DNA of 64,000 bases from assembly GCA_048882045.1 (NCBI GenBank), contig JBHLRZ010000008.1, positions 48,906-112,905 on the forward strand, read 5' to 3'. Origin of the DNA: Candidatus Thorarchaeota archaeon. Its GTDB lineage: Archaea > Asgardarchaeota > Thorarchaeia > Thorarchaeales > Thorarchaeaceae. Made by a program: the position numbers and the translations under genes. Below, in pieces: positions 1 through 64,000 of this stretch; within the stretch, counting starts at the first letter, position 1, and each line of letters begins with the position of its first letter. Below the pieces are notes generated by a model. The model had not been told where the DNA came from. It searched no databases and saw nothing but the letters and a program-made list of their open reading frames with translations.

Positions 1-243
1 CATTGTGTAACCTTTGTGATCAGCATGATAATGTGAAAGCACGATACGATCGAGGTCTTTGGGTTGGTGGCCTAAGTCTTTGAGAGTTGAAATGACCTGC
101 TCTGGATGAGAGCCAGCATCAACAAGAGTGAGAATCTCATCATCAATCAACAGTGTATTTGCTTCTGGAAAACGACCTTCATATTTCCCTCTAACAAGAT
201 GAACATGTGGTTCAATCTCAATATGAGCAGGATGGTCTAACAT
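1..243 (-). CDS. MBL-fold metallo-hydrolase, N-terminal part (runs off window start)
   Basis: Hand translation from ATG at 243: MLDHPAHIEIEPHVHLVRG...NTLLIDDEILTLVDAG...IVLSHYHADHKG; contains the LVDAG and HxHxDH MBL motifs. Not in the ORF track. Confidence 0.85.
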   Translation of the reverse strand, partial: MLDHPAHIEIEPHVHLVRGKYEGRFPEANTLLIDDEILTLVDAGSHPEQVISTLKDLGHQPKDLDRIVLSHYHADHKGYTM

Positions 244-332
244 TACAATTCGAATGTTTATCAAACAAATAACTGTCATGGTAGGACAATCTATATGACG
301 CCCTGTACATATGCACAGTATTGGTGACAGAT

Positions 333-1790
333 ATGAGTGACCGTCTGTTCGCAATTTTTGATATTGGCACTACTGGAACACGATCCGTCATTGTCGACGA
401 AGAGGGACGTGAATTAAGCAAAGCGTATGAAGAATATCCATCTAAGCCCTCTAATCTCAAAACTCATGAACAGCCAGCAGACACATTTTGGAGAACTTCT
501 GCAAATACAATGCAACGGGCGCTTTCAGGGTGTACACATGGCGCTGAAGCCATTGTTGGAGTCGTTGTCACAACTACGCGTGATTCTATCACTCCGATTG
601 ATAAGGAAGGTAAACCGCTCGCGCCAACTGTCACTTGGGTAGACAACCGGTCCACAGAGAAGAGTAAGGAGCTAGCGGAACATATCGGCCCTAGAAACAG
701 TCTCAAAAAGATGATGTGGTTTCTTGAAAACAAACCTGATCTTTTCAAAAAGACACACAAATGGGTACTATTGGATGCTTACATCAATAACAAGCTGTGT
801 GATGTCTTGGTTAGTTCACCCGCTGATGCTAGATTTGGTCCATTCGATCATGAAAAACTTCAATGGTCCGATGAACTGTGTGAACTCACAGAAATTCCAA
901 TGGATAAGCTTACTGAGATCGTTGATTCAGGAACTACAATTGGAGATGTAAGCGAATTCGCCGCCAAAGCAACAGGTCTAAGGAAAGGGACTCCTGTCAT
1001 AATGGGAAGTGGGGACCAACAGTGTTCAGCCCTTGGAATGGGTGTATTTGAAACAGGACGTGTTAAAGCAACTACAGGAACTGGAACATTTGTCATTACA
1101 CATCTTGAAGAGTATATGGAGGATCCATATGTCATGTTCTGTAATCCCTCCGCTATCCCCGGTAAATGGATTCTTGAAGGAGTTACTCCTGGGACCGGTC
1201 TGACGTACAAATGGTATAGAGACCAGTATTGCGAACCAGAAATGGCACTTGCCGCTCAAACTCAGAAGGATGTATATCAAATCATAGAATCTTCAGCAGC
1301 CACGGTTCCAGCTGGGAGTGACGGATTGGTCATCTTTCCATTCATGGCATATAATCTAGGAATATTCTATCATCTTGGGTTTGGTCATACCAAAGCCCAT
1401 GTAGCCAGAGCCATCATGGAAGCCAATGGCTACAGTATCCACATGTATCTCGAGATGATGGAAGGCATGCTCGATGTTGAATTCACAGAGCTTCGAATTG
1501 ATGGTGGTGGTGCTACCTCACCTCTCTGGCGTCAGATCCAGGCTGACTGCACAAACAAGACCGTTCTACTCCCTAAGGTGAGAGACTCCACAGTCATTGG
1601 TGCTGCGATGCTGGGTACTGTTGGAAGTGGTATCTATGGTGACCATTCGGAAGCATTTGAGAACATGTTTCATGTAGAAGAACGACGTGAACCAATTCCT
1701 GAAAACGTTGAGGTGTATGAGAAACTATATCCAGTCTTCAACAAGATGGTGATTGCAGAAATGGGTAACATTCTGGACTCTATATCATAG
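333..1790 (+). CDS. FGGY-family carbohydrate kinase (glycerol kinase/xylulokinase-like)
   Basis: FDIGTTGTRS, WVDNRS, GSGDQQ, TGTGTF and DGGGATSPLWRQIQAD motifs; GGTGA SD before ATG 333; first gene of the glp cluster. Confidence 0.9.
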   Translation: MSDRLFAIFDIGTTGTRSVIVDEEGRELSKAYEEYPSKPSNLKTHEQPADTFWRTSANTMQRALSGCTHGAEAIVGVVVTTTRDSITPIDKEGKPLAPTVTWVDNRSTEKSKELAEHIGPRNSLKKMMWFLENKPDLFKKTHKWVLLDAYINNKLCDVLVSSPADARFGPFDHEKLQWSDELCELTEIPMDKLTEIVDSGTTIGDVSEFAAKATGLRKGTPVIMGSGDQQCSALGMGVFETGRVKATTGTGTFVITHLEEYMEDPYVMFCNPSAIPGKWILEGVTPGTGLTYKWYRDQYCEPEMALAAQTQKDVYQIIESSAATVPAGSDGLVIFPFMAYNLGIFYHLGFGHTKAHVARAIMEANGYSIHMYLEMMEGMLDVEFTELRIDGGGATSPLWRQIQADCTNKTVLLPKVRDSTVIGAAMLGTVGSGIYGDHSEAFENMFHVEERREPIPENVEVYEKLYPVFNKMVIAEMGNILDSIS

Positions 1791-1807
1791 ATATGGACAC
1801 GATGTGA

Positions 1808-3475
1808 ATGGGCGAATCTGAATTTGATGTTGTAGTAATCGGAGGCGGCAGTACCGGGACTGCTGTTGCTCGAGACTGTGCAATGCGTGGACTGAGGACT
1901 CTTCTGCTAGAACGTGATGATATTGCTTCAGCCACAGTTGGAACCTGCGCGGGAATGATCTCTTCGGGTCTCAAATATCGTAGGGAACCTGATATCGTTA
2001 CGATGTGCTCGAGAGAGGTGGTGCACTTCAAGAACATCTCTAAACATATCATCATGAAAGTCCCAATCTTAACCCCATTCTTCAGTTTGGAAGAGGTAGG
2101 GAGCAGTACAGATTATGTAACATCGTACGCAGACCACGCGGAAGAGAGAAATGTCCCTGAAATGCTGTTTCTTACCCCTGATGCGGCTGTTGAGTTAGAA
2201 CCAAAAATCAACCCAGATATTCTGGCAAGTGTCTACTATGAAGAGTACTTTATTGATCCGTTTAGATTGTGCATGCTCCAGGCATTGGATGCTATGAATC
2301 ATGGTGCTGTCGTTAAGACATATTGTGAAGTTGTCGATATTGAAATTGACGACCAAGAAGGAAGAGTTGAGAATGTTGTCTTCTACAACAGAATTACTGG
2401 TGAAATTGAAAGGATCCATACAAAGTCCATAGTGAACGCCGCAGGACCTTGGGGCCGCAAGATTGCAGAGAATGCAGGAGCAACCTTGGAGCTTCGACTC
2501 AACAAAGGATCTCATATCATACTTGATAGAAGAGTTGTCAATGTGGGCGTTATTGTGAAATCCCTCGACGGCAGATGGGTCTATCTAATACCTCATGAAA
2601 ACACTACATTGCTTGGAACCACTGCACTCGATACCTGGGAAGATCCTGATTCATTAGTAGCCACCTTAGATGAGATAGAATATTTACTCCAAAGTTTTGA
2701 AAAACATGTACCTTCGATTCGTGAGGCTCGAATCATTCGGACCATGGTCGGTGTGAGACCTTTGGTGCCTCAGTGGAATATGCCAGAAGATGATGTTACC
2801 AGAGGCTACGAAGTTATCGATCATGAAATCAGAGATGACATCAAAGGATTGATCAGCTTCACAGGCGGCAAACTCGTCATGTGTAGAATCATGGCTGAGG
2901 ATGCTACTGACCTTGTATGTAAGATGCTTGGAAAGAAGACTAAGTGTACAACTCATGAGAAACCACTTCCTGGGAATGAAGCAGATGTGGATATAATCGC
3001 ACTCTCGAATGAATTTGGGCTCTCCATGCATACCCTTGAAAGAATGCGTGTTCGAAGGGGAACTGAGATTGTCAAAATCCTCGAACTAACTAAGAATCAT
3101 CCTGAATGGAAGACAGCAATCTGTACTTGTGAACCAGTCATCGAGGCTGAGATTCGATATGCAATAAGAGAAGAGTTCCCACAAACGCTAAACGATCTGC
3201 GCCGAAGGCTAAGACTTGGGACAGGTCCCTGCCAAGGAACATTTTGTACATACAAAGCTGCAGGTATTCTCGCAGAAGAGCTTGAGCTAAGTGGCGATGA
3301 CTTTCTGGTTGATATTCTTGACTTTCGAGCCGAGAGATGGAAAGGTATCAGACCCTCCTTGAGAGGTGAACAACTTGCACAGGAAGAACTTGCTCAAGGC
3401 ATGTATGCATGCGTGGGGAATCTAGACCAGTCTGATGTGGACTATGACATCAAACCCTGGGAGGAGGGGACATAA
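1808..3475 (+). CDS. glpA: Anaerobic glycerol-3-phosphate dehydrogenase subunit A
   Basis: GGGSTG FAD motif, LLERDD, VNAAGPW, KGSHI, GVRPL, GGKL; C-terminal BFD-like ICTCEPV...RLGTGPCQGTFC. Confidence 0.9.
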   Translation: MGESEFDVVVIGGGSTGTAVARDCAMRGLRTLLLERDDIASATVGTCAGMISSGLKYRREPDIVTMCSREVVHFKNISKHIIMKVPILTPFFSLEEVGSSTDYVTSYADHAEERNVPEMLFLTPDAAVELEPKINPDILASVYYEEYFIDPFRLCMLQALDAMNHGAVVKTYCEVVDIEIDDQEGRVENVVFYNRITGEIERIHTKSIVNAAGPWGRKIAENAGATLELRLNKGSHIILDRRVVNVGVIVKSLDGRWVYLIPHENTTLLGTTALDTWEDPDSLVATLDEIEYLLQSFEKHVPSIREARIIRTMVGVRPLVPQWNMPEDDVTRGYEVIDHEIRDDIKGLISFTGGKLVMCRIMAEDATDLVCKMLGKKTKCTTHEKPLPGNEADVDIIALSNEFGLSMHTLERMRVRRGTEIVKILELTKNHPEWKTAICTCEPVIEAEIRYAIREEFPQTLNDLRRRLRLGTGPCQGTFCTYKAAGILAEELELSGDDFLVDILDFRAERWKGIRPSLRGEQLAQEELAQGMYACVGNLDQSDVDYDIKPWEEGT

Positions 3476-4852
3476 ATGGATCTAGATGCTGACCTCCTTG
3501 TCATAGGCGGTGGAATGGCTGGACTCATTGCTGGTACTGTAGCTGCAGAGAACGGACTCAATACAGTGCTTCTCAGAAAGGGACAGAGCGCCACAGCTTT
3601 CTCCTCTGGTGCGATCGATGTAATTGGCTATCTGCCCGAGGCTACTTCTCCATTCATCACACCGGAAGAAGGTCTCACTGCAATTGCTGGACTCTATCCC
3701 CTTCACCCGTACAGTGTGATTGGATATGGTGAAGATGTCTTACCAGATGATGTAGTCGATGCAATCATTTCTCGAACTAGAGAATCAGTTCATTGGTTGA
3801 AGAATCGGCTCAGTGACACAAACAGTCCTCTTGTCGGTGATTTTGAGTCAAACATGAATGCGATGACAATTCTTGGGACTACCAAACCCACTTGTCTGGT
3901 ACAGAAGACATTGGATCCGCTAGATCTGGAAGAGAATGAAGATAGCATATTATTGATTGCTGGAATTTCTGGTTACCCCGATTTTAATCCTTCAGCAGCT
4001 GCGAAGACGTATCTTGAAGACCGCGTTGCTCTAAGCCAACCGCCACGCAAGGTTGCTCATTGTAACATACACACTAGTCCATTTGGAAATAAGCAAAACT
4101 TGTCCGCTGTTGAGATTGCGCGTCATCTAGACCACAAGTATGGACTAGACGAAGTGGCACAACAGCTAAAGGAACACACAGAGAGAATTGGCGCGACACA
4201 TGTTGCTCTCCCACCAATAATTGGTCTACGCAATGCAGTTGATAATCAGACTAGATTAAAGCAAATCCTGGGAGCACATGTTTTTGAACTCCTAGGTTTT
4301 CCACCATCGGTACCGGGACTTCGCCTCCAATTGGCTCTAGAGGAGATGTTCAAGAGAGCTGGAGGGAAATTGCTTGTCGGTCATAACGCCATATCCTATG
4401 AAAAACAGAATGACATTGTTGAGAATGTAAAAGCACAGGCTCCTCGAAGACACCTAAAGATCAAAGCCAAGGCATTCATTCTTGCCACAGGGAAATTCAT
4501 CGGCGGCGGACTCTCTGGTGATGAGAACGGTGTTCGAGAAACTATGTTTGGTCTAATGACAGTAACTGGCTCATATCACTCAGCAGAGGACATCCTACCT
4601 TCGAAGGAAACAAATCGGTTTGCCATTACTCCTGAGGGGCAGCCTGTCTATTCGACCGGTGTAACAATTGATCCACACTTCCGTCCTATACAAGATGAGG
4701 GTGTTGAATGGGCAAGAAACCTCTTTGCTGCAGGTTCAGTACTTGCTGGATACAACTATGCTGTTGAGAAGAGTGGACTAGGAGTCGCATTGACCAGTGG
4801 TTTTAGTGCTGCACTGCATGCATCTAACTACGTAAAGGAGGTGGCCAAATGA
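3476..4852 (+). CDS. glpB: Anaerobic glycerol-3-phosphate dehydrogenase subunit B
   Basis: GGGMAG, GQSATAFSSGAID, PPSVPGLRL, LATGKFIGGGL, NLFAAGSVLAG; abuts glpA. Confidence 0.9.
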   Translation: MDLDADLLVIGGGMAGLIAGTVAAENGLNTVLLRKGQSATAFSSGAIDVIGYLPEATSPFITPEEGLTAIAGLYPLHPYSVIGYGEDVLPDDVVDAIISRTRESVHWLKNRLSDTNSPLVGDFESNMNAMTILGTTKPTCLVQKTLDPLDLEENEDSILLIAGISGYPDFNPSAAAKTYLEDRVALSQPPRKVAHCNIHTSPFGNKQNLSAVEIARHLDHKYGLDEVAQQLKEHTERIGATHVALPPIIGLRNAVDNQTRLKQILGAHVFELLGFPPSVPGLRLQLALEEMFKRAGGKLLVGHNAISYEKQNDIVENVKAQAPRRHLKIKAKAFILATGKFIGGGLSGDENGVRETMFGLMTVTGSYHSAEDILPSKETNRFAITPEGQPVYSTGVTIDPHFRPIQDEGVEWARNLFAAGSVLAGYNYAVEKSGLGVALTSGFSAALHASNYVKEVAK

Positions 4853-6087
4853 ACGAGAATGAGGCTTTCGAATATGCAAAGACGACTCTGAAGGAGGAGA
4901 GAATCACACCCTTCAGAGCTGATGAGATGGATGTCGTCAAGTCTGTCGAATCTTGCATTAACTGCGGGCTCTGTATTCAACACTGCCCAGTCGTCGCTGC
5001 AGTCGGAGTAAATCGTTTCAGCGGCCCTCGAAGCATAGCAGTAGAATTGAGTAGGTCTCCTCCTGAGTTCTGGACAACTGCTGACACAGTCTATCTGTGT
5101 ACTGGTTGTGGTACATGTCGAGAAGTATGTCCCAAGGACGTCAACATTCCTGAAGTTGTCAATATGATTCGCTCTCGTATTTTCGAGTACCGACCAGAAC
5201 TAGTTCCCAAGGGGTTCTATGTAGTCCGAGAAGTAATTACAGAACATAACCTGGCCTTCGAGCCATGGGAGGACTTGGAGGAGAAAGCAGAGAGTAGAGA
5301 TATGCGTCTGGAGCGACTCGGACTTCCATTCATTGAAGATGCAAAACTGTCCGATGCTGAAGTCATTTTCTATCCTGGTTGTCAGGCTGAGGAACGAGCA
5401 CAGGAGGTCCGTGAGGCTGCAAAGGTGATTTTGGACTTCTTTGACGTCAACTACACTGTACTGGATGAAATGTCCTGCTGCGGTCTACCATCAGTTCTGA
5501 TGGGTGATCACGCGACTGCAACGAACCTGGCAAAGAAACTCCATGAAAAAGTGAGAAAAATCGGAGCCAAGATGGTTGTCACGACATGTGCTGGGTGTAC
5601 TGGCAATCTTTCAGAGATTTCTGAACGAGATGAGTGGGGAATACCTACAGTACACGTCTTAGAGTTTCTTGCTGAGCAAGTAGGTTTTGAAAGAATTGAG
5701 AAAGCCTTTGGCGAAGCATCAGACTACTCAGATGTTCATGTATCTGTTCATGATCCTTGCCACCTCATCAAACACACTTCTCGTCAAATTATGGATTATG
5801 CACTTGATATCCTCCGGAGAGTTCCGGGTGTCAGAGTATCAGAGTCCAATGCACACGATTCTTGTTGCGGCGGAGGTGGTCTAGTGTCATATCACGCAAA
5901 AGATGTAGCCAATGCAGTCGTCAGAGAGAACCTTAAGGCAATCAATGAGACTGGTGCAGAAAGAATAGTAACCCCCTGTCCTCTGTGTACTGCCCAAATT
6001 GAAAGTAATCTGTTCAGGACTGGAAGTTCCGTTGAAGTCGATGATCTGACGGTGTTCTTGGCTCAAAGGCTTCCTAAGAAAAGGTGA
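4849..6087 (+). CDS. glpC: GlpC/HdrD-like Fe-S protein (2x[4Fe-4S] + two CCG domains)
   Basis: CINCGLCIQHCP, CTGCGTCREVCP, SCCG, HDPCH, CCGGGG, CPLC; overlaps the glpB stop. Confidence 0.75.
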   Translation: MNENEAFEYAKTTLKEERITPFRADEMDVVKSVESCINCGLCIQHCPVVAAVGVNRFSGPRSIAVELSRSPPEFWTTADTVYLCTGCGTCREVCPKDVNIPEVVNMIRSRIFEYRPELVPKGFYVVREVITEHNLAFEPWEDLEEKAESRDMRLERLGLPFIEDAKLSDAEVIFYPGCQAEERAQEVREAAKVILDFFDVNYTVLDEMSCCGLPSVLMGDHATATNLAKKLHEKVRKIGAKMVVTTCAGCTGNLSEISERDEWGIPTVHVLEFLAEQVGFERIEKAFGEASDYSDVHVSVHDPCHLIKHTSRQIMDYALDILRRVPGVRVSESNAHDSCCGGGGLVSYHAKDVANAVVRENLKAINETGAERIVTPCPLCTAQIESNLFRTGSSVEVDDLTVFLAQRLPKKR

Positions 6088-6095
6088 AGAGTCTC

Positions 6096-7523
6096 ATGCT
6101 TGATCCCAAAACAAAAGAAGAAGCTCTCAAGAAGATCCGTAAGATTGTGGGTAAAGACAATATCACGGAGCTTGAAACAGACAGGATATTGAATGCTCAT
6201 GATGCTTGGCCACTTGCTCTAGCAAAGATTCGAGCTGCTGAGATTCTCCCTCAAGCTGACTTGGTGGTCTTCCCAGGAAATACTGAAGAAATTTCTAAAA
6301 TCCTTATGATAGCCAATGAGTTAAACATTCCAGTGATACCTGTCGGAGGAGGAGCCGGAACTTGTGGTGGAACAGTGCCTTTGTATGGTGGAATTCATCT
6401 CGACCTGAAAAGATTGAACAAAATCTATGAGATTGACCATTCCTCCTTGACTGTCCGAGTACAAGCAGGAGTGGTAGGAATTGATCTTGAGGAGGACGTG
6501 AATCGACATGGGTACACAACTGGTCACACGCCAACTTCATCCCGCGCATCAAATGTTGGTGGTTTCATTGCTACTAGATCCGGAGGATCAATGTCGTCAC
6601 TCTATGGCAAGATAGAGGATTTGACACTAGGACTCGAGGTAGTCCTGCCGGATGGATCCATCGTCAAGACAAAGGCTGTACCTCGACAATCTGTCGGACC
6701 TGACCTGCGTGAGCTGTTCATAGGATCTGAGGGTACACTAGGAGTAATTACTGAAGCAACACTTCGTCTTTTTCCGCAACCTGAAGAAAGGCGATTCCGA
6801 AGTCTGAGCTTTCCTGACGTTCATAGTGGCTTAGAGGCAATTCGTAAGATATTTCGAGAGAGTATCCTCCCATCAGTGGCTCGGCTCTATGATCCAGAAG
6901 ACGCATCATATAGTTTCTCAAATCATTTTGAGTTTGAGGAAGGTCATTGCATCATGCTTCTAGCTTTTGATGGAGATAAGAAGAAAGTAGAGATTGATGA
7001 GGCAAGGTCTCTAGTTATCTGTAGGGAAGAAGGAGGAACGGAACTTAGAGAAAACATCGCCAAATACTGGTGGGAACACCGTTTTGACATGTATTATCCA
7101 TCTCGACTGACAACCACTGGCTATACTGTAGTTGACACCATCGACATAGTTGCGACATATGATAAACTCGAAAATGTGTATTACGCTATGAAGAAGGCAA
7201 TGGAGGCATACGACACATTTGTCATCTCGCACTTCTCTCACATGTATCAGAATGGCGGAAGTATCTACATGATTTTCTATTCGTCACAGCCTGATGCAAA
7301 GTCTGCATGGGAAACCTATGACAAGATCTTTGCAGATGGAGTTGCAGCCTGTCTGAGAGAAGGAGGGACAATGAGTCATCAGCATGGTGTAGGACTCTCG
7401 CGAACAACTTTCACTGAAGACGAACTGGGTTCAGGTTTTGACGTACTCAAAAAGATCAAAGAGGTCTTGGATCCCAACGGAATAATGAATCCTGGAAAAC
7501 TCGGTCTGGGGGTGCGCAAGTGA
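6096..7523 (+). CDS. FAD-binding oxidoreductase, alkyl-dihydroxyacetone-phosphate synthase/GlcD-like
   Basis: PVGGGAGTCGG, GGFIATRSGG..S..YGKIED, GPDLRELFIGSEGTLGVITE, SHQHGVG, LDPNGIMNPGK. Confidence 0.85.
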   Translation: MLDPKTKEEALKKIRKIVGKDNITELETDRILNAHDAWPLALAKIRAAEILPQADLVVFPGNTEEISKILMIANELNIPVIPVGGGAGTCGGTVPLYGGIHLDLKRLNKIYEIDHSSLTVRVQAGVVGIDLEEDVNRHGYTTGHTPTSSRASNVGGFIATRSGGSMSSLYGKIEDLTLGLEVVLPDGSIVKTKAVPRQSVGPDLRELFIGSEGTLGVITEATLRLFPQPEERRFRSLSFPDVHSGLEAIRKIFRESILPSVARLYDPEDASYSFSNHFEFEEGHCIMLLAFDGDKKKVEIDEARSLVICREEGGTELRENIAKYWWEHRFDMYYPSRLTTTGYTVVDTIDIVATYDKLENVYYAMKKAMEAYDTFVISHFSHMYQNGGSIYMIFYSSQPDAKSAWETYDKIFADGVAACLREGGTMSHQHGVGLSRTTFTEDELGSGFDVLKKIKEVLDPNGIMNPGKLGLGVRK

Positions 7524-8644
7524 CCGATCTTGAGCGGATAGCGGAGCAAGTGCGAATGTGTGCCGGTTGTCCGAAAATGTGTAGACACGTGTGTCCAACA
7601 TTCTTCGCTTGGCGGTCAGATGCTCCCACTCCTCACGGTCGAGCACTGCTCATACATCATGAAATCTCGGGTTCCCGTGATATTGACGACAGAGGTGTGG
7701 AAGTACTCTACCAGTGCCTTGAGTGTAGCCACTGTCTAACTTGGTGCAAGCCAGAGATTGACATCGCTTCGCTTATAGAACAAAAAAGACGCGAACTCGT
7801 GGCAGAAGGAAGACAACCGAAGGGCCTCAGGAAACTTTCTGTATCTGTACGAAAGAAATTCAATCCGTTCAACGAACCTTCAGACAATAGGAATGACTGG
7901 ATTAAAACGAAGAAGGGCAAAGGCACACCAGTGCTCTATTTCGTAGGTTGTCTATCTTCTTACCGTGAGAAAGAGATTGCAAATGACACTGTAATGTCAC
8001 TCGAGCTACTTGGTTATCGTGTGACTGTCACTGCCGACGAAAGATGCTGTGGTTCACCTCTATTCAGGACCGGAGACGTAGAGGGAGGACTCGAGATAGC
8101 CAAGCACAATGTCGCTATTTTGAATAATCTGGAAGTCCAAGAAATTGTCACATCCTGCCCAGGATGTTATCGTTTATTGACACAGGACTATCCAACTCAC
8201 GGTCTGGAGATCAATAAACCCGTTCGACACGTCAGTCAGGTTTTGTCCGAATCCCTAGAGAAACTTCCAATTTCCAAATATGATGGAAATATCACCTATC
8301 ACGATCCATGCCATTTAGGAAGGCACAGTGGCATCTATGATCAACCAAGGGATGTAATTGCTCATATATCTGGAAAACCAATAGTTGAAATGGAACGGAA
8401 TCGAAACAACTCGACCTGCTGTGGCAACGGAGCTGGTTTGAGAACATTATTTCCAGATGCAGCCAAGAAGATTGGTACTGAAAGAATCCGCCATGCAAAA
8501 GACGTGAATGCAAAATACATTGTAACATCTTGCCCTTTTTGCAAGAATATGCTCGAATCCCAGACTGACGAATCAGTATCCGTGATGGATTTACCTCAGT
8601 TTGTTACCAAAGCTTGGATGCGCCGCGATGTTAAGATAGATTAG
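7520..8644 (+). CDS. (Fe-S)-binding CCG-domain protein (GlcF/HdrD-like)
   Basis: CAGCPKMCRHVCP, CLECSHCLTWC, RCCGSP, YHDPCHLGR, CCGNG, CPFC. Confidence 0.85.
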   Translation: MTDLERIAEQVRMCAGCPKMCRHVCPTFFAWRSDAPTPHGRALLIHHEISGSRDIDDRGVEVLYQCLECSHCLTWCKPEIDIASLIEQKRRELVAEGRQPKGLRKLSVSVRKKFNPFNEPSDNRNDWIKTKKGKGTPVLYFVGCLSSYREKEIANDTVMSLELLGYRVTVTADERCCGSPLFRTGDVEGGLEIAKHNVAILNNLEVQEIVTSCPGCYRLLTQDYPTHGLEINKPVRHVSQVLSESLEKLPISKYDGNITYHDPCHLGRHSGIYDQPRDVIAHISGKPIVEMERNRNNSTCCGNGAGLRTLFPDAAKKIGTERIRHAKDVNAKYIVTSCPFCKNMLESQTDESVSVMDLPQFVTKAWMRRDVKID

Positions 8645-8663
8645 GACCGATGTGATTCACACA

Positions 8664-9785
8664 ATGATTGATATGGATGCTGAAGAATCCCTAAGGCTAA
8701 AAGTGCGGCTACTGACACAGGGTGCTTCTCTACCTGAGGGTGAATCGGGAGGGAGGCAAGGTGGCGCTGGTCCGGTAGGTGGCCGATACTTCTATTTGCC
8801 AAATGGTCGGCCATGTGGCATCCCAATTCGGAGGGGAGAAATGGCAGCCATATATCATTCTGCCCCAATTGAGCCTACTGATAACCCTGAAATCTGGCTT
8901 TATGATGATAAATATGAGTTCAGGTTGATTCCTATACCAAAGTTCTACAAACTCAAAACATCTGATGGTATTGAATTCAGTAAAATTGCTCTATTACATG
9001 GCTCTCGAACATTAGCAACAACAGTCTATCAGTCGTGTAGATACTGGTCACTTGGGATGGAATGTAAATTTTGTACAATCCCTCATTCACATACCTCTGG
9101 CAATACAGTTCTTCAGAAGACTCCAAAGCAGATTTCGGAAGTAGTATTGGCGGCTGAGAGTGAAGGAGTGGTTGATGATGTGTTGCTCACAACTGGAACG
9201 CCCGAATCTCCCGACATGGGAGTTGAAAATCTGATTCATATAATTAAAGCTATTAGAGAATCAACATCAATCCCAATAGCTGTTCAGTTTGAACCCCCAG
9301 TTGATAAGAGTACAATCAAGTTAGTGGCTGACGCTGGTGCAAATGCTGTTGGAATGCATATCGAAAGCGCTGATGAATCAATACGTGAGGATGTATGTCC
9401 AGGAAAATATGAGCACGGTTCCTTGGATTTGTACAAAAGGAGCTGGCATCACGCTCTCGAATACTTTGAAAAAGGAAATGTAAGCACATACATCTTACAT
9501 GGTTTGGGAGAAAACCACGAACGAACATTATCCCTTGTGGACGAGTTAGCCGAAGCAGGAATAATGCCCATTGTAGCTCCTGTCCGCCCTTCAGGAGGTA
9601 GTCAACTTGCTGACTACATTCCAACATATGTGAATGATCTAGAAGGGTCGGTTGAATTATACAAAAAGGTAGGTGCTATCCTCTACAAACATGATTTGAA
9701 TCCAGAAAAGACACTGGGAGGTTGTCACAACTGTGGAGGTTGTACACCAATCCAAGAGGCATATTACTGGGCTGCACAGTTATAA
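8664..9785 (+). CDS. Radical SAM protein, MSMEG_0568-like family
   Basis: GGAGP, KIALLHG..LATTV.Q, CX8CX2C cluster motif (CRYWSLGMECKFC), C-terminal GCHNCGGC. Confidence 0.8.
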   Translation: MIDMDAEESLRLKVRLLTQGASLPEGESGGRQGGAGPVGGRYFYLPNGRPCGIPIRRGEMAAIYHSAPIEPTDNPEIWLYDDKYEFRLIPIPKFYKLKTSDGIEFSKIALLHGSRTLATTVYQSCRYWSLGMECKFCTIPHSHTSGNTVLQKTPKQISEVVLAAESEGVVDDVLLTTGTPESPDMGVENLIHIIKAIRESTSIPIAVQFEPPVDKSTIKLVADAGANAVGMHIESADESIREDVCPGKYEHGSLDLYKRSWHHALEYFEKGNVSTYILHGLGENHERTLSLVDELAEAGIMPIVAPVRPSGGSQLADYIPTYVNDLEGSVELYKKVGAILYKHDLNPEKTLGGCHNCGGCTPIQEAYYWAAQL

Positions 9786-9840
9786 AAATCTGGATGAATA
9801 CGAGAAGTTAAAGCATCGAATCTTTATTTTGTCCAATGCC

Positions 9841-10332
9841 ATGGACGACTATCGGGCTGAAGAGATAATCATCGTTGAATTCACTGAAGATGATGCTATA
9901 GAGATATCTGAACTCTTCAGTCAGGTTTGGCCTTTAGCAACCGAATATCCTGAACATTGGCGAAATAAAAGGATCTATACACCAGAACAAATTGTTGATG
10001 ATATGAAGACTGGATATCATTACTTTGGTAGCCGCTTAAGCGGTAGAATTGTTGGACTTTACAAGGCAAAAATTACTGAAAAGGGATTATTCGGTGAACA
10101 TCAGACAGTACGTCCTGAATGTAGGGCTACTGGATTGGCTTCTGCAATGTACATCCAATTTGCAGAGTATGGACGAGCCAATGGTTGCAAACGGAATTAC
10201 TGTAACATCTTAGTTGGTCAGGAAGTCGGAGAGAAGCTTATGAAAAAGTATGGCTTTCGTCCTTGGGGTGAACCATATGAACAGGATGAGGGAATGTTGG
10301 TCCAGATGTATGAACGACTTCTCGATGACTGA
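9841..10332 (+). CDS. GNAT family N-acetyltransferase
   Basis: VRPECRATGLASAM acetyl-CoA motif A; KKYGF motif B. Confidence 0.8.
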   Translation: MDDYRAEEIIIVEFTEDDAIEISELFSQVWPLATEYPEHWRNKRIYTPEQIVDDMKTGYHYFGSRLSGRIVGLYKAKITEKGLFGEHQTVRPECRATGLASAMYIQFAEYGRANGCKRNYCNILVGQEVGEKLMKKYGFRPWGEPYEQDEGMLVQMYERLLDD

Positions 10333-10395
10333 CACTCCGAAAGACCTTTAGACGATATGAATTGCCACAGGCTCAACATCCCGAAGAGTGATATC

Positions 10396-12063
10396 ATGGA
10401 AGTCTTTCCTATTCTTGTCGATGGAGAAGAGGTTGACACAGGAAAATACACGGTCTTTCCTGATATGGAAAAGGTCACAGCAGATCCAGGTTTGGCTATT
10501 GCACTACAGATGCAACAAACCTCTTCGTTCTCTCGATTCATTTTCTCAAAGACACCAAGCTTGATTCCTCAGAGTTCTCCTGACATGAGGTTTCTTCGGG
10601 AATACAGGAAGTATCATGGAGTTCCCAAGTACACTAAGGATGAGCTAGATGAAGTGGCATACGCCAAGATTTCAGTAGCACGTGAGGAAGATATCGAACG
10701 TGCGCTGAAAGCAGGTACTCGGGACCACAAGAAGCTCTTCAATCCATTTAGACTTCCTGACATGGGTGTAACTCTGGATGAACGTGCGGACGCTCTCTAC
10801 GAGGCAGGACTTGCTCTGAAGAAGAACTGGGAATCAGTCCGAGACATTTCGATTAAGGAAGGTGTTCCACTAGGCACTCTGAAGTGGACTTGGGAACTAT
10901 TCGAGCCTTCTGCTTACAGAAAATCAGTGGATGAATGGGGAAATCTTCTAGATGTTATTGAGGATCCTGGACTTGATGGAGGCCGGAACTATCGGTTTAG
11001 AGAACCATATGGAATATCTTGTCTCTTCACACCCTATAACTCACCAATTGCACTCGGCATCCTCTCAATAACTTCCTCCATCCTCGCAGGAAACTCTACA
11101 ATTTTGAAACCTCCAAATAAAGTCCCTCTTAGTACGATTCTCTTAGGAAGGATCTACGTGGAATCCTTTCTTGATAGAGGACTACCACCATCATTGCTTC
11201 AAGTTCTAACTGGAGATGGCAAACGCATGATGAACAGGTTCATGTCCGACTCACGTGTGGGTGCAATAGTATGGTACGGGGACAGTGACACTGGCATCAA
11301 GCTCTGGGCTGAAGCCACTTCCAAACGAATCCAGATGGCTCCTGAGCTTGCAGGTAGTGATGCTTGCCTTGTGTGGGGCAGAGATGTGGATCTTGAGAAG
11401 GCAGCTGATATCATCGTTCGAGGAAGGTATCTTGGTAGCGGGCAAGCTTGCATGGCGGTCAAAAGATTGCTTGTTCAAGATTCACTCCATGACGAACTCG
11501 TACGACTTGTTGTTGAAGAATCTGAAAAACTCAAGGTGGGTCTCCCATCAGATCCTGATGTCACACTACCTCCTGTAGGATTTACAGCTCTCTATCAGTT
11601 AATTGACCAGATGGAGGATGCCATTGCCAAAGGAGCAAAGATTGAAACAGGTGGTTATCGTGTTAACTATCTTGACGAGCTTGATCCTGCAGGTCTGTTC
11701 TACAAACCAACTGTTCTGACAAATATCAATCTGGATATGCGACTGATGCAGGAAGAAGTGTTCGCCCCTGCACTCCCTGTTTATCCAGTATCGAGTGTTG
11801 ATCAAGCAATAGAGGTTGCGAACAACTCGAGGTTTGGACTACGGTCATCGGTCATCACAGATGACATCAAGGTTCGCCAACAATGGATAAAGGAAATCCA
11901 ATCAGCAGGCGTAGGCATGGGTGATGACCACGTTTACTATGACCCTTACATGCCTCATTTGGGAGGTTACAAGGACTCAGGCATCGTTGGTGGAAAGTAC
12001 TTCACAACTATGCTTACACGAATGAAGTACGTGCATACAGGTCCAGACAGTGGATTTCTATGA
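10396..12063 (+). CDS. Aldehyde dehydrogenase family protein
   Basis: REPYG, TPYNSP, AGNSTILKP, catalytic ELAG and SGQAC, EEVFAP, GGYKDSG. Confidence 0.9.
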   Translation: MEVFPILVDGEEVDTGKYTVFPDMEKVTADPGLAIALQMQQTSSFSRFIFSKTPSLIPQSSPDMRFLREYRKYHGVPKYTKDELDEVAYAKISVAREEDIERALKAGTRDHKKLFNPFRLPDMGVTLDERADALYEAGLALKKNWESVRDISIKEGVPLGTLKWTWELFEPSAYRKSVDEWGNLLDVIEDPGLDGGRNYRFREPYGISCLFTPYNSPIALGILSITSSILAGNSTILKPPNKVPLSTILLGRIYVESFLDRGLPPSLLQVLTGDGKRMMNRFMSDSRVGAIVWYGDSDTGIKLWAEATSKRIQMAPELAGSDACLVWGRDVDLEKAADIIVRGRYLGSGQACMAVKRLLVQDSLHDELVRLVVEESEKLKVGLPSDPDVTLPPVGFTALYQLIDQMEDAIAKGAKIETGGYRVNYLDELDPAGLFYKPTVLTNINLDMRLMQEEVFAPALPVYPVSSVDQAIEVANNSRFGLRSSVITDDIKVRQQWIKEIQSAGVGMGDDHVYYDPYMPHLGGYKDSGIVGGKYFTTMLTRMKYVHTGPDSGFL

Positions 12064-12100
12064 GTCCAAAGATTGAACAGTCTGAACATCAGTCAGACAT

Positions 12101-13417
12101 ATGATGAATTCAGAGCAATCAGCTAGGTCAGAGGCTATTGATGCACTTGTCGAGTATGAGCATTCAAAGACATCAATGAGAACTCTTCTTCGGGACATGC
12201 AGACGACTTCAGCTGACGCTCCTGATTTCTCACGTTTCACTCAGTCACTCGCTATCTCAGTGATACGCTTTCAGAACACAATCGACTTTCTTCTCACCCG
12301 GTCTCTTGGAAAACAGAGACCTCGGGATCTTGATGATCGGACAAGGAACATTCTCCGACTTGCACTCTTTGAGTCCCGATGGCAAGGTGTTGAATCAGAG
12401 CTTGTATTTTCGAACTATCCACAGGTCAAGGAATTGTTCTATGAGGAGTTTCTGAAAGCCATCTCGATTGACCTCGATTCTGCAACCCAAAATATGCCCC
12501 TGCCAAACAGGCTGAGTTTGCGACTCTCTCATCCCTCGTTTCTTGTGGAAACACTTCTCGATAATCTCGGGGAGAAAGAATCTGTCGATTTGATGGTTGC
12601 TAACAACAAACATCGCTTCTACTATATTCGGCCCAACCGTCTTTTTGGCGAAACTGATTCCGTGATCGAGTCACTCAGTGGTGTCGAATTCACAATAGAC
12701 AATGATGTTCCAGAGGTCTACAGAATAGAGAAGGGTGTGGAAATCCTTGTGAGTTCGGATCTTTTCAGAGAGGGTCGTTTATTGATTCAAGATAAGGCCA
12801 GTGTTGCCACAGTCAATGTTCTTGATCCGCAGCCTGGTGAGAAGATATGGGATGCATGTGCAGCTCCAGGGATGAAGACCCAATTGATTGCTGAGCGACT
12901 CGAGGGTGAGGGGGAGATTATTGCAACAGATATCTATGAGGATCGATTGGAGATCGCCAAAAATCGTTCCAGACAACTAGAAGCTTATAACATTACTTGG
13001 TTACATGCAGATGCTACAAAGACTCCAGTTCTTGATGCTGATAAGATTTTGATTGATGCTCCATGTACTTCAACAGGTGTTTTACAGACATATCCTTCCT
13101 TCAAGTGGAGACTCAACAAATACACGCTCGTTGCTTTGATGACAGTTCAAAACAAGATTCTGGATGCGGTTATCTCAGCATATAGTGATAGACCTGGAAC
13201 TGAGATAGTGTTCTCGACTTGTTCCATTCTTCCTCATGAAGGAGAGTCACAGATTGACTCCGTTATGAAGCATCACAACATAGAGCTTCTTGAGACCCCA
13301 ATCTTTGGAGATACTGGGTATTCTGCCTTCGACTGCTCAGAAAGAGTGCAGAGACTATTTCCCCACCGACATCAATGCAGCGGATTCTTCATTTCGAGGT
13401 TCAAAATCAAGCACTGA
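12101..13417 (+). CDS. RsmB/NOL1/NOP2 m5C RNA methyltransferase with NusB-like N-terminal domain
   Basis: IQDKAS, DACAAPGMKT, ILIDAPCTSTG, FSTCS, RLFPH. Confidence 0.9.
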   Translation: MMNSEQSARSEAIDALVEYEHSKTSMRTLLRDMQTTSADAPDFSRFTQSLAISVIRFQNTIDFLLTRSLGKQRPRDLDDRTRNILRLALFESRWQGVESELVFSNYPQVKELFYEEFLKAISIDLDSATQNMPLPNRLSLRLSHPSFLVETLLDNLGEKESVDLMVANNKHRFYYIRPNRLFGETDSVIESLSGVEFTIDNDVPEVYRIEKGVEILVSSDLFREGRLLIQDKASVATVNVLDPQPGEKIWDACAAPGMKTQLIAERLEGEGEIIATDIYEDRLEIAKNRSRQLEAYNITWLHADATKTPVLDADKILIDAPCTSTGVLQTYPSFKWRLNKYTLVALMTVQNKILDAVISAYSDRPGTEIVFSTCSILPHEGESQIDSVMKHHNIELLETPIFGDTGYSAFDCSERVQRLFPHRHQCSGFFISRFKIKH

Positions 13418-14384
13418 TTCTTCTTTCTACTGACTCCATGACTCTACGAGCGAATTCCCTGTCATCCTTGAATGACCAAGGTATCTCCAAGAATGTCTTG
13501 TTCGCAGTAATCATTAGGTTTTCATCTCTATTGATTAGGACCTTGAAGATCAGTTTGGTCCACTCAAAACATGGGTGCTCGTTGAAAGCTTGGCTATCTC
13601 CTGATTCAGCTGCGGCTTTTGTCAAGTATGCAATACCTTCCTTTGGTTTCCCAAGCATTAGATCTGCGAGAGCTCCCATGCATGCAAGAGTTACCGCATT
13701 CTTCACCATTCCTGATTTGATGTAGGATTTTGCTCCGTCCTTGTATTCTTCGCCTTTCTTCGTATAAAGTGACCTACCATGACTGAATATCAGATCTCTT
13801 GTGTCACTCTTAGTTTCAGTTTCAGCTTTCTTTAAGGAAACTCCACCCAAGACCGCAGCCTTCAACTCTGCCTGCATCTCTGTGGTAGGTGCTCGTTCAG
13901 CAACGCTCCTTGCCTTCTCTATCATCTCTGTACCTGCTGCTAGAAGTTCCTCCTTGACAGAAGAGTTGTTCAGAGCAGGATCTCCCTCTGCAATCCCGTC
14001 TTCGAAAACAATTCTAGCTGCTATGAAGAAATCATATGCTTTACTGATGAGGTCATGCTTATTTGCAAACTCTATGGCTTTAACATACGCAAGTATCGCA
14101 TTGTCTGTTTCGCCCAAGTTCTCGAACTGAGTAGCAGACTCCAATAACCATGGAAATGCATCTGTACTGTTTGACTGTATGGCATCTTGTCCTCTTGCAA
14201 GTGAGCTATAAGCATCAATACAAATTGTGGCTAGATCAGGAATTGAGCACTTCGCATTGACCTCTGCATCTGTAAGTTTATTCCCCCTCAATCTACAGTA
14301 CGGTTCGCCTGTATCTTCAGTGGACCCCAACCATGTGCAGTTGTTTTCGTAAGCCACAAATCTCACTTCGCTTCTAATATCCAT
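13407..14384 (-). CDS. All-helical TPR-like protein, alpha/gamma-SNAP-like
   Basis: Helical repeats (SATQFENLGETDNAILAYVKA; AYDFFIAARIVFE); the C-terminus resembles the SNAP C-terminal bundle; four N-terminal Cys. Confidence 0.55.
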   Translation of the reverse strand: MDIRSEVRFVAYENNCTWLGSTEDTGEPYCRLRGNKLTDAEVNAKCSIPDLATICIDAYSSLARGQDAIQSNSTDAFPWLLESATQFENLGETDNAILAYVKAIEFANKHDLISKAYDFFIAARIVFEDGIAEGDPALNNSSVKEELLAAGTEMIEKARSVAERAPTTEMQAELKAAVLGGVSLKKAETETKSDTRDLIFSHGRSLYTKKGEEYKDGAKSYIKSGMVKNAVTLACMGALADLMLGKPKEGIAYLTKAAAESGDSQAFNEHPCFEWTKLIFKVLINRDENLMITANKTFLEIPWSFKDDREFARRVMESVERRISA

Positions 14385-14476
14385 CTCAATCTTTAACTTG
14401 AATCTTAAAAAACCAACTCTCGCTGTATCGTTATCTTTAACTGAGGCTAGATAGGGGAATTTGTGAGGTATTCACA

Positions 14477-14881
14477 CTGAGTGACGATGACACTGAGCTA
14501 GCCATGATACGACGTAAGAAGATGGCTGAGTTAGTGGCAAGGGAAAAGCAGATGCAAGCTCAAAAAGAACAGAAGGAGAAGACTGAGGTTGAAAGAAACA
14601 AGCTTCTTCAGCGGTTCTTAGCACCAGACGGACGTAAGTACCTTGAGGCCCTAAAAACCAATGATCCTCCTGTGGGTAAGAGGGTCGAAGATGTTCTTCT
14701 GTATCTGATCGTCTATCGTGGTCTACGTCAGATAATCACACAATTGGATGTTCACTATGTCGAAAGACAAGTCAAAGGAGAACCCACAAAGATACGTGTT
14801 CAACGAGATGGCGAAACCTCTGACTTCGGGACATATGTGAAAGAAGCTATCAAAGAGAGCAACAACAAGAAAGAAGACTAA
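14477..14881 (+). CDS. PDCD5/TFAR19-like dsDNA-binding protein
   Basis: SDDDTELAMIRRKKMAEL...RNKLLQRFLAPDGRKYLEALK...P...KRVEDVLL...TKIRVQR. Probable CTG start at 14477 after GAGGT; first ATG is 14504. Confidence 0.75.
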   Translation: MSDDDTELAMIRRKKMAELVAREKQMQAQKEQKEKTEVERNKLLQRFLAPDGRKYLEALKTNDPPVGKRVEDVLLYLIVYRGLRQIITQLDVHYVERQVKGEPTKIRVQRDGETSDFGTYVKEAIKESNNKKED

Positions 14882-15100
14882 CACAATGTCTGTGCTCTGC
14901 CTTTCCACTCTCTGATTGTATACTGAAGTTCTTGACGGTGACCAGCTTGTTTCCGCCTAGAGTCTGCTGATCAATTATTATGGTCTTATCTCTAAGACGT
15001 TCATTGACATCATCGGTAGTGGTGGTCCCGAATCTTAGGTCCATATCCATCGATAATTAAAGGCTGCTCGTTTGGATAGGAACAGAACGGAGTGTGCCAG

Positions 15101-15853
15101 ATGGAGCTTTTCGATGCTCACACGCATATTGACATGAAGCACTATCAACGAGATAGAGAGAGAGTCATTCAGAGGGCAAAAGAGGCTGGTCTTGTAGGCA
15201 TGGTGACAAGCTCTATCGATCCTGCATCTTTCCGCAGAACCCTTGGAATCATAGACAAGCATCGTGAATACATCTATCATTCCGCTGGTTGTGGGGTTTC
15301 TAGATTAACGAGGGCGGACTCTGAAAAGATAATATCTCTAATTCGTAAATATGCACACAACATTGTGGCTATTGGTGAAGTCGGTCTTGACTACTATTGG
15401 ATTAAGGACCACAGAGGCCGAAAAGCCCAAGAACCACTCTTCCAGATGTTCATTGACCTTGCTTCGGAGCTAGAACTCCCTATAGTTATTCACTCAAGGA
15501 AGGCCGAAGCAGAGGCCACAGAGATTCTTGAGAAATCCTTCTCCGGAAACGTTCTCATGCATTGTTTTGACGGTTCTCCAGAGATTGCAGAACGCATTGC
15601 TAAAAACGAGTGGTACATAACTCTACCAGCCAATTTTGGAAAGTACAGAAACAGGGTGTCTGCTGCAAAGATTTTGCCTCTTTCTCGGATTTTACTAGAA
15701 TCTGATGGTCCATATCTTTCACCTGACAATGAACGGAATGAACCCAGTAAGATCATCTATGGTGCTGAAACCCTCAGTAGTATACGAGGGCAACCACTGG
15801 ATGAGGTTGCGAATGCAATTACTCAGAATGCCATGCGTTTCTATAGACTCTAG
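15101..15853 (+). CDS. tatD: TatD family hydrolase/nuclease
   Basis: DAHTH, AIGEVGLDY, IHSR, HCFDG, LLESDGPYL, RNEP. Confidence 0.92.
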   Translation: MELFDAHTHIDMKHYQRDRERVIQRAKEAGLVGMVTSSIDPASFRRTLGIIDKHREYIYHSAGCGVSRLTRADSEKIISLIRKYAHNIVAIGEVGLDYYWIKDHRGRKAQEPLFQMFIDLASELELPIVIHSRKAEAEATEILEKSFSGNVLMHCFDGSPEIAERIAKNEWYITLPANFGKYRNRVSAAKILPLSRILLESDGPYLSPDNERNEPSKIIYGAETLSSIRGQPLDEVANAITQNAMRFYRL

Positions 15854-15900
15854 ACTCACGGACCCAAACTGCCAAATGGGTTTATAGTCAATTGAAATGC

Positions 15901-16689
15901 ATGTATACTCGACGATACATGGATATAGAAGAGACCTCTCTGAAGTCCCCTATCGGTATTATCGGACTCCCTGGAATTGCCAACGTCGGTAAGGTCGCTA
16001 TAGAAACTCTTACCTATGTTCTAGATGCTCAACATGTAGTAGACTTCTTCAGTGATGATTTGCCACCTCGGGTAATTGTACGAAAAGGGATATCCCACTG
16101 TCCGAAGTCCACAATTCATTTGTATAGAGCAGCTCCCGATGAGCCTCATGATCTCTTTCTCCTTACAGCTGATTTTCAACCAGCATCTGGAAAAGGAGTG
16201 TTCGAGTATGCTGATTATGTAGGTAGCGAGTTTGCCAAGTTTGGCGTCAAAGAACTCTACGCATTAGCTGCGTATGAACAAGGATATTCCGAGTATTTCG
16301 AACAATTCCCATCACCTCCACGAATCTTTACGTCTGCTAGCTCTGAAGATCTATTGGAGAGAATAACCAACTCGGAAGGAATGGTCAAGATTGAAGAGGG
16401 GGCAATTGTAGGAGCAAATGGGATTATTCCCGCATGGGCTGCATCTGTCTACAGTATGGAAGGAGTTTGTCTTCTCGGAGAAACCATTGGAGTGATTAAA
16501 GCAGACTACAGGGCTGCACGTATTGTACTTGAGAAGCTAGCAAATCTTGTTGGTATCAAGGCACATTTTGACATCATTGATACAGAAGTTGAGAAAGTCG
16601 TGGAGTTTGTAAAATGGGCTATGGATGAAATTGTACAGAAAGGCTCATCCAATGACACTGAGAATCCTGCCGACCGGTACATCGGCTAA
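15901..16689 (+). CDS. PAC2-family proteasome assembly chaperone
   Basis: GLPGIANVGK, IVGANG, CLLGET, DYRAARIVLE, C-terminal YIG. Confidence 0.85.
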   Translation: MYTRRYMDIEETSLKSPIGIIGLPGIANVGKVAIETLTYVLDAQHVVDFFSDDLPPRVIVRKGISHCPKSTIHLYRAAPDEPHDLFLLTADFQPASGKGVFEYADYVGSEFAKFGVKELYALAAYEQGYSEYFEQFPSPPRIFTSASSEDLLERITNSEGMVKIEEGAIVGANGIIPAWAASVYSMEGVCLLGETIGVIKADYRAARIVLEKLANLVGIKAHFDIIDTEVEKVVEFVKWAMDEIVQKGSSNDTENPADRYIG

Positions 16690-16690
16690 T

Positions 16691-16882
16691 CTACTCAACG
16701 AGCTCTGGATGAAGAATATCAGTAATCCACGCCTGACTATCAAGGTTGATGTAAAAGTAGTGGTCCTCGTGTTTCACCTTTACTGTGAAAGGAAATCGTT
16801 CTGCTTTCTTAATGACATTGGGAGGTACGCTGAGAACTGTTCGTTTAGAACAGATAGGACACTTTGCATATCTTTGTAGCAT
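16691..16882 (-). CDS. Small CxxC/HxxH putative zinc-binding protein
   Basis: KCPIC...FPFTVKVKHEDHYFYINLD; GAGGGAG SD before ATG 16882; directly follows the 134-aa upstream gene. Confidence 0.65.
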   Translation of the reverse strand: MLQRYAKCPICSKRTVLSVPPNVIKKAERFPFTVKVKHEDHYFYINLDSQAWITDILHPELVE

Positions 16883-16893
16883 TATCTTCTCCC

Positions 16894-17298
16894 TCATCTA
16901 ACCATCGAGTCATCACTAAGGACTAAAGTTGTGTCAAATGAATCAACATCTTCAAGGGCATCGGTGAATAGTTTAATGAGATCCTCAGATTCTCTATCTG
17001 CAAGAGTACTCGAATCCACTCCAACAATTCTCAGATTTTCATACACTCCTGCCTCAGCTAGAAATCTTGCTGGACCTCCATCAACTGATAGACGTAAGAT
17101 TAGGAACTTTGCAAAGTCCTTGAATTCGTTTTTTGGCCCCCTCAACTTGCCATTCATCCGTTCAATTTTATTGCTCTCTATGACTTGCTTCAATAGATAT
17201 GCACGAATGACTTGATTCCCGACCTTTCGACGAATGTCAGTAAATTCGTCAACTGAGGAATTATCCCAATGCAATGTCCAGGTGGCTTTAGAACTCAT
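16894..17298 (-). CDS. Hypothetical protein
   Basis: 134-aa ORF with GGTG SD; co-oriented with the small Zn protein. Confidence 0.6.
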   Translation of the reverse strand: MSSKATWTLHWDNSSVDEFTDIRRKVGNQVIRAYLLKQVIESNKIERMNGKLRGPKNEFKDFAKFLILRLSVDGGPARFLAEAGVYENLRIVGVDSSTLADRESEDLIKLFTDALEDVDSFDTTLVLSDDSMVR

Positions 17299-17433
17299 TT
17301 CACACCGTCAAAATACTCCAAATGTGCTCATATAGGGATTTTCTGGGCGTATGACACGATTTTATCAAGCTCGGAATATCTTTATTTGTCAGCACGCAGC
17401 ACAGGATTTCAGAAGGTTCAGGACGGAGTAAAA

Positions 17434-18147
17434 ATGCAAATCATGCCTGTTGACATCGCGATTAGAGAGGTACACGCAGGACTTTGGTTCCTTGTCGTCG
17501 GGTACTACTTCTTCCTCTTTCTCTCACTTGGGAGAAGATGGAGGGAATCAGGAAACCCCTTCCAATTTGCTATGTCATTGTTCTTCCTTTTGCTAGCTAT
17601 AGGGCGATGTTTCTATTTCGTAGGCGATTTCTATGCTGATTCGCTTAGCCTCCCTGGAATTTTAACGGGATACGATCCATTATTGGGTGAGTCTCCGTTC
17701 TGGTTACAGGCGGGTGCGTTCTTCCAGTGGATGGCACTTGCACTACTGTCAGCAACAGCAGGGTTCATGATATTTGGGAAGAAATCAGCACAGATTGCTT
17801 TTGCAGTTCCCGCTGTGGCAATTGGTGTTCTCCTAGGCTTTTTCACGCTAGACGTGACAGTGAGAGTTCTCTTATCTGGCTCAGCTGGTGCAATTTATGC
17901 ATTGTTCATACCGCTGCTGTTCTGGTATCTTGCTTGGCAGTCTGGAGGAAACTTGAGGAAGTCTAACCTATTCCTTGGGTTAGGATTCTTTGTCCTCTTT
18001 GCAGGAAGAGTGATTCACGCTGGACGCTACCTTCTCAGCGATATGGCATTTGGATCAATTACTATCCCAGGAGTTCTAGCTCCTGGTCTGATTGTGATTG
18101 GTTTAATTTTGATTGCAGCTGGGAACGAATGGGGGCAGTCGTCCTAG
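17434..18147 (+). CDS. Multi-pass (about 7 TM) membrane protein
   Basis: About seven hydrophobic segments; GGAG SD before ATG 17434. Confidence 0.75.
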   Translation: MQIMPVDIAIREVHAGLWFLVVGYYFFLFLSLGRRWRESGNPFQFAMSLFFLLLAIGRCFYFVGDFYADSLSLPGILTGYDPLLGESPFWLQAGAFFQWMALALLSATAGFMIFGKKSAQIAFAVPAVAIGVLLGFFTLDVTVRVLLSGSAGAIYALFIPLLFWYLAWQSGGNLRKSNLFLGLGFFVLFAGRVIHAGRYLLSDMAFGSITIPGVLAPGLIVIGLILIAAGNEWGQSS

Positions 18148-18193
18148 TCAGCAACCAGCAGTGGAAGTAGTAAAGTAGTGAGGAGAATAGACT

Positions 18194-18805
18194 TTATCCT
18201 ATTTCTTTCCACTCTAGAATCTTCATGTCTTCAAGTTTATTGAGGGATTTTTGGACCTCTTTCAAATGCATACCAAGCTGATCTGCGATATCACGTGTTG
18301 TGAGTTTGCCATCGCATTTCTTAGCTACATCAAAGGTTTCTTGGCTCATTTGACCTAGTCTGACAAGCATTTGGTTGATCTTCCCCTTCAGCACTGGCAC
18401 AACTATTTTGGTTTCTGAGGCACATCCTTCTTTGGTTATTTCATCCAGCTTAGAGTAGAATGATTCAAAGGGCTCAAGGTTGCCATCCCACTGTGCTAGC
18501 ATGTTACCGAATTTCGCGAAAAAGGCATTGTTCACTTCTCCCAGAACTGCCATTGCAGCATTTCCATCATCGACCTTGTCGACAGTAGCTGCTACTATTA
18601 CATTGTTCTTTAATGAGAGACAAATGTCGAACGCTCCAAAATCAATCACATGTACCCGATTTCCATCACTCAATTCGCGTCCGAATTGGATTAGTGCAGT
18701 AAGGAATCCACTAATCAGGTTTGGATCCATATCCGCTTCTCCATACTTCCGATCGAGGACACAGAGTCCACTATCTGCAATCAGTATGTATACGGCTTGT
18801 ATCAA
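18194..18805 (-). CDS. Longin-domain protein with C-terminal winged helix
   Basis: MIQAVYIL...SGLCVLDRKY...DPNLISGFLTALIQFGREL longin pattern; KCDGKLTTRDIADQLGM...LNKLEDMKILEW wHTH. Confidence 0.8.
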   Translation of the reverse strand: MIQAVYILIADSGLCVLDRKYGEADMDPNLISGFLTALIQFGRELSDGNRVHVIDFGAFDICLSLKNNVIVAATVDKVDDGNAAMAVLGEVNNAFFAKFGNMLAQWDGNLEPFESFYSKLDEITKEGCASETKIVVPVLKGKINQMLVRLGQMSQETFDVAKKCDGKLTTRDIADQLGMHLKEVQKSLNKLEDMKILEWKEIG

Positions 18806-18921
18806 GATACGTATCTCCCACTGCTGAAATCAAACTGGTTTATTGCGCGTGTCCTTAAATCAATTCGTGTGACCTCCTCCTCCATAAGAGAGGTTTATCT
18901 GGAGCCTCTGTCCCTCATATT

Positions 18922-19632
18922 TTGGTGACCAGTTTGGACACAGCAAAAGATGCTCGGGTAATCCTTCTTGAGGATGCAATCAGACGTTTGAGTGAGACAG
19001 TTGGTGGAAGAAGGTTGAAATTACATGTAGAATACTCGAAGTTGGTTGAATTACTCCAACAAGCTGGAAGTCTGATTTACGAAGTCAAATATGCATACGT
19101 TCCTGCAGAGCAACTGGCTGAACTGGAGGCTACTCAGAATATTGTGAATGCGTTGATATCCTTCAAAGACATTCTAGAATCAGCAATCAAATCATCAGGA
19201 TACAAACCCTCTACTGTGAAAGAATCACTTACCCTCTCTGATGTCTTCTATTCATTCCGAATTGCAGAGAACTTTGTTAGGAAACTGACAGAGTTTGATG
19301 ATGACCCAGGAAACGCTGTTGACATTCTTGCTGTTGAGATAAGTCAGACGCAACCAGTTCCTGATTCCAAGAAGCTCACCGAGTGTCGATGTACTGATGG
19401 TTCTAGAATATGGAGGATTGTGACAAACATTCAGGATGTCAAGCCAGGTATGAAACTAGCATGTGCAATATTGCCACCGGTCGAAATGATGAATATCGTA
19501 AGTGAGGCGATGTTTCTCGGTGGTGAACCACTTCCGACTGACACGCAACTTGGTATCATGAATACTCCTCCTGCGTCAGCCTTGGACCAAGCGAGAGCAC
19601 AGGTGTTACAAATAATGAAGAGGATGATGTAG
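18922..19632 (+). CDS. Archaeal tRNA-binding (EMAP/Trbp111-like OB) domain protein with helical N-terminus
   Basis: AVDILAVEI...IVTN...AILPP...SEAMFLG. Confidence 0.75.
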   Translation: MVTSLDTAKDARVILLEDAIRRLSETVGGRRLKLHVEYSKLVELLQQAGSLIYEVKYAYVPAEQLAELEATQNIVNALISFKDILESAIKSSGYKPSTVKESLTLSDVFYSFRIAENFVRKLTEFDDDPGNAVDILAVEISQTQPVPDSKKLTECRCTDGSRIWRIVTNIQDVKPGMKLACAILPPVEMMNIVSEAMFLGGEPLPTDTQLGIMNTPPASALDQARAQVLQIMKRMM

Positions 19633-19971
19633 ATGCATCTAAAGCAAATTCAAACAAAGCTCGACAAGTTTGACAAGAACCGTGGATGGGACAAATTTCC
19701 AGCCTCACTTGTCTTTGCACACTTGATTGAAGAACTTGGGGAGATCTCACGACACATTACCGTGAAAGAGGGCTACAAGGTGATCGGGTTGGGTCACGCA
19801 GCTCCTAACAAAGAAGACCTGTCTCGGGAGTTTGCGCAATCTTTCAACCTATTCACTCAAATCGCAAACTCATTTGGTATTGATCTTGAATCTGCTGTAC
19901 TTAAAGAACTGGAAATAATGGAGGACCGCTTCCCAGTTGAAGAATGGTCCAAACATATGGATAAAAGATAG
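19633..19971 (+). CDS. MazG-like nucleotide pyrophosphohydrolase
   Basis: RGWD...HLIEELGEI...LSREFA...IANSFGIDLESAV..E...RFP. Confidence 0.8.
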   Translation: MHLKQIQTKLDKFDKNRGWDKFPASLVFAHLIEELGEISRHITVKEGYKVIGLGHAAPNKEDLSREFAQSFNLFTQIANSFGIDLESAVLKELEIMEDRFPVEEWSKHMDKR

Positions 19972-19997
19972 ATTGTCTGGTCAGAGTGCTTCTAAAT

Positions 19998-20429
19998 CTA
20001 GGTCATTCTGCGACTTGCTTCGAGAGCCTTTTTAGCCATATCTTCAAGATCCTTGGTTGCAGCCAACAGTCCAAGTGCCTTGTTGTGTACAACCTTGATG
20101 TTCTTCTCCTTGGCCCATTGTGCAAGTCCAGTGACTAGAGGTCCTAGTGCGCTTCTTGCAGCCTCAACTGTGCCGACGGCTTTTCCTAGAAGTTCGAGGC
20201 TATGCTTCTTTTCCTTGCCAGCTTCAGCAACTCTGAGCCATACGAGTCCATGCACCATATAGAGTGCGTCAAGCATCAATGTTGGCGATTTTGGATTGTC
20301 TTGAACTTTCTTCAGGAGTCTCTCCTGACGTTCTTCAAAGACTTCCTTGAAGAGACTGAATGCTTTCTTGTCGTTTCCCTTGTCGAGTTCAATGATGCCT
20401 TTCTGTAATTTTTCGTCAACTTCTGACAC
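19998..20429 (-). CDS. Hypothetical helical (TPR-like start) protein
   Basis: 143-aa ORF with GGAGTGA SD; LQKGIIELDKGNDKKAFSLF. Confidence 0.6.
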   Translation of the reverse strand: MSEVDEKLQKGIIELDKGNDKKAFSLFKEVFEERQERLLKKVQDNPKSPTLMLDALYMVHGLVWLRVAEAGKEKKHSLELLGKAVGTVEAARSALGPLVTGLAQWAKEKNIKVVHNKALGLLAATKDLEDMAKKALEASRRMT

Positions 20430-20581
20430 TGATGATTCACTCCTGACCAGAGAGTCTAAGATACTTGGTCACTGCTACATTTTCATTTTAGGGTTTCTAC
20501 TTTAGACCCTTAAAGGCGTGTATCATAACTCACAACTTACTTATGTCGGCTTGACTCGCGCTTCTCTGTATAGTGGGTTGG

Positions 20582-22183
20582 ATGCTAATGACGAAAGACA
20601 CATTCACATTCCAAGAACTAAAGAAGACGAACCACCGAGAAATCAAGGAAATCCAAGACAAAAAGTTTCGAGCCTTCATACGCTATCAGGTATGGCCAAA
20701 TCATCCCTATTATCGTCAGCTCTTCAAGGACAACAACATTGATCCATTCAACATATCCTGTATTGAAGACTGGGCAAAATACAACATTCCTCTTGTAAAG
20801 AAGATAGACTACAGGGATAACATTCAGAAATTCGTCCTCAATCCGACCGAAGTAGATGGGAAGCAACGTGAATCTTCTGAAGCTATTGGGAACCTCATGA
20901 AGTATGCGAAAGAATCAGGTCACAATGAACTGGCTACATTCATTCGAAACAACGGGGCAAAGGTCAAGATTGGAATTGGAAGGGCTGCGGCAACTGCTCG
21001 AATAAAGGAACGAGCTACCTACCAGTTCTCACCCCTACAATTCTGGCTCAGTTCCGGAAGGGCATCCGGACTGCCGTCCCCGGTCTTCTTAACCCGGTAT
21101 GACAACGACCTGCTATACAAGAACTGTGTGAAAGTTGGTCAAATGGCGATTGATCCCTTTGTCGATAGTGGATGGGAATTAACAAGTATGAATCTTTTTC
21201 CATATGCACCGCATCTTGGATGGCATGCAGTCAACCTAGGTCTCAAACAAATGTCAAAGTTTTATGTTGCCACAAGTGCTGGTGGGGCGATTCCTAGCGA
21301 AAGATTAGTCGACCTTGCTGGTCTATTCAATGTGAATGGCTTTGCTGGGATGCCAAGCTACCTGCGAAACAGATTCTTCAGATCAATGAAAGAGGCGACA
21401 GATTACAAAGCACCCGAACAGTGTGTCATGGTCCTTGCTGGAGAGAAAATCTATGAGCCCGCAGTTGATGATATGATTAACACACTGACAGAAAAAGGAG
21501 CAAAGGAGGTCAGAGTTGTTGGAGGATATGCGTCCTCAGAGAGTAAGATATCATTCGCAGTACAATGTGAAAGACATGGTCCCTATCATAATGTATCTCC
21601 TCTGATGCTTGCCTTTGAACTTGTAAAGCTGAACGACGATGGGACATACGACTTCGTAGGAGAAGATGAGTCTGGTCACATGTGTCTGTTTCATCTTGAT
21701 AGCACAGGTACTGTGTTTGAGGGATTCCTTCTAGGCGATGTTGCATCCCACCAAGAAAGGGGCAAGTGTCCTCTGTGTGAGTTCGATGGACCTTTCTTCT
21801 GGGACATCGGTAGAACAAATGACGCTCAAGCTCAGATCGATATAATGGGTCTCAGTGAGAAGAAAATCAAGGGTGCAACAGTAAATCTGACGGCCCTTCG
21901 TGAGCTATTACTCTCAATAAATGAAATTGAAGAAGTGCAGATCGAGGTGGCAAAAGAGGACATGTCTGACCCCTATTCGATGGATGTCCTAAACCTCTAT
22001 GTTGCACCGCGAGGTCCTTTGTCAGGTAATCACAACTCTCTGATTCTCGATATTCAAAAGACAACCAAGACAAACACAGAGATTACTCCTGGTGTCACAA
22101 TCATCGGCTTTGAAGAGCTTGTTGAACGAGCTGGTGGAATGAAATTCATGGAAATCATTGACAGCCGACCAAAACCTGCGTAA
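20582..22183 (+). CDS. Phenylacetate-CoA ligase (PaaK)-like adenylate-forming enzyme
   Basis: HPYYRQLF, IPLVKK, degenerate P-loop SSGRASGLP, GMPSYL, AGEK, GYASSE, GR...KIKGATV. Confidence 0.75.
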   Translation: MLMTKDTFTFQELKKTNHREIKEIQDKKFRAFIRYQVWPNHPYYRQLFKDNNIDPFNISCIEDWAKYNIPLVKKIDYRDNIQKFVLNPTEVDGKQRESSEAIGNLMKYAKESGHNELATFIRNNGAKVKIGIGRAAATARIKERATYQFSPLQFWLSSGRASGLPSPVFLTRYDNDLLYKNCVKVGQMAIDPFVDSGWELTSMNLFPYAPHLGWHAVNLGLKQMSKFYVATSAGGAIPSERLVDLAGLFNVNGFAGMPSYLRNRFFRSMKEATDYKAPEQCVMVLAGEKIYEPAVDDMINTLTEKGAKEVRVVGGYASSESKISFAVQCERHGPYHNVSPLMLAFELVKLNDDGTYDFVGEDESGHMCLFHLDSTGTVFEGFLLGDVASHQERGKCPLCEFDGPFFWDIGRTNDAQAQIDIMGLSEKKIKGATVNLTALRELLLSINEIEEVQIEVAKEDMSDPYSMDVLNLYVAPRGPLSGNHNSLILDIQKTTKTNTEITPGVTIIGFEELVERAGGMKFMEIIDSRPKPA

Positions 22184-22258
22184 TGGTACTGGTCACCAAT
22201 TTCGTCGTCCTGCGGAGCAATTATATCTAACCAGAGGTTTTCCCATACATAGGAGGAT

Positions 22259-23221
22259 GTGCTGTTGGCTTTTGAAGACGGACTAGATATTGATCCTTCG
22301 CAACCACAAGAACAAGATTTTGTTCTCAATGCGACTGGACTCGTGTCGAAAACCTTTGGTCTTTGGACACGTAAGTTCGTGCAATATATTGTCCTCGTTG
22401 GTTTGGTATCTGTTGTCACTGTATTCTTGTCATTCATAATTGTGCTCACTTTGTTTAGCACAATCGGAGTACTACCAAGTGATCCATTCAACTATCTATT
22501 CAGTATCTTTGCTCTTTCAACACCTCCTGATTTCACCTACTTTGCCTTAGCCATTGTTTTCGGAACAATTGTATTCATAATCAATGCGATCTTGAGCGGA
22601 GCTGCAATCAGATTTGCTCTTGACGATTATAGTGGACAGACTGCAGAAATTGGGGCTAGCTTCTCACATTCATTCGGAAAGATTGGAAGGATTCTAGCAG
22701 TTCAAGTGATTATGACACTCATTGTATCTGTTGTTATGGGTCCAAGTGCGGCCTTAATGATGCGAGCTTTGGAAGGCATTGATATTACTAATCCTGCCTT
22801 TCCAATCATTGACCCTGAGGCTATACAGTACATGATGATGGGATTCGGATTGTTTATTGGCGGAGGTATAGTAGTTCTATTCATAATAGTCCGATTCGCT
22901 CCTGCCCTTGCCATCGTTATGGACACAGATCTGTCTGCAATAGATTCACTGAAGAAAGCTTGGGAATTGACCAGTGGGAATTTCCTGCACGTTTTTGGTG
23001 CTCAAATTCTCTTGGGCATAGCAATCGGTTTACTGAGTGCTATTATTACAATCCCGACCTCATTCATCCTGTATCTTGATCCTCTGGGTAGTGTCTTGAA
23101 TGCGATATTCATCGGACTACTATTCAGTGCACCGAATCTGATTTACATTGCAGTTCTCTATAGAGATTTAATGGCCAGGGCAGGTCCTGTGGGGTCTGAC
23201 CTCCCAGAGTATGTATTATAG
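22259..23221 (+). CDS. Multi-pass membrane protein (glycerophosphodiesterase membrane-domain-like)
   Basis: About six TM segments; SAIDSLKKAWELTSGNFLHVFG and VLYRDL motifs. Confidence 0.7.
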   Translation: MLLAFEDGLDIDPSQPQEQDFVLNATGLVSKTFGLWTRKFVQYIVLVGLVSVVTVFLSFIIVLTLFSTIGVLPSDPFNYLFSIFALSTPPDFTYFALAIVFGTIVFIINAILSGAAIRFALDDYSGQTAEIGASFSHSFGKIGRILAVQVIMTLIVSVVMGPSAALMMRALEGIDITNPAFPIIDPEAIQYMMMGFGLFIGGGIVVLFIIVRFAPALAIVMDTDLSAIDSLKKAWELTSGNFLHVFGAQILLGIAIGLLSAIITIPTSFILYLDPLGSVLNAIFIGLLFSAPNLIYIAVLYRDLMARAGPVGSDLPEYVL

Positions 23222-23235
23222 GAAGAGATGACGTT

Positions 23236-23253
23236 TGGGGGATTAGCCCCCCA
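23236..23253. terminator. Short GC hairpin between convergent genes
   Basis: TGGGGG-attagc-CCCCCA between the stops at 23221 and 23260. Confidence 0.4.
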
Positions 23254-23259
23254 CATCAT

Positions 23260-24591
23260 TTACTTGAGTTTGTGTTTCTTGACGAACTCAGTCAAGACAT
23301 CGTCCAGATTTGGTCTGCCTATTTCCTGCAGGTCATACTTGACTCTGACATTGGGTTTCTCAATCTTGATTACACGGTTGAGATCGATAGGTGTACCAAT
23401 CACAATTGCTTCAGCATCTGACTTGTTAATTGTCTGTTGAAGCTCGTCCATTTGCTTCTTGCCATAGCCCATAGCTGGTAGGACATCTTCCAGATGACTA
23501 TACTTCTCAAAAGTATCCTTTATGCTTCCAACTGCGAAAGGTCGTGGATCAACAATGAAAGCCCCCGCTTTTCTCGCGGCAATGTAGCCAGCACCGTAGG
23601 GCATTTCGCCATGTGTTACGGTTGGTCCATCCTCAACAACAATGACACGCTTACCTCTGATCTTTTCCATGTTCTCAATTGTGAGAGGCGATGCTGCATC
23701 AACAATCATAGCTTTAGGATTAGTAAACATGATATTCTCCCTGACTTCTTCCACATCCTCATAGTCTGCAGTATCTATCTTGTTGATCACAACTACATCA
23801 GCCATCCTAAGGTTGGTCTCACCAGGATAGTACGATATCTCATGACCAGGTCTGAGTGGATCAGCAATGACAATCAGTAGGTCTGGCTTGTAGAATGGGA
23901 AGTCGTTGTTTCCACCATCCCATGTGATTACATCAGCTTCTTTTTCAGCCTGCTCGAGAATCTTCCCGTAGTCTACTCCTGCATAGAGAATGACGCCCAT
24001 GTTGATCATAGGCTCGTACTCTTCTCTCTCTTCAATCGTACAGCGATACTTGTCTAAGTCTTCCAGTTTTTCGTACCTTTGAGCAATCTGCGTAGTAAGG
24101 TCCGGATCATATGGCATGGGATGTCTGATGTTCACAGGTTTCAGTCCCATGTCAACAAGAATCTGATTGACTCGCCTCGATGTCTGACTTTTTCCGCAAC
24201 CAGTTCGGACTGCACAGACTGCAACAACGGGTTTGTTGCTCTTAATCATCGTGAGGCTTGGACCCATAAGTCGGATGTCTGGACCAAGACTATTGACCCA
24301 TGCAATCTTGTTACCGACCACCTCGTAAGGAAGGTCTGAGTATGCAAGGATACATTGTTCAACATCAAATTCTTTGATGAGATCGGGTAGCTTCTCTTCA
24401 GGGTAGATCTTTATTCCCTTGGGATAGAGTGGTCCCGAGAGTTCTGGTGGATACATCCTGTCGCCAATTCCAGGTATCTGCTCAGCTGTGAATGCAACAA
24501 CATCATAGTCATCGTTGTCGCGAAAATACGTGTTGAAGTTATGGAAGTCGCGACCAGCTGCTCCCATGATAATTACTTTCTTCTTACTCAT
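23260..24591 (-). CDS. COG2403 P-loop NTPase (annotated cyclic 2,3-DPG synthase-like; arginine synthetase ArcE-type)
   Basis: MGAAGRDFHNFN, VRTGCGKSQT, RHPMPY, CTIEEREEYE, WDGGNND, VEDGPTVTHGEMPYGAG. Confidence 0.85.
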   Translation of the reverse strand: MSKKKVIIMGAAGRDFHNFNTYFRDNDDYDVVAFTAEQIPGIGDRMYPPELSGPLYPKGIKIYPEEKLPDLIKEFDVEQCILAYSDLPYEVVGNKIAWVNSLGPDIRLMGPSLTMIKSNKPVVAVCAVRTGCGKSQTSRRVNQILVDMGLKPVNIRHPMPYDPDLTTQIAQRYEKLEDLDKYRCTIEEREEYEPMINMGVILYAGVDYGKILEQAEKEADVITWDGGNNDFPFYKPDLLIVIADPLRPGHEISYYPGETNLRMADVVVINKIDTADYEDVEEVRENIMFTNPKAMIVDAASPLTIENMEKIRGKRVIVVEDGPTVTHGEMPYGAGYIAARKAGAFIVDPRPFAVGSIKDTFEKYSHLEDVLPAMGYGKKQMDELQQTINKSDAEAIVIGTPIDLNRVIKIEKPNVRVKYDLQEIGRPNLDDVLTEFVKKHKLK

Positions 24592-24917
24592 CGATATCTC
24601 CACTCCAAAAACTAGGGCGGAATTCAGGCACTCGACCCTAGAGTCACGTTAAAAAATGTCTGGTCCAGTCAAATCACAAAACTTCCACTTCCCGTCTCCA
24701 AAAATTCGGAGACTATCCCAAATAATGCTTCCTTCTATTTTTCGAGGGTAATCCGGGGAATTTGCGAATAGTCTTACTAGAATGTCTTTAATGTAGTATG
24801 TGAGTAATACGTCTGATTCATCATTTGGCAACCGTATAATGGAGAAAATACCAACCCATAAATACGAGCTGCGATAAGTATGATGGAAACCGCCGGGTTT
24901 CATGGGGTGCAGGTTTA

Positions 24918-25460
24918 GTGAAGCTAGTCGATCTGGCTCGGGAGTCAGTTAAGGTTCTACAGGAGAGAGGGGAGGAAGGAATCCGAAGTGACATTCTAGC
25001 TGAAACCCTAGATACCCCGAAACGACGTGTATATGACATAATCGCAGTATTGAAAGCTCTTGGACAAGTCACTACAACGCGGAAATTCGATGGGACCATT
25101 GTAACCTGGGTCGATATGACTAAGGACTATGTACCTCGTCAAGCTCATGATGACCTGAAAGTCGTGATGGACCAGGAGAGTAGTGAACGTAAGAAACTCC
25201 AAGTGCAGGTTGCTGAGCTCAAAGAGCAGGTTCGTATTTCCAAGTCAAAACTACGACGAGAGACTCAAGCTGTAGAAACCTCAGACAAGACAGAGTTCAA
25301 TACGACTCAGATAAGAGTCCGAGCACTCTCAAGCAACGGAGTGAAGCGTGTTGAACATTCTGGAATAGAAGTCCTTATTGAAACTCACGAACCAGGAATG
25401 GTCGTTGATCCCGAAGAGAGAAAGGTCGATGAACAGGAAGCTATCATCAAAAACCTGTAA
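24918..25460 (+). CDS. E2F/DP-family winged-helix transcription factor with coiled coil
   Basis: LAETLDTPKRRVYDIIAVLKALGQV...IVTWV matches the E2F/DP RRxYD recognition helix; followed by a heptad coiled coil and a beta-rich C-terminus. Confidence 0.8.
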   Translation: MKLVDLARESVKVLQERGEEGIRSDILAETLDTPKRRVYDIIAVLKALGQVTTTRKFDGTIVTWVDMTKDYVPRQAHDDLKVVMDQESSERKKLQVQVAELKEQVRISKSKLRRETQAVETSDKTEFNTTQIRVRALSSNGVKRVEHSGIEVLIETHEPGMVVDPEERKVDEQEAIIKNL

Positions 25461-25469
25461 GCTCTTTTC

Positions 25470-25859
25470 TCAATTGCCTAGCCGTATTGTTACAAGACTT
25501 CCTCTTCTCACATTTGCCAGTTGATCTAGTTCGGAATCGTCAGAAGTTACCCTACCAAGTATGTTCACCTGACTGAAGGAATTTCCATCATTGAGGTAGA
25601 TATCAAGAGTGTCTCCTAAGGGTTGATACGCGATATCTGCCCGTTTGACTTCCTTAGTTGGTTTCGCATTCCCTTTTGATATACCCAGAGTAATCTTCAT
25701 CTCTCCACGCATCATAGCTGCACGACCTTCGAAGGGTAGTAAGGATTTGATTTCCTCAACAATAAGCGGCGCATAGATCCTGTTGATTACACCCTTGAGA
25801 ATGAGTCCTCCCTCGAAGACAAAGTCAAGGATTAGGTCAGTATCACTAAGGTCTACCAT
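25470..25859 (-). CDS. Cyclophilin-like fold protein
   Basis: APLIVEEIKSLLPFEG...ADIAYQPLGDTLDIY...VNILGRV. Confidence 0.75.
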   Translation of the reverse strand: MVDLSDTDLILDFVFEGGLILKGVINRIYAPLIVEEIKSLLPFEGRAAMMRGEMKITLGISKGNAKPTKEVKRADIAYQPLGDTLDIYLNDGNSFSQVNILGRVTSDDSELDQLANVRRGSLVTIRLGN

Positions 25860-25942
25860 AGTAAATCATCGCAATCCGCTCCTAAAATCTCCTGCGATAT
25901 GCCTAGCAGCAAAGCCTTAATTGGTCTAGAATCCAGCTTGAT

Positions 25943-27085
25943 TTGGAGAGGATTGGGCTGGCCTCCACCAAACTCGACATAGCATTTGTAGTAGACACAA
26001 CGGGTTCCATGAAGGACGATATTCAAGCAGTCAGGAATAGTCTCTTTGATATTGTCGAACATATCACTAAGAAGACTGAAGGTCTTGAGATTCGGTTCGG
26101 AGTCGTTTCATACCGCGACCATCCACCTCAAGATAGGTCCTACGTCACGAAAGTCTTCGACTTTTCAGAGAACATCAAGAGGGTGCACAAACTCATATCC
26201 TCTTTGAATCCATCTGAGGGTGGTGACACTCCTGAGGCTGTGGCAGATGGGCTCTTTGATGCTCGTACCAAACTCTCGTGGGAAACCGATGCATACAAGG
26301 TCTTACTCTTGGTAGGTGATGCTCCTCCTCATGGAAGAAAATACAACAGCATTGGTGATGATTATTTCCCTGAAGGCTGTCCGAAGGGGCATGACTCAAT
26401 CGAAGAAGTGCAGCAGTTCCGAAGGGATTATGGGAGTACAATGTTTATCTTCGTCTGTGGATGCAACCCTCTGGTAGAGGAGTCATTCAGAAACATTGCC
26501 TCCTCTGTTGAAGAAGGCAAGTACTACTCTTTGTTAGAAGCTCATGAGCTTCCTGAGGCTATCATAGGGATCCTTGAAGGAGTTAGTGACCTCATTGAGG
26601 CTGATAGGAGAGTCCTCTCCTATTACGAAGCCAATGATGGCGTCTTTGATATGGGTGAGGCTGCTTCAAATCTTTCACTTGAGCTGAGAGCGTTGAAAAC
26701 CAGTCTATCTCGATTACTCGAGCTAGGACGAATTTCTCGATGGCCAAAAGGAAAACCACTTTCAACCTCTTCCACCGACCTAGCAATTGAACTTGGAGCT
26801 GTACCAAACAATATCGTTGCAGGAAAAGCCTTCAATTATTCAATTCGAGTGAAGAATCCTGGTGCAACAACAGTTGGCATTAGGGTAATCGCTTCTCTTG
26901 TTACATCTGATGGTGTATCCGAGGTCACAAATGAACATCATGAGATAAGTTCGAAGTCCGACCGAATTCTCGAGCTGAACTTGATACCTATGACTGACAC
27001 GAAAGGAAAGGCTAGACTACGTGTCGAAGTCTTTTATGGGTCCCGATCTGTTGCTACGGAAATTTACGACACACGAATCTTTTGA
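25943..27085 (+). CDS. vWA domain protein + wHTH + C-terminal Ig-like domain
   Basis: MIDAS DTTGSM, YRDH, GGDTPEAV, GDAPPHG; HTH (MGEAASNLSL...LSRLLELGRI); beta sandwich (YSIRVKNPG...LRVEVFY). Confidence 0.85.
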   Translation: MERIGLASTKLDIAFVVDTTGSMKDDIQAVRNSLFDIVEHITKKTEGLEIRFGVVSYRDHPPQDRSYVTKVFDFSENIKRVHKLISSLNPSEGGDTPEAVADGLFDARTKLSWETDAYKVLLLVGDAPPHGRKYNSIGDDYFPEGCPKGHDSIEEVQQFRRDYGSTMFIFVCGCNPLVEESFRNIASSVEEGKYYSLLEAHELPEAIIGILEGVSDLIEADRRVLSYYEANDGVFDMGEAASNLSLELRALKTSLSRLLELGRISRWPKGKPLSTSSTDLAIELGAVPNNIVAGKAFNYSIRVKNPGATTVGIRVIASLVTSDGVSEVTNEHHEISSKSDRILELNLIPMTDTKGKARLRVEVFYGSRSVATEIYDTRIF

Positions 27086-27098
27086 TGGAGGATACCAG

Positions 27099-28223
27099 TT
27101 GAAACTGCATGTACGAAGAGGACGGAACCAACAAGGTCTGTCTTTTCTTTCATCAGACGTGTCTTCTGGTATTTTTGAAATGAAACTCGATGAGAGGCGA
27201 GTAATCCTTGATGTCCGGTCATCAGAGAAGGTACCTTCTGGTACAGTGATTATTGATTCTCGCATTTCTGATCTTTTCGGTATACCTGATGATAGTGAGG
27301 TTTTCCTTAATCCAGTGTCCAATAAACAACCATCCTGTACTGAGGTCCATCTGGGAGTAGTATCGACTCGAGGCTTAGATAACGAGAAAGTCGCCCGTGC
27401 AATGTCCAAAAGAATAGATGATTTTCGAGAGTACCTCGAGGGTCTGATTATCTTTGAAGGACAGTCTTTTACAATTGAGGATTTCGGAATCAACTTGTAT
27501 GTCTTCTCTTTGAATCCTAAAGATTCCTCAACAGGTTCTGCACAAATCACATGGGATCAGCTTCTGAAAATCCATCTTGCTCCTATGGATTCTCGTCCAT
27601 TCAACCTCTGCATACTCGTTGAAACTGCAGCTGCTTCTCAGATTGTTGATGTAGCAACCCATGATGGACAGATTTCTCGTCTTCAAGCCATACGGTATGC
27701 AATCTCAACATTGGAACAAAAACTGACTTTGCAAAAAGACATGTTGTTTTCTGGATTTGCATTCTCTGATGAAATAGTCATATTCAGAACATTTGATTCT
27801 CAGACCGGTGAAGAAACAGGAGTGTCTACTTTTCATTCTCCTTCACTATTGAGATCATTTGGCGAGTGGATTACCGAATTCGCTTCAGGAAACGAAAAAT
27901 CTCCCTCTAATCCTGGAGAGGCTCTCAAACAGGGACTGGCCATAGCCTCCTCTCATACAGAAATAAATGGACTACAAACTGCCATTTTGTTTTTCTCCAG
28001 CGGGGTGTATTCAGCAGGCCAAAATCCTGTTAAGATTGCACGAACAGTGGGTAATTCTGAAAAGCTGGTATTATTCGCAATTTCTATGGGATCTGGCTCA
28101 GTCACTGACCTCATGGAAGCAGTTGCAGAAGAGGGAGGTGGTGCATTTATCCACATTGACAGAGATGAGAAGACTGAAACTATTGTTGAAACTATTGAAA
28201 AGACACTCTTCAGTAAGAGGTGA
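27099..28223 (+). CDS. CDC48-N-like domain + degenerate vWA domain protein
   Basis: GTVIIDSRISDLFGIPDDSEVFL (double-psi barrel-like); LEGLIIFEGQ; vWA with ETAAAS in place of DxSxS and FSSG in place of TDG; TTG start after GGAGG. Confidence 0.7.
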   Translation: MKLHVRRGRNQQGLSFLSSDVSSGIFEMKLDERRVILDVRSSEKVPSGTVIIDSRISDLFGIPDDSEVFLNPVSNKQPSCTEVHLGVVSTRGLDNEKVARAMSKRIDDFREYLEGLIIFEGQSFTIEDFGINLYVFSLNPKDSSTGSAQITWDQLLKIHLAPMDSRPFNLCILVETAAASQIVDVATHDGQISRLQAIRYAISTLEQKLTLQKDMLFSGFAFSDEIVIFRTFDSQTGEETGVSTFHSPSLLRSFGEWITEFASGNEKSPSNPGEALKQGLAIASSHTEINGLQTAILFFSSGVYSAGQNPVKIARTVGNSEKLVLFAISMGSGSVTDLMEAVAEEGGGAFIHIDRDEKTETIVETIEKTLFSKR

Positions 28224-28228
28224 AAGCA

Positions 28229-29359
28229 ATGAGCAGTGATATCATAACTCGACTTCAAGCACTTTACCATAGTGGAGACATCACGGGTTATATCCATTCA
28301 AACCTCCCCGTAGACTTATTGAAAACTGGATGGATCGAAAAGGGGCTGCTTTCAAAGGGGATGAGAGGTCAACTTCGTGACAAACACAATCAAGAATCTC
28401 TTATCATTCCTGCTGATAGATTCACACGACTTACAAGAGATATGACTAATACTGGCTATGCAAGCATTGCTATCATCGGCTCAAAGGGTCTAAGAGAGGG
28501 CAAATTCGCCGCGATGGTCTATGAGAACAAAAATGTCCAATCCCTGATTGCATTTCGCATCCAACACAAAACGCCTCTTGAGATAATCCAACTCTTCCTA
28601 CAAGTGCTAGGTGGAGAAATATCCAACCTTCGTGATGAACCAAACCTCGACTATGTGGAACAAATCAGAATCGACACAGGTGAAAGGATTGTCGAAGACG
28701 CTTTGGTCATTTCTCTCCCGAAGGAAATTATGAAAATTTCGGAGTGGATCAAAGCTACAATCCAAGAGAAGTCTTCTGAAAGTATTCTTCTTAGACACGG
28801 ATCTTCGAAGGAGCTAGTTGTGTTTTCAGCACTTCTTACCAGATGGGTGACTAGTCTGGAGCTTTTCCGTGAAACTCGGTCAGCTATAGCAGCATGTGTG
28901 TTCGTCAAAAAGAAGCAAATGGATGTCTGTTTCTGGGACTCGTCTCAAAAGATTGCTTCTTTTGCTAGTATTGGAAGTGCCAATATTGAAGAACTCGGAA
29001 GGAAGTATCTTATCCCCCTTTGGATGGTTCCTGGTGATAGTCTGAAACCACTCCCTAAAAAGAAAGAAGTAGTAGTAGAACCTCGACTAAGTAAGACGAC
29101 AAAATTGCAGAGAGAAGAAGAAACTACAGTTGATACAGGGATAAAGGTATTGAGTCGCCGTTTGGATCAATTATCTGGTCTAGAGTCTAAATTGGAATCC
29201 CTCGAAACAAGATTACAAACAAGTTCGAACACACAGTCTTTGGACAAGGGAAGCCTCGAAGCTCTGCAGAGCAGGCTATCAGAAAACATCGACAGAATAG
29301 AAATCCTTAGCAAACGCCTGATTGAGCTGGAGAGACGAATCAAAAAGATATCGGGGTGA
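28229..29359 (+). CDS. Hypothetical protein with C-terminal coiled coil
   Basis: Long ORF with GAGGTG SD; heptads LSRRLDQLSGLESKLESLETRL...IDRIEILSKRLIELERRI. Confidence 0.7.
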   Translation: MSSDIITRLQALYHSGDITGYIHSNLPVDLLKTGWIEKGLLSKGMRGQLRDKHNQESLIIPADRFTRLTRDMTNTGYASIAIIGSKGLREGKFAAMVYENKNVQSLIAFRIQHKTPLEIIQLFLQVLGGEISNLRDEPNLDYVEQIRIDTGERIVEDALVISLPKEIMKISEWIKATIQEKSSESILLRHGSSKELVVFSALLTRWVTSLELFRETRSAIAACVFVKKKQMDVCFWDSSQKIASFASIGSANIEELGRKYLIPLWMVPGDSLKPLPKKKEVVVEPRLSKTTKLQREEETTVDTGIKVLSRRLDQLSGLESKLESLETRLQTSSNTQSLDKGSLEALQSRLSENIDRIEILSKRLIELERRIKKISG

Positions 29360-29365
29360 TCCTGC

Positions 29366-29623
29366 ATGGCTGACGACTATTCAGAGATGATTAGAAAATT
29401 GGAAACTCAAGTTCGTGAACTAGAGATGATTCAGCAGCGAGCCTCATCTCTTGAAGCAATGATTGAGATGAGTTCGGATTCCCTAGACCTCCAAGACATT
29501 ATTTCCAGAATTAACAGAGTTCAAGATCTAGTTGACAACATCGAGATTGAAGTGGATAAACTAGAGATGGGTGTTTCATCTATCGAGCATGTTGGCTTTC
29601 GTCTCAGGACTGGAGGTCAGTAG
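29366..29623 (+). CDS. Small coiled-coil protein
   Basis: 85 aa, almost continuous heptad pattern; GGGGTGA SD. Confidence 0.65.
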   Translation: MADDYSEMIRKLETQVRELEMIQQRASSLEAMIEMSSDSLDLQDIISRINRVQDLVDNIEIEVDKLEMGVSSIEHVGFRLRTGGQ

Positions 29624-32261
29624 TTCTTGAAACAAGATTGTCAATGAGATCAAGGATGTAGCCAGTGAATGTATGAGATGAGAAGCTCTCGACAGGGATC
29701 AGATTGGAGTTGAGTCCTTTCAAGAGTCTGAGGTTTGATGTCTGATTTCCATTCTTACCAAGTGTCAACACATCCAATCTGTATCGGTCATGCTTGGATA
29801 TGGCGCTTAGGAATGAAACGTGTTCCTCATCATAAGTCCCAACACTATTACTCAAGACGAGAGCGACAGTTGGTCTTTCTGGACCAAAGTCTTCCAAATA
29901 CTCGGCGATTGAACGATAAGCTCCAGCCATGCTCTCATAGCCTTCAACTTCGTCTGAAGTATCGATTATCGAATAGATCAATGAAATAAGCACTTCTTCA
30001 GATTTTAGGTCATCATAAAACTCGACATAGGACTGAACTTCCTTCCCCCTCTGAATTGAGAACTTTTCAGGAATTTCATTGAAAGTTACGAGTGCAAGCC
30101 TACCTTCAGTTCTGTTATGAATGAGGATGTTGACTATCATTAAGGCCGCCAGAGCTGCTATTTGCGATCTGGATGCTGTCTTCTTTATACTGTCGAGGAA
30201 AGCTTCGACCTCGGGAACCAACTTGATCAGAGGATTCAATTGCGTTTTAGCCGCATGAATGGTCTTGAGGTTCACATCTTTCGTCTTCATTTTCATGCTT
30301 TTTGAAATACATAGTACTACATTGATATCTTTGAAGGCTTGCTTCGGTTTGAAGTCTACACCCAAGTCTGACAATCTTCCAACCTGACCGGGTTGTAGTT
30401 GTGGTTTTGAGTACTTCACACCCATAGCAATTGGATTATCCTGTCCTCCGATGAATAGTCTTGTGTCGATTCCAATCAGTACTCCATTTATGGATTCACG
30501 AATCCCCTTTTCATGTAAATGCATGAACGATGACAATTCCGAGTTACTAGTCACTTGAGGTGAATAGTACGAAAGTACCACTTCCTTTAGATCTGTTATC
30601 TCCCCATCGTATCGTACTAGATTCACTATAGTCGAATTTTTAAAACCAAACAGTAAAGCGTCTGATTCAGAAACAACAATCGACCGCTCTCCACACTTCG
30701 GATGTTGTCTGGCAACACCCGCACACCATTGCCCGGTGTTAATATCCAGTGCTAGAATATGATCTTCATCAGTTACCTCTAGTGCTTTCATATCTTCTTC
30801 ACACATGAAAAATACGCCTGATTCGGACTTGGCGATTTCTACTCCAAAGTGTAGCGCTGATAGTATCTCTGAAGGTCTTTCTATGTGGAGACACGAAAGT
30901 AGAGCCTTATCAAATCTGGTCAAATGAGCTGGAGAACCGAAAATGGGTCCTTCCAACTTCGCGTTTGCACGAATCAATGTGGCAAGAAGAATTCCATCTC
31001 TTGAAAGAAGACTCTCGGAAAATGCATTCTTCCATCCAGATACCAACACAGAGCCATTCTTCTCGAGTAGTAATGCCAGACTCAAAGCAGTGGGTGAGGT
31101 TGGTCCTTTCAGAGTTAGGACACAACTATCGAGATAGACTTTTCCTCCATCATTTTCGATCATATGGTCGATAGACACAATTCCAAGCATCTTTCTAGCA
31201 TCTAATATCTGAAGTATCCTAGCAAGTTCGTTCATTGCAGCCTTTCCTAAACTCTCCTCTGCTACAACTGATGTAGTGTTCTCTTCATATTGAAGAAACG
31301 CTGGACGAGGTGGAAAGATCGAAAGGATGTTTCCGCCCAAAATCCGCTGTATTTCCTCAGGTTCTGCAGCCAAATTTCTGCTGAGTAGATAACTGAAGAC
31401 CTCTGATATGCTGTCTCCAAACTGAGTTTCAGGATATGCTGACGAGAAAATCAGTCGTTTTGACCAATCTGCATCGCTTTGTGTTTTCCGCATGTGCCGA
31501 ACGAGAGCTGACAAAGAAGAAATTGTTGCACCAGAAGTTAGGACTTTAGAACCTGGAACATCTAAAAGTCGAGTTATGTTCTGTCCCCACTCCTTTTGAT
31601 TTTTGGCTCCAAGTACCAAACGTGGAGTCTTCAGACCTGCTTGCTTGAGGAGGACCAACCATTCTAAAAGGGGGTCAAGTTCCTCACTGGGCCCAAGTTC
31701 TATGAATAAAGGTTTGTCTGTCTTGATGTAGTTCAACAAATCTTTCCTATTTGGCCCTTTTAGTGCAACTGGAAGGTCAATGGTTCGTAGCACACATCCC
31801 CAACCAACTTCAGTTCTTCTGCCACTTCTCATGTCCTGTAAATGATACACTCGAGGGCTCTGAGGCGGCTGTGTTGCCCACCTGTATACAGAATTTGCAT
31901 TAGCGTCCTGTTGCAGTGTAGGGAGAACTGTTTCTCCAAGATTAATCAACGGTTTAATCACGAGATAGTCTGCAATCCAACTTGACTCTGATGATGCAGT
32001 TGTCCCATGATAGAACTCACTAAGTAATCTTGGTACCCGAAGATAGTCATATGCCCTCCTGGGAAGATATCTGAAAGCTCCTGGATAGAGTGAGGCGAAA
32101 TCGTTGAGCTGGTTCTCAACCATTCTATAGAACGAATAAACCCGGTCTGGATCAAAGGTTCGAATATCCTGTCCAGCCCGTACAATACCGAGTTGAAGGG
32201 ATGAATCAACAACAACGAAGCGGTGGATCTCATTTGCTTCGATGTCTTCAACTACAATCAT
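29604..32261 (-). CDS. Fusion protein: inactive amidohydrolase + CDC48-N-like + degenerate vWA
   Basis: The N-half aligns by eye with 32366-33847 (VDSSLQLG vs VDAHHHMG; QRILGGN vs QRVLGGN). The C-half aligns with 33916-35205 (NVVLCISKSMKMKTKDV vs NAVLCIDTSGSMKTTDV). Confidence 0.75.
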   Translation of the reverse strand: MIVVEDIEANEIHRFVVVDSSLQLGIVRAGQDIRTFDPDRVYSFYRMVENQLNDFASLYPGAFRYLPRRAYDYLRVPRLLSEFYHGTTASSESSWIADYLVIKPLINLGETVLPTLQQDANANSVYRWATQPPQSPRVYHLQDMRSGRRTEVGWGCVLRTIDLPVALKGPNRKDLLNYIKTDKPLFIELGPSEELDPLLEWLVLLKQAGLKTPRLVLGAKNQKEWGQNITRLLDVPGSKVLTSGATISSLSALVRHMRKTQSDADWSKRLIFSSAYPETQFGDSISEVFSYLLSRNLAAEPEEIQRILGGNILSIFPPRPAFLQYEENTTSVVAEESLGKAAMNELARILQILDARKMLGIVSIDHMIENDGGKVYLDSCVLTLKGPTSPTALSLALLLEKNGSVLVSGWKNAFSESLLSRDGILLATLIRANAKLEGPIFGSPAHLTRFDKALLSCLHIERPSEILSALHFGVEIAKSESGVFFMCEEDMKALEVTDEDHILALDINTGQWCAGVARQHPKCGERSIVVSESDALLFGFKNSTIVNLVRYDGEITDLKEVVLSYYSPQVTSNSELSSFMHLHEKGIRESINGVLIGIDTRLFIGGQDNPIAMGVKYSKPQLQPGQVGRLSDLGVDFKPKQAFKDINVVLCISKSMKMKTKDVNLKTIHAAKTQLNPLIKLVPEVEAFLDSIKKTASRSQIAALAALMIVNILIHNRTEGRLALVTFNEIPEKFSIQRGKEVQSYVEFYDDLKSEEVLISLIYSIIDTSDEVEGYESMAGAYRSIAEYLEDFGPERPTVALVLSNSVGTYDEEHVSFLSAISKHDRYRLDVLTLGKNGNQTSNLRLLKGLNSNLIPVESFSSHTFTGYILDLIDNLVSRTTDLQS

Positions 32262-32365
32262 CCAGTAGGTCTCCAGAGTGTAATGATAGATTGACAACAG
32301 CATCCGATATATGCCTAGTGCCGATGAAGCAATAGTTTATCACGAATCTCGAATGACCATCAACC

Positions 32366-33847
32366 ATGCTCGTAGTGCGGGCTGTTGAAGATCAACCAGG
32401 TCGAGGCATCAAGAAAGGAGATGAGTTCAGACTTTATATCGTAGATGCTCATCATCATATGGGTCAGGAGAAGGGTCACAGGAACACACCAGCTGGAGCA
32501 TACGATTTCTATGCATCTTTGTGGTTCGAGATTCAAAAACAGACAAAGATTTTGCTAGAAGAGGATTCTCTGTTATTTGAACCAGTCAATATTCAGGCCC
32601 CTGAACTTGCCTCCCGTATCTTTCAAAGCCGTGATAGTTGGAAACGTCTAGATCACGGTTGGCTTGTTGACAGGACTGTCGCTTTTCCGTACACTGACGA
32701 TTACTCCTCTCCCGAAGCGCCAGGTGATGCATCATTCAAAGTTTCAAATGACAAGATTGCATCATGGACAACAAGAACACCTCACTCCACTAGATTGATT
32801 GGTTTCTCTCGTGTGAATCCACTTGAGGGATCCATTGCCATTGATGAGCTTGACAGAAGTGTAAACGAACTAGGATTGAGAGGTCTCAAACTGCATCCTC
32901 TCGCGCAGCTCTTCATAGATGAGATTGAGGATGATGCCTCCAGGAATATAGTGAAACGAGCTGGAGAGATTGGCATTCCCATCATATTTGACACTAGAAA
33001 CATCAAGACAGTTGTGAAAATCAAGCGGCTTGTGGATTCAATGAGAAACGATCCACAGTGCGGTGATGCTTTGAAGGGGCTGAAAGTGATTATCGCTCAT
33101 TGTGGAATGTCCCCCGGTGATACACGTCTTTTCGAATCTTTAAAGGATCCTATAATCTACGGCGAAACCTCAACTCTGCATGACAGAGATATTCCAGTAT
33201 TGTTTGAAACAGCTAGTGGAAGGTTAGACAAATGGTCTGAGAAATTTCTCTTCGGGACAGATTTTAGTTTCCTCTCGGTTCAGGCACTAGACATAATCAT
33301 GTATATGCTCTCTCGGGACTTTCCAGGGACTTTAGGAGATGCACAGAGAGTTTTAGGTGGGAATGCCTTGTCCTTGCTTCGAAAACCATTCAGGACATCC
33401 ATTGGGAAGTCAGGAGCACCTCGGGAATATTTAATCCGTGATGATTCATGGTTGACACAACGTGGGCTCGAAGATGTCCTGATTGGTCTTTTGAAAAAAG
33501 GTGATTGGAACTTAGGCTCGCTCGACCCAATGATACCACCACTTGGTACTTGGCCGGAGCCACTCCCTGTAAAGGCTGGGGGTACGATTGGCGTCAGCCA
33601 AGAATCATATGTCTTGACGATGATATCTAAGGATAAGACAAAGGAATTCCACATATGGATCAGGAGGCGGTCAGGCAATCTACTCAGTTGTAGTGTCTTG
33701 GCTACACAGGGAATGGTCCAACTTGATACCGTTGAGAATGCCTCTCAAAAGCTAAGCTCTGTTTTGATGCGTGCAGTCGCAGACTATTCAACGATCCTTG
33801 ATTCATCAGATGAACTACAATCTTGTGTTCTGGAACACCTTTCATAG
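32366..33847 (+). CDS. Amidohydrolase_2-family TIM-barrel metallohydrolase with C-terminal extension
   Basis: DAHHH, GLRGLKLHP, IIAHCG, FLFGTDF, LGGNA. Confidence 0.85.
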   Translation: MLVVRAVEDQPGRGIKKGDEFRLYIVDAHHHMGQEKGHRNTPAGAYDFYASLWFEIQKQTKILLEEDSLLFEPVNIQAPELASRIFQSRDSWKRLDHGWLVDRTVAFPYTDDYSSPEAPGDASFKVSNDKIASWTTRTPHSTRLIGFSRVNPLEGSIAIDELDRSVNELGLRGLKLHPLAQLFIDEIEDDASRNIVKRAGEIGIPIIFDTRNIKTVVKIKRLVDSMRNDPQCGDALKGLKVIIAHCGMSPGDTRLFESLKDPIIYGETSTLHDRDIPVLFETASGRLDKWSEKFLFGTDFSFLSVQALDIIMYMLSRDFPGTLGDAQRVLGGNALSLLRKPFRTSIGKSGAPREYLIRDDSWLTQRGLEDVLIGLLKKGDWNLGSLDPMIPPLGTWPEPLPVKAGGTIGVSQESYVLTMISKDKTKEFHIWIRRRSGNLLSCSVLATQGMVQLDTVENASQKLSSVLMRAVADYSTILDSSDELQSCVLEHLS

Positions 33848-33863
33848 CGCGTACTAACAATTC

Positions 33864-33870
33864 TTTATAA
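33864..33870 (+). promoter_or_regulatory. TATA box for the CDC48N-vWA gene
   Basis: TTTATAA about 30 nt upstream of a perfect GAGGAGG SD at 33901. Confidence 0.55.
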
Positions 33871-33915
33871 CTTCAGAAACAGATTGACTTGTATAACACT
33901 GAGGAGGCGAAAGCC

Positions 33916-35205
33916 ATCACCAAGCAAATTACCTTGGAGATTATTGACGGTGGAGACCTTAGGGGATTTGCCAATATTCATCCTAAGACCGCTAAGAAAC
34001 TTGATGCAGATATTGGATCTATTGTGATATTTGAAGATCCTCAAAGCAGTTTCTGGGGTGCGGCTGAGATCAGAAAGAGTAACGAAATTGGAGAGGACCA
34101 GATAGTTATTGACACACTTGTCCTAGAAGCCTCTTTACTTATGGAAGGCGACGAAGTTGAAGTGACACTATACAATGAAGACATGATTGCCTTAGAATTC
34201 ATCGAATTCGGTCTCAAACCATTAGCTGAGGACGCAAATACAGAAGATCTCGTATCTCGAGCGGCAGAGAGGGTGAAGTCCCTTGAGAACATAATCGGTG
34301 GCCGGTTAGTCTATCCAGGGATGTCTTTCAACTGGCCCGAGCTCGCTGTGAAGGTTGATATCATCAACACAAAACCTCCATTGGCAGGCAAGAGCTTTGC
34401 AAAGCTTGCATTTGAAGCATTACGAGAACGTACTGGATACCAGTTCAAGACAGTTGGTGTTGCCTCCCCCTTTAATGCTGTCCTGTGCATTGACACAAGT
34501 GGTTCTATGAAGACAACCGATGTCCCTGTACAGGATATTGCTCACGCTCGCGAAGGTCTAAAGGATCTTGCTGGTGACAGTCCTGAGGTCCATGCATTCC
34601 TCAACAGATTTGAAGAGGGTCGGAATGTCAGCAGAGCCGAAGCCGCAGCAATGGCTGTGTTACTCTACCTCGCAGAGAAGGTTGGTAGGGGTTATGGCGA
34701 GAAGGTCGGTGTAATTACTTTTGAAAAAGAAGTAAGCGAGATGACATTTCTTAACTCTGAAACTGGTGATGTGCAACCTTTTGTTGAATGTACAGGTCGG
34801 GAGAAAGCTCTCGGCCTTCAGATTATCAGTACTCACGTAGTGGACAAAGTAGAGGAAGGTGGAACACTCACTGATATGGGCTCTGCACTTTCAAAGGCAC
34901 ATGAGATAATGGAAGAGTTTGGTGATCCAAACAAACCCACTATGCTTATTATGCTCACTGATGGGATGACCACATCAGGCCCTCCACCATTGAAGGTATT
35001 AAAGGACAAATTCACTGATAGAAGTAAGCTTGTTATCTACACAATTGGTCTTGGTGAAAGGAGTGAGATAGACGAAGAGCTAATGCTAGCAATAGCAACC
35101 TATGGAAATGGAAGCTATCGCCATGTCGATAACATGAGAGATCTACTAGAGTGGTATGGTAAGTTGGCTGGTGAATTTGCTGTTGTTATAAGAGGAGCTG
35201 AGTGA
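33916..35205 (+). CDS. CDC48-N-like domain + vWA (intact MIDAS) protein
   Basis: GFANIHPKTAKKLDADIGSIV...QIVIDTLV...EGDEVEV double-psi barrel pattern; DTSGS, TDMGSAL, LTDG, YTIGLG. Start uncertain (TTG 33889, ATC 33916 or TTG 33934). Confidence 0.85.
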   Translation: MTKQITLEIIDGGDLRGFANIHPKTAKKLDADIGSIVIFEDPQSSFWGAAEIRKSNEIGEDQIVIDTLVLEASLLMEGDEVEVTLYNEDMIALEFIEFGLKPLAEDANTEDLVSRAAERVKSLENIIGGRLVYPGMSFNWPELAVKVDIINTKPPLAGKSFAKLAFEALRERTGYQFKTVGVASPFNAVLCIDTSGSMKTTDVPVQDIAHAREGLKDLAGDSPEVHAFLNRFEEGRNVSRAEAAAMAVLLYLAEKVGRGYGEKVGVITFEKEVSEMTFLNSETGDVQPFVECTGREKALGLQIISTHVVDKVEEGGTLTDMGSALSKAHEIMEEFGDPNKPTMLIMLTDGMTTSGPPPLKVLKDKFTDRSKLVIYTIGLGERSEIDEELMLAIATYGNGSYRHVDNMRDLLEWYGKLAGEFAVVIRGAE

Positions 35206-35206
35206 T

Positions 35207-36337
35207 TCAGTCACGTGGTTCTAGGGCTTGAGTAAGACCTTTCAAGGTTTCAAGATCCATCTCTTGGATCTGTTCCTCTGGAATACCTTCGAGCATCACT
35301 TCAGGAATCGTAACCAGAAGTTCTGCTTTCTCCTCTCCGTACTTCTCAATGAATCCCTGCATTCTAGGATCTACTGGTACAGGTTCTGGTTCCACTTCTG
35401 GCTCTTCTACCTCAGGAGCAGATGCCAGCAGGGCTTCAAGCTCATCTTCACTCAGGGATGAAAGGGTTTCCTCTCCTATTTCTTCTCGGACCTCAGCTGG
35501 CAGTTTCTGAATCAACTTTTCCTTAGTCGTGTCTTTCTTTTTCTTGACCTTCTTGACCTTTCTAACCTTGACAGCTTTCTTCTTCTTCTTTGGTGTTGCT
35601 GAGGGGATTGACACCTTCAATTTCTCTACTAATTCTCTAGCAGTATCTGGAGTAAGTCTTTTGATGTCTTCAGGGGGTAGTGTAGCGATTATCTCATCTG
35701 GAAGCTCACCCAGTATCTCCTCAACCTCTCCTGTAGCTTTAGGAGCATCCATCACGACTGCTTCGTCCGTCATTAGAATTGGTGCACTCTCTAGCTCTTC
35801 AACCAGAGTTGATACATCAATTTCAATATCGAAACCTTGGTTGCGCCAGTTCATGAATTTCCGAATTGCTGGATCTTTCATTTTGATGTTAGAAAGGAAA
35901 TTGTTGATCTCTAATTCCTCCATCTCCGGAAAGTCTTCAACCAGTTTCTCAATGTCCTCCGTTGGAAGTCGTGCCCATAATGGTCCGTTCAAGAGTTTTG
36001 ACAATCCAACTGCACAATGGGATCTTACCCATGGGCTCTCGTCCTGAAGTCCTTTGAATAGTACTGGAATGGTTCTAGGTTGATGATAGAATGCCAAGGC
36101 TTGTGCTGCTGCAATACGTACATCTTGTACGTCGTCGGCGAGGGCCTTTGAAACCTCTGTGACCACTTCTGGATCTGCTAGATCAATTGCTGCAATGAGA
36201 GCTCGTTCTCTGACAAGATCTGAGGTGTCGGAAAATGCCTTAATCAATGCAGTCTTGTCCTTGGCATTTTTCCTCGCGAGTTTTCCAACCTCGTCTGTTT
36301 CGAAATCCAGCAGAAAGCTCCTGATTCTACTACTCAC
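35207..36337 (-). CDS. HEAT (PBS-lyase) repeat protein with acidic LP-repeat tail and Lys-rich patch
   Basis: DTSDLVRERA, DDVQDVRIAAAQALA, DESPWVRSHCAVGL; three LPxE repeats; PKKKKKAVKVRKVKKVKKKK. Confidence 0.8.
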   Translation of the reverse strand: MSSRIRSFLLDFETDEVGKLARKNAKDKTALIKAFSDTSDLVRERALIAAIDLADPEVVTEVSKALADDVQDVRIAAAQALAFYHQPRTIPVLFKGLQDESPWVRSHCAVGLSKLLNGPLWARLPTEDIEKLVEDFPEMEELEINNFLSNIKMKDPAIRKFMNWRNQGFDIEIDVSTLVEELESAPILMTDEAVVMDAPKATGEVEEILGELPDEIIATLPPEDIKRLTPDTARELVEKLKVSIPSATPKKKKKAVKVRKVKKVKKKKDTTKEKLIQKLPAEVREEIGEETLSSLSEDELEALLASAPEVEEPEVEPEPVPVDPRMQGFIEKYGEEKAELLVTIPEVMLEGIPEEQIQEMDLETLKGLTQALEPRD

Positions 36338-36534
36338 GGATACTCCTCCAAGACGCGTGCAATTTCGCCCGGATGACTATGGTATTGTGCAGCACACTCT
36401 CTTAATAGCCTTAGGTGGGCGAATACTGTCACCCTCTTATATCAGTTGGCACTACATATACAATATTCTCTGATGAACTCAAATTTCGATAAAAATCAGG
36501 TACCGTTTTAAGTTGCTTCTGGTGCATTCTTGCC

Positions 36535-37338
36535 ATGGACGAAGACAGAGAGATCAAATCGCTGAAGTTGATTATCTTCATGGGACTAAATTTCCTAATT
36601 GTCCTCATGGCGCCACTCTCAGGTGTGTTCTTCACTGGTGAAATGTACCAATTAGTAGGAACTTTGGTCTTCTTCCTAACATTCATTTTGATGTATACTC
36701 TGACTTGGGTATTTGTTGTCTGGGATGGCGGAAAATCGATCTCTGAATTGGGAATCGATTTCTATGATAACACCTATTCTCACATAATCATTGGAGCAAT
36801 TGCTGGTACTGCTGCCTCAGTGCTGGTTGTCGCATTAGCATTATTCGGAGGTGGTCAGCTTAGACCGATTGCAGATATCACTGGCGACTTAATCATGAAT
36901 CAGGTGATTATCACAGTGCCAACAGCACTATTTGAGGAACTCGTTCATCGAGGATACATACTGACTAGGTTGGAAAACCTCTCTGGCCGTAGGACTGCAA
37001 TAATACTCAGTTCAGTATTCTTCTCACTACTTCATTTCAGTTGGTGGGCAAGTCCAGGATTTCCACTTCATCTAATACTCTTGTTCTCTTTCAATCTGTT
37101 CCTGGGAGGCGTTGCACTCTCTCTAAGTTACTATTGGTCTGGAAGGAGGCTTTGGGTGCCCATCGCATTCCATTTCATGTGGAACATGATTGCCTATCCT
37201 CTGTTTCCATCTTTCCCAAGGGAAACTGTAGTAATGCCAGAGGTCTTTCAGATTGAATGGGGTGTGACTACTATCCTCGGATTCCTATTCGGTATATCTC
37301 TGCTATGGGGACTACTTCAATCGAAAAAGAAAGGGTGA
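36535..37338 (+). CDS. CPBP/Abi (type II CAAX) intramembrane glutamic protease
   Basis: EELVHRGY, FFSLLH, PIAFHFMWN. Confidence 0.9.
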   Translation: MDEDREIKSLKLIIFMGLNFLIVLMAPLSGVFFTGEMYQLVGTLVFFLTFILMYTLTWVFVVWDGGKSISELGIDFYDNTYSHIIIGAIAGTAASVLVVALALFGGGQLRPIADITGDLIMNQVIITVPTALFEELVHRGYILTRLENLSGRRTAIILSSVFFSLLHFSWWASPGFPLHLILLFSFNLFLGGVALSLSYYWSGRRLWVPIAFHFMWNMIAYPLFPSFPRETVVMPEVFQIEWGVTTILGFLFGISLLWGLLQSKKKG

Positions 37339-37366
37339 GAAGGGAGCGGCTTTACCGGCCCCTTCT
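37338..37366. terminator. Hairpin between convergent genes
   Basis: AGAAGGG...CCCTTCT arms with an imperfect inner stem. Confidence 0.4.
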
Positions 37367-37374
37367 ATTGAATC

Positions 37375-38070
37375 TCATTGTTGATCTGAAACTGAGATGT
37401 CATCCGGTCTTCTGACAAGCATTGTCATGCCAGTGATTCCGACTACGGCTACCATCTCTCCAGCCTTGATAGGTGGACCAGTAGTCTTTGCCCACCAAAT
37501 TTCTGCTCCAGTCTTCACTTTGCCCTTGGGATTTATGTCAGTGGTGGCAACAAGATCCGCGTACTTGAACTGCATATAAGTTGGCCACTTGTCATAATCT
37601 CTAAGGAATGCAAAATACAGGAGCATGAGACAGAAGACACTGCCTGCCATTATGTACACTGTAAGCTGTCTCGTGGGATCAATCATCACGGAAAGAAATA
37701 TTGCGACACCATATATTGGGAACAACTTCAACGAAACCTTGGCATCTATGAAGCCGCCTTCTACGAAGCTACTCCCTCCGGTAAACATTGTGAACATTAG
37801 ATACATGAGTGCAAAGATGATAATCAACATCCAGTCTTGGAATGCAAAACCTGTCAACCAAACCTGGAAGACAAAAAGTATGAGGATGAGCGGAACAGTT
37901 ACCTGTGCCATAGCTTTGCCAGTTGCTGGTTCAAGGGTTAGAACCAGTAGTGTAAGAAGCACTCCTAAAAGTATTAGACCAACGAATGGATTTATGAGAA
38001 GAAATGGCATGACCATGCTCAACGCTGAAAACATGATCATGATTACCAAAATCTTGATCCACGCGTCCAT
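37375..38070 (-). CDS. NfeD-family membrane protein (C-terminal OB fold)
   Basis: TM region then INPKGKVKTGAEIWWA...IKAGEMVAVVGITGMTMLVR; adjacent to the SPFH gene. Confidence 0.85.
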   Translation of the reverse strand: MDAWIKILVIMIMFSALSMVMPFLLINPFVGLILLGVLLTLLVLTLEPATGKAMAQVTVPLILILFVFQVWLTGFAFQDWMLIIIFALMYLMFTMFTGGSSFVEGGFIDAKVSLKLFPIYGVAIFLSVMIDPTRQLTVYIMAGSVFCLMLLYFAFLRDYDKWPTYMQFKYADLVATTDINPKGKVKTGAEIWWAKTTGPPIKAGEMVAVVGITGMTMLVRRPDDISVSDQQ

Positions 38071-38082
38071 CTTTTTTCCATC

Positions 38083-38922
38083 CTACTCCTCGGCCATTCC
38101 CTTGTCCTTTGGAACTTTTAACCCGCCCGTTCCAGCTGACATCGCAGCTGCTACACCTGTCGTGACTCCAACCTCTGGAATATTGGTTGGAACCATGATA
38201 ATCAGGTTAGCGTTCTTTGATATCTCTTGCATAATGTTCCATGTACGAAGTACGAATCCTACCTGGGATTCCTCATACCTCTTCGCTGCCTTTAGCATGT
38301 TCTCAGCAGCCTGAAGCTCTGCCTGAGCAAGGATAATTCTAGCTCTGCCCTCTCTGTCAGCTTGTGCTTCTCTACTCATAGCGTCTTGCAATGCAGCTGG
38401 AATGACTACATCACGTATCTCCACACTAGTAACCTTCACTCCCCAGTGCTCTGTCTTCTCATCGATGAGTTCTTGCAGATGTTCTGCGATTTTGTCCCTC
38501 TCGGAGAGAAGTTCATCGAGTGTTACCTTACCGGTGGTCTCTCTCAGTGTTGTCTGTGCACCCAGTTCTACAGCTACTGTGTACCTCTCGACGCTCAGGA
38601 TAGCCTTCTCAACATCAATGACTCTAAAGTACATGACCGCATCAACGACAACAGGTACGTTATCCTTTGTCAAAGACCTCTCTGTCTTGAAGGCGTATGT
38701 CAATAACCTCAATGAAACTTTCATAGCAATCTTATCGAGAATGGGAGTGACCCAAATCACACCAGGTCCCCGAATGTGTTTGAATTTTCCGAGTCTGAGC
38801 ACAGCAACGCGCTCCCACTCCTTGAGGACTTTAATCCCGCTCGCAACGAACATCAGTACGAAGAATGCGAGTACTACGATCAACATTGTCCATAAGTATG
38901 AATCTAATCCGAATAGTTGCAA
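38083..38922 (-). CDS. SPFH/stomatin (slipin) family protein
   Basis: WERVAVLRLG, LTKDNV, AQTTLR, WGVKVTSVEIRDV, AMSREAQADRE. Confidence 0.93.
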   Translation of the reverse strand: MQLFGLDSYLWTMLIVVLAFFVLMFVASGIKVLKEWERVAVLRLGKFKHIRGPGVIWVTPILDKIAMKVSLRLLTYAFKTERSLTKDNVPVVVDAVMYFRVIDVEKAILSVERYTVAVELGAQTTLRETTGKVTLDELLSERDKIAEHLQELIDEKTEHWGVKVTSVEIRDVVIPAALQDAMSREAQADREGRARIILAQAELQAAENMLKAAKRYEESQVGFVLRTWNIMQEISKNANLIIMVPTNIPEVGVTTGVAAAMSAGTGGLKVPKDKGMAEE

Positions 38923-39067
38923 TTCTTTTTGACTCCTTCCTTCTACACACGACCCGTGCAGACGAAATGATGAACAGAGTCCAAGGACTCCGTTTCACGT
39001 TCATCTTTCGTCTGAAGTCTTATGAAGCTTCGTCTCGAGGTAGATGAATTCATGCAAAATAAATAGT

Positions 39068-39095
39068 GTCGGAGGAACGGACCATTTCCTCCGAC
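39068..39095. terminator. Perfect 10-bp hairpin downstream of the ECF gene
   Basis: GTCGGAGGAA-N8-TTCCTCCGAC. Confidence 0.5.
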
Positions 39096-39124
39096 TGAGG
39101 TTTTATCTCCTCTTCACATGTGAG

Positions 39125-39916
39125 CTAGATTTCGTCCTCTCCTAACTCAAGCAATTCATAACTTCCAATACGTGATAATGGTAAATTGAAATCGCTTCTA
39201 GCCAATATCTCAACCAAAGCAGCTAGAATAAGCGCGACGATTACAGAACCAATGATTCTCTCAATTGGGATAATCAAAAGTGCAGGCGCAAACCACACAG
39301 TAATAGTAGCTGGGTCGACAAGCAAGGCAATGTTGAACCAAAAGACTCCTACTGCCAGACCAAACACATGATCAAGGGTAACAGCAACTATGCTCAATAA
39401 CCACATTGAAATAAAACTAAACCATCTATCAACATTCCCTATCCTCCTCAACGGTTCGAGGAACTTCTTTGACACTCTTGGTATAACAAAAACTAGGGAG
39501 AGTAGGAACACAATGAATTGGAACACAAGGAATTGTGGTAGCAAAAGTCCAATCGGGCCTATAATAAACACTCCCATGAAAATGAGATACGCAATTGGAA
39601 CTGCAAGTCGCCATCTTGTTCTCAAAGCACCGGCTCCAAATGCCCCAAAAGCTGTAGCAATTGCTGTAAATGGTCCAATTAGTGCTAAGGACGGAAACAT
39701 TAGCATAGCAATTGATGACCCTATCAATACCGCAATCACCCCAAAGAACGGTCCCAGTAGGAATCCTACAATAGGAGCTGATATGAGACCAAATGATATT
39801 GCCCCTTCTCCACCGATAGCAATGTTGTAAGGAATCAATGTGATAATGAGATGAATAGCACCAAAAATTCCTGTTAATGCCCAAGGATACGCCATAGAAC
39901 GTGATGAGATTGACAT
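39125..39916 (-). CDS. ECF transporter S-component-like membrane protein
   Basis: APIVGFLLGPFFG, DHVFG, PIERII; multiple TM segments. Confidence 0.7.
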   Translation of the reverse strand: MSISSRSMAYPWALTGIFGAIHLIITLIPYNIAIGGEGAISFGLISAPIVGFLLGPFFGVIAVLIGSSIAMLMFPSLALIGPFTAIATAFGAFGAGALRTRWRLAVPIAYLIFMGVFIIGPIGLLLPQFLVFQFIVFLLSLVFVIPRVSKKFLEPLRRIGNVDRWFSFISMWLLSIVAVTLDHVFGLAVGVFWFNIALLVDPATITVWFAPALLIIPIERIIGSVIVALILAALVEILARSDFNLPLSRIGSYELLELGEDEI

Positions 39917-39942
39917 TAATATGACCCATTATTTTTTTATTT

Positions 39943-39986
39943 AGTGTACATTAGTAAACTACATAGGTAGGTTTGTACACTTTACT
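39943..39986. promoter_or_regulatory. Inverted-repeat operator candidate in a divergent promoter
   Basis: AGTGTACA (39943-50) N23 TGTACACT (39974-81); AGTAAA (39953-58) / TTTACT (39981-86). Confidence 0.5.
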
Positions 39987-40018
39987 GCGTATCAAACCTC
40001 TATTTGAAGATGTTGGGA

Positions 40019-41344
40019 ATGACTGAAAACGAATCGAAACAATCACTATGGCCATATCTCCTCTTTCTCCCCTCGGAACAGGAAGCTAGGGACGAGTTTG
40101 TGCGTTCAGTGCTTTCATCACGGGTGGCAAGGAGTGTCTTATCTCGATTTGGCACTGATGGTCCAGTGCTGCAAAAGGATTTGGTTGAAAAACTACCTCA
40201 CTCAAACAAGAGTATCCTCTCCTACCTCTCAACTCTTCGTAAGTTTGGTTTGATAACAACAGGATCAACGATACGCCATGGAAAACGTGTGGTCTATCAT
40301 GAACTGACAAAAAGTGGATGGGGTCTTGCTCGGTTCTACTTTGAAGGTCTTCCATCTGATGTTGAGGAACTCACAGCTTTTCTGCTCGAGGACTACCTAA
40401 CACGCTTAACCACCTTGTATCGGGGACAAGGAATTTCTGAAACGATTCTCTTTGAGATATTTGCCCGGATGCGTGCTAAGGCAATACTTGAGGGGTCGAG
40501 AAAGTATTCGACTCCAGCATTTGTTCTATTTGGCGCCTCAGCATACAATACTAGGCTTGAGTGCGACAAACTTCCAGAGGCAGGTGGTCTCACGAGTTGC
40601 AACTCACCAGACAGAACATCAGGGGGCCCTACCATTGATCTTGCCATGGCTCTAGCAAATGATGGGTATGAAACATCTTTGATATCATCGGTGGGAAATG
40701 ATATGGATGGCTGGAACATCATTACCAATCTCATTGAAGGTAATATTGATGTTGGTCATATTGTCGTCGAAGATGATAAACGCACGAATGAATCAATAAT
40801 CATTGATGAGGGCGATAAAGGGTCGCGAACTCTCGTCACTGTAAGTCCCACAACAGCATTATCGATAACATCTCCTGAACAGGTTCCCTGGAGTATTGTT
40901 GAAACCTCGAAAGTTGTCTATATTGGAGAGGTTTTTGTAGAGGTGGCTGCTACTATTGCTGCTCATGCCAAGGTAACAGGTATTCCAACAGTATACAGAT
41001 GCTCAGTGCCATACTGGGAGGAATTTGGACTAAAGGGTCTCAGGCCAGTCCTTTCACAAGTTGATACCCTTATCATATCGAATAGGGCGTGGAATTGCCT
41101 CAAGAAGAATGTTGGACCACGACCTGTGTCGAGTATTAGAAAAGTATCAGATACAGCACTAGTGATTCGCCAATCAAGAAATCAGTATCAGTTGAGTCGG
41201 GTTGGTGAAAAGGATCTTTTATTTTCTAGCAAGAGTGAGTTCCCAGACATCACTGAACGCTTCACTGCTAATTTGATGATCAAAATTGCAGACGGGGTGG
41301 ATACAGAAAAAGCTGTGGAGTATGCTATTAGTGCTGAGAATTAA
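40019..41344 (+). CDS. wHTH + degenerate PfkB/ribokinase-domain protein (probable regulator)
   Basis: wHTH: QKDLVEKL...ILSYLSTLRKFGLI...YHELTKSG. PfkB: SGGP, SVGNDMDG, VDTLIISN; the GAGD motif is absent. Confidence 0.8.
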   Translation: MTENESKQSLWPYLLFLPSEQEARDEFVRSVLSSRVARSVLSRFGTDGPVLQKDLVEKLPHSNKSILSYLSTLRKFGLITTGSTIRHGKRVVYHELTKSGWGLARFYFEGLPSDVEELTAFLLEDYLTRLTTLYRGQGISETILFEIFARMRAKAILEGSRKYSTPAFVLFGASAYNTRLECDKLPEAGGLTSCNSPDRTSGGPTIDLAMALANDGYETSLISSVGNDMDGWNIITNLIEGNIDVGHIVVEDDKRTNESIIIDEGDKGSRTLVTVSPTTALSITSPEQVPWSIVETSKVVYIGEVFVEVAATIAAHAKVTGIPTVYRCSVPYWEEFGLKGLRPVLSQVDTLIISNRAWNCLKKNVGPRPVSSIRKVSDTALVIRQSRNQYQLSRVGEKDLLFSSKSEFPDITERFTANLMIKIADGVDTEKAVEYAISAEN

Positions 41345-41348
41345 TGGT

Positions 41349-42296
41349 TTAGCTACTTGATGAAGCAGCTATCCAAAAGAAGAGCCCGCCTAGTATCCAG
41401 ACGAAGAGTCCTGCCCCAAGGATGATTCCAAGAGTCGCTCCCATTCCTGAAGAGCCAAGATTGACATGCATGTTAGTGAATCTCTTGAAACCGCCAACGT
41501 ACTTAGTTTCATAGTTACAATGGAACTCCTTGTCTGTGACAGCACCACATATTCCACACACAAATCTATTTTGAAGAACTGCTCCAAAAAGACTGTCAAG
41601 GTTGCATCCAATGAATGCAGTCAATGTAGACAATGGGACAAGAATGATCAGCTGCTCTGTTGTTGTGACTGCCCAAACTGAGCCTGGTGCAATCAGAGCT
41701 ATGATAAGTGCAAGCAAGCCAATGAAAAATCCTGCAAAGAGAGCCATTCCCTCTCCAAGAAGTGAAACCGCACCAATCGTTCCTCGTGGAACTTTTCGTC
41801 GTAGATTGGTTATGAGTCTGGGTTTACTCTTACTGAAGACACCAATCTCACTAGCGAGGGTATCGGCACTTGTCGTGGCAACTGCTCCGATATATCCTCC
41901 AAACATGAGGAATGGCCAGCCAGCTGCTGCAAGATCGGGTGCAATTTCAGGACCTGTCAAAAACATGGCTATCGAGAACATCATTGGGATGATACCGCTT
42001 CCGAGGACATTGACCCAGGAACGTTTGCCCTTTCCTTCTTGGGCAAGATTGTGCTTTGCCTTCTCATTATATTTCATCTTGGTCGCAAGACCTGCGCTCA
42101 AGAAGAAAAAGAGGATGATGATGAAAGAAATAGCACCGCCTGTGTACCAAATTGTGAAACCAACAACAAAGGCACTAATGAGACCGGAGATATCTACAAA
42201 GTTCAGCCTATACGCTAAAGCTCCAACTATGGTCATAACCAATAATCCGGATACAGCCGGATGAGCTAGTATTTGCAGCATTCGCTCCACATCCAA
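41349..42296 (-). CDS. DUF92/TMEM19 (COG1836, VTE6-like) membrane protein
   Basis: RSWVNVLG, ADTLASEIG, PRLIT, GTIGAVSLLG, DSLFGAVLQ, CGICG insertion, N..VN. Confidence 0.9.
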   Translation of the reverse strand: MDVERMLQILAHPAVSGLLVMTIVGALAYRLNFVDISGLISAFVVGFTIWYTGGAISFIIILFFFLSAGLATKMKYNEKAKHNLAQEGKGKRSWVNVLGSGIIPMMFSIAMFLTGPEIAPDLAAAGWPFLMFGGYIGAVATTSADTLASEIGVFSKSKPRLITNLRRKVPRGTIGAVSLLGEGMALFAGFFIGLLALIIALIAPGSVWAVTTTEQLIILVPLSTLTAFIGCNLDSLFGAVLQNRFVCGICGAVTDKEFHCNYETKYVGGFKRFTNMHVNLGSSGMGATLGIILGAGLFVWILGGLFFWIAASSSS

Positions 42297-42631
42297 TAGT
42301 TGTTAAAGGTTTCAAACCGTGGTCATATCGCCGAAATCATTTCGAATGTTCTACGAGTATATATCATGTTCTCGTTGTTGTGTCCGGTTACCAACCAGCG
42401 GCCGAAAGTTTGCATTTATAGCTTTGCCTTAGGAATAGTTAGATTTCACTTTTTTTTCGCCAATATAATGATTTTCCTTCAGAATACGGCAAATGTCGAA
42501 CAGGAATTCCGTGATGATGTGTTCGGCAAAGGCCGAAACACCCCCGTCTTTTAGAATCGCTTCTCATATTTCTCTATCTTTAAAATAGAGGGCTATGAAT
42601 ATTTTATAATCGTAGAATATTGGCGCGAAAT

Positions 42632-45600
42632 TTAGTAGACAGTGAACTGTCTTCTAATTAGATTGATCGCTCTTGCTGGAAGTGGGCGACCGCCTTGAAC
42701 CATTACCGCATCGACGTAGTATCCAGTTACAACATCAATGGGTGGAGTCATCCATCTGATCTTTATGATGTTGTGAGTAGACTTAGGATCCGGAATTGGC
42801 AGAGTGAATTCTTTCACAAGTTCTCTAACGGTCATTATCCGAATACTCAAAGCCAAGTCTTCAATGTCTGCTCGATTACTTTCGACTGACGCAATAATGT
42901 CAATTGGTGTCAGTCTTGCTACAAGACCAGGTATCTCTTCTCCGGACTCATCCCGAACTGAAAAACTCACTTTGAATAGGGATTCGTCAATTGCTTTGAT
43001 TTTGAATCTCTGTCTGTTCTCACACGCTCTCCTACCACATCTCAGTATTGCACGTAGATGGGCAGTACTCATTTCAGCACTCATAGGGACTCGGAAAGGT
43101 ATTGGCAGAATGCGTTGCTGCCCTGGATCGAGATCTATCTCACGAGTAACGAGTAACCTGTTGCCTCCGATTGATTCGAGTTCTATTGAGAGAACACACT
43201 TTGATGCCTTCTCGAGATTGCTCGTAATCTGAACAGATGGCTGCACAATTTCATCTGGAGCAGCAAAACCTGGGAGTCCAATAAACTCGAGACTTGCAAT
43301 ATCTTCTTGAGGTCCACCAACAAGAATGATTTCCGCAGTTCTACTATCTACTTCAATTCCTGCATAACTTAGTTTGGCTATCAGAGTTACACTCCTCGGA
43401 TCAATTTCAGAACGTGGTGCTGGAATGACTATTGGACCAAAGGCAAGTGAGAGATTCTTGCTCTGTTTAACAGACTGACTCAATACACGTTGTTCCTCTC
43501 CATCGGGATATTTGAAGGACATAGTCAGAACTGCTGGTTCTCCAACCTCTGTGTTCCTCCTAACCCTCAACCATCCTGACACCTTTCCACCTACATGCGA
43601 CCTCTTTGGTAAGCGGAGTGAGTCAATGTTTACTCTCGTGGTTATCTGATCTATTCTGAACCTGTCTGATTCTGTTGATCCAATGTTTTGACCCTTGTCC
43701 ACCAGTGTTGCTTTGAGAATTCCAACACGATCAGCTGGACTCTCTGTAGTCAACGTTGGGATCTTCCACCTGAACCTTGTTTCCCCTCCCACGAATTCAT
43801 GGTGCAAGAATTCCTCTATGAGCTGTGACCTACCTGAATCGCTTTTGAACTCAAGCGTCAACCTTGCATCCTCCGTACCAGACTTCTTCCCAAGGTTACT
43901 AACAATAATTGCCCCAGAAATCAGATCTCCGGGAACGTACATGTTCTTGAACTCACAGTCCAATATGACCTGTGGACCTCGCTTGACAAATCCAATGTAG
44001 AATGGTTTTGACATTGTTTCGGCTATTTCAGACCCATCCTCATTGAGAAGTTTCAACTGAAGAACACATCTCTCCACACCGGTTGACGCATCAGGTGGAA
44101 TCAGTATTGGTGTGAACTGGGACTGATCCAAGTCAGTTGATTCGCCACTCTCAATCTCAAGGATATCCTCAGAAGTTGCCAACACCTCGCTTATGCTTGG
44201 TGACATTACACTTACTTGAGAACGAACCTTTGCTTTTAGCGGATAGTTTGTCTCAATCTGTCCCGTGAACATAACGGGAGTCTTTCCGTCAGCAAACTGG
44301 GTTGTTGTCCCTGGTTTGATTGATGCTCTCATCCAATACATATTGATAGTGCTTGAGAGAGTGATGACTCTTCCAACAAAGCCCACCTTTGCAATAATGT
44401 TGTAGGCTGCAATATTCTTCCTTGTAGCAAACGAAACGTCTGAAACATGAATCTCTCCATTCTCAATGGTTGATATGGAAATGACCTCAGTTTCAACAAG
44501 ATTCCTTTCTGAATCCTCTATCGTGTATGTGATTGCAATATCTTCCAACCTACGTCCAGTGAAATTCCTCACCAATATACTGAACTGAACCTCTTGTCCA
44601 GCAAATACCCTCTCCATATCAGTCACTATCTCTGGTTCGAGACCTTTCCACCAACAGATCCATGTTGGAAGATGAGGGGTTCCTTCAATAGGATCGTATA
44701 ACCAGTTCGTACTACACTCTCTCGTCACTTCTGCTAGCTTCTTCAGCAAAACAACCATGTTGTTGTCTGATTTTGCATAGACTTCTAGCTGGAAATCTGA
44801 ACCTGTGGTTCTCGGATTTGAGAACTCACTTCCAAATACAGATACAAGCAAGGCCTGCATGAATGGATTCTCAATGATATTGAGTTCCTCAAGTTCATCT
44901 TTTATCATGTATAACATAGAAGCAACTGCGTCACCCATGAAGCGGTTCTTCTTCTCACTCAATTCACCATTGTCAGATATTTGACTGTTGTATATCCTCA
45001 CATACTCGGACTCTTTGGCTGCACTACTCGGTCTAAACGGTCCCCACAGTCCAGCAGCAATGGCAGATTCTCTATTGGCTGCTAACGATTTTGGACCAAC
45101 ATCTGGGATTGTGACTCCACTGTACACCATCTTCTTCGCCTTTAGAGCGAGTGCTTGAAGTATTAGTGCCAAACCCATCCTTCTGGGAATCGAGAGCTGT
45201 GTGTCAAAGACTCGGATCTCGATTGTTCCATAATCTGTAAACGGATACATGTCTACCATTCGAGCGTAGCTTCGATTGACATGTCGTGCGAAAGCCTCTC
45301 TGTCAGTACCACTGAGATATGGTATCAATTCAAACTCATTTGTAGGTCCCATCTGAGTAGTGTTTCTAAACAGTCTAATGGATCTCTTGCAGCGAGGAGC
45401 TCGGACATTACCTTCTGCAGATACTTCCACCTCGTCGGTGGGTCTCTTGTTCTCAAACGGTGAATTGACTGATAACGCAATGAGATGAGGTAGGAAGTTT
45501 CTGATCATGTTGTAGACAGATATCTTCGTTGTTTCGTCCACGCTGGTATCGAGAATATGATGATGTTCACCAAAAGAGAGATTCCGTAAATACTCCTGAG

Positions 45601-46069
45601 TTGGATTCAAACCTGTTGAAACCAGAATGGCTTGGGCGTCTGTGGGAAGGGATTCCTGAGAGATTGCTATGAGCGTCTGAATCCACCAAGCAAGTTCTTC
45701 AAGTGTCGTACAGGGTGGTGTGGCAACTTCCAGAATCCAGGTAAGGCTTGTTACATTGGGGTCGTGTCCTAGGAGTGTGTATTCTTTAGGCTCACCGGTC
45801 GGATCCTCATATGCGGCAACTATTCTCGACCCTCTTTCTCCCTCTTCAGTCTGAGCCGACTGCTTGTACTTTCTTTTAACTGACTCTACATTTGATGTCC
45901 GAATTCTTTTATCAAGAAGGCCTTTCGCACTTGAAACTATTTTGTCAAACACCTGAAGGATGTTTTCTCCTCGAATCCAAGTACCATCTTTCTTAATGAC
46001 CTGTAGTTCGACCTCAATACCATGGGGAAATGGCAGCTGCATCTCTTTGTGCATAGTGGTCGATTCCAT
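42632..46069 (-). CDS. GCS2/YbdK-type carboxylate-amine ligase fused to about five Ig-like beta-sandwich domains
   Basis: GIEVELQV, LEVATPPC, FGEHHH, PHLIALSVNSPF, GTIEIRVFD in aa 1-470; then repeated G(Q/D)xV...VRN beta-rich modules. Confidence 0.8.
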   Translation of the reverse strand: MESTTMHKEMQLPFPHGIEVELQVIKKDGTWIRGENILQVFDKIVSSAKGLLDKRIRTSNVESVKRKYKQSAQTEEGERGSRIVAAYEDPTGEPKEYTLLGHDPNVTSLTWILEVATPPCTTLEELAWWIQTLIAISQESLPTDAQAILVSTGLNPTQEYLRNLSFGEHHHILDTSVDETTKISVYNMIRNFLPHLIALSVNSPFENKRPTDEVEVSAEGNVRAPRCKRSIRLFRNTTQMGPTNEFELIPYLSGTDREAFARHVNRSYARMVDMYPFTDYGTIEIRVFDTQLSIPRRMGLALILQALALKAKKMVYSGVTIPDVGPKSLAANRESAIAAGLWGPFRPSSAAKESEYVRIYNSQISDNGELSEKKNRFMGDAVASMLYMIKDELEELNIIENPFMQALLVSVFGSEFSNPRTTGSDFQLEVYAKSDNNMVVLLKKLAEVTRECSTNWLYDPIEGTPHLPTWICWWKGLEPEIVTDMERVFAGQEVQFSILVRNFTGRRLEDIAITYTIEDSERNLVETEVISISTIENGEIHVSDVSFATRKNIAAYNIIAKVGFVGRVITLSSTINMYWMRASIKPGTTTQFADGKTPVMFTGQIETNYPLKAKVRSQVSVMSPSISEVLATSEDILEIESGESTDLDQSQFTPILIPPDASTGVERCVLQLKLLNEDGSEIAETMSKPFYIGFVKRGPQVILDCEFKNMYVPGDLISGAIIVSNLGKKSGTEDARLTLEFKSDSGRSQLIEEFLHHEFVGGETRFRWKIPTLTTESPADRVGILKATLVDKGQNIGSTESDRFRIDQITTRVNIDSLRLPKRSHVGGKVSGWLRVRRNTEVGEPAVLTMSFKYPDGEEQRVLSQSVKQSKNLSLAFGPIVIPAPRSEIDPRSVTLIAKLSYAGIEVDSRTAEIILVGGPQEDIASLEFIGLPGFAAPDEIVQPSVQITSNLEKASKCVLSIELESIGGNRLLVTREIDLDPGQQRILPIPFRVPMSAEMSTAHLRAILRCGRRACENRQRFKIKAIDESLFKVSFSVRDESGEEIPGLVARLTPIDIIASVESNRADIEDLALSIRIMTVRELVKEFTLPIPDPKSTHNIIKIRWMTPPIDVVTGYYVDAVMVQGGRPLPARAINLIRRQFTVY

Positions 46070-46078
46070 GGTTAGCAC

Positions 46079-46723
46079 CTAGAACCCTGCAATGATATTC
46101 AGAATTCGTATAAGAAGCGGAATGTTTTCAGACAAGCCGTGTGAGATGGTTAGTTCAAGTATCAGTTGATCCGATCTTTTTTCAAACGTTCTGATTAATT
46201 CGGAAACGAGTGGCCCGCCACCAAATTCTCCAGCATCTTCAAGAACAACAACTCCCAAGGACTCTATCATCTTCCTTAGTAATGTTACATCGCCCTTCAA
46301 GTATCTCGTTCCTAGGATGGCGACGTTTTCTCTCTCAATTGGTCGAGGGAACTCTGACCATCGAAGGTTTACTATATATTCAACATGCTTCTTTTGATCC
46401 TCAGCAGTCACCATGTTAACAATACTTGCAACTGTTGATTGCGATTCAGTTCTGTCACTAGATTTAATCAGTGTGGGAATACCTCGTCCTTTCAGGTTGC
46501 TAAGAACACGCTCAAGCGGATCCCCCTGTATTAGGCCCGAAAGGACACATACGACTCCTCGTGAAGCTCCTTGTACAAAGACACCACTTGAAGAGAAATC
46601 ACTTACCCGCATACTTCTCTCAATAGGTTCCAGTGCAGCATTCAAGTCCGAAAGTCTTTCCAGCAGAACATTGAGAACACTCTCTGCTCTCTCAAGTTCA
46701 TGCAAAAGACTGGATCTACTCAT
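46079..46723 (-). CDS. Hypothetical protein, possibly degenerate N-formylglutamate amidohydrolase-like fold
   Basis: N-terminal coiled coil; C-terminal EFGGGPLV...ILELTISHGL; directly precedes the ligase gene. Confidence 0.55.
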   Translation of the reverse strand: MSRSSLLHELERAESVLNVLLERLSDLNAALEPIERSMRVSDFSSSGVFVQGASRGVVCVLSGLIQGDPLERVLSNLKGRGIPTLIKSSDRTESQSTVASIVNMVTAEDQKKHVEYIVNLRWSEFPRPIERENVAILGTRYLKGDVTLLRKMIESLGVVVLEDAGEFGGGPLVSELIRTFEKRSDQLILELTISHGLSENIPLLIRILNIIAGF

Positions 46724-46792
46724 ATTCCTTGGCCACTCTCTGAATTTGGAATTGCAAACGAATCGTTATGTACTTTCTTAGCTTTGCAGCCT

Positions 46793-47230
46793 CTATGACT
46801 TAGCAATCAGAGCTTGAAGTTCACTCATTTTTGCTCTGAAATCTTTCAGTCTGTACCAAGCTGATTCTCGGCCTCCGCCTTCTGAGAGTTTCCGTATGAG
46901 AATCCCATATTCAAAACCAGCAATATCTCCCAGAATCACCAAAGCTCTTTCGGAAGTGAAGTGAGACTCATCTACTCGTCCATCTCTATATCTAGTTATT
47001 AATGGCTTCAGGGCTTTCTCTGCAGAATCGAGGTTGATAAGAGCTTGACGATAGTTCTCTTTGGAGTCCTTGATTGCGTATCCTCCTACAAGTGGTGTCA
47101 TTCCAATACCCAAGGAACCTCTACCAATTTCATCAAGAACCTCCATTGCATTTTCAATGTACTCATCAGCATTTTCAAGACATTTCCTTATCGCACGAAG
47201 AATCCTGTTTCTATCTCCGGATTCTGTCAT
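46793..47230 (-). CDS. Hypothetical helical protein
   Basis: 145-aa ORF with GGAGG SD. Confidence 0.65.
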   Translation of the reverse strand: MTESGDRNRILRAIRKCLENADEYIENAMEVLDEIGRGSLGIGMTPLVGGYAIKDSKENYRQALINLDSAEKALKPLITRYRDGRVDESHFTSERALVILGDIAGFEYGILIRKLSEGGGRESAWYRLKDFRAKMSELQALIAKS

Positions 47231-47318
47231 CTAGACCCTCCACTTAAGTCTTGAAAGGAGAAATTGAATTGAATTTGGATGGCTCTGTAGAAGCACTCGG
47301 AATTCATGCTCGCTACTC

Positions 47319-48377
47319 TCAGAGCTGTGCTTCAGGCAGCTCGCCAGCAAAGTGACAGGCCACAAGATGTCCTTCACCCATGTCACGATCCTCTGGAATT
47401 TCTCTTACGCAGATTTCTTGAGCGTATGGACACCTGGGATGGAATCGACAACCAGAAGGCACATTGATTGGACTTGGTGGCTCGCCTTTCAGTGATTCAA
47501 CTCTCCGCTTCACAGTAGGATCTCCTGATGGTACAGCTGAGATCAACGCGCGTGTGTAGGGATGCAATGGATTGAATGCCACATCATGTGCAGGACCAAG
47601 CTCCATAATCTTCCCAAGGTACATAATTCCAATTCTATCCGCGATATATGTTGCTACAGCCAAGTCGTGTGTGATGAATAGATAAGTGAGTCCGAGCTCC
47701 TCTCTCAAGTTCAGAAGCAGATTCAAGATCTCTGCACGGATTGATACATCGAGCATTGAAACTGGTTCGTCTGCTACCATGAACTCGGGGTGGAGAATGA
47801 GAGCTCTCGCAACGGATATTCTCTGACGTTGACCCCCTGATAGCTCGTGCGGAAATCTGTCAATATAGTCTTCTGCAGGAGTGAGTGCAACACTTTCGAG
47901 AGCTTCAAGGACACGTTGACGTCTCTGGCTTGGTGTCAAGGGAATCTTGTGAACCAGAATTGGTTCTTCTACTATACTGAAGATGCTCTGCTTGGGATTC
48001 AATGATTCATATGGGTCTTGGAAGGTGATCTGCATTCTCTTTCTGAGTTCTTTGATCTCATTACGGTCAAGAGTTGAAAGACTCTGTCCTGCATATATCA
48101 CATCTCCATCAGTAGGAATCTCTAGGTGAAGAATGCATCTCCCAGTAGTTGTCTTGCCGCAGCCGCTTTCACCAGCAAGTACGAGGACTTCTCCCTTGAT
48201 GATGTCAAAGTTGATTCCGTCGACAGCTTTCACAAAAAGTTCCTGTTTGTACAGCATTGAGGAGAGAAATCCGGTGTTAACTGGGAACCACTTTCTCAGT
48301 CCCCTTACGTTAATCAGAGGCTTTCCATCTTCAATTTCAGTGGACCCTGCAAGAACTTTAGATTCGTCAATTGTCAT
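47319..48377 (-). CDS. oppF: Oligopeptide ABC transporter ATP-binding protein
   Basis: [33 protein letters not shown]. Confidence 0.9.
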   Translation of the reverse strand: MTIDESKVLAGSTEIEDGKPLINVRGLRKWFPVNTGFLSSMLYKQELFVKAVDGINFDIIKGEVLVLAGESGCGKTTTGRCILHLEIPTDGDVIYAGQSLSTLDRNEIKELRKRMQITFQDPYESLNPKQSIFSIVEEPILVHKIPLTPSQRRQRVLEALESVALTPAEDYIDRFPHELSGGQRQRISVARALILHPEFMVADEPVSMLDVSIRAEILNLLLNLREELGLTYLFITHDLAVATYIADRIGIMYLGKIMELGPAHDVAFNPLHPYTRALISAVPSGDPTVKRRVESLKGEPPSPINVPSGCRFHPRCPYAQEICVREIPEDRDMGEGHLVACHFAGELPEAQL

Positions 48378-48383
48378 TGTCCA

Positions 48384-49373
48384 TCACTCCAACGAAATTT
48401 CAATCTCGCCTCTCAGCTGCTCAGCGAAGTGGCATGAAACAAATCGGTCAGGCTCAATCTCGATGGCTGGTGGGTCCTCCTTCGAACAGATGTCCTTTGC
48501 ATATGGGCATCGTGGGTGGAACCTACAACCTGGGGGCGGAATGATGAGATCTGGTGGTGAACCAGGAATGGAAGTCAATGTCTTGTGCTCTGCTTTCACC
48601 ATGGTTGGAATTGCGCCTACTAGACCAGTGGCATATGGGTGTACTGGATCCTTGAAGACCGAAACCACATCCGCAAGCTCTGCTATTTTCCCAGCATACA
48701 TGATAGCTGTCTTGTCACAGGTTTCAGCGATGACACTCAGATCGTGTGTGATCAGAATGAGTGACAGTCCCAAATCCTTCTGGAGCTTCTGCATGAGCTT
48801 TAGAATCTGTGCTTGAATTGTAACGTCAAGTGCTGTTGTTGGCTCGTCTGCGATTACGAGGTCTGGATTACAAGCCAGTGCCATTGCAATCATGGCTCTC
48901 TGCCTCATTCCCCCAGAAAATTCGTGTGGGTAGTTTCCAAGACGACTGGGATCGAGGCCAACCATTTCGAAGAGCTTGGCACATCTATCGATCGCTTCTT
49001 CCTCTGTGACATTCTCGTGCATGAGGATTGCTTCTGCAATCTGTTCACCGATCTCAAATACGGGATTTAAGGCGTTCATAGCCCCTTGAAATACGATAGC
49101 GACGTTCTTCCAGCGAATGTCACGCATTTCCTTTGCTGTCTTGCGAATCAAGTCATCGCCCTTAAAATAGACATTTCCTCCGATGATGTTCGCAGCAGGT
49201 GGAAGGAGTTGCATTATTGAATAAGCCAAACTACTCTTTCCGCAACCTGATTCTCCTGCAAGTCCAATAGACTCTCCCGGTTCAAGTGTGAGAGAAACAT
49301 CGTCGACAGCTTTTACAAGACCCTTTCGAGTTTGATAATACATGCGTAAATTCCTAATGTCTAGCAGGGGCAT
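48384..49373 (-). CDS. oppD: Oligopeptide ABC transporter ATP-binding protein
   Basis: [40 protein letters not shown]. Confidence 0.9.
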
Positions 49374-49591
49374 GTCAATACACTCCGATGAGCCAGAGTG
49401 GCTCTGGGCGTGGAATCACCTCACCCATGTGGGGTACCGTTCCTCTGTGGTTGGCTTAAATATGTTGCCTTCAAAGAGATTCCTCAGGAGACATTATAGC
49501 TCCATTTCCTTACTATATTGAATTCTCAAAGCCAACTCAGGATTCGCTTTATTGGAAAAAGTAAAAGGGAGTTCACTTCATTGCTGACTCG

Positions 49592-49909
49592 GTGTATGAA
49601 GTGCCTAAGATACGATCATTCCCGAGAACCAGAACTGAACCGCAGAAACGGATACTTCTGATTCCAGTACTCCTGTTAGTTAGTGGTTCGATAATGCTCA
49701 TGATACAAGGTCTTCAATTCCTTGGCGCAATTCTTTCATTGACCGGTGTTCTTACCATCTTCCTGGTCGGAATGGTCTTTGCAGATCTTTGGACATCATA
49801 TAGACGGACCAGGCAGATAATCAAAGAACGAGAAGAGAGAGGGCAACCAACTGAGGATGATGAGGATCTCGAAGAGGATCCATTCGAAGAAATACTTGGA
49901 GATGAGTGA
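49592..49909 (+). CDS. Small two-TM protein with acidic tail
   Basis: Two hydrophobic helices, then a charged tail (EDDEDLEEDPFEE). Confidence 0.6.
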   Translation: MYEVPKIRSFPRTRTEPQKRILLIPVLLLVSGSIMLMIQGLQFLGAILSLTGVLTIFLVGMVFADLWTSYRRTRQIIKEREERGQPTEDDEDLEEDPFEEILGDE

Positions 49910-50059
49910 ATGCGTTCTTATTTTGCATACCCGAACTAATTCTGCTACCCGAACCAATTGCTTTTTTAGGGCTACCTCGCGATTTTCACTCTAGTAGACA
50001 AGAGCAGAGTATGTTCATTTTCCTTACATGTTGAACTTCTCTCAAATGGAGGATTATAT

Positions 50060-51628
50060 TTGTCCGAGAAAGGTTGGCGTGACAGCAACTGGTACTCAAG
50101 AACAAGCGGTTTCTGGCGTGAATACCGCAAGCATAGAATTGGAATCATTGGGTTGGTCATAATGGCATCCTTCGTTCTGATGGCAGTATTCGCTCCCTAC
50201 TTGGGAACAGCTGATCCCAACCCTCTATCATCTGTTGCTCCTAATTATCTTGCACCATCATGGATGAGTGTCTTTGATCCAGGAGGTGTAGTTACTGGCC
50301 CGCTTTTAACGCACGAGGATATGGATACAGAACCTACTATCATCATTAATGGAACTAGTGGGGAATTTACTTCAGCACACTATCAAGCAACTGAGCCTGG
50401 TGAGAAGAGTTATACAAATTTGACATGGTCACATACAGCAGGGACGCAACTGGATTATTATGGTGTAGACCCGGCTGAAACCATGCCAGAATATGGGGAC
50501 TTCATCTATTTGGAACAGACTTTCCCATGGTTGTACAACGGTGTGCCAAGTGGTCTCAACATGTCAGTCACATTCGGTACAACCCTCTCAGGTGACTTTG
50601 ACCCAGATGCGGGACTGAGTGGCAACCTAATGTTCAGACTCTATGTGTGGATAGTCGATTCATCTGGCAATTGGTATCGTGTGTATGAAACAACTTCTGC
50701 AACATACAGAGAAACTATTGCAACTTATCGGTTCGCAGTTACCTACACCAAGATTCGGGACGTTTTCACTGGAATGATTGAGGTCAATGGTACACAAGAA
50801 GATCCAGATGACATCGTGGCTGTCAGAGTTGGTTTGGCTCCGTTTCATTTCTTTGAGAACTATGCTGGTGGCTCACCTTGGCAGAATTATACAGGTTCTG
50901 TCACTTTCACAGTTGAAGGCATCAACTTGATTGCCTACGGGAATTATTATGGTGGACTTGGAACTACCTTCTGGGGCGCTGATGCGTACTCGCAACTCAT
51001 CTATGGAAGCAGAGTGTCTTTGATTATCGGAGTGCTGGCAACAGCACTATCCACTGTAGTGGGCGTGCTAGTCGGACTTGCAGCAGGCTACTTCGGCGGA
51101 GGCATTGACGAAGTTCTAATGCGGGTTGTAGACTTTCTCCTTGTAATTCCAGGATTGCCGCTTATGATGGTCCTGGCTATATTTCTTGGAGAGTCGACGA
51201 TGAACATCATCATTGTGATATCTGTATTAGGTTGGACAGGAACGGCACGACTAATTCGGTCTCAGGTCTTGGCTGAAAAGAATAAGGCCTATGTCGAGTC
51301 TGCTAGAGCGATAGGTGCTAGTGACACCTACATAATGTTTCGGCATATCTTACCGAATGTGACACCAATTCTCTTCGCGAACATCACGCTTGGAGTGGTT
51401 GGAGCAATTCTAGCAGAAGCTGGTCTTTCATTCCTTGGTCTGACCAATATCGAAGAACCTAGTTGGGGACGAATGCTGGCCGATGCTCAAAATGGAGCAG
51501 CATTCATCAGAGGTGCCTGGTGGGTTGTTCTCTTCCCAGGTCTCATGATCACGCTTCTCTCTCTGTCCTTCACATTCGTTGGTCATACTCTTGACCAAGT
51601 ACTGAATCCAAGACTCAGAGAACGGTAG
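50060..51628 (+). CDS. oppC: Oligopeptide ABC permease with large extracytoplasmic insertion
   Basis: LGTTFWGADAYSQLIYGSRVSL, YVESARAIGAS, RHILPN, EAGLSFLG, SWG.ML, LNPR. Confidence 0.88.
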   Translation: MSEKGWRDSNWYSRTSGFWREYRKHRIGIIGLVIMASFVLMAVFAPYLGTADPNPLSSVAPNYLAPSWMSVFDPGGVVTGPLLTHEDMDTEPTIIINGTSGEFTSAHYQATEPGEKSYTNLTWSHTAGTQLDYYGVDPAETMPEYGDFIYLEQTFPWLYNGVPSGLNMSVTFGTTLSGDFDPDAGLSGNLMFRLYVWIVDSSGNWYRVYETTSATYRETIATYRFAVTYTKIRDVFTGMIEVNGTQEDPDDIVAVRVGLAPFHFFENYAGGSPWQNYTGSVTFTVEGINLIAYGNYYGGLGTTFWGADAYSQLIYGSRVSLIIGVLATALSTVVGVLVGLAAGYFGGGIDEVLMRVVDFLLVIPGLPLMMVLAIFLGESTMNIIIVISVLGWTGTARLIRSQVLAEKNKAYVESARAIGASDTYIMFRHILPNVTPILFANITLGVVGAILAEAGLSFLGLTNIEEPSWGRMLADAQNGAAFIRGAWWVVLFPGLMITLLSLSFTFVGHTLDQVLNPRLRER

Positions 51629-51782
51629 TTGTCTATAGTGTTGAGAGTGCGGAGCATCCGCATCTCTCTCCTTCTTTCTCCAACCGTTGGCTGTGAACAC
51701 TACTTTTATAAGGATGCGACTTGTTTGCCCATCATAACAGTACTTAGTATCACTAGGTACTAAGAAAATGGAGTGCTTCAAA

Positions 51783-52844
51783 ATGGGTCTTCGAGAATAT
51801 ATAATTCGACGTAGCATCTACATGGTTCTACTAGTGGTAGCTGTGGTGTGCTTCAACTTCTTTCTGTTTAGACTCCCAACTTTCCTTTTTGGAGCTGATC
51901 CAATCAGTCTGATGATTAGCGATGAACTTCGGTCCAACCTGACCCAAGATCTGCTTGATGCGATGTATGCCAGTTTCGGCCTTGTACAGAATCCTGACAT
52001 CTTTGACTGGATCTACATGTTTTGGCGATATATCGTTTCTATGTTCACTGGCAATTTTGGAGTTTCATTCCTGTCTCAGAGGCCAGTGATTGACCAGATC
52101 GTTTCACGTCTTCCCAACACGCTGCTGTTGATGGGCACTTCCTCCATGGTAGCAATTCTTCTTGGTATCTGGACCGGTGTGAAGGTTGCTTCAGATCCAG
52201 GCTCAAGGAAAGATATTGGTGCGGTCACGGTCGCTCTATTCGTCTATGCCTTACCTGTCTTTTGGTTGGGAATGATGCTTCTCATGGTTTTTGGGTATAT
52301 GCTCCCACTGTGGACTGAGCAAACGTTTGGTGTTGCTATCGGATTCCCCCAGTTTGGAACTATCAGCTATGAAGTTTGGGAGGTAGCGAGGACGAGTCCG
52401 TTCGGTGCCTTGATGGTAGCTGGCGATGTCCTTCACCATTTGTTCCTTCCGATGATAACTCTCGGCATTGGAGGTTATGGTGGTTATTTCCTCTACATGC
52501 GTAACAATCTCATAGACGTCATGACTGAGGACTATATCTTGACTGCACGTGCGAAGGGTCTGGACGAGAACCAAGTGCTCTATAAACACGGCATGAAGAA
52601 CGCAATGCTACCAATGGTTACAGTCATTGCCATGACCTTCGGTTTCCTAATTGACGGGGCTACACTGACTGAAACGGTGTTCACGTGGCGGGGAATGGGA
52701 CGATACATCTTTGAGAGCCTGATAGCACTAGACTATCCTGTAGTCCAGGCAATCTTCATGATCATAGCTATCACGGCCATCCTAGCCAATTTCGTTGCGG
52801 ACATGCTCTATGGAGTACTTGATCCCCGAATAAAATATGGATGA
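51783..52844 (+). CDS. oppB: Oligopeptide ABC permease
   Basis: GNFGVSF, RLPNTL, PVFWLG, EDYILTARAKGL, ETVFTW.GMG, LDPRI. Confidence 0.9.
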   Translation: MGLREYIIRRSIYMVLLVVAVVCFNFFLFRLPTFLFGADPISLMISDELRSNLTQDLLDAMYASFGLVQNPDIFDWIYMFWRYIVSMFTGNFGVSFLSQRPVIDQIVSRLPNTLLLMGTSSMVAILLGIWTGVKVASDPGSRKDIGAVTVALFVYALPVFWLGMMLLMVFGYMLPLWTEQTFGVAIGFPQFGTISYEVWEVARTSPFGALMVAGDVLHHLFLPMITLGIGGYGGYFLYMRNNLIDVMTEDYILTARAKGLDENQVLYKHGMKNAMLPMVTVIAMTFGFLIDGATLTETVFTWRGMGRYIFESLIALDYPVVQAIFMIIAITAILANFVADMLYGVLDPRIKYG

Positions 52845-52851
52845 GTATCTC

Positions 52852-52883
52852 AGGGAGCTCTTGCTCCCTCCTCCTTCTTTTTT
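52852..52883 (+). terminator. Hairpin + pyrimidine/U tract after oppB
   Basis: AGGGAGC-tctt-GCTCCCT followed by CCTCCTTCTTTTTT. Confidence 0.6.
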
Positions 52884-53042
52884 AGTCTATTTTGACACGA
52901 ATCATTTAGCTCCGCGTCTCATATATTTTGAAAAGGTGTGACGAAAAACATAATGGATACATCATTAGTAATCCTTTTATTAGCCTCTCACAATTCAACT
53001 CCATCCGAATTCGACTCGGAATGGAAAGGAGATAGAGAGAAT

Positions 53043-54929
53043 ATGAATACTTATCGTAGAAATCGTCTTCTTGCTATCACCTTAGTAACAGCTTTTCTTT
53101 TCATGGCGGTCTCGCCAGCAGTAAATGCGGCATTACCGGTACCGCCAGGGGACATGAATGTAGGTCCTTGGGTTGACAAAGTTGTGTATAAGGTGATCAT
53201 AGGAGACGATCAGGTGATTCTCGCGCTCCAAGGTGGTGTAGTTGATATACATGATGGATTCTTTGATCCTGATCAATATGCCCTCTTAGACGCAGATCCC
53301 AATCTCAATGTAGTTGATGATGTCCTCCGTAATGGTTATGGTCACATCAAGATAAACACACGTGATCCCCCTGGAAACTGGACTGCTTTCCGCAGGGCTT
53401 TTGCCTTCGCATTTGACAAGACAAGAGTCGAAACAGAAATATTTCAGGGCTTGATGAGAAAACACGACTCAATAATCGTCTACACAAACGATGATTTCAG
53501 TATCGAAGATGAACTTCCTTACCACTACTATGACGCAGACCCTGACACAGGGAATGCTCTTCTCGATGCAGCAGGATTCACAAGAGACTGGGTGACATAC
53601 CCAGTTGAGGGATGGCGTACTGATCCCAATGGTAATCCGATCCACCTCGTGATTGGATATTCTCCATCCTCACCAGCCATTGCTGGTGGTTGTGCCCAAA
53701 TAGGTGTCGATGCTCTAGAAACATTGCACATATCTGCAGAAACAAACCAAGAAGACTTCAACACATACATTGCTAACCTTAACAACCACGGAGATTATGA
53801 CCTGCTCTTCTATGCTACCTACTGGACCACAAAGACTGTAGGCTGGATAGACAGATCATACCACTCCCGCTACGTAAATGACTACGGTCTGAACGTTGTT
53901 AACTTCGTGAACGAATCAGTTGACACAGCAATCGAAAATATGTTAGCTGCCAAAGACTACGCAGAAGCCTATCAATACTGTGCCGAGATCCAGAGGCTTC
54001 TCCACTACCAAGTCCCACAGATCGTCACCTATGAGAACATCTACCTACAGGCCTACAGAAACGACAAGTTCACTGGCCATGTGAAAGACTATGGTAGATA
54101 CCTCAACGGTAAATGGACCATGCACAAGATTCGCAATCTTGATGGGACATTTGGTGGTACAGTGGCATCCGCCCTGGGCCAGGAGCCAGATACCTTCAAC
54201 CTATGGACTTCAAACTCAGGATACACACAACAGATTCTCGACTTGATATATTCAAGTCTATACGATCCAGGTCCTGACTTGAGAAAATACCCAGTCTTGG
54301 CTGAGAGTTACATCGAAGAGAGACATGCTGACAACATAGCTGTTCCTGAGGGACACCACAGGTTTACAATTGACCTCATCCAAAACGCAACGTGGAGTGA
54401 TGGTACACCCTTTACAGCAGAGGATGTTGCCTTCACATTCACCTACTTGCTGGAGAGCGCTGCCCTCGGTAATCCTGCTGGAGCTGGTCTTGTAGCACAA
54501 GAACTCGTATCAGCATATGCTCCATCCACATACCGTGTGGTCGTTGAGTTTGGCAGAGAGAGCTACTTCAACCAGGATCAAGCACTATATCTCACACCCA
54601 TACCAAAGCACATATTCGAACCAGGTGCTGGTATTGGCTATGAGGGATGGAACACTTGGAACCCAATGTTCAACCCCGAAGATCCAATGGTTACATTAGG
54701 TCCATTCCTGCTCACCGACATGGAAGCAGGTGAATTCTACGAGTGCACAGTCAATCCAAGGTGGGCTTACTTGCCTGAGGGTCGATTTGCTCCGCCAACA
54801 ACTAGTCCAACTACTAGTGGTCCAACAGGACCAACCACATTCGATGCTACACTAGCAATTGTTGCTGGTGCAGTGGGTGCTGCGGTTGTGATTCTTGTCG
54901 GTGGATTCGTCCTCCTCAGACAGAAGTAG
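53043..54929 (+). CDS. oppA: Family-5 (OppA/DppA-like) solute-binding protein with Thr/Pro linker and C-terminal TM anchor
   Basis: Signal peptide; FRRAFAFAFDK; WSDGTPFTAEDVAFT; PTTSPTTSGPT linker; C-terminal TM helix plus RQK. Confidence 0.85.
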   Translation: MNTYRRNRLLAITLVTAFLFMAVSPAVNAALPVPPGDMNVGPWVDKVVYKVIIGDDQVILALQGGVVDIHDGFFDPDQYALLDADPNLNVVDDVLRNGYGHIKINTRDPPGNWTAFRRAFAFAFDKTRVETEIFQGLMRKHDSIIVYTNDDFSIEDELPYHYYDADPDTGNALLDAAGFTRDWVTYPVEGWRTDPNGNPIHLVIGYSPSSPAIAGGCAQIGVDALETLHISAETNQEDFNTYIANLNNHGDYDLLFYATYWTTKTVGWIDRSYHSRYVNDYGLNVVNFVNESVDTAIENMLAAKDYAEAYQYCAEIQRLLHYQVPQIVTYENIYLQAYRNDKFTGHVKDYGRYLNGKWTMHKIRNLDGTFGGTVASALGQEPDTFNLWTSNSGYTQQILDLIYSSLYDPGPDLRKYPVLAESYIEERHADNIAVPEGHHRFTIDLIQNATWSDGTPFTAEDVAFTFTYLLESAALGNPAGAGLVAQELVSAYAPSTYRVVVEFGRESYFNQDQALYLTPIPKHIFEPGAGIGYEGWNTWNPMFNPEDPMVTLGPFLLTDMEAGEFYECTVNPRWAYLPEGRFAPPTTSPTTSGPTGPTTFDATLAIVAGAVGAAVVILVGGFVLLRQK

Positions 54930-54939
54930 TTTAGATTTT

Positions 54940-54972
54940 GGGGACATTATGTCCCCTCCCCTTCCTTTTTTT
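54940..54972 (+). terminator. Hairpin + pyrimidine/U tract after oppA
   Basis: GGGGACA-tta-TGTCCCC followed by TCCCCTTCCTTTTTTT. Confidence 0.65.
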
Positions 54973-55074
54973 ATTTCATCATTTTAGTCAAAAATGAATT
55001 TACCTCGATTAGTGAATTGCGTGAAAGAGAGGGCCTTTAATACTAGTTGAAGCCTGAACAACAGGGTTACACGA

Positions 55075-55950
55075 ATGAACTTTGACAGACAGCGACTCTC
55101 ATTGATCTCAATATCATCGATACCTCTGCTAATTGGCGGTATGCTTGCAGCAACCATTTTCAATTCTAGTATCCTAAACGAGATAGTAACTCGCAATTCT
55201 CAACCTTTTACTATCATAGACATAGTCGTCCAAGCATTGGTTTCTACAGGATTGGGGACGCTAGTTGTTCTCTCGCTGTTCTGGATTGTTCGAAAGCAAG
55301 GACGGCGAGCCAGGCGAACATTCGTATCCCTCGTGGTTTCACCAGTTCTTACGGTGTCCTTCTTCATTATGAGTCAATCACTCCTCCTGATTCTGTTCAA
55401 GGATGTGACTGATTCAATCCTACCAAGTATCCTCTCATTAGTCACCCTTGGAGTTCTATTCATGTCCTTTGCCTTTATCATGATAGATTCCATTCCTCCC
55501 TATCTTCGTAATTTCTTTGTCATCTTCTATGGAAGTGTCTTTGGTACATTCATGGGTATCATCTTCATAACCCAGAGTATGTTCGTCTTGATTATCTCTG
55601 TAATAGTTGAAGATTACTTTCTCACAAATTATTCTCCAGTTGCCGATACTACTGACCTGATTGACACAGTTGGATCGGACCCGTTTGACATGACAATGAT
55701 CCAATCTCAAAACGTTGCAGTCGGTGTTGGAGATTACATCGTCTTCTCTCTGATATCTGCTCATTCATTACTCTTCTTCCCCATCTATGTCTGGATACTA
55801 TCTGTGTGTCTCACATTCCTTGGTATAGTAATCAATGCCACTATCCTAACTCGTGAAAACGAACTCCAATCTGGAATTCCATTGCCAGGTCTACTTGCTC
55901 TCTTCCCGTGGGTGGTCCATATTTTGGCATTAGCAATACTTGGTGTATAG
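55075..55950 (+). CDS. Presenilin/SPP-like GxGD intramembrane aspartyl protease
   Basis: About nine TM segments; VEDYF (YD position), VGVGD, IPLPGL (PALP position). Confidence 0.7.
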   Translation: MNFDRQRLSLISISSIPLLIGGMLAATIFNSSILNEIVTRNSQPFTIIDIVVQALVSTGLGTLVVLSLFWIVRKQGRRARRTFVSLVVSPVLTVSFFIMSQSLLLILFKDVTDSILPSILSLVTLGVLFMSFAFIMIDSIPPYLRNFFVIFYGSVFGTFMGIIFITQSMFVLIISVIVEDYFLTNYSPVADTTDLIDTVGSDPFDMTMIQSQNVAVGVGDYIVFSLISAHSLLFFPIYVWILSVCLTFLGIVINATILTRENELQSGIPLPGLLALFPWVVHILALAILGV

Positions 55951-56012
55951 AACCAAGCTGCGTGGAGCAACAGGTACATATAGACACCTAGGCACGTTCA
56001 GCTCGAGCAGAG

Positions 56013-56561
56013 ATGATTTCGAGTGAGCGTTCACAGAATGTAATTGTAGCATCTGTTATCATCCTCTCTGTAGTTTGTTCCCTATTCTTTGCCAACAATA
56101 TGCAATACTACAATGGCAGCTTTACTCTAGCATCAAGGATGGAAGTAAGTCTAGAAAGTACAGTTATTCAAGACCTCGATCCGACCAATGAATCGATTTA
56201 TCCCCGACTCACGTTCACACTCAACTTTCGTACCAATTCTCCTGTTGAAGGAAATGTCAGACTAATATTTCTCGAAGCGGTGATTTGGCTCAATGATGAC
56301 TATCTCTCTCTGTCGACCATTACTAGATATCTTTCCGGTGATGAAAACCAACTCCTCACTCCGGACTACAACAAGAATCATACGTTATCGAGGATTGTTA
56401 ATTCAAATACTGATAGATCAAAAATTATTGATGCGAACAATACTGATTCCTGGCATTGGTTTGTCAGATTCAGGTACAATTTCATCACCTTTGACAACCC
56501 TCGATCAACCACATGGAGAATTCTCTACTATAACTGGACTGGATCTACTACAGTCCTATAG
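56013..56561 (+). CDS. Membrane-anchored extracellular beta-rich protein
   Basis: N-terminal TM helix; several N-x-S/T sequons. Confidence 0.65.
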   Translation: MISSERSQNVIVASVIILSVVCSLFFANNMQYYNGSFTLASRMEVSLESTVIQDLDPTNESIYPRLTFTLNFRTNSPVEGNVRLIFLEAVIWLNDDYLSLSTITRYLSGDENQLLTPDYNKNHTLSRIVNSNTDRSKIIDANNTDSWHWFVRFRYNFITFDNPRSTTWRILYYNWTGSTTVL

Positions 56562-57566
56562 CTGGTCAAGCTGATTCTTCAACATTGATATCTTCTCCAC
56601 AGTGAGAGGGTCAACACCCCTCAGATGAGCTAGTTCCACCGAAACTAGGTCCAGATAAAGCGTCATCAGGAGCATCTCCTCAATCTTAGTGTCACTTCTC
56701 ATGCTAATACGGATTGGAATGTATCCCTCATCTCCATATATCTGAGAAACAATGTCAAAACGCTCTGAAGTGCGTTCGTCTAGAAATACACTTTTCAAGA
56801 ACAAGGGCAGCATCGTTTGGTCGTTCAACTCATTAAAACTTTCAATTTCATTGTGGTTTGATTCCGGTATCTCAGAGTTGAATGCCATCACCTTTGCGTT
56901 TTCGTTGAACTGGCATTTAGCCCGATATGCAACAGGAATTAAATGCCTAGCTCCAATGAAGACCGGTGTCAACACAAGCAAATCCTCCGCCATGGACTTT
57001 GGCTTTAATGGAGAGTCCTCCCATTCTTCAAGTCTTTTTGATAGTATTCCTTCAATCCTCTTTAGGTCTGTCTTGTCGATATCAATCAAGCATTCTACAA
57101 TTTGAAGGATTACTGAGAAGAGAATAGGAAATGCTGCACGTGGCTGGAATCCTTCTGGCACAATAACACTACCATCGAGGTTCTCTTGAAGAGCCAGCTC
57201 TCCACCAGAACATATAGCAATGGTCTGGCAACCTCTCTTTAGAGTTTCTTGAAAAGCAGCAAGTGTTTCCTCAGTGTTTCCACTATAGCTAACTGTTAGT
57301 ACAACCCACCTTTTGTCAACAAATTCGGGGAGAACAGAGTCACGTACTGTAACGATAGGTATACGTGACACGTCATGAAGAAGCGCTTGGATGTAATTGC
57401 CTGCGATTCCACTTCCTCCCATTCCAACGATACAGATACCGAAGAGCCCTTCCCTTCTAATTTTGTCACATAGAACGTGTATCTCTTTTGGAATTTCAAC
57501 TGATACCAGGAGTTTCGGAAATGCTCTGACCATGCTCTCCATGTTATTCTTGTCAATATCCTCCAT
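56556..57566 (-). CDS. Bifunctional phosphoglucose/phosphomannose isomerase
   Basis: GMGGSG, SYSGNTEET, SGG.L, QPRAA, KCQFNENAK, PESNHNEIE. Confidence 0.92.
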   Translation of the reverse strand: MEDIDKNNMESMVRAFPKLLVSVEIPKEIHVLCDKIRREGLFGICIVGMGGSGIAGNYIQALLHDVSRIPIVTVRDSVLPEFVDKRWVVLTVSYSGNTEETLAAFQETLKRGCQTIAICSGGELALQENLDGSVIVPEGFQPRAAFPILFSVILQIVECLIDIDKTDLKRIEGILSKRLEEWEDSPLKPKSMAEDLLVLTPVFIGARHLIPVAYRAKCQFNENAKVMAFNSEIPESNHNEIESFNELNDQTMLPLFLKSVFLDERTSERFDIVSQIYGDEGYIPIRISMRSDTKIEEMLLMTLYLDLVSVELAHLRGVDPLTVEKISMLKNQLDQL

Positions 57567-57678
57567 AGGAACACACATCCATTCTGACATGACATTGATT
57601 GCAGTCTTAAAGATAATCCGTGCTGAAGGAGAAGACTAATCTTAGCGATTATCGGACACACAACGGAGGAACCCGATA

Positions 57679-58179
57679 ATGGGATTAATGAAAACAGCCG
57701 CTGTAAAGGGAATTATTCCATCTGGAAACAAAGTGAATGAACTGCGAACCAATCTTCTGCGTCTAATCACAGAAGTTCCTCTTGTACTGGAGGAAAGATT
57801 CGGAAAGGAGGGACTCGAAGCAGTGTCTGAGATTTTCCGAAGACTTGGAATGGAAGATGCCAGGCTGATGAAAGACCGTCTCGGATTTGAAGATGATCTT
57901 CAAGATTCTGTAGATTCATGGAGGGTCATTGGTCACATAATGGGTTCAAAGATGGAGATACAGACTGAAGGCGAAGACAGGGCAGTTGCTACACATTCGT
58001 TCTGTCCTCAATATGCGATGTTTAAGGAAAAGGGAAAGCTCCACTACTGTGAGTTTGCATGTTGGCCTTATGTCGGAAAAGTGGCTGAGGGTATTGCACC
58101 TGGAGTAACCATGGAGATAGTCCAAAAAGCAGACAATGATAATCCATGCACAAAAGCGTTGGTCATGACAAAACCCTAG
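57679..58179 (+). CDS. V4R/ATC-hydrolase-like small ligand-binding protein
   Basis: EERFGKE, FCPQY, YCEFAC, C-terminal PC. Confidence 0.6.
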   Translation: MGLMKTAAVKGIIPSGNKVNELRTNLLRLITEVPLVLEERFGKEGLEAVSEIFRRLGMEDARLMKDRLGFEDDLQDSVDSWRVIGHIMGSKMEIQTEGEDRAVATHSFCPQYAMFKEKGKLHYCEFACWPYVGKVAEGIAPGVTMEIVQKADNDNPCTKALVMTKP

Positions 58180-58183
58180 ATGA

Positions 58184-58819
58184 GTGGGAAAATTGGTTTC
58201 AGAGAAGGTCGAGTTCCAATCTCAATCATACCTACTACGTGGAGTGATCTCAATGAGTGAATCCACTTGGAAAACGGGGGTCCTGATTCTACACCCTCAC
58301 CCTTTGTATGGTGGTGACATGTACAATCCAGTTGTTACAGGCTTAGAAAGAGTGTTTCTCGATGAGGGATTCACTACATTAAGGTTCAATTTCAGAGGGG
58401 CTTTAACACCTGGATACGCTGGGATTGAAGGTGCAGTACTTGATGCGACAAATGCTCTGAACCTTCTCACTTCAAGGGGTGTCGAAAAGGTTGGACTAGC
58501 TGGTTACTCATTTGGTGGATCCACAGCCCTGCGCCTTGCATCAGTTTCATCTCCTCTATTCTTAGTAACATTAAGTGCGTCAAAGGCCCTGGTGGAAGAA
58601 GGTGGGTTCGAACTGGACAATCTTTCCAATGTGGTTTGTCCAACTCTAATGTTTCACGGCGATATGGATCAGATGGTCCCTTATGAAGATCTACGCGTGT
58701 TGTCCTCTAGAATCGGTACTGAAACTGTAGAAACCATTCTTCTTGAGGGAGAGAGTCACTTCTATCAGAGACATCTCTCAGATGTTTTGAGAACTGTGAG
58801 GAGTTTCGTCACTCAATAA
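58184..58819 (+). CDS. Alpha/beta hydrolase
   Basis: HPHPLYGGDM, RFNFRG, GYSFG nucleophile, HGDMD, SHF. Confidence 0.9.
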   Translation: MGKLVSEKVEFQSQSYLLRGVISMSESTWKTGVLILHPHPLYGGDMYNPVVTGLERVFLDEGFTTLRFNFRGALTPGYAGIEGAVLDATNALNLLTSRGVEKVGLAGYSFGGSTALRLASVSSPLFLVTLSASKALVEEGGFELDNLSNVVCPTLMFHGDMDQMVPYEDLRVLSSRIGTETVETILLEGESHFYQRHLSDVLRTVRSFVTQ

Positions 58820-58875
58820 TTGGAGTTAAGGTTAGGCTTAAGTGTAGAAATAATTTGCACCTGCATGTGTTCACG

Positions 58876-59547
58876 ATGATCAAAGCTCTAGTGTTTGATA
58901 TGGATGGAACTATCACAGTTCTTAAGCTACCACTAGAAGCAATGAGGCAAGACACCAAGAACTTCTACATCGCCAAAGGATATCCGTTGGATGGATTTGA
59001 AGAGTGTGATGGGATATCAAGTTCAACAGGCAAGGCTCGAGAGTATTTCTTATCCAATGGTGTAAGTGAAGATGAATGGCAACAAATGGAATCAGAGATT
59101 GATGTGATACTCAGTCAACATGAGGGGTTTGCAGCAGCAAATGCAGTTCCCATCAAAGGAGCACTTGAAATTGTTCAGAAGGTCCGTGATGCAGGTATGA
59201 AGACGGCAATACTGACGAACAACGGACGTCCTGCACTTGATAAAATAATCGAGCAGCTGCCACTCAACGAGTACTTCGATCTCATTTTTACTCGTCACGA
59301 AACTCCAAAACCCAAACCATTTCCAGATGGACTTTTGAGTGTCGCATCTGAGTTAGGGGTTGAGAAGAATGAGGTTGTGTATATAGGAGATGCACTCATT
59401 GATGGGACAGCTGCAAGTAGAGCTGGTATCGAGTTTTGGGGTGTTGAAACTGGTGAAACATCTGCGGAAATACTGTATGAGGCTGGTGCATCCAGAGTAT
59501 TTTCTTCATTGTCTGAGGTTTTGGATGCAATACTGGGAAGCAATTGA
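58876..59547 (+). CDS. HAD-family phosphatase (Gph-like)
   Basis: FDMDGT, LTN, KPFPDG, YIGD...D. Confidence 0.92.
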   Translation: MIKALVFDMDGTITVLKLPLEAMRQDTKNFYIAKGYPLDGFEECDGISSSTGKAREYFLSNGVSEDEWQQMESEIDVILSQHEGFAAANAVPIKGALEIVQKVRDAGMKTAILTNNGRPALDKIIEQLPLNEYFDLIFTRHETPKPKPFPDGLLSVASELGVEKNEVVYIGDALIDGTAASRAGIEFWGVETGETSAEILYEAGASRVFSSLSEVLDAILGSN

Positions 59548-59824
59548 TTCTTACCATGGCCATTTGTTAAGTCTTCACCTGAGGTCTTAGCACATCGAAA
59601 AATGCGTTTCTAGTAGCTTCCTCCGCGTTTTGATGAGTGGCAACATTAATTACGATTGAGGCGTCTAAATGACCTGTGACAGGGTTGTAATCAGCTTCTG
59701 GAGGGCCACCCCGACAGAAACTGTTCGCCTGAAGGTTATATACGAATTCGCGCCTATTACTTCTGTGACAGGCAGTATTCATCATCAATCATTGGTGCCA
59801 AGCACGCTCGAGGTAACGGAACAC

Positions 59825-60211
59825 ATGACAATAGATGAAGCGACATACCTTATTCTTCGTTCTGCAACTGGCGCATTTTCATGTCGTTCTCCGCCTGTCC
59901 CACGGAATTGGAATCCAATCGACCGACCTCATGTTGCAATGCTCTTGCCAGACTCAGGAGGTATCTTCTCGGTCTTCTTGTCCAATCCTGAGAACGATGT
60001 TGATGGACCACAGGCCCTCGAAGTGTCAGATCTCAACCGATTGCCCACCAAGACAGTGATCGAGATCCGTCATAACAATGCTCAGTACTCGTACTATCGT
60101 CGTGATAATGGCTCTTGGACAAAGGTGGCTGAGGCAAGTGACCCGTTTGTAGTCGAGGTCTTTTCGCACGGGTACGCCCCAATCATCATGAACATGATTC
60201 CTCAGATTTGA
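59825..60211 (+). CDS. Hypothetical protein
   Basis: Open frame (track start 59669); ATG 59825 follows GAGGT; no recognisable motif. Confidence 0.4.
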   Translation: MTIDEATYLILRSATGAFSCRSPPVPRNWNPIDRPHVAMLLPDSGGIFSVFLSNPENDVDGPQALEVSDLNRLPTKTVIEIRHNNAQYSYYRRDNGSWTKVAEASDPFVVEVFSHGYAPIIMNMIPQI

Positions 60212-60318
60212 TGTTTGATTTGTTGTGAAGTCTTGCAAACTTGTTACATGAAGTGAGGGTGTTCTCTCTCAGAAATGGTGAATCACTCATCTTTGAGGCA
60301 AACAATACGATTTTGTAA

Positions 60319-60413
60319 GCGCGAGAGGCACCAAAAAATTGAGGGTTCGCATGGTTGCTTGAGGAGGGGAGAGGATGATTATATGTTTCAGGAGGGAGTG
60401 GTGCCTCTCACAC
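60319..60413 (-). ncRNA. Candidate small RNA: terminal stem with CU-rich loop
   Basis: Perfect 11-bp GAGAGGCACCA/TGGTGCCTCTC stem, extended by G-U pairs only on the minus strand; TTATAAA about 26 nt upstream. Confidence 0.45.
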
Positions 60414-60555
60414 TTCAATGAGAATTTTTCAATATTCATTTATAATAATTGTGGTATTTACAATGGAAATACGAAATAATTGCGAAAATCGCAATAACAT
60501 ACATTTGTCGCTTGATTGGTATCCAACTTTGCTAGTAGATATTTTGGCAACACTA

Positions 60556-60906
60556 TCAGTAGTTACTTCCTTCATAACTTCTTGATTGATGCCCAATCAG
60601 CGCCTTCACATTCTTAATGATCGTATCCTCTCCTGCTGAATGGGATCCCCAATTGAAATTGCATAATCCTTCGCCACCTCCACTGCCAACAACAGTGAGT
60701 ACAGCTTGTTCGAAGTTGCCCTTCGATTCCACAACTGCTGTTAAGGTCTGATAAGACCCCGTTCTCCAAACATACTCTTCGTGAATGAATATTGCCATGA
60801 CATCTGGTCCAAGTCTACTTATCTTTCTGGTCACAGCTGAATAGTTCCTAGAAAGGTAATCAATTACAAGGTCCAAGTACTGTCCATCGAATGTTAGTGT
60901 CTTCAA
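60556..60906 (-). CDS. DUF6054-like protein
   Basis: EEYVWRTGS...TLTAVV...VGSGGGEG..FNWGS. Confidence 0.65.
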   Translation of the reverse strand: MKTLTFDGQYLDLVIDYLSRNYSAVTRKISRLGPDVMAIFIHEEYVWRTGSYQTLTAVVESKGNFEQAVLTVVGSGGGEGLCNFNWGSHSAGEDTIIKNVKALIGHQSRSYEGSNY

Positions 60907-61037
60907 CTAATACTCTCTCAAGTGAACGTCTGCCTGAAGAAATATAGATTCTTCTTCTCATTGTCCGTTACTAGAACTCAAGCTTCTCTCATGTTAGTGG
61001 TGTCTTGCTCGCGAGAGGGTATAAGTCCGTGTAAGTT

Positions 61038-62420
61038 TCATTCCAATTCGACATGATTGTCTAGGTCGGCTATAGATTGGTCTTCCACTAGTATGTCCTC
61101 AATGGGTGTCTGCAATTCTTGACGAATCTTCCAAAGAGTTCCATGCATTCGTCTATTCACGACAATTATGAAGCCAATTATGCCAATGATGAACGCTCCA
61201 ATGCCCGCCACAAAGATTGGAGGTCGACTGGAACTAACAGATTCTGCCCACACTCCTGATATTGCCATTCCTGTAAGCTGTGCAGTGTTTATCATCACAC
61301 TCTGGAAAGAGAACACTTTGCCCCTCATTTTGTCCTCGATGATTTCCTGCATGATTGCCGCACTCGGAACACCTATGGCAACATTAACTGCTCCTACTGT
61401 TGACATCAGTAGTATAGCAGAAATAACATCGCTTACAGCTACAAAGGCCATAAGGCTGAATACTACGCCAACAACCACCATTGCCCCCATCATTAGGAAG
61501 AAGGGTCTCTTGATCTCTGATTTCTGTCCCAGTAACGCAGCTGCTATAACTCCTGAAACAGCACTAGCACTCATTATCAAACTGAAACTGAATTCATCAA
61601 ACGCAAGTTCACCTTGGAAGAACGGTACAATGATTGCGTTGAGCATACCACCCAGTAGCATCAAAGCTGTGAACATCAAAAGGAGAAATGATACTATTGA
61701 GCTGCGTTTTACCACCCTAACAGCATCTGTCATCTCTCTAACGTATGATCGCTCAAGATCAGGTATCGTTTCTGGTACCAAGGATGTTCTTATAGTAACC
61801 AAAACGATGGCTGAGGCAGCGAATGTTGATGCATCAATTAGGAACCCGAGTAAGTAGTCTGGAGCCACAATCGCCATGAGTGCTCCACCGAGAGGTGTGA
61901 AAATTAGAGCCACCATTTGAAAAGTCATTTGTGCAAGTGAGTTTGCTGTGACGAGTTCCTCTCTCTGGACCAGTCTTGGAATCGATGCGCTTCGTGCTGG
62001 GAAGAAGAACGCATTACTTGTTGCATAGATGAATGCGAGGATATACAACCATGTTAATGGAGTGAAAATTGAAGGGAAGACAGCTACAAATGGATAGAGA
62101 AACGTAACAATAGTCCGAACGACGTCCGCAGCAATCATGATTTTCTTTCTGTCCCATCTATCGATGTATACTCCAATTATCCCGGAAAATAGGACCATCG
62201 GAAGAATCTGCATCATGGCCAACCCAGCCATTGCGAGCTCTGAACCTGTCAGTGCAAATGCGAAGAACAATAGAGCAAGACTGCCAATTGAGGAGCCTAC
62301 ATTCGATATGAGCTGTCCTATCCAAAGCTTGGCAAAGTCTCGATTTCCAAGAATTGCTCTGAAGCCTTGGAGTTTTTCCTCTTCAACTAACACGTCATCG
62401 AGATCACTCAAAGCATTCAC
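61038..62420 (-). CDS. MFS transporter (H+ antiporter/macrolide efflux-like)
   Basis: FAKLWIGQLISNVG, GVYIDRWDRKKIMIAAD, FFPARSASIP, MRGKVFS; 12 TM segments. Confidence 0.92.
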   Translation of the reverse strand: MNALSDLDDVLVEEEKLQGFRAILGNRDFAKLWIGQLISNVGSSIGSLALLFFAFALTGSELAMAGLAMMQILPMVLFSGIIGVYIDRWDRKKIMIAADVVRTIVTFLYPFVAVFPSIFTPLTWLYILAFIYATSNAFFFPARSASIPRLVQREELVTANSLAQMTFQMVALIFTPLGGALMAIVAPDYLLGFLIDASTFAASAIVLVTIRTSLVPETIPDLERSYVREMTDAVRVVKRSSIVSFLLLMFTALMLLGGMLNAIIVPFFQGELAFDEFSFSLIMSASAVSGVIAAALLGQKSEIKRPFFLMMGAMVVVGVVFSLMAFVAVSDVISAILLMSTVGAVNVAIGVPSAAIMQEIIEDKMRGKVFSFQSVMINTAQLTGMAISGVWAESVSSSRPPIFVAGIGAFIIGIIGFIIVVNRRMHGTLWKIRQELQTPIEDILVEDQSIADLDNHVELE

Positions 62421-62565
62421 AGCAACATCTCAAATTAACTTCATTACATAAGTCGTTGTATCTGTGAAAACTTGATGGGAGATTGGTCAAATTGTCATCC
62501 AAATTTGTAGTAATAGTATCCGCAATCCAACATTTGCTTAAATATAATCTATTCAACTACAATAT

Positions 62566-62649
62566 AGGGCCGGGGGTCCTTGAACTCTCTCTCTCAACAT
62601 CTCCTCCTTCCCATGTTCTCTGCGGGGCCCCCCCTCTCTCCCTTCTTTT
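62566..62649 (+). ncRNA. Candidate small RNA: terminal stem with CU-rich loop
   Basis: GGGGGTCCT (62572-80) pairs with GGGGCCCCC (62624-32) using G-U; loop contains CTCCTCC; TTAAATATAA upstream; pyrimidine/U tail. Confidence 0.4.
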
Positions 62650-62826
62650 GATTCAACCTTTACTATCCAGTTCTCCCACTGCGAACCCTGTTCCTTGCCC
62701 ATGTTAGCACCTCTTGTTGGTTTGAAGCTCACATCAGGACTTTAACATAGGGCTTTTTCGAGGCATACGTTTTCCATTGGGGAGATATCAGTAATGCTTA
62801 TATTCTATTAATTCATATTATTTCTT

Positions 62827-62930
62827 GAGGTCCACGGGGGTCCGAATCTCGCGACCATCATGAATCTGTCACTCCCTCCCTCTCTCCCAACCGTCCGACC
62901 CGATTTTTCCGGACCCCCCTCCCCCTCTTT
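62827..62930 (+). ncRNA. Candidate small RNA: terminal stem with CU-rich loop
   Basis: Perfect GGGGGTCCG (62836-44)/CGGACCCCC (62910-18); outer GAGG/CCTC; loop contains CTCCCTCCCTCTCTCCC; CTTATATT upstream. Confidence 0.45.
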
Positions 62931-62947
62931 CTGCTACTGAAAACTCT

Positions 62948-63316
62948 CTAATCTGCGGTATCTTCTTTTCTTAAGACACTAGTAATCTTCGAACGAAGGA
63001 CATAGCTCCAAGGTGTTGTCAGGTATATGTTTCGATAGAGCTTTGTCAATCTACTCTTCCGTCTGATTTTCTTGATGGGTCTTCTGACGAGAAGTGTAGA
63101 ATAGTCAGGACTCTTGTGTAGAGTATTTGACAACTCATTACTTTGCCAACAGGAAAGGTTGCGCCGACTTTGTCCCCAATACTGATTCTTATGAAATGAT
63201 TCAACGGATCTTGCACTGTTCGAGCATGCGCACCACCAATTATTAGCAAGCTTGATTGAATCTTTACAGTAGTAGCAGTTCTGGCAGGATTTCGTGAAGA
63301 GTCCTCCTTCTATCAA
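62948..63316 (-). CDS. Hypothetical Cys-rich, basic protein
   Basis: CQNCYYC...WCAC...SCW followed by a basic tail. Confidence 0.4.
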   Translation of the reverse strand: MIEGGLFTKSCQNCYYCKDSIKLANNWWCACSNSARSVESFHKNQYWGQSRRNLSCWQSNELSNTLHKSPDYSTLLVRRPIKKIRRKSRLTKLYRNIYLTTPWSYVLRSKITSVLRKEDTAD

Positions 63317-63413
63317 TCAACTTTACTAAAGATATTGCACAATAAAAACATTCCATCGGAAATCGTACGACTGTTTCCTATCCAGAAGGTTTTAATGGAG
63401 TTCAAAAGGTGCC

Positions 63414-63908
63414 ATGGCAAGGCGAGTGAAATTGTCCGTAGCAAAGAAGGCTGTTGACAGCACATTCAGAAAAATCTTGAACTACACAGCAGAGATCATC
63501 CTATCGATCATTCTGCTTGTGATAATCTCTGTTCCTCTGGGATTTGTCGTCGCTATGTGGTTCCAGTTTGTGGTTCTAGGATTTCCAAGGACCGAGCTTG
63601 CCCTTGACCCTGTTAGATGGTTTGGACTTGATGGAGCTTTCTGGATCACTCTTATCCTAGGCCTTGTAAGCTTCTTTGTTGCATATGTTTTCATCCTCAG
63701 ACTAAAGCCAGGAATTTCAGCAGATGCTGAACTCGAACCTGTTGATGAGGAGGATAAAGAGGAACTCCTTGAAGATGAAGAAGAGGAGATTGAGGAGGAA
63801 ATAGAGGAAACAGAAGAAATCGAGGAAGAAGGAGAAGAAGGAGAAGAAGTAGAGGAAGAAGAGGAAGAAGAGGAAGAGGAAGAGGAAGAAGAAGAAGTGG
63901 AAGAATAG
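63414..63908 (+). CDS. Two-TM membrane protein with poly-glutamate tail
   Basis: Basic N-terminus, two TM helices, about 55-aa Glu-rich C-terminus. Confidence 0.75.
   Translation: MARRVKLSVAKKAVDSTFRKILNYTAEIILSIILLVIISVPLGFVVAMWFQFVVLGFPRTELALDPVRWFGLDGAFWITLILGLVSFFVAYVFILRLKPGISADAELEPVDEEDKEELLEDEEEEIEEEIEETEEIEEEGEEGEEVEEEEEEEEEEEEEEEVEE
63771..63905 (+). repeat. GAR low-complexity tract encoding poly-Glu
   Basis: Imperfect GAA/GAG run. Confidence 0.8.
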
Positions 63909-63929
63909 ATTCTCTTCAACCAACCAAAT

Positions 63930-64000
63930 CTATTTCATGTTTGTCTTCGCAGCTAGTTTGTCTACAACCGCAGAAAATGCCTTAGCAGCTTTTGAATCAG
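63930..64000 (-). CDS. 3' end of a gene entering from the right, possibly an Mrp/NBP35- or MinD-like ATPase
   Basis: Hand translation DSKAAKAFSAVVDKLAAKTNMK*, resembling the P.S.AA.AF C-terminal helix of these ATPases. Confidence 0.4.
   Translation of the reverse strand, partial: DSKAAKAFSAVVDKLAAKTNMK

Follow-up and report, generated by a model that had tools for sequence, protein, structure and literature searches.

A window of 64,000 nucleotides from a Thorarchaeota (Asgard archaeon) genome carries a gene for an amidohydrolase, a gene for a protein with a Cdc48-N-like and a vWA domain (the Cdc48N-vWA protein) and, on the opposite strand, one long gene that an earlier note had read as a catalytically dead, fused copy of both. 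What is this fused gene, how did it arise, and does its job depend on the active-looking pair beside it?

The fused gene is colinear with its two neighbours and is under purifying selection

The open reading frame of the fusion spans 29604-32303(-) and encodes 899 aa counted from its first ATG. Since about 120 homologues (873-923 aa) begin at a MIVVED/MLVVED motif, the start is likely M15 at 32261, which would give a protein of 885 aa. The features of the locus are collected in Table 1.

Table 1. Features of the fusion locus, in window coordinates
Feature	Coordinates	Strand	Description	Basis
Third Cdc48N-vWA paralogue	27021..28223	(+)	400-aa ORF; degraded MIDAS residues	census
Fusion gene	29604..32261	(-)	885 aa + stop	ORF list, homologue starts, AlphaFold model, dN/dS
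Fusion residues 641-885	29607..30341	(-)	vWA fold without MIDAS residues	VIA-align, hhalign, census
Fusion residues 471-640	30342..30851	(-)	Cdc48/NSF N-domain-like module	hhalign, Foldseek
Fusion residues 331-470	30852..31271	(-)	counterpart of amidohydrolase C-terminal alpha/beta domain	hhalign
Fusion residues 1-330	31272..32261	(-)	amidohydrolase-like TIM barrel without metal ligands	hhalign, VIA-align, census
Divergent intergenic region	32262..32365	(.)	104 bp between fusion and amidohydrolase	
Amidohydrolase	32366..33847	(+)	493 aa; Amidohydro_2 barrel + family-specific C-terminal domain	Pfam PF04909 E 7e-12
Cdc48N-vWA protein	33889..35205	(+)	438 aa; MIDAS residues intact	Pfam VWA_2 E 1.6e-9
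GCS2-type carboxylate-amine ligase	42632..46078	(-)	1148 aa	Pfam GCS2 24.5 bits vs cut-off 21

Profile-profile comparison (hhalign) aligned columns 12-458 of the fusion with columns 11-493 of the amidohydrolase (probability 97.8%, E 7e-13, 398 columns) and columns 486-852 with columns 22-398 of the Cdc48N-vWA protein (probability 99.4%, E 5e-22, 361 columns), while a canonical vWA protein and a 379-aa protein of the same locus, run as negative controls, gave nothing better than E 0.05-0.1 against the fusion. The colinearity proposed in the earlier note is thus borne out, and every motif pair that it listed falls in aligned columns. BLASTP by itself backs part of this colinear homology (51 aa of the amidohydrolase, E 4e-5; 207 aa of the vWA protein at 29% identity, E 7e-16), and the profile comparison backs all of it. 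Both halves of the fusion are therefore significantly homologous, in order, to two separate and co-occurring genes, as expected of a Rosetta-stone protein. Two active single-domain amidohydrolases (P0422 and P0428) matched positions 1-435 and 15-391 of the fusion profile, and a search of the window's own genome with the vWA-protein profile returned the vWA protein and the fusion only.

An AlphaFold model of the fusion (pLDDT 89.2, pTM 0.82) comprises an amidohydrolase barrel, a Cdc48-N-like domain and a vWA fold. Its N-terminal half has the (beta/alpha)8 barrel of amidohydrolases, as supported by VIA-align and by hhalign against the neighbouring family; residues 16-318 superpose on 3cjp_A (Z 17.2, rmsd 3.1, 218 aligned). 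Residues 644-877 match the vWA domains of CMG2, Rpn10 and TFIIH p44 (Z 16-17.7, VIA-align), and the N-domain-like region, a candidate double-psi barrel plus beta-clam searched as part of the whole model, found the N-terminal regions of p97, NSF and DEPDC5 with Foldseek. In the domain of residues 331-470, SIDHMI of the fusion stands against SLDPMI of the amidohydrolase. The reading frame, which the earlier note had described as intact, is not decaying: it gave an orthologue dN/dS of 0.074 overall and about 0.07-0.11 across all four segments, with the lowest segment value (0.08) in the barrel half; these figures are approximate because dS is close to saturation (about 1.4). They nevertheless indicate that the frame is under strong purifying selection with all four predicted folds kept.

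We found no Pfam match for the fusion (P0001) at E ≤0.1, no Pfam or NCBIfam model that recognises its family, and no description of the family in the papers searched. The diverged relative P0364 scored 20.3 bits on Pfam Amidohydro_2 against a cut-off of 26.4.

Both metal sites are lost from the fusion and kept in its neighbours

The earlier claim that the amidohydrolase ligands and the MIDAS Asp residues are gone was confirmed across 56 fusions. None of them has His at both of the positions matching H29 and H31, and none retains the HxH pair together with the strand-8 Asp; where the amidohydrolase has D299, the fusions have A, S, N, G, R or L and never Asp. One of the 56 retains the first MIDAS Asp, and the remaining MIDAS positions are variable. 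In the window's fusion SSLQ replaces AHHH, SSA replaces GTD, and S,S,K,E,N stand where a MIDAS site has D,S,S,T,D. The alignment is of low confidence in the stretch that places the two middle His ligands on the fusion. Deep-branching fusions keep fragments of the motifs (HxH in P0389, DxS in P0389 and P0396), which, together with the loss of the ligands in 56/56 fusions and the variability of their former positions, fits gradual decay from an active ancestor. Other positions are fixed. The Asp before the lost HxH motif is invariant (56/56), and the invariant residues of the fusion family are mostly polar or aromatic and lie mostly in the barrel half, where they include D19, R40, R68, Y71, W95, D98, R137, Y276, P277 and E278. 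The stretch that runs from the WS motif to QRILGGN has, unlike the catalytic residues, stayed conserved in both barrels, live and dead.

In the amidohydrolase, H29/H30/H31, H177, H245 and D299 are invariant (24 sequences) and dN/dS is 0.087, so that by its residues this neighbour is active-looking, though remote in sequence from all solved structures (best E 0.005). The Cdc48N-vWA protein keeps D202, S204, S206, T328 and D358 in 21/21 alignment rows and 16/16 locus sequences and, with a dN/dS of 0.021, is among the most conserved proteins of the locus. Its residues 13-191 match the p97 N domain (Z 14, VIA-align) and residues 192-430 match vWA domains (Z 15, VIA-align); the Pfam CDC48_N match is weak (E 0.075). 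The third paralogue in the window aligned with the Cdc48N-vWA family at a probability of 99.8% (hhalign, E 8e-29, 360 columns). The region between the fusion and the amidohydrolase appears to hold one AT-rich, TATA-like stretch facing each gene.

The duplication is older than the locus

Of 30 Asgard families sampled, five have dead fused forms and a larger number have the split pair. The fusion is present in f1 (70/76 genomes), f2 and f7 (5/5), fused forms were found in four of six f19 genomes and were checked in one f6 genome, and in f9, f22 and f27 the one genome checked per family has the pair without a detected fusion. The amidohydrolase and Cdc48N-vWA genes are adjacent in five Asgard families, in agreement with the earlier proposal that the two proteins work together. 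Fusion and pair co-occur in five families, ≤15 kb apart even in distant ones. Their head-to-head arrangement was seen only in most loci of the window's family and in the one genome sampled of f2, a second family of the same order; in other families 8-15 kb separate the fused gene from the pair, and in the two genomes with comparable strands both are on the same one.

In trees that are effectively unrooted, their sole outgroup being one long branch (3.55 substitutions per site), each half of the fusion forms a single clade (SH-aLRT 92 and 99) that includes sequences of other families. Since these clades span other Asgard families, the duplication must be far older than the window locus. A two-gene unit was duplicated in an ancestor of several Asgard families, and one copy became a single frame and lost both metal sites. 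Of the old inverted duplication that had been suggested, the duplication stands and is older still than the locus, whereas "inverted" describes only the window's family and the sampled f2 genome.

Two further gene contexts accompany this history. A Band7 gene adjoins the fusion divergently in f19; in f7 it sits on the opposite strand, about 0.5 kb upstream, and in most window-family loci where Band7 was found it is 4-6 kb from the fusion. The GCS2-type ligase accompanies the active pair in other Asgard families, adjoining the pair at two loci (L019, L023) and the hydrolase in one genome (G040).

The fusion is kept intact where the pair is not found

In three genomes (G005, G016 and G055; 98, 95 and 97% complete) neither the hydrolase nor the vWA protein was found, while the fusion is intact and its contigs are contiguous. 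In two of the three cases the other members of the genus have kept the pair. G005 and G016 likewise yielded no GCS2-type ligase, and the one copy in G055 is shorter and diverged. Fusion rates in the three genomes were 0.94-1.21 times those of the compared copies (control genes 0.77-1.15), with no consistent speed-up relative to the control genes. Since the fusion is retained intact here, the active pair is probably no strict requirement for its job, which weakens the earlier idea that the dead copy serves as scaffold or allosteric partner of that pair.

Comparison with known folds

The first 320 residues of the fusion fold into the metal-enzyme TIM barrel of Amidohydro_2 (PF04909; 3cjp_A, 3nur_A), a family of which the neighbouring amidohydrolase, homologous to this half, is a true member. 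The fusion differs in lacking the HxH, the further His and the strand-8 Asp and in escaping the Pfam model, and live and dead forms alike are extended at the C terminus by a domain of about 140 aa. Its C-terminal 240 residues likewise share the vWA fold of MIDAS domains (Rpn10, TFIIH p44/Ssl1, CMG2/ANTXR2), but the DxSxS...T...D residues, intact in the neighbouring vWA protein, are lost.

By fold only, the Cdc48N-vWA layout resembles the front of DEPDC5/Iml1 (Sea1; GATOR1/SEACIT). DEPDC5 has an NSF-N-like NTD followed by a Sec23-trunk/vWA-like SABA domain (PMC8534245), and the likeness lies in the fold and order of these two domains without an ATPase. DEPDC5 and Iml1 chains were the top Foldseek matches of both models (E 1.5e-11 and 1.6e-10), with TM-scores by query length of 0.40-0.42 against 0.25-0.30 for p97/NSF chains; the P0003 model in this comparison is of low confidence (pLDDT 62.6). 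The 438- and 885-aa proteins differ in lacking SHEN, DEP and C-terminal domains, their whole length being taken by other domains. Neither Pfam IML1 (PF12257), searched up to E 10, nor the Pfam NPR2 model found a match in the window's whole genome, and no DEPDC5 chain came up to E 10 when a profile was searched against PDB sequences. NPRL2-like proteins are reported from most Thor MAGs (Liu et al. 2020). It is a long shot, in our estimate, that the ATPase-less Cdc48N-vWA proteins, including the C-terminal half of the fusion, are true archaeal relatives of the DEPDC5/Iml1 NTD-SABA. The fusion would then be a nutrient- or metabolite-sensing scaffold at SPFH/Band7 membrane domains, with the dead barrel as ligand sensor, and, in Asgard archaea, a precursor of GATOR1's scaffold part.

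What the fusion may do

The 885-aa gene encodes a conserved protein that is a paralogue of the amidohydrolase and the Cdc48N-vWA protein fused in one chain, without either metal site, and we lean, with moderate confidence, towards a non-catalytic, pair-independent role for it. The fusion probably has a role of its own, most likely as a binding or scaffold protein. Its context is likely a conserved neighbourhood of genes for a HEAT-repeat protein and an SPFH/Band7-NfeD membrane scaffold, a link drawn solely from gene neighbourhood. The two parts are packed confidently into a single chain, and the separate hydrolase and vWA protein would therefore probably bind each other in the geometry of the fusion. 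The active pair probably belongs with the GCS2-type ATP-dependent amide ligase, and the combination suggests make-and-break amide chemistry on a substrate.

Enzymes paired with dead paralogues are well known, such as the trypanosome AdoMetDC prozyme and Rpn8 beside Rpn11. The fusion is like them in that the fold is kept, the catalytic residues are gone and selection acts beside an active relative; it differs in that two distinct active centres from a two-gene operon are dead in one chain, and in that it outlives the active genes in some genomes. This precedent favours an obligate, prozyme-like partner, in which the dead fusion would hetero-oligomerise with the hydrolase and the vWA protein and activate, scaffold or regulate them, as do the head-to-head arrangement across a shared 104-bp region, the proximity of fusion and pair in five families, and the conserved WS motif-QRILGGN segment. 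We nonetheless give it about half the credence of a pair-independent role, because the fusion persists in the three pair-less genomes, because no consistent change of rate follows loss of the pair, and because the genomes checked of f9, f22 and f27 have the pair without a detected fusion.

The invariant residues bear on another possibility, that the barrel is a neofunctionalised enzyme or small-molecule sensor whose new pocket, built from these residues, binds or acts on a compound akin to the one that the active pair uses as substrate. Their polar or aromatic character and barrel location, the low dN/dS of that half and the fixed Asp ahead of the lost HxH would suit such a pocket, but the canonical catalytic residues are all gone and Pfam and NCBIfam models are blind to the protein, and we regard this as rather improbable. 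Effectively unrooted trees with one long-branch outgroup would also permit the reverse direction, in which an active fused ancestor gave rise to the neighbouring genes by fission. That is very hard to credit, given that more families were found to have the split pair than the fusion (it is also in the f9, f22 and f27 genomes checked), that no fused form with intact sites appeared among 123 relatives in 1.84 billion cluster representatives, that the diverged fused relatives that were read are dead, and that deep fusions retain mere motif remnants.

Implications for Asgard biology

The fusion is a clean natural case in which a two-gene operon was duplicated and fused, had both metal sites inactivated and was then retained for a very long time. 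Survival of this kind, beyond the active relatives, is uncommon among pseudoenzymes and speaks for an independent role, and from the fusion itself one would predict that the hydrolase binds the vWA protein. The active pair and the amide ligase form a gene set restricted to about one third of the Asgard families sampled. Since its vWA protein combines strong conservation with a two-domain layout common to the eukaryotic nutrient-signalling scaffold DEPDC5, this gene set is a candidate for Asgard-specific signalling or tagging biology.

The fused gene is colinear with both of its neighbours

We compared profiles built from alignments of 37 homologues of the fusion (the 885-aa minus-strand protein), 24 amidohydrolases and 21 vWA proteins. 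BLASTP alone linked the fusion to the amidohydrolase encoded opposite over 51 aa (E 4e-5) and to the Cdc48N-vWA protein over 207 aa (29% identity, E 7e-16). In profile-profile comparison, amidohydrolase columns 11-493 corresponded to fusion columns 12-458 (probability 97.8%, E 7e-13, 398 columns), and vWA-protein columns 22-398 corresponded to fusion columns 486-852 (probability 99.4%, E 5e-22, 361 columns). The fusion is thus colinear with the amidohydrolase and then with the Cdc48N-vWA protein, as the earlier note had claimed, and every motif pair quoted there fell in aligned columns. As negative controls we used further proteins encoded at the locus, which scored just E 0.05-0.1 against the fusion profile, and generic vWA similarity was rejected because the canonical vWA protein of the locus did not match the fusion (E 0.1). 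Searched against the whole genome, the vWA-protein profile matched two genes only, that of the vWA protein itself and the fusion. The fusion matched no Pfam or NCBIfam model, and its profile found only 123 relatives among 1.84 billion cluster representatives. Two of these relatives were single, active amidohydrolases carrying HTH and GTD motifs, and their match covered nearly all of the N-terminal half. TAL-effector matches of the fusion profile in the PDB lacked a passing stretch and were taken as spurious.

The AlphaFold model of the fusion was confident (pLDDT 89.2, pTM 0.82). Its residues 16-318 superposed on an amidohydrolase barrel (3cjp_A, Z 17.2) and residues 644-877 on vWA domains (Z up to 17.7), and the segment between the two folds gave Foldseek matches to the N domains of p97, NSF and DEPDC5. 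The model of the free vWA protein was poor (pLDDT 62.6) and its matches were used at domain level only; it comprised a p97-N-like domain (residues 13-191, Z 14) followed by a vWA domain (192-430, Z 15).

For both models, DEPDC5 and Iml1 chains were the top Foldseek matches, and the free vWA protein reached TM-scores, normalised by query length, of 0.40-0.42 against them versus 0.25-0.30 against p97/NSF chains. DEPDC5 has an NSF-N-like NTD and a Sec23-like SABA domain (review PMC8534245); its other domains are absent from the locus proteins. Sequence methods gave no link between the locus proteins and DEPDC5, and the Pfam IML1 and NPR2 models had no match in the window's genome. We read the DEPDC5 likeness of these predicted structures as one of common layout, short of demonstrated homology. 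Among the papers searched, Liu et al. 2020 alone mention DEPDC5 with Asgard archaea and report NPRL2-like proteins only, and in literature on DEPDC5/GATOR1 in Asgard archaea, or on vWA proteins with amidohydrolases in Thorarchaeota, we found no description of the locus.

Both metal sites are lost in the fusion and its frame is maintained

Residues H29, H30, H31, H177, H245 and D299 were invariant in the amidohydrolase family, and the five MIDAS residues of the vWA protein were invariant both in the 21-row alignment and in the sequences from fetched loci (16 of 16). At the corresponding positions of the fusion, both His of the HxH motif were present in none of 56 sequences, the strand-8 Asp in none, and the first MIDAS Asp in a single one; placing of the two middle His ligands depends on a weak stretch of the alignment. 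The loss of both sites, noticed earlier in the window's copy, therefore extends across the fusion sequences. Residues at the lost positions vary among the 56 sequences, which means that the ligands were not replaced by any newly conserved residue. Motif remnants persist in diverged fusions of other families (HxH in P0389; DxS in P0389 and P0396), which fits a stepwise decay of the fusion from an active ancestor.

In codon alignments from 12 genomes of the window's genus, where dS of ~1.4 is close to saturation and dN/dS values are consequently rough, median dN/dS was 0.074 for the whole fusion, 0.08-0.11 for each of its four segments, 0.087 for the amidohydrolase and 0.021 for the vWA protein (0.013 for its vWA domain). 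A decaying pseudogene was rejected on the low values in all four segments and on frames intact in nearly all of ~70 genomes; rough as the ratios are, these codon comparisons lead us to regard neutral decay as excluded. The dN/dS check called for in the earlier note thus pointed to purifying selection on the frame. The Cdc48N-vWA protein is also unusually conserved for a protein without an assigned function (63-97% identity across the homologues found).

The clearest interrupted fusion seen was that of G152, an Asgard genome in which several TGA and TAG codons split the gene into two matches, owing to genuine pseudogenisation or to an error in the assembly. Several other matches contained a single stop codon.

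An old duplication probably preceded fusion and inactivation

A profile search of 300 genomes of the phylum recovered the full-length fused gene in 70 of the 76 genomes of the window's family and in the sole genome of the sister family, and three further families carried diverged fused genes of ~850-890 aa. In trees of each half, every fusion half fell within one clade. All free proteins made up the second clade of the C-half tree; in the N-half tree, rooted on one long outgroup, the free hydrolases did not form a single clade. The same distant families had members both in the fusion clade and among the free proteins, so the duplication is older than their divergence from one another. The free pair occurred without a detected fusion in the single genome checked in each of three families, and no fusion with its sites intact turned up among the relatives in the 1.84 billion cluster representatives. 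For these two reasons, duplication followed by fusion and inactivation appears more likely than fission, with the root of the trees not proven. The head-to-head layout was specific to the window's family and to the one genome sampled of a second family in its order; in other families 8-15 kb separated the fused gene from the pair. Of the inverted duplication of a two-gene unit proposed in the earlier note, the duplication and the fused dead copy stand, the date moves back, and "inverted" is weakened by a head-to-head arrangement that holds only locally. One genome of another Asgard family, G006, had two separate hydrolase-vWA pairs in addition to a fused dead copy and an extra lone Cdc48N-vWA gene.

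The locus recurs beside a ligase and Band7 genes

A 104-bp gap separates the divergent fusion and amidohydrolase genes. Across 16 loci of the window's family the gene order, where complete (some genes were absent from several loci), was cobW-like GTPase, E2F-like factor, vWA protein, 400-aa protein, 379-aa protein, fusion, hydrolase, Cdc48N-vWA protein, HEAT protein, Rce1-like protease, NfeD and Band7. The 400-aa protein is a third Cdc48N-vWA paralogue with degraded MIDAS residues, found only in the window's family and absent from several of its loci. The 379-aa neighbour had a C-terminal coiled coil as its sole feature, with no longin signal and nothing usable from the protein atlas, where the cobW-like GTPase grouped with widespread, mostly bacterial GTPases and not with the Rag type. 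Coiled-coil ORFs of 155 and 177 aa immediately preceded the amidohydrolase in genomes G108 and G038.

Features of the window and of related loci in other Asgard genomes
Feature	Position	Strand	Remarks
PAC2-family protein	15892-16689	plus	eukaryote-type domain
E2F/DP winged-helix protein	24918-25460	plus	eukaryote-type domain
Third Cdc48N-vWA paralogue, 400-aa ORF	27021-28223	plus	hhalign E 8e-29 vs 438-aa protein
Coiled-coil-like ORF, 85 aa	29366-29623	plus	20-base overlap with fusion 3' end, opposite strand
Fusion ORF	29604-32303	minus	likely start M15 at 32261 by homologues, giving 885 aa
Amidohydrolase, 493 aa	32366-33847	plus	Pfam Amidohydro_2, E 7e-12
Cdc48N-vWA protein, 438 aa	33889-35205	plus	vWA domain and weak Cdc48_N signal
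Band7 and NfeD	37375-38922		~5 kb from fusion
GCS2 carboxylate-amine ligase	42632-46078	minus	GCS2 domain
Ligase region, window	42632-46723	minus	includes 214-aa protein without family assignment
Ligase region, L019	L019:7441-11016		
Ligase region, L023	L023:7446-11538		includes 214-aa protein without family assignment
Gelsolin-repeat match, G038	L019:2543-3424		eukaryote-type domain; weak, below Pfam cut-off
Small-GTPase-like ORF, 221 aa, G004	L050:5040-5705	minus	P-loop motif GPSAGGKTT; just downstream of a very diverged 840-aa fusion
Band7/SPFH gene	L018:6350-7354		opposite strand, just upstream of diverged fusion
Band7/SPFH gene	L021:3987-4922		opposite strand, just upstream of diverged fusion
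Interrupted fusion, G152	G152:C3:785286-787926		
G006 loci	G006:C2:255708-258459 and 344688-347155		

In two distant families the pair adjoins a ~1150-1190 aa protein homologous to the window's GCS2 ligase, and in G040, a genome of a third family, the gene immediately preceding the hydrolase encodes a shorter version of the ligase. The ligase was found in families f1 (that of the window), f2, f6, f7, f9, f19, f22, f24, f27 and f28; in the 20 others sampled it was not found. The families carrying the pair or the fusion make up nearly the same set as those with the ligase. Such a ligase would form amide bonds and the hydrolase could break them; together with a metal-site docking protein, the two enzymes suggest a reversible amide chemistry on some substrate. 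Band7 was the divergent neighbour of the fusion in one distant family and lay ~0.5 kb upstream of it, on the opposite strand, in another, and in the window's family Band7 and NfeD lay 4-6 kb from the fusion in most loci where they were found.

The fusion persists in genomes where the active pair was not found

The earlier note had cast the dead copy as a scaffold or allosteric partner of the active pair. Three genomes, G005, G016 and G055 (98%, 95% and 97% complete), carried an intact fusion on contiguous contigs with the genes on either side of it missing, and whole-genome profile searches of all three found neither hydrolase nor vWA protein. The ligase was not found in G005 or G016, and its copy in G055 was shortened and diverged. 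In two of the three cases the pair is retained by the other members of the genus, which makes these losses independent events. Branch lengths in the trees had hinted at faster evolution of the fusion without the pair, but this failed against control genes: relative to the compared copies, the fusion evolved at rates of 1.10, 1.21 and 0.94 in the three genomes, and control genes in the same comparison at 0.77-1.15. With rates within or near the control range, constraint on the fusion is not visibly tied to the pair. A partner role for the dead copy is thus somewhat disfavoured. As far as these genomes and rates can indicate, the case for an obligate partner is weakened, which favours the view that the fusion may have a function of its own.
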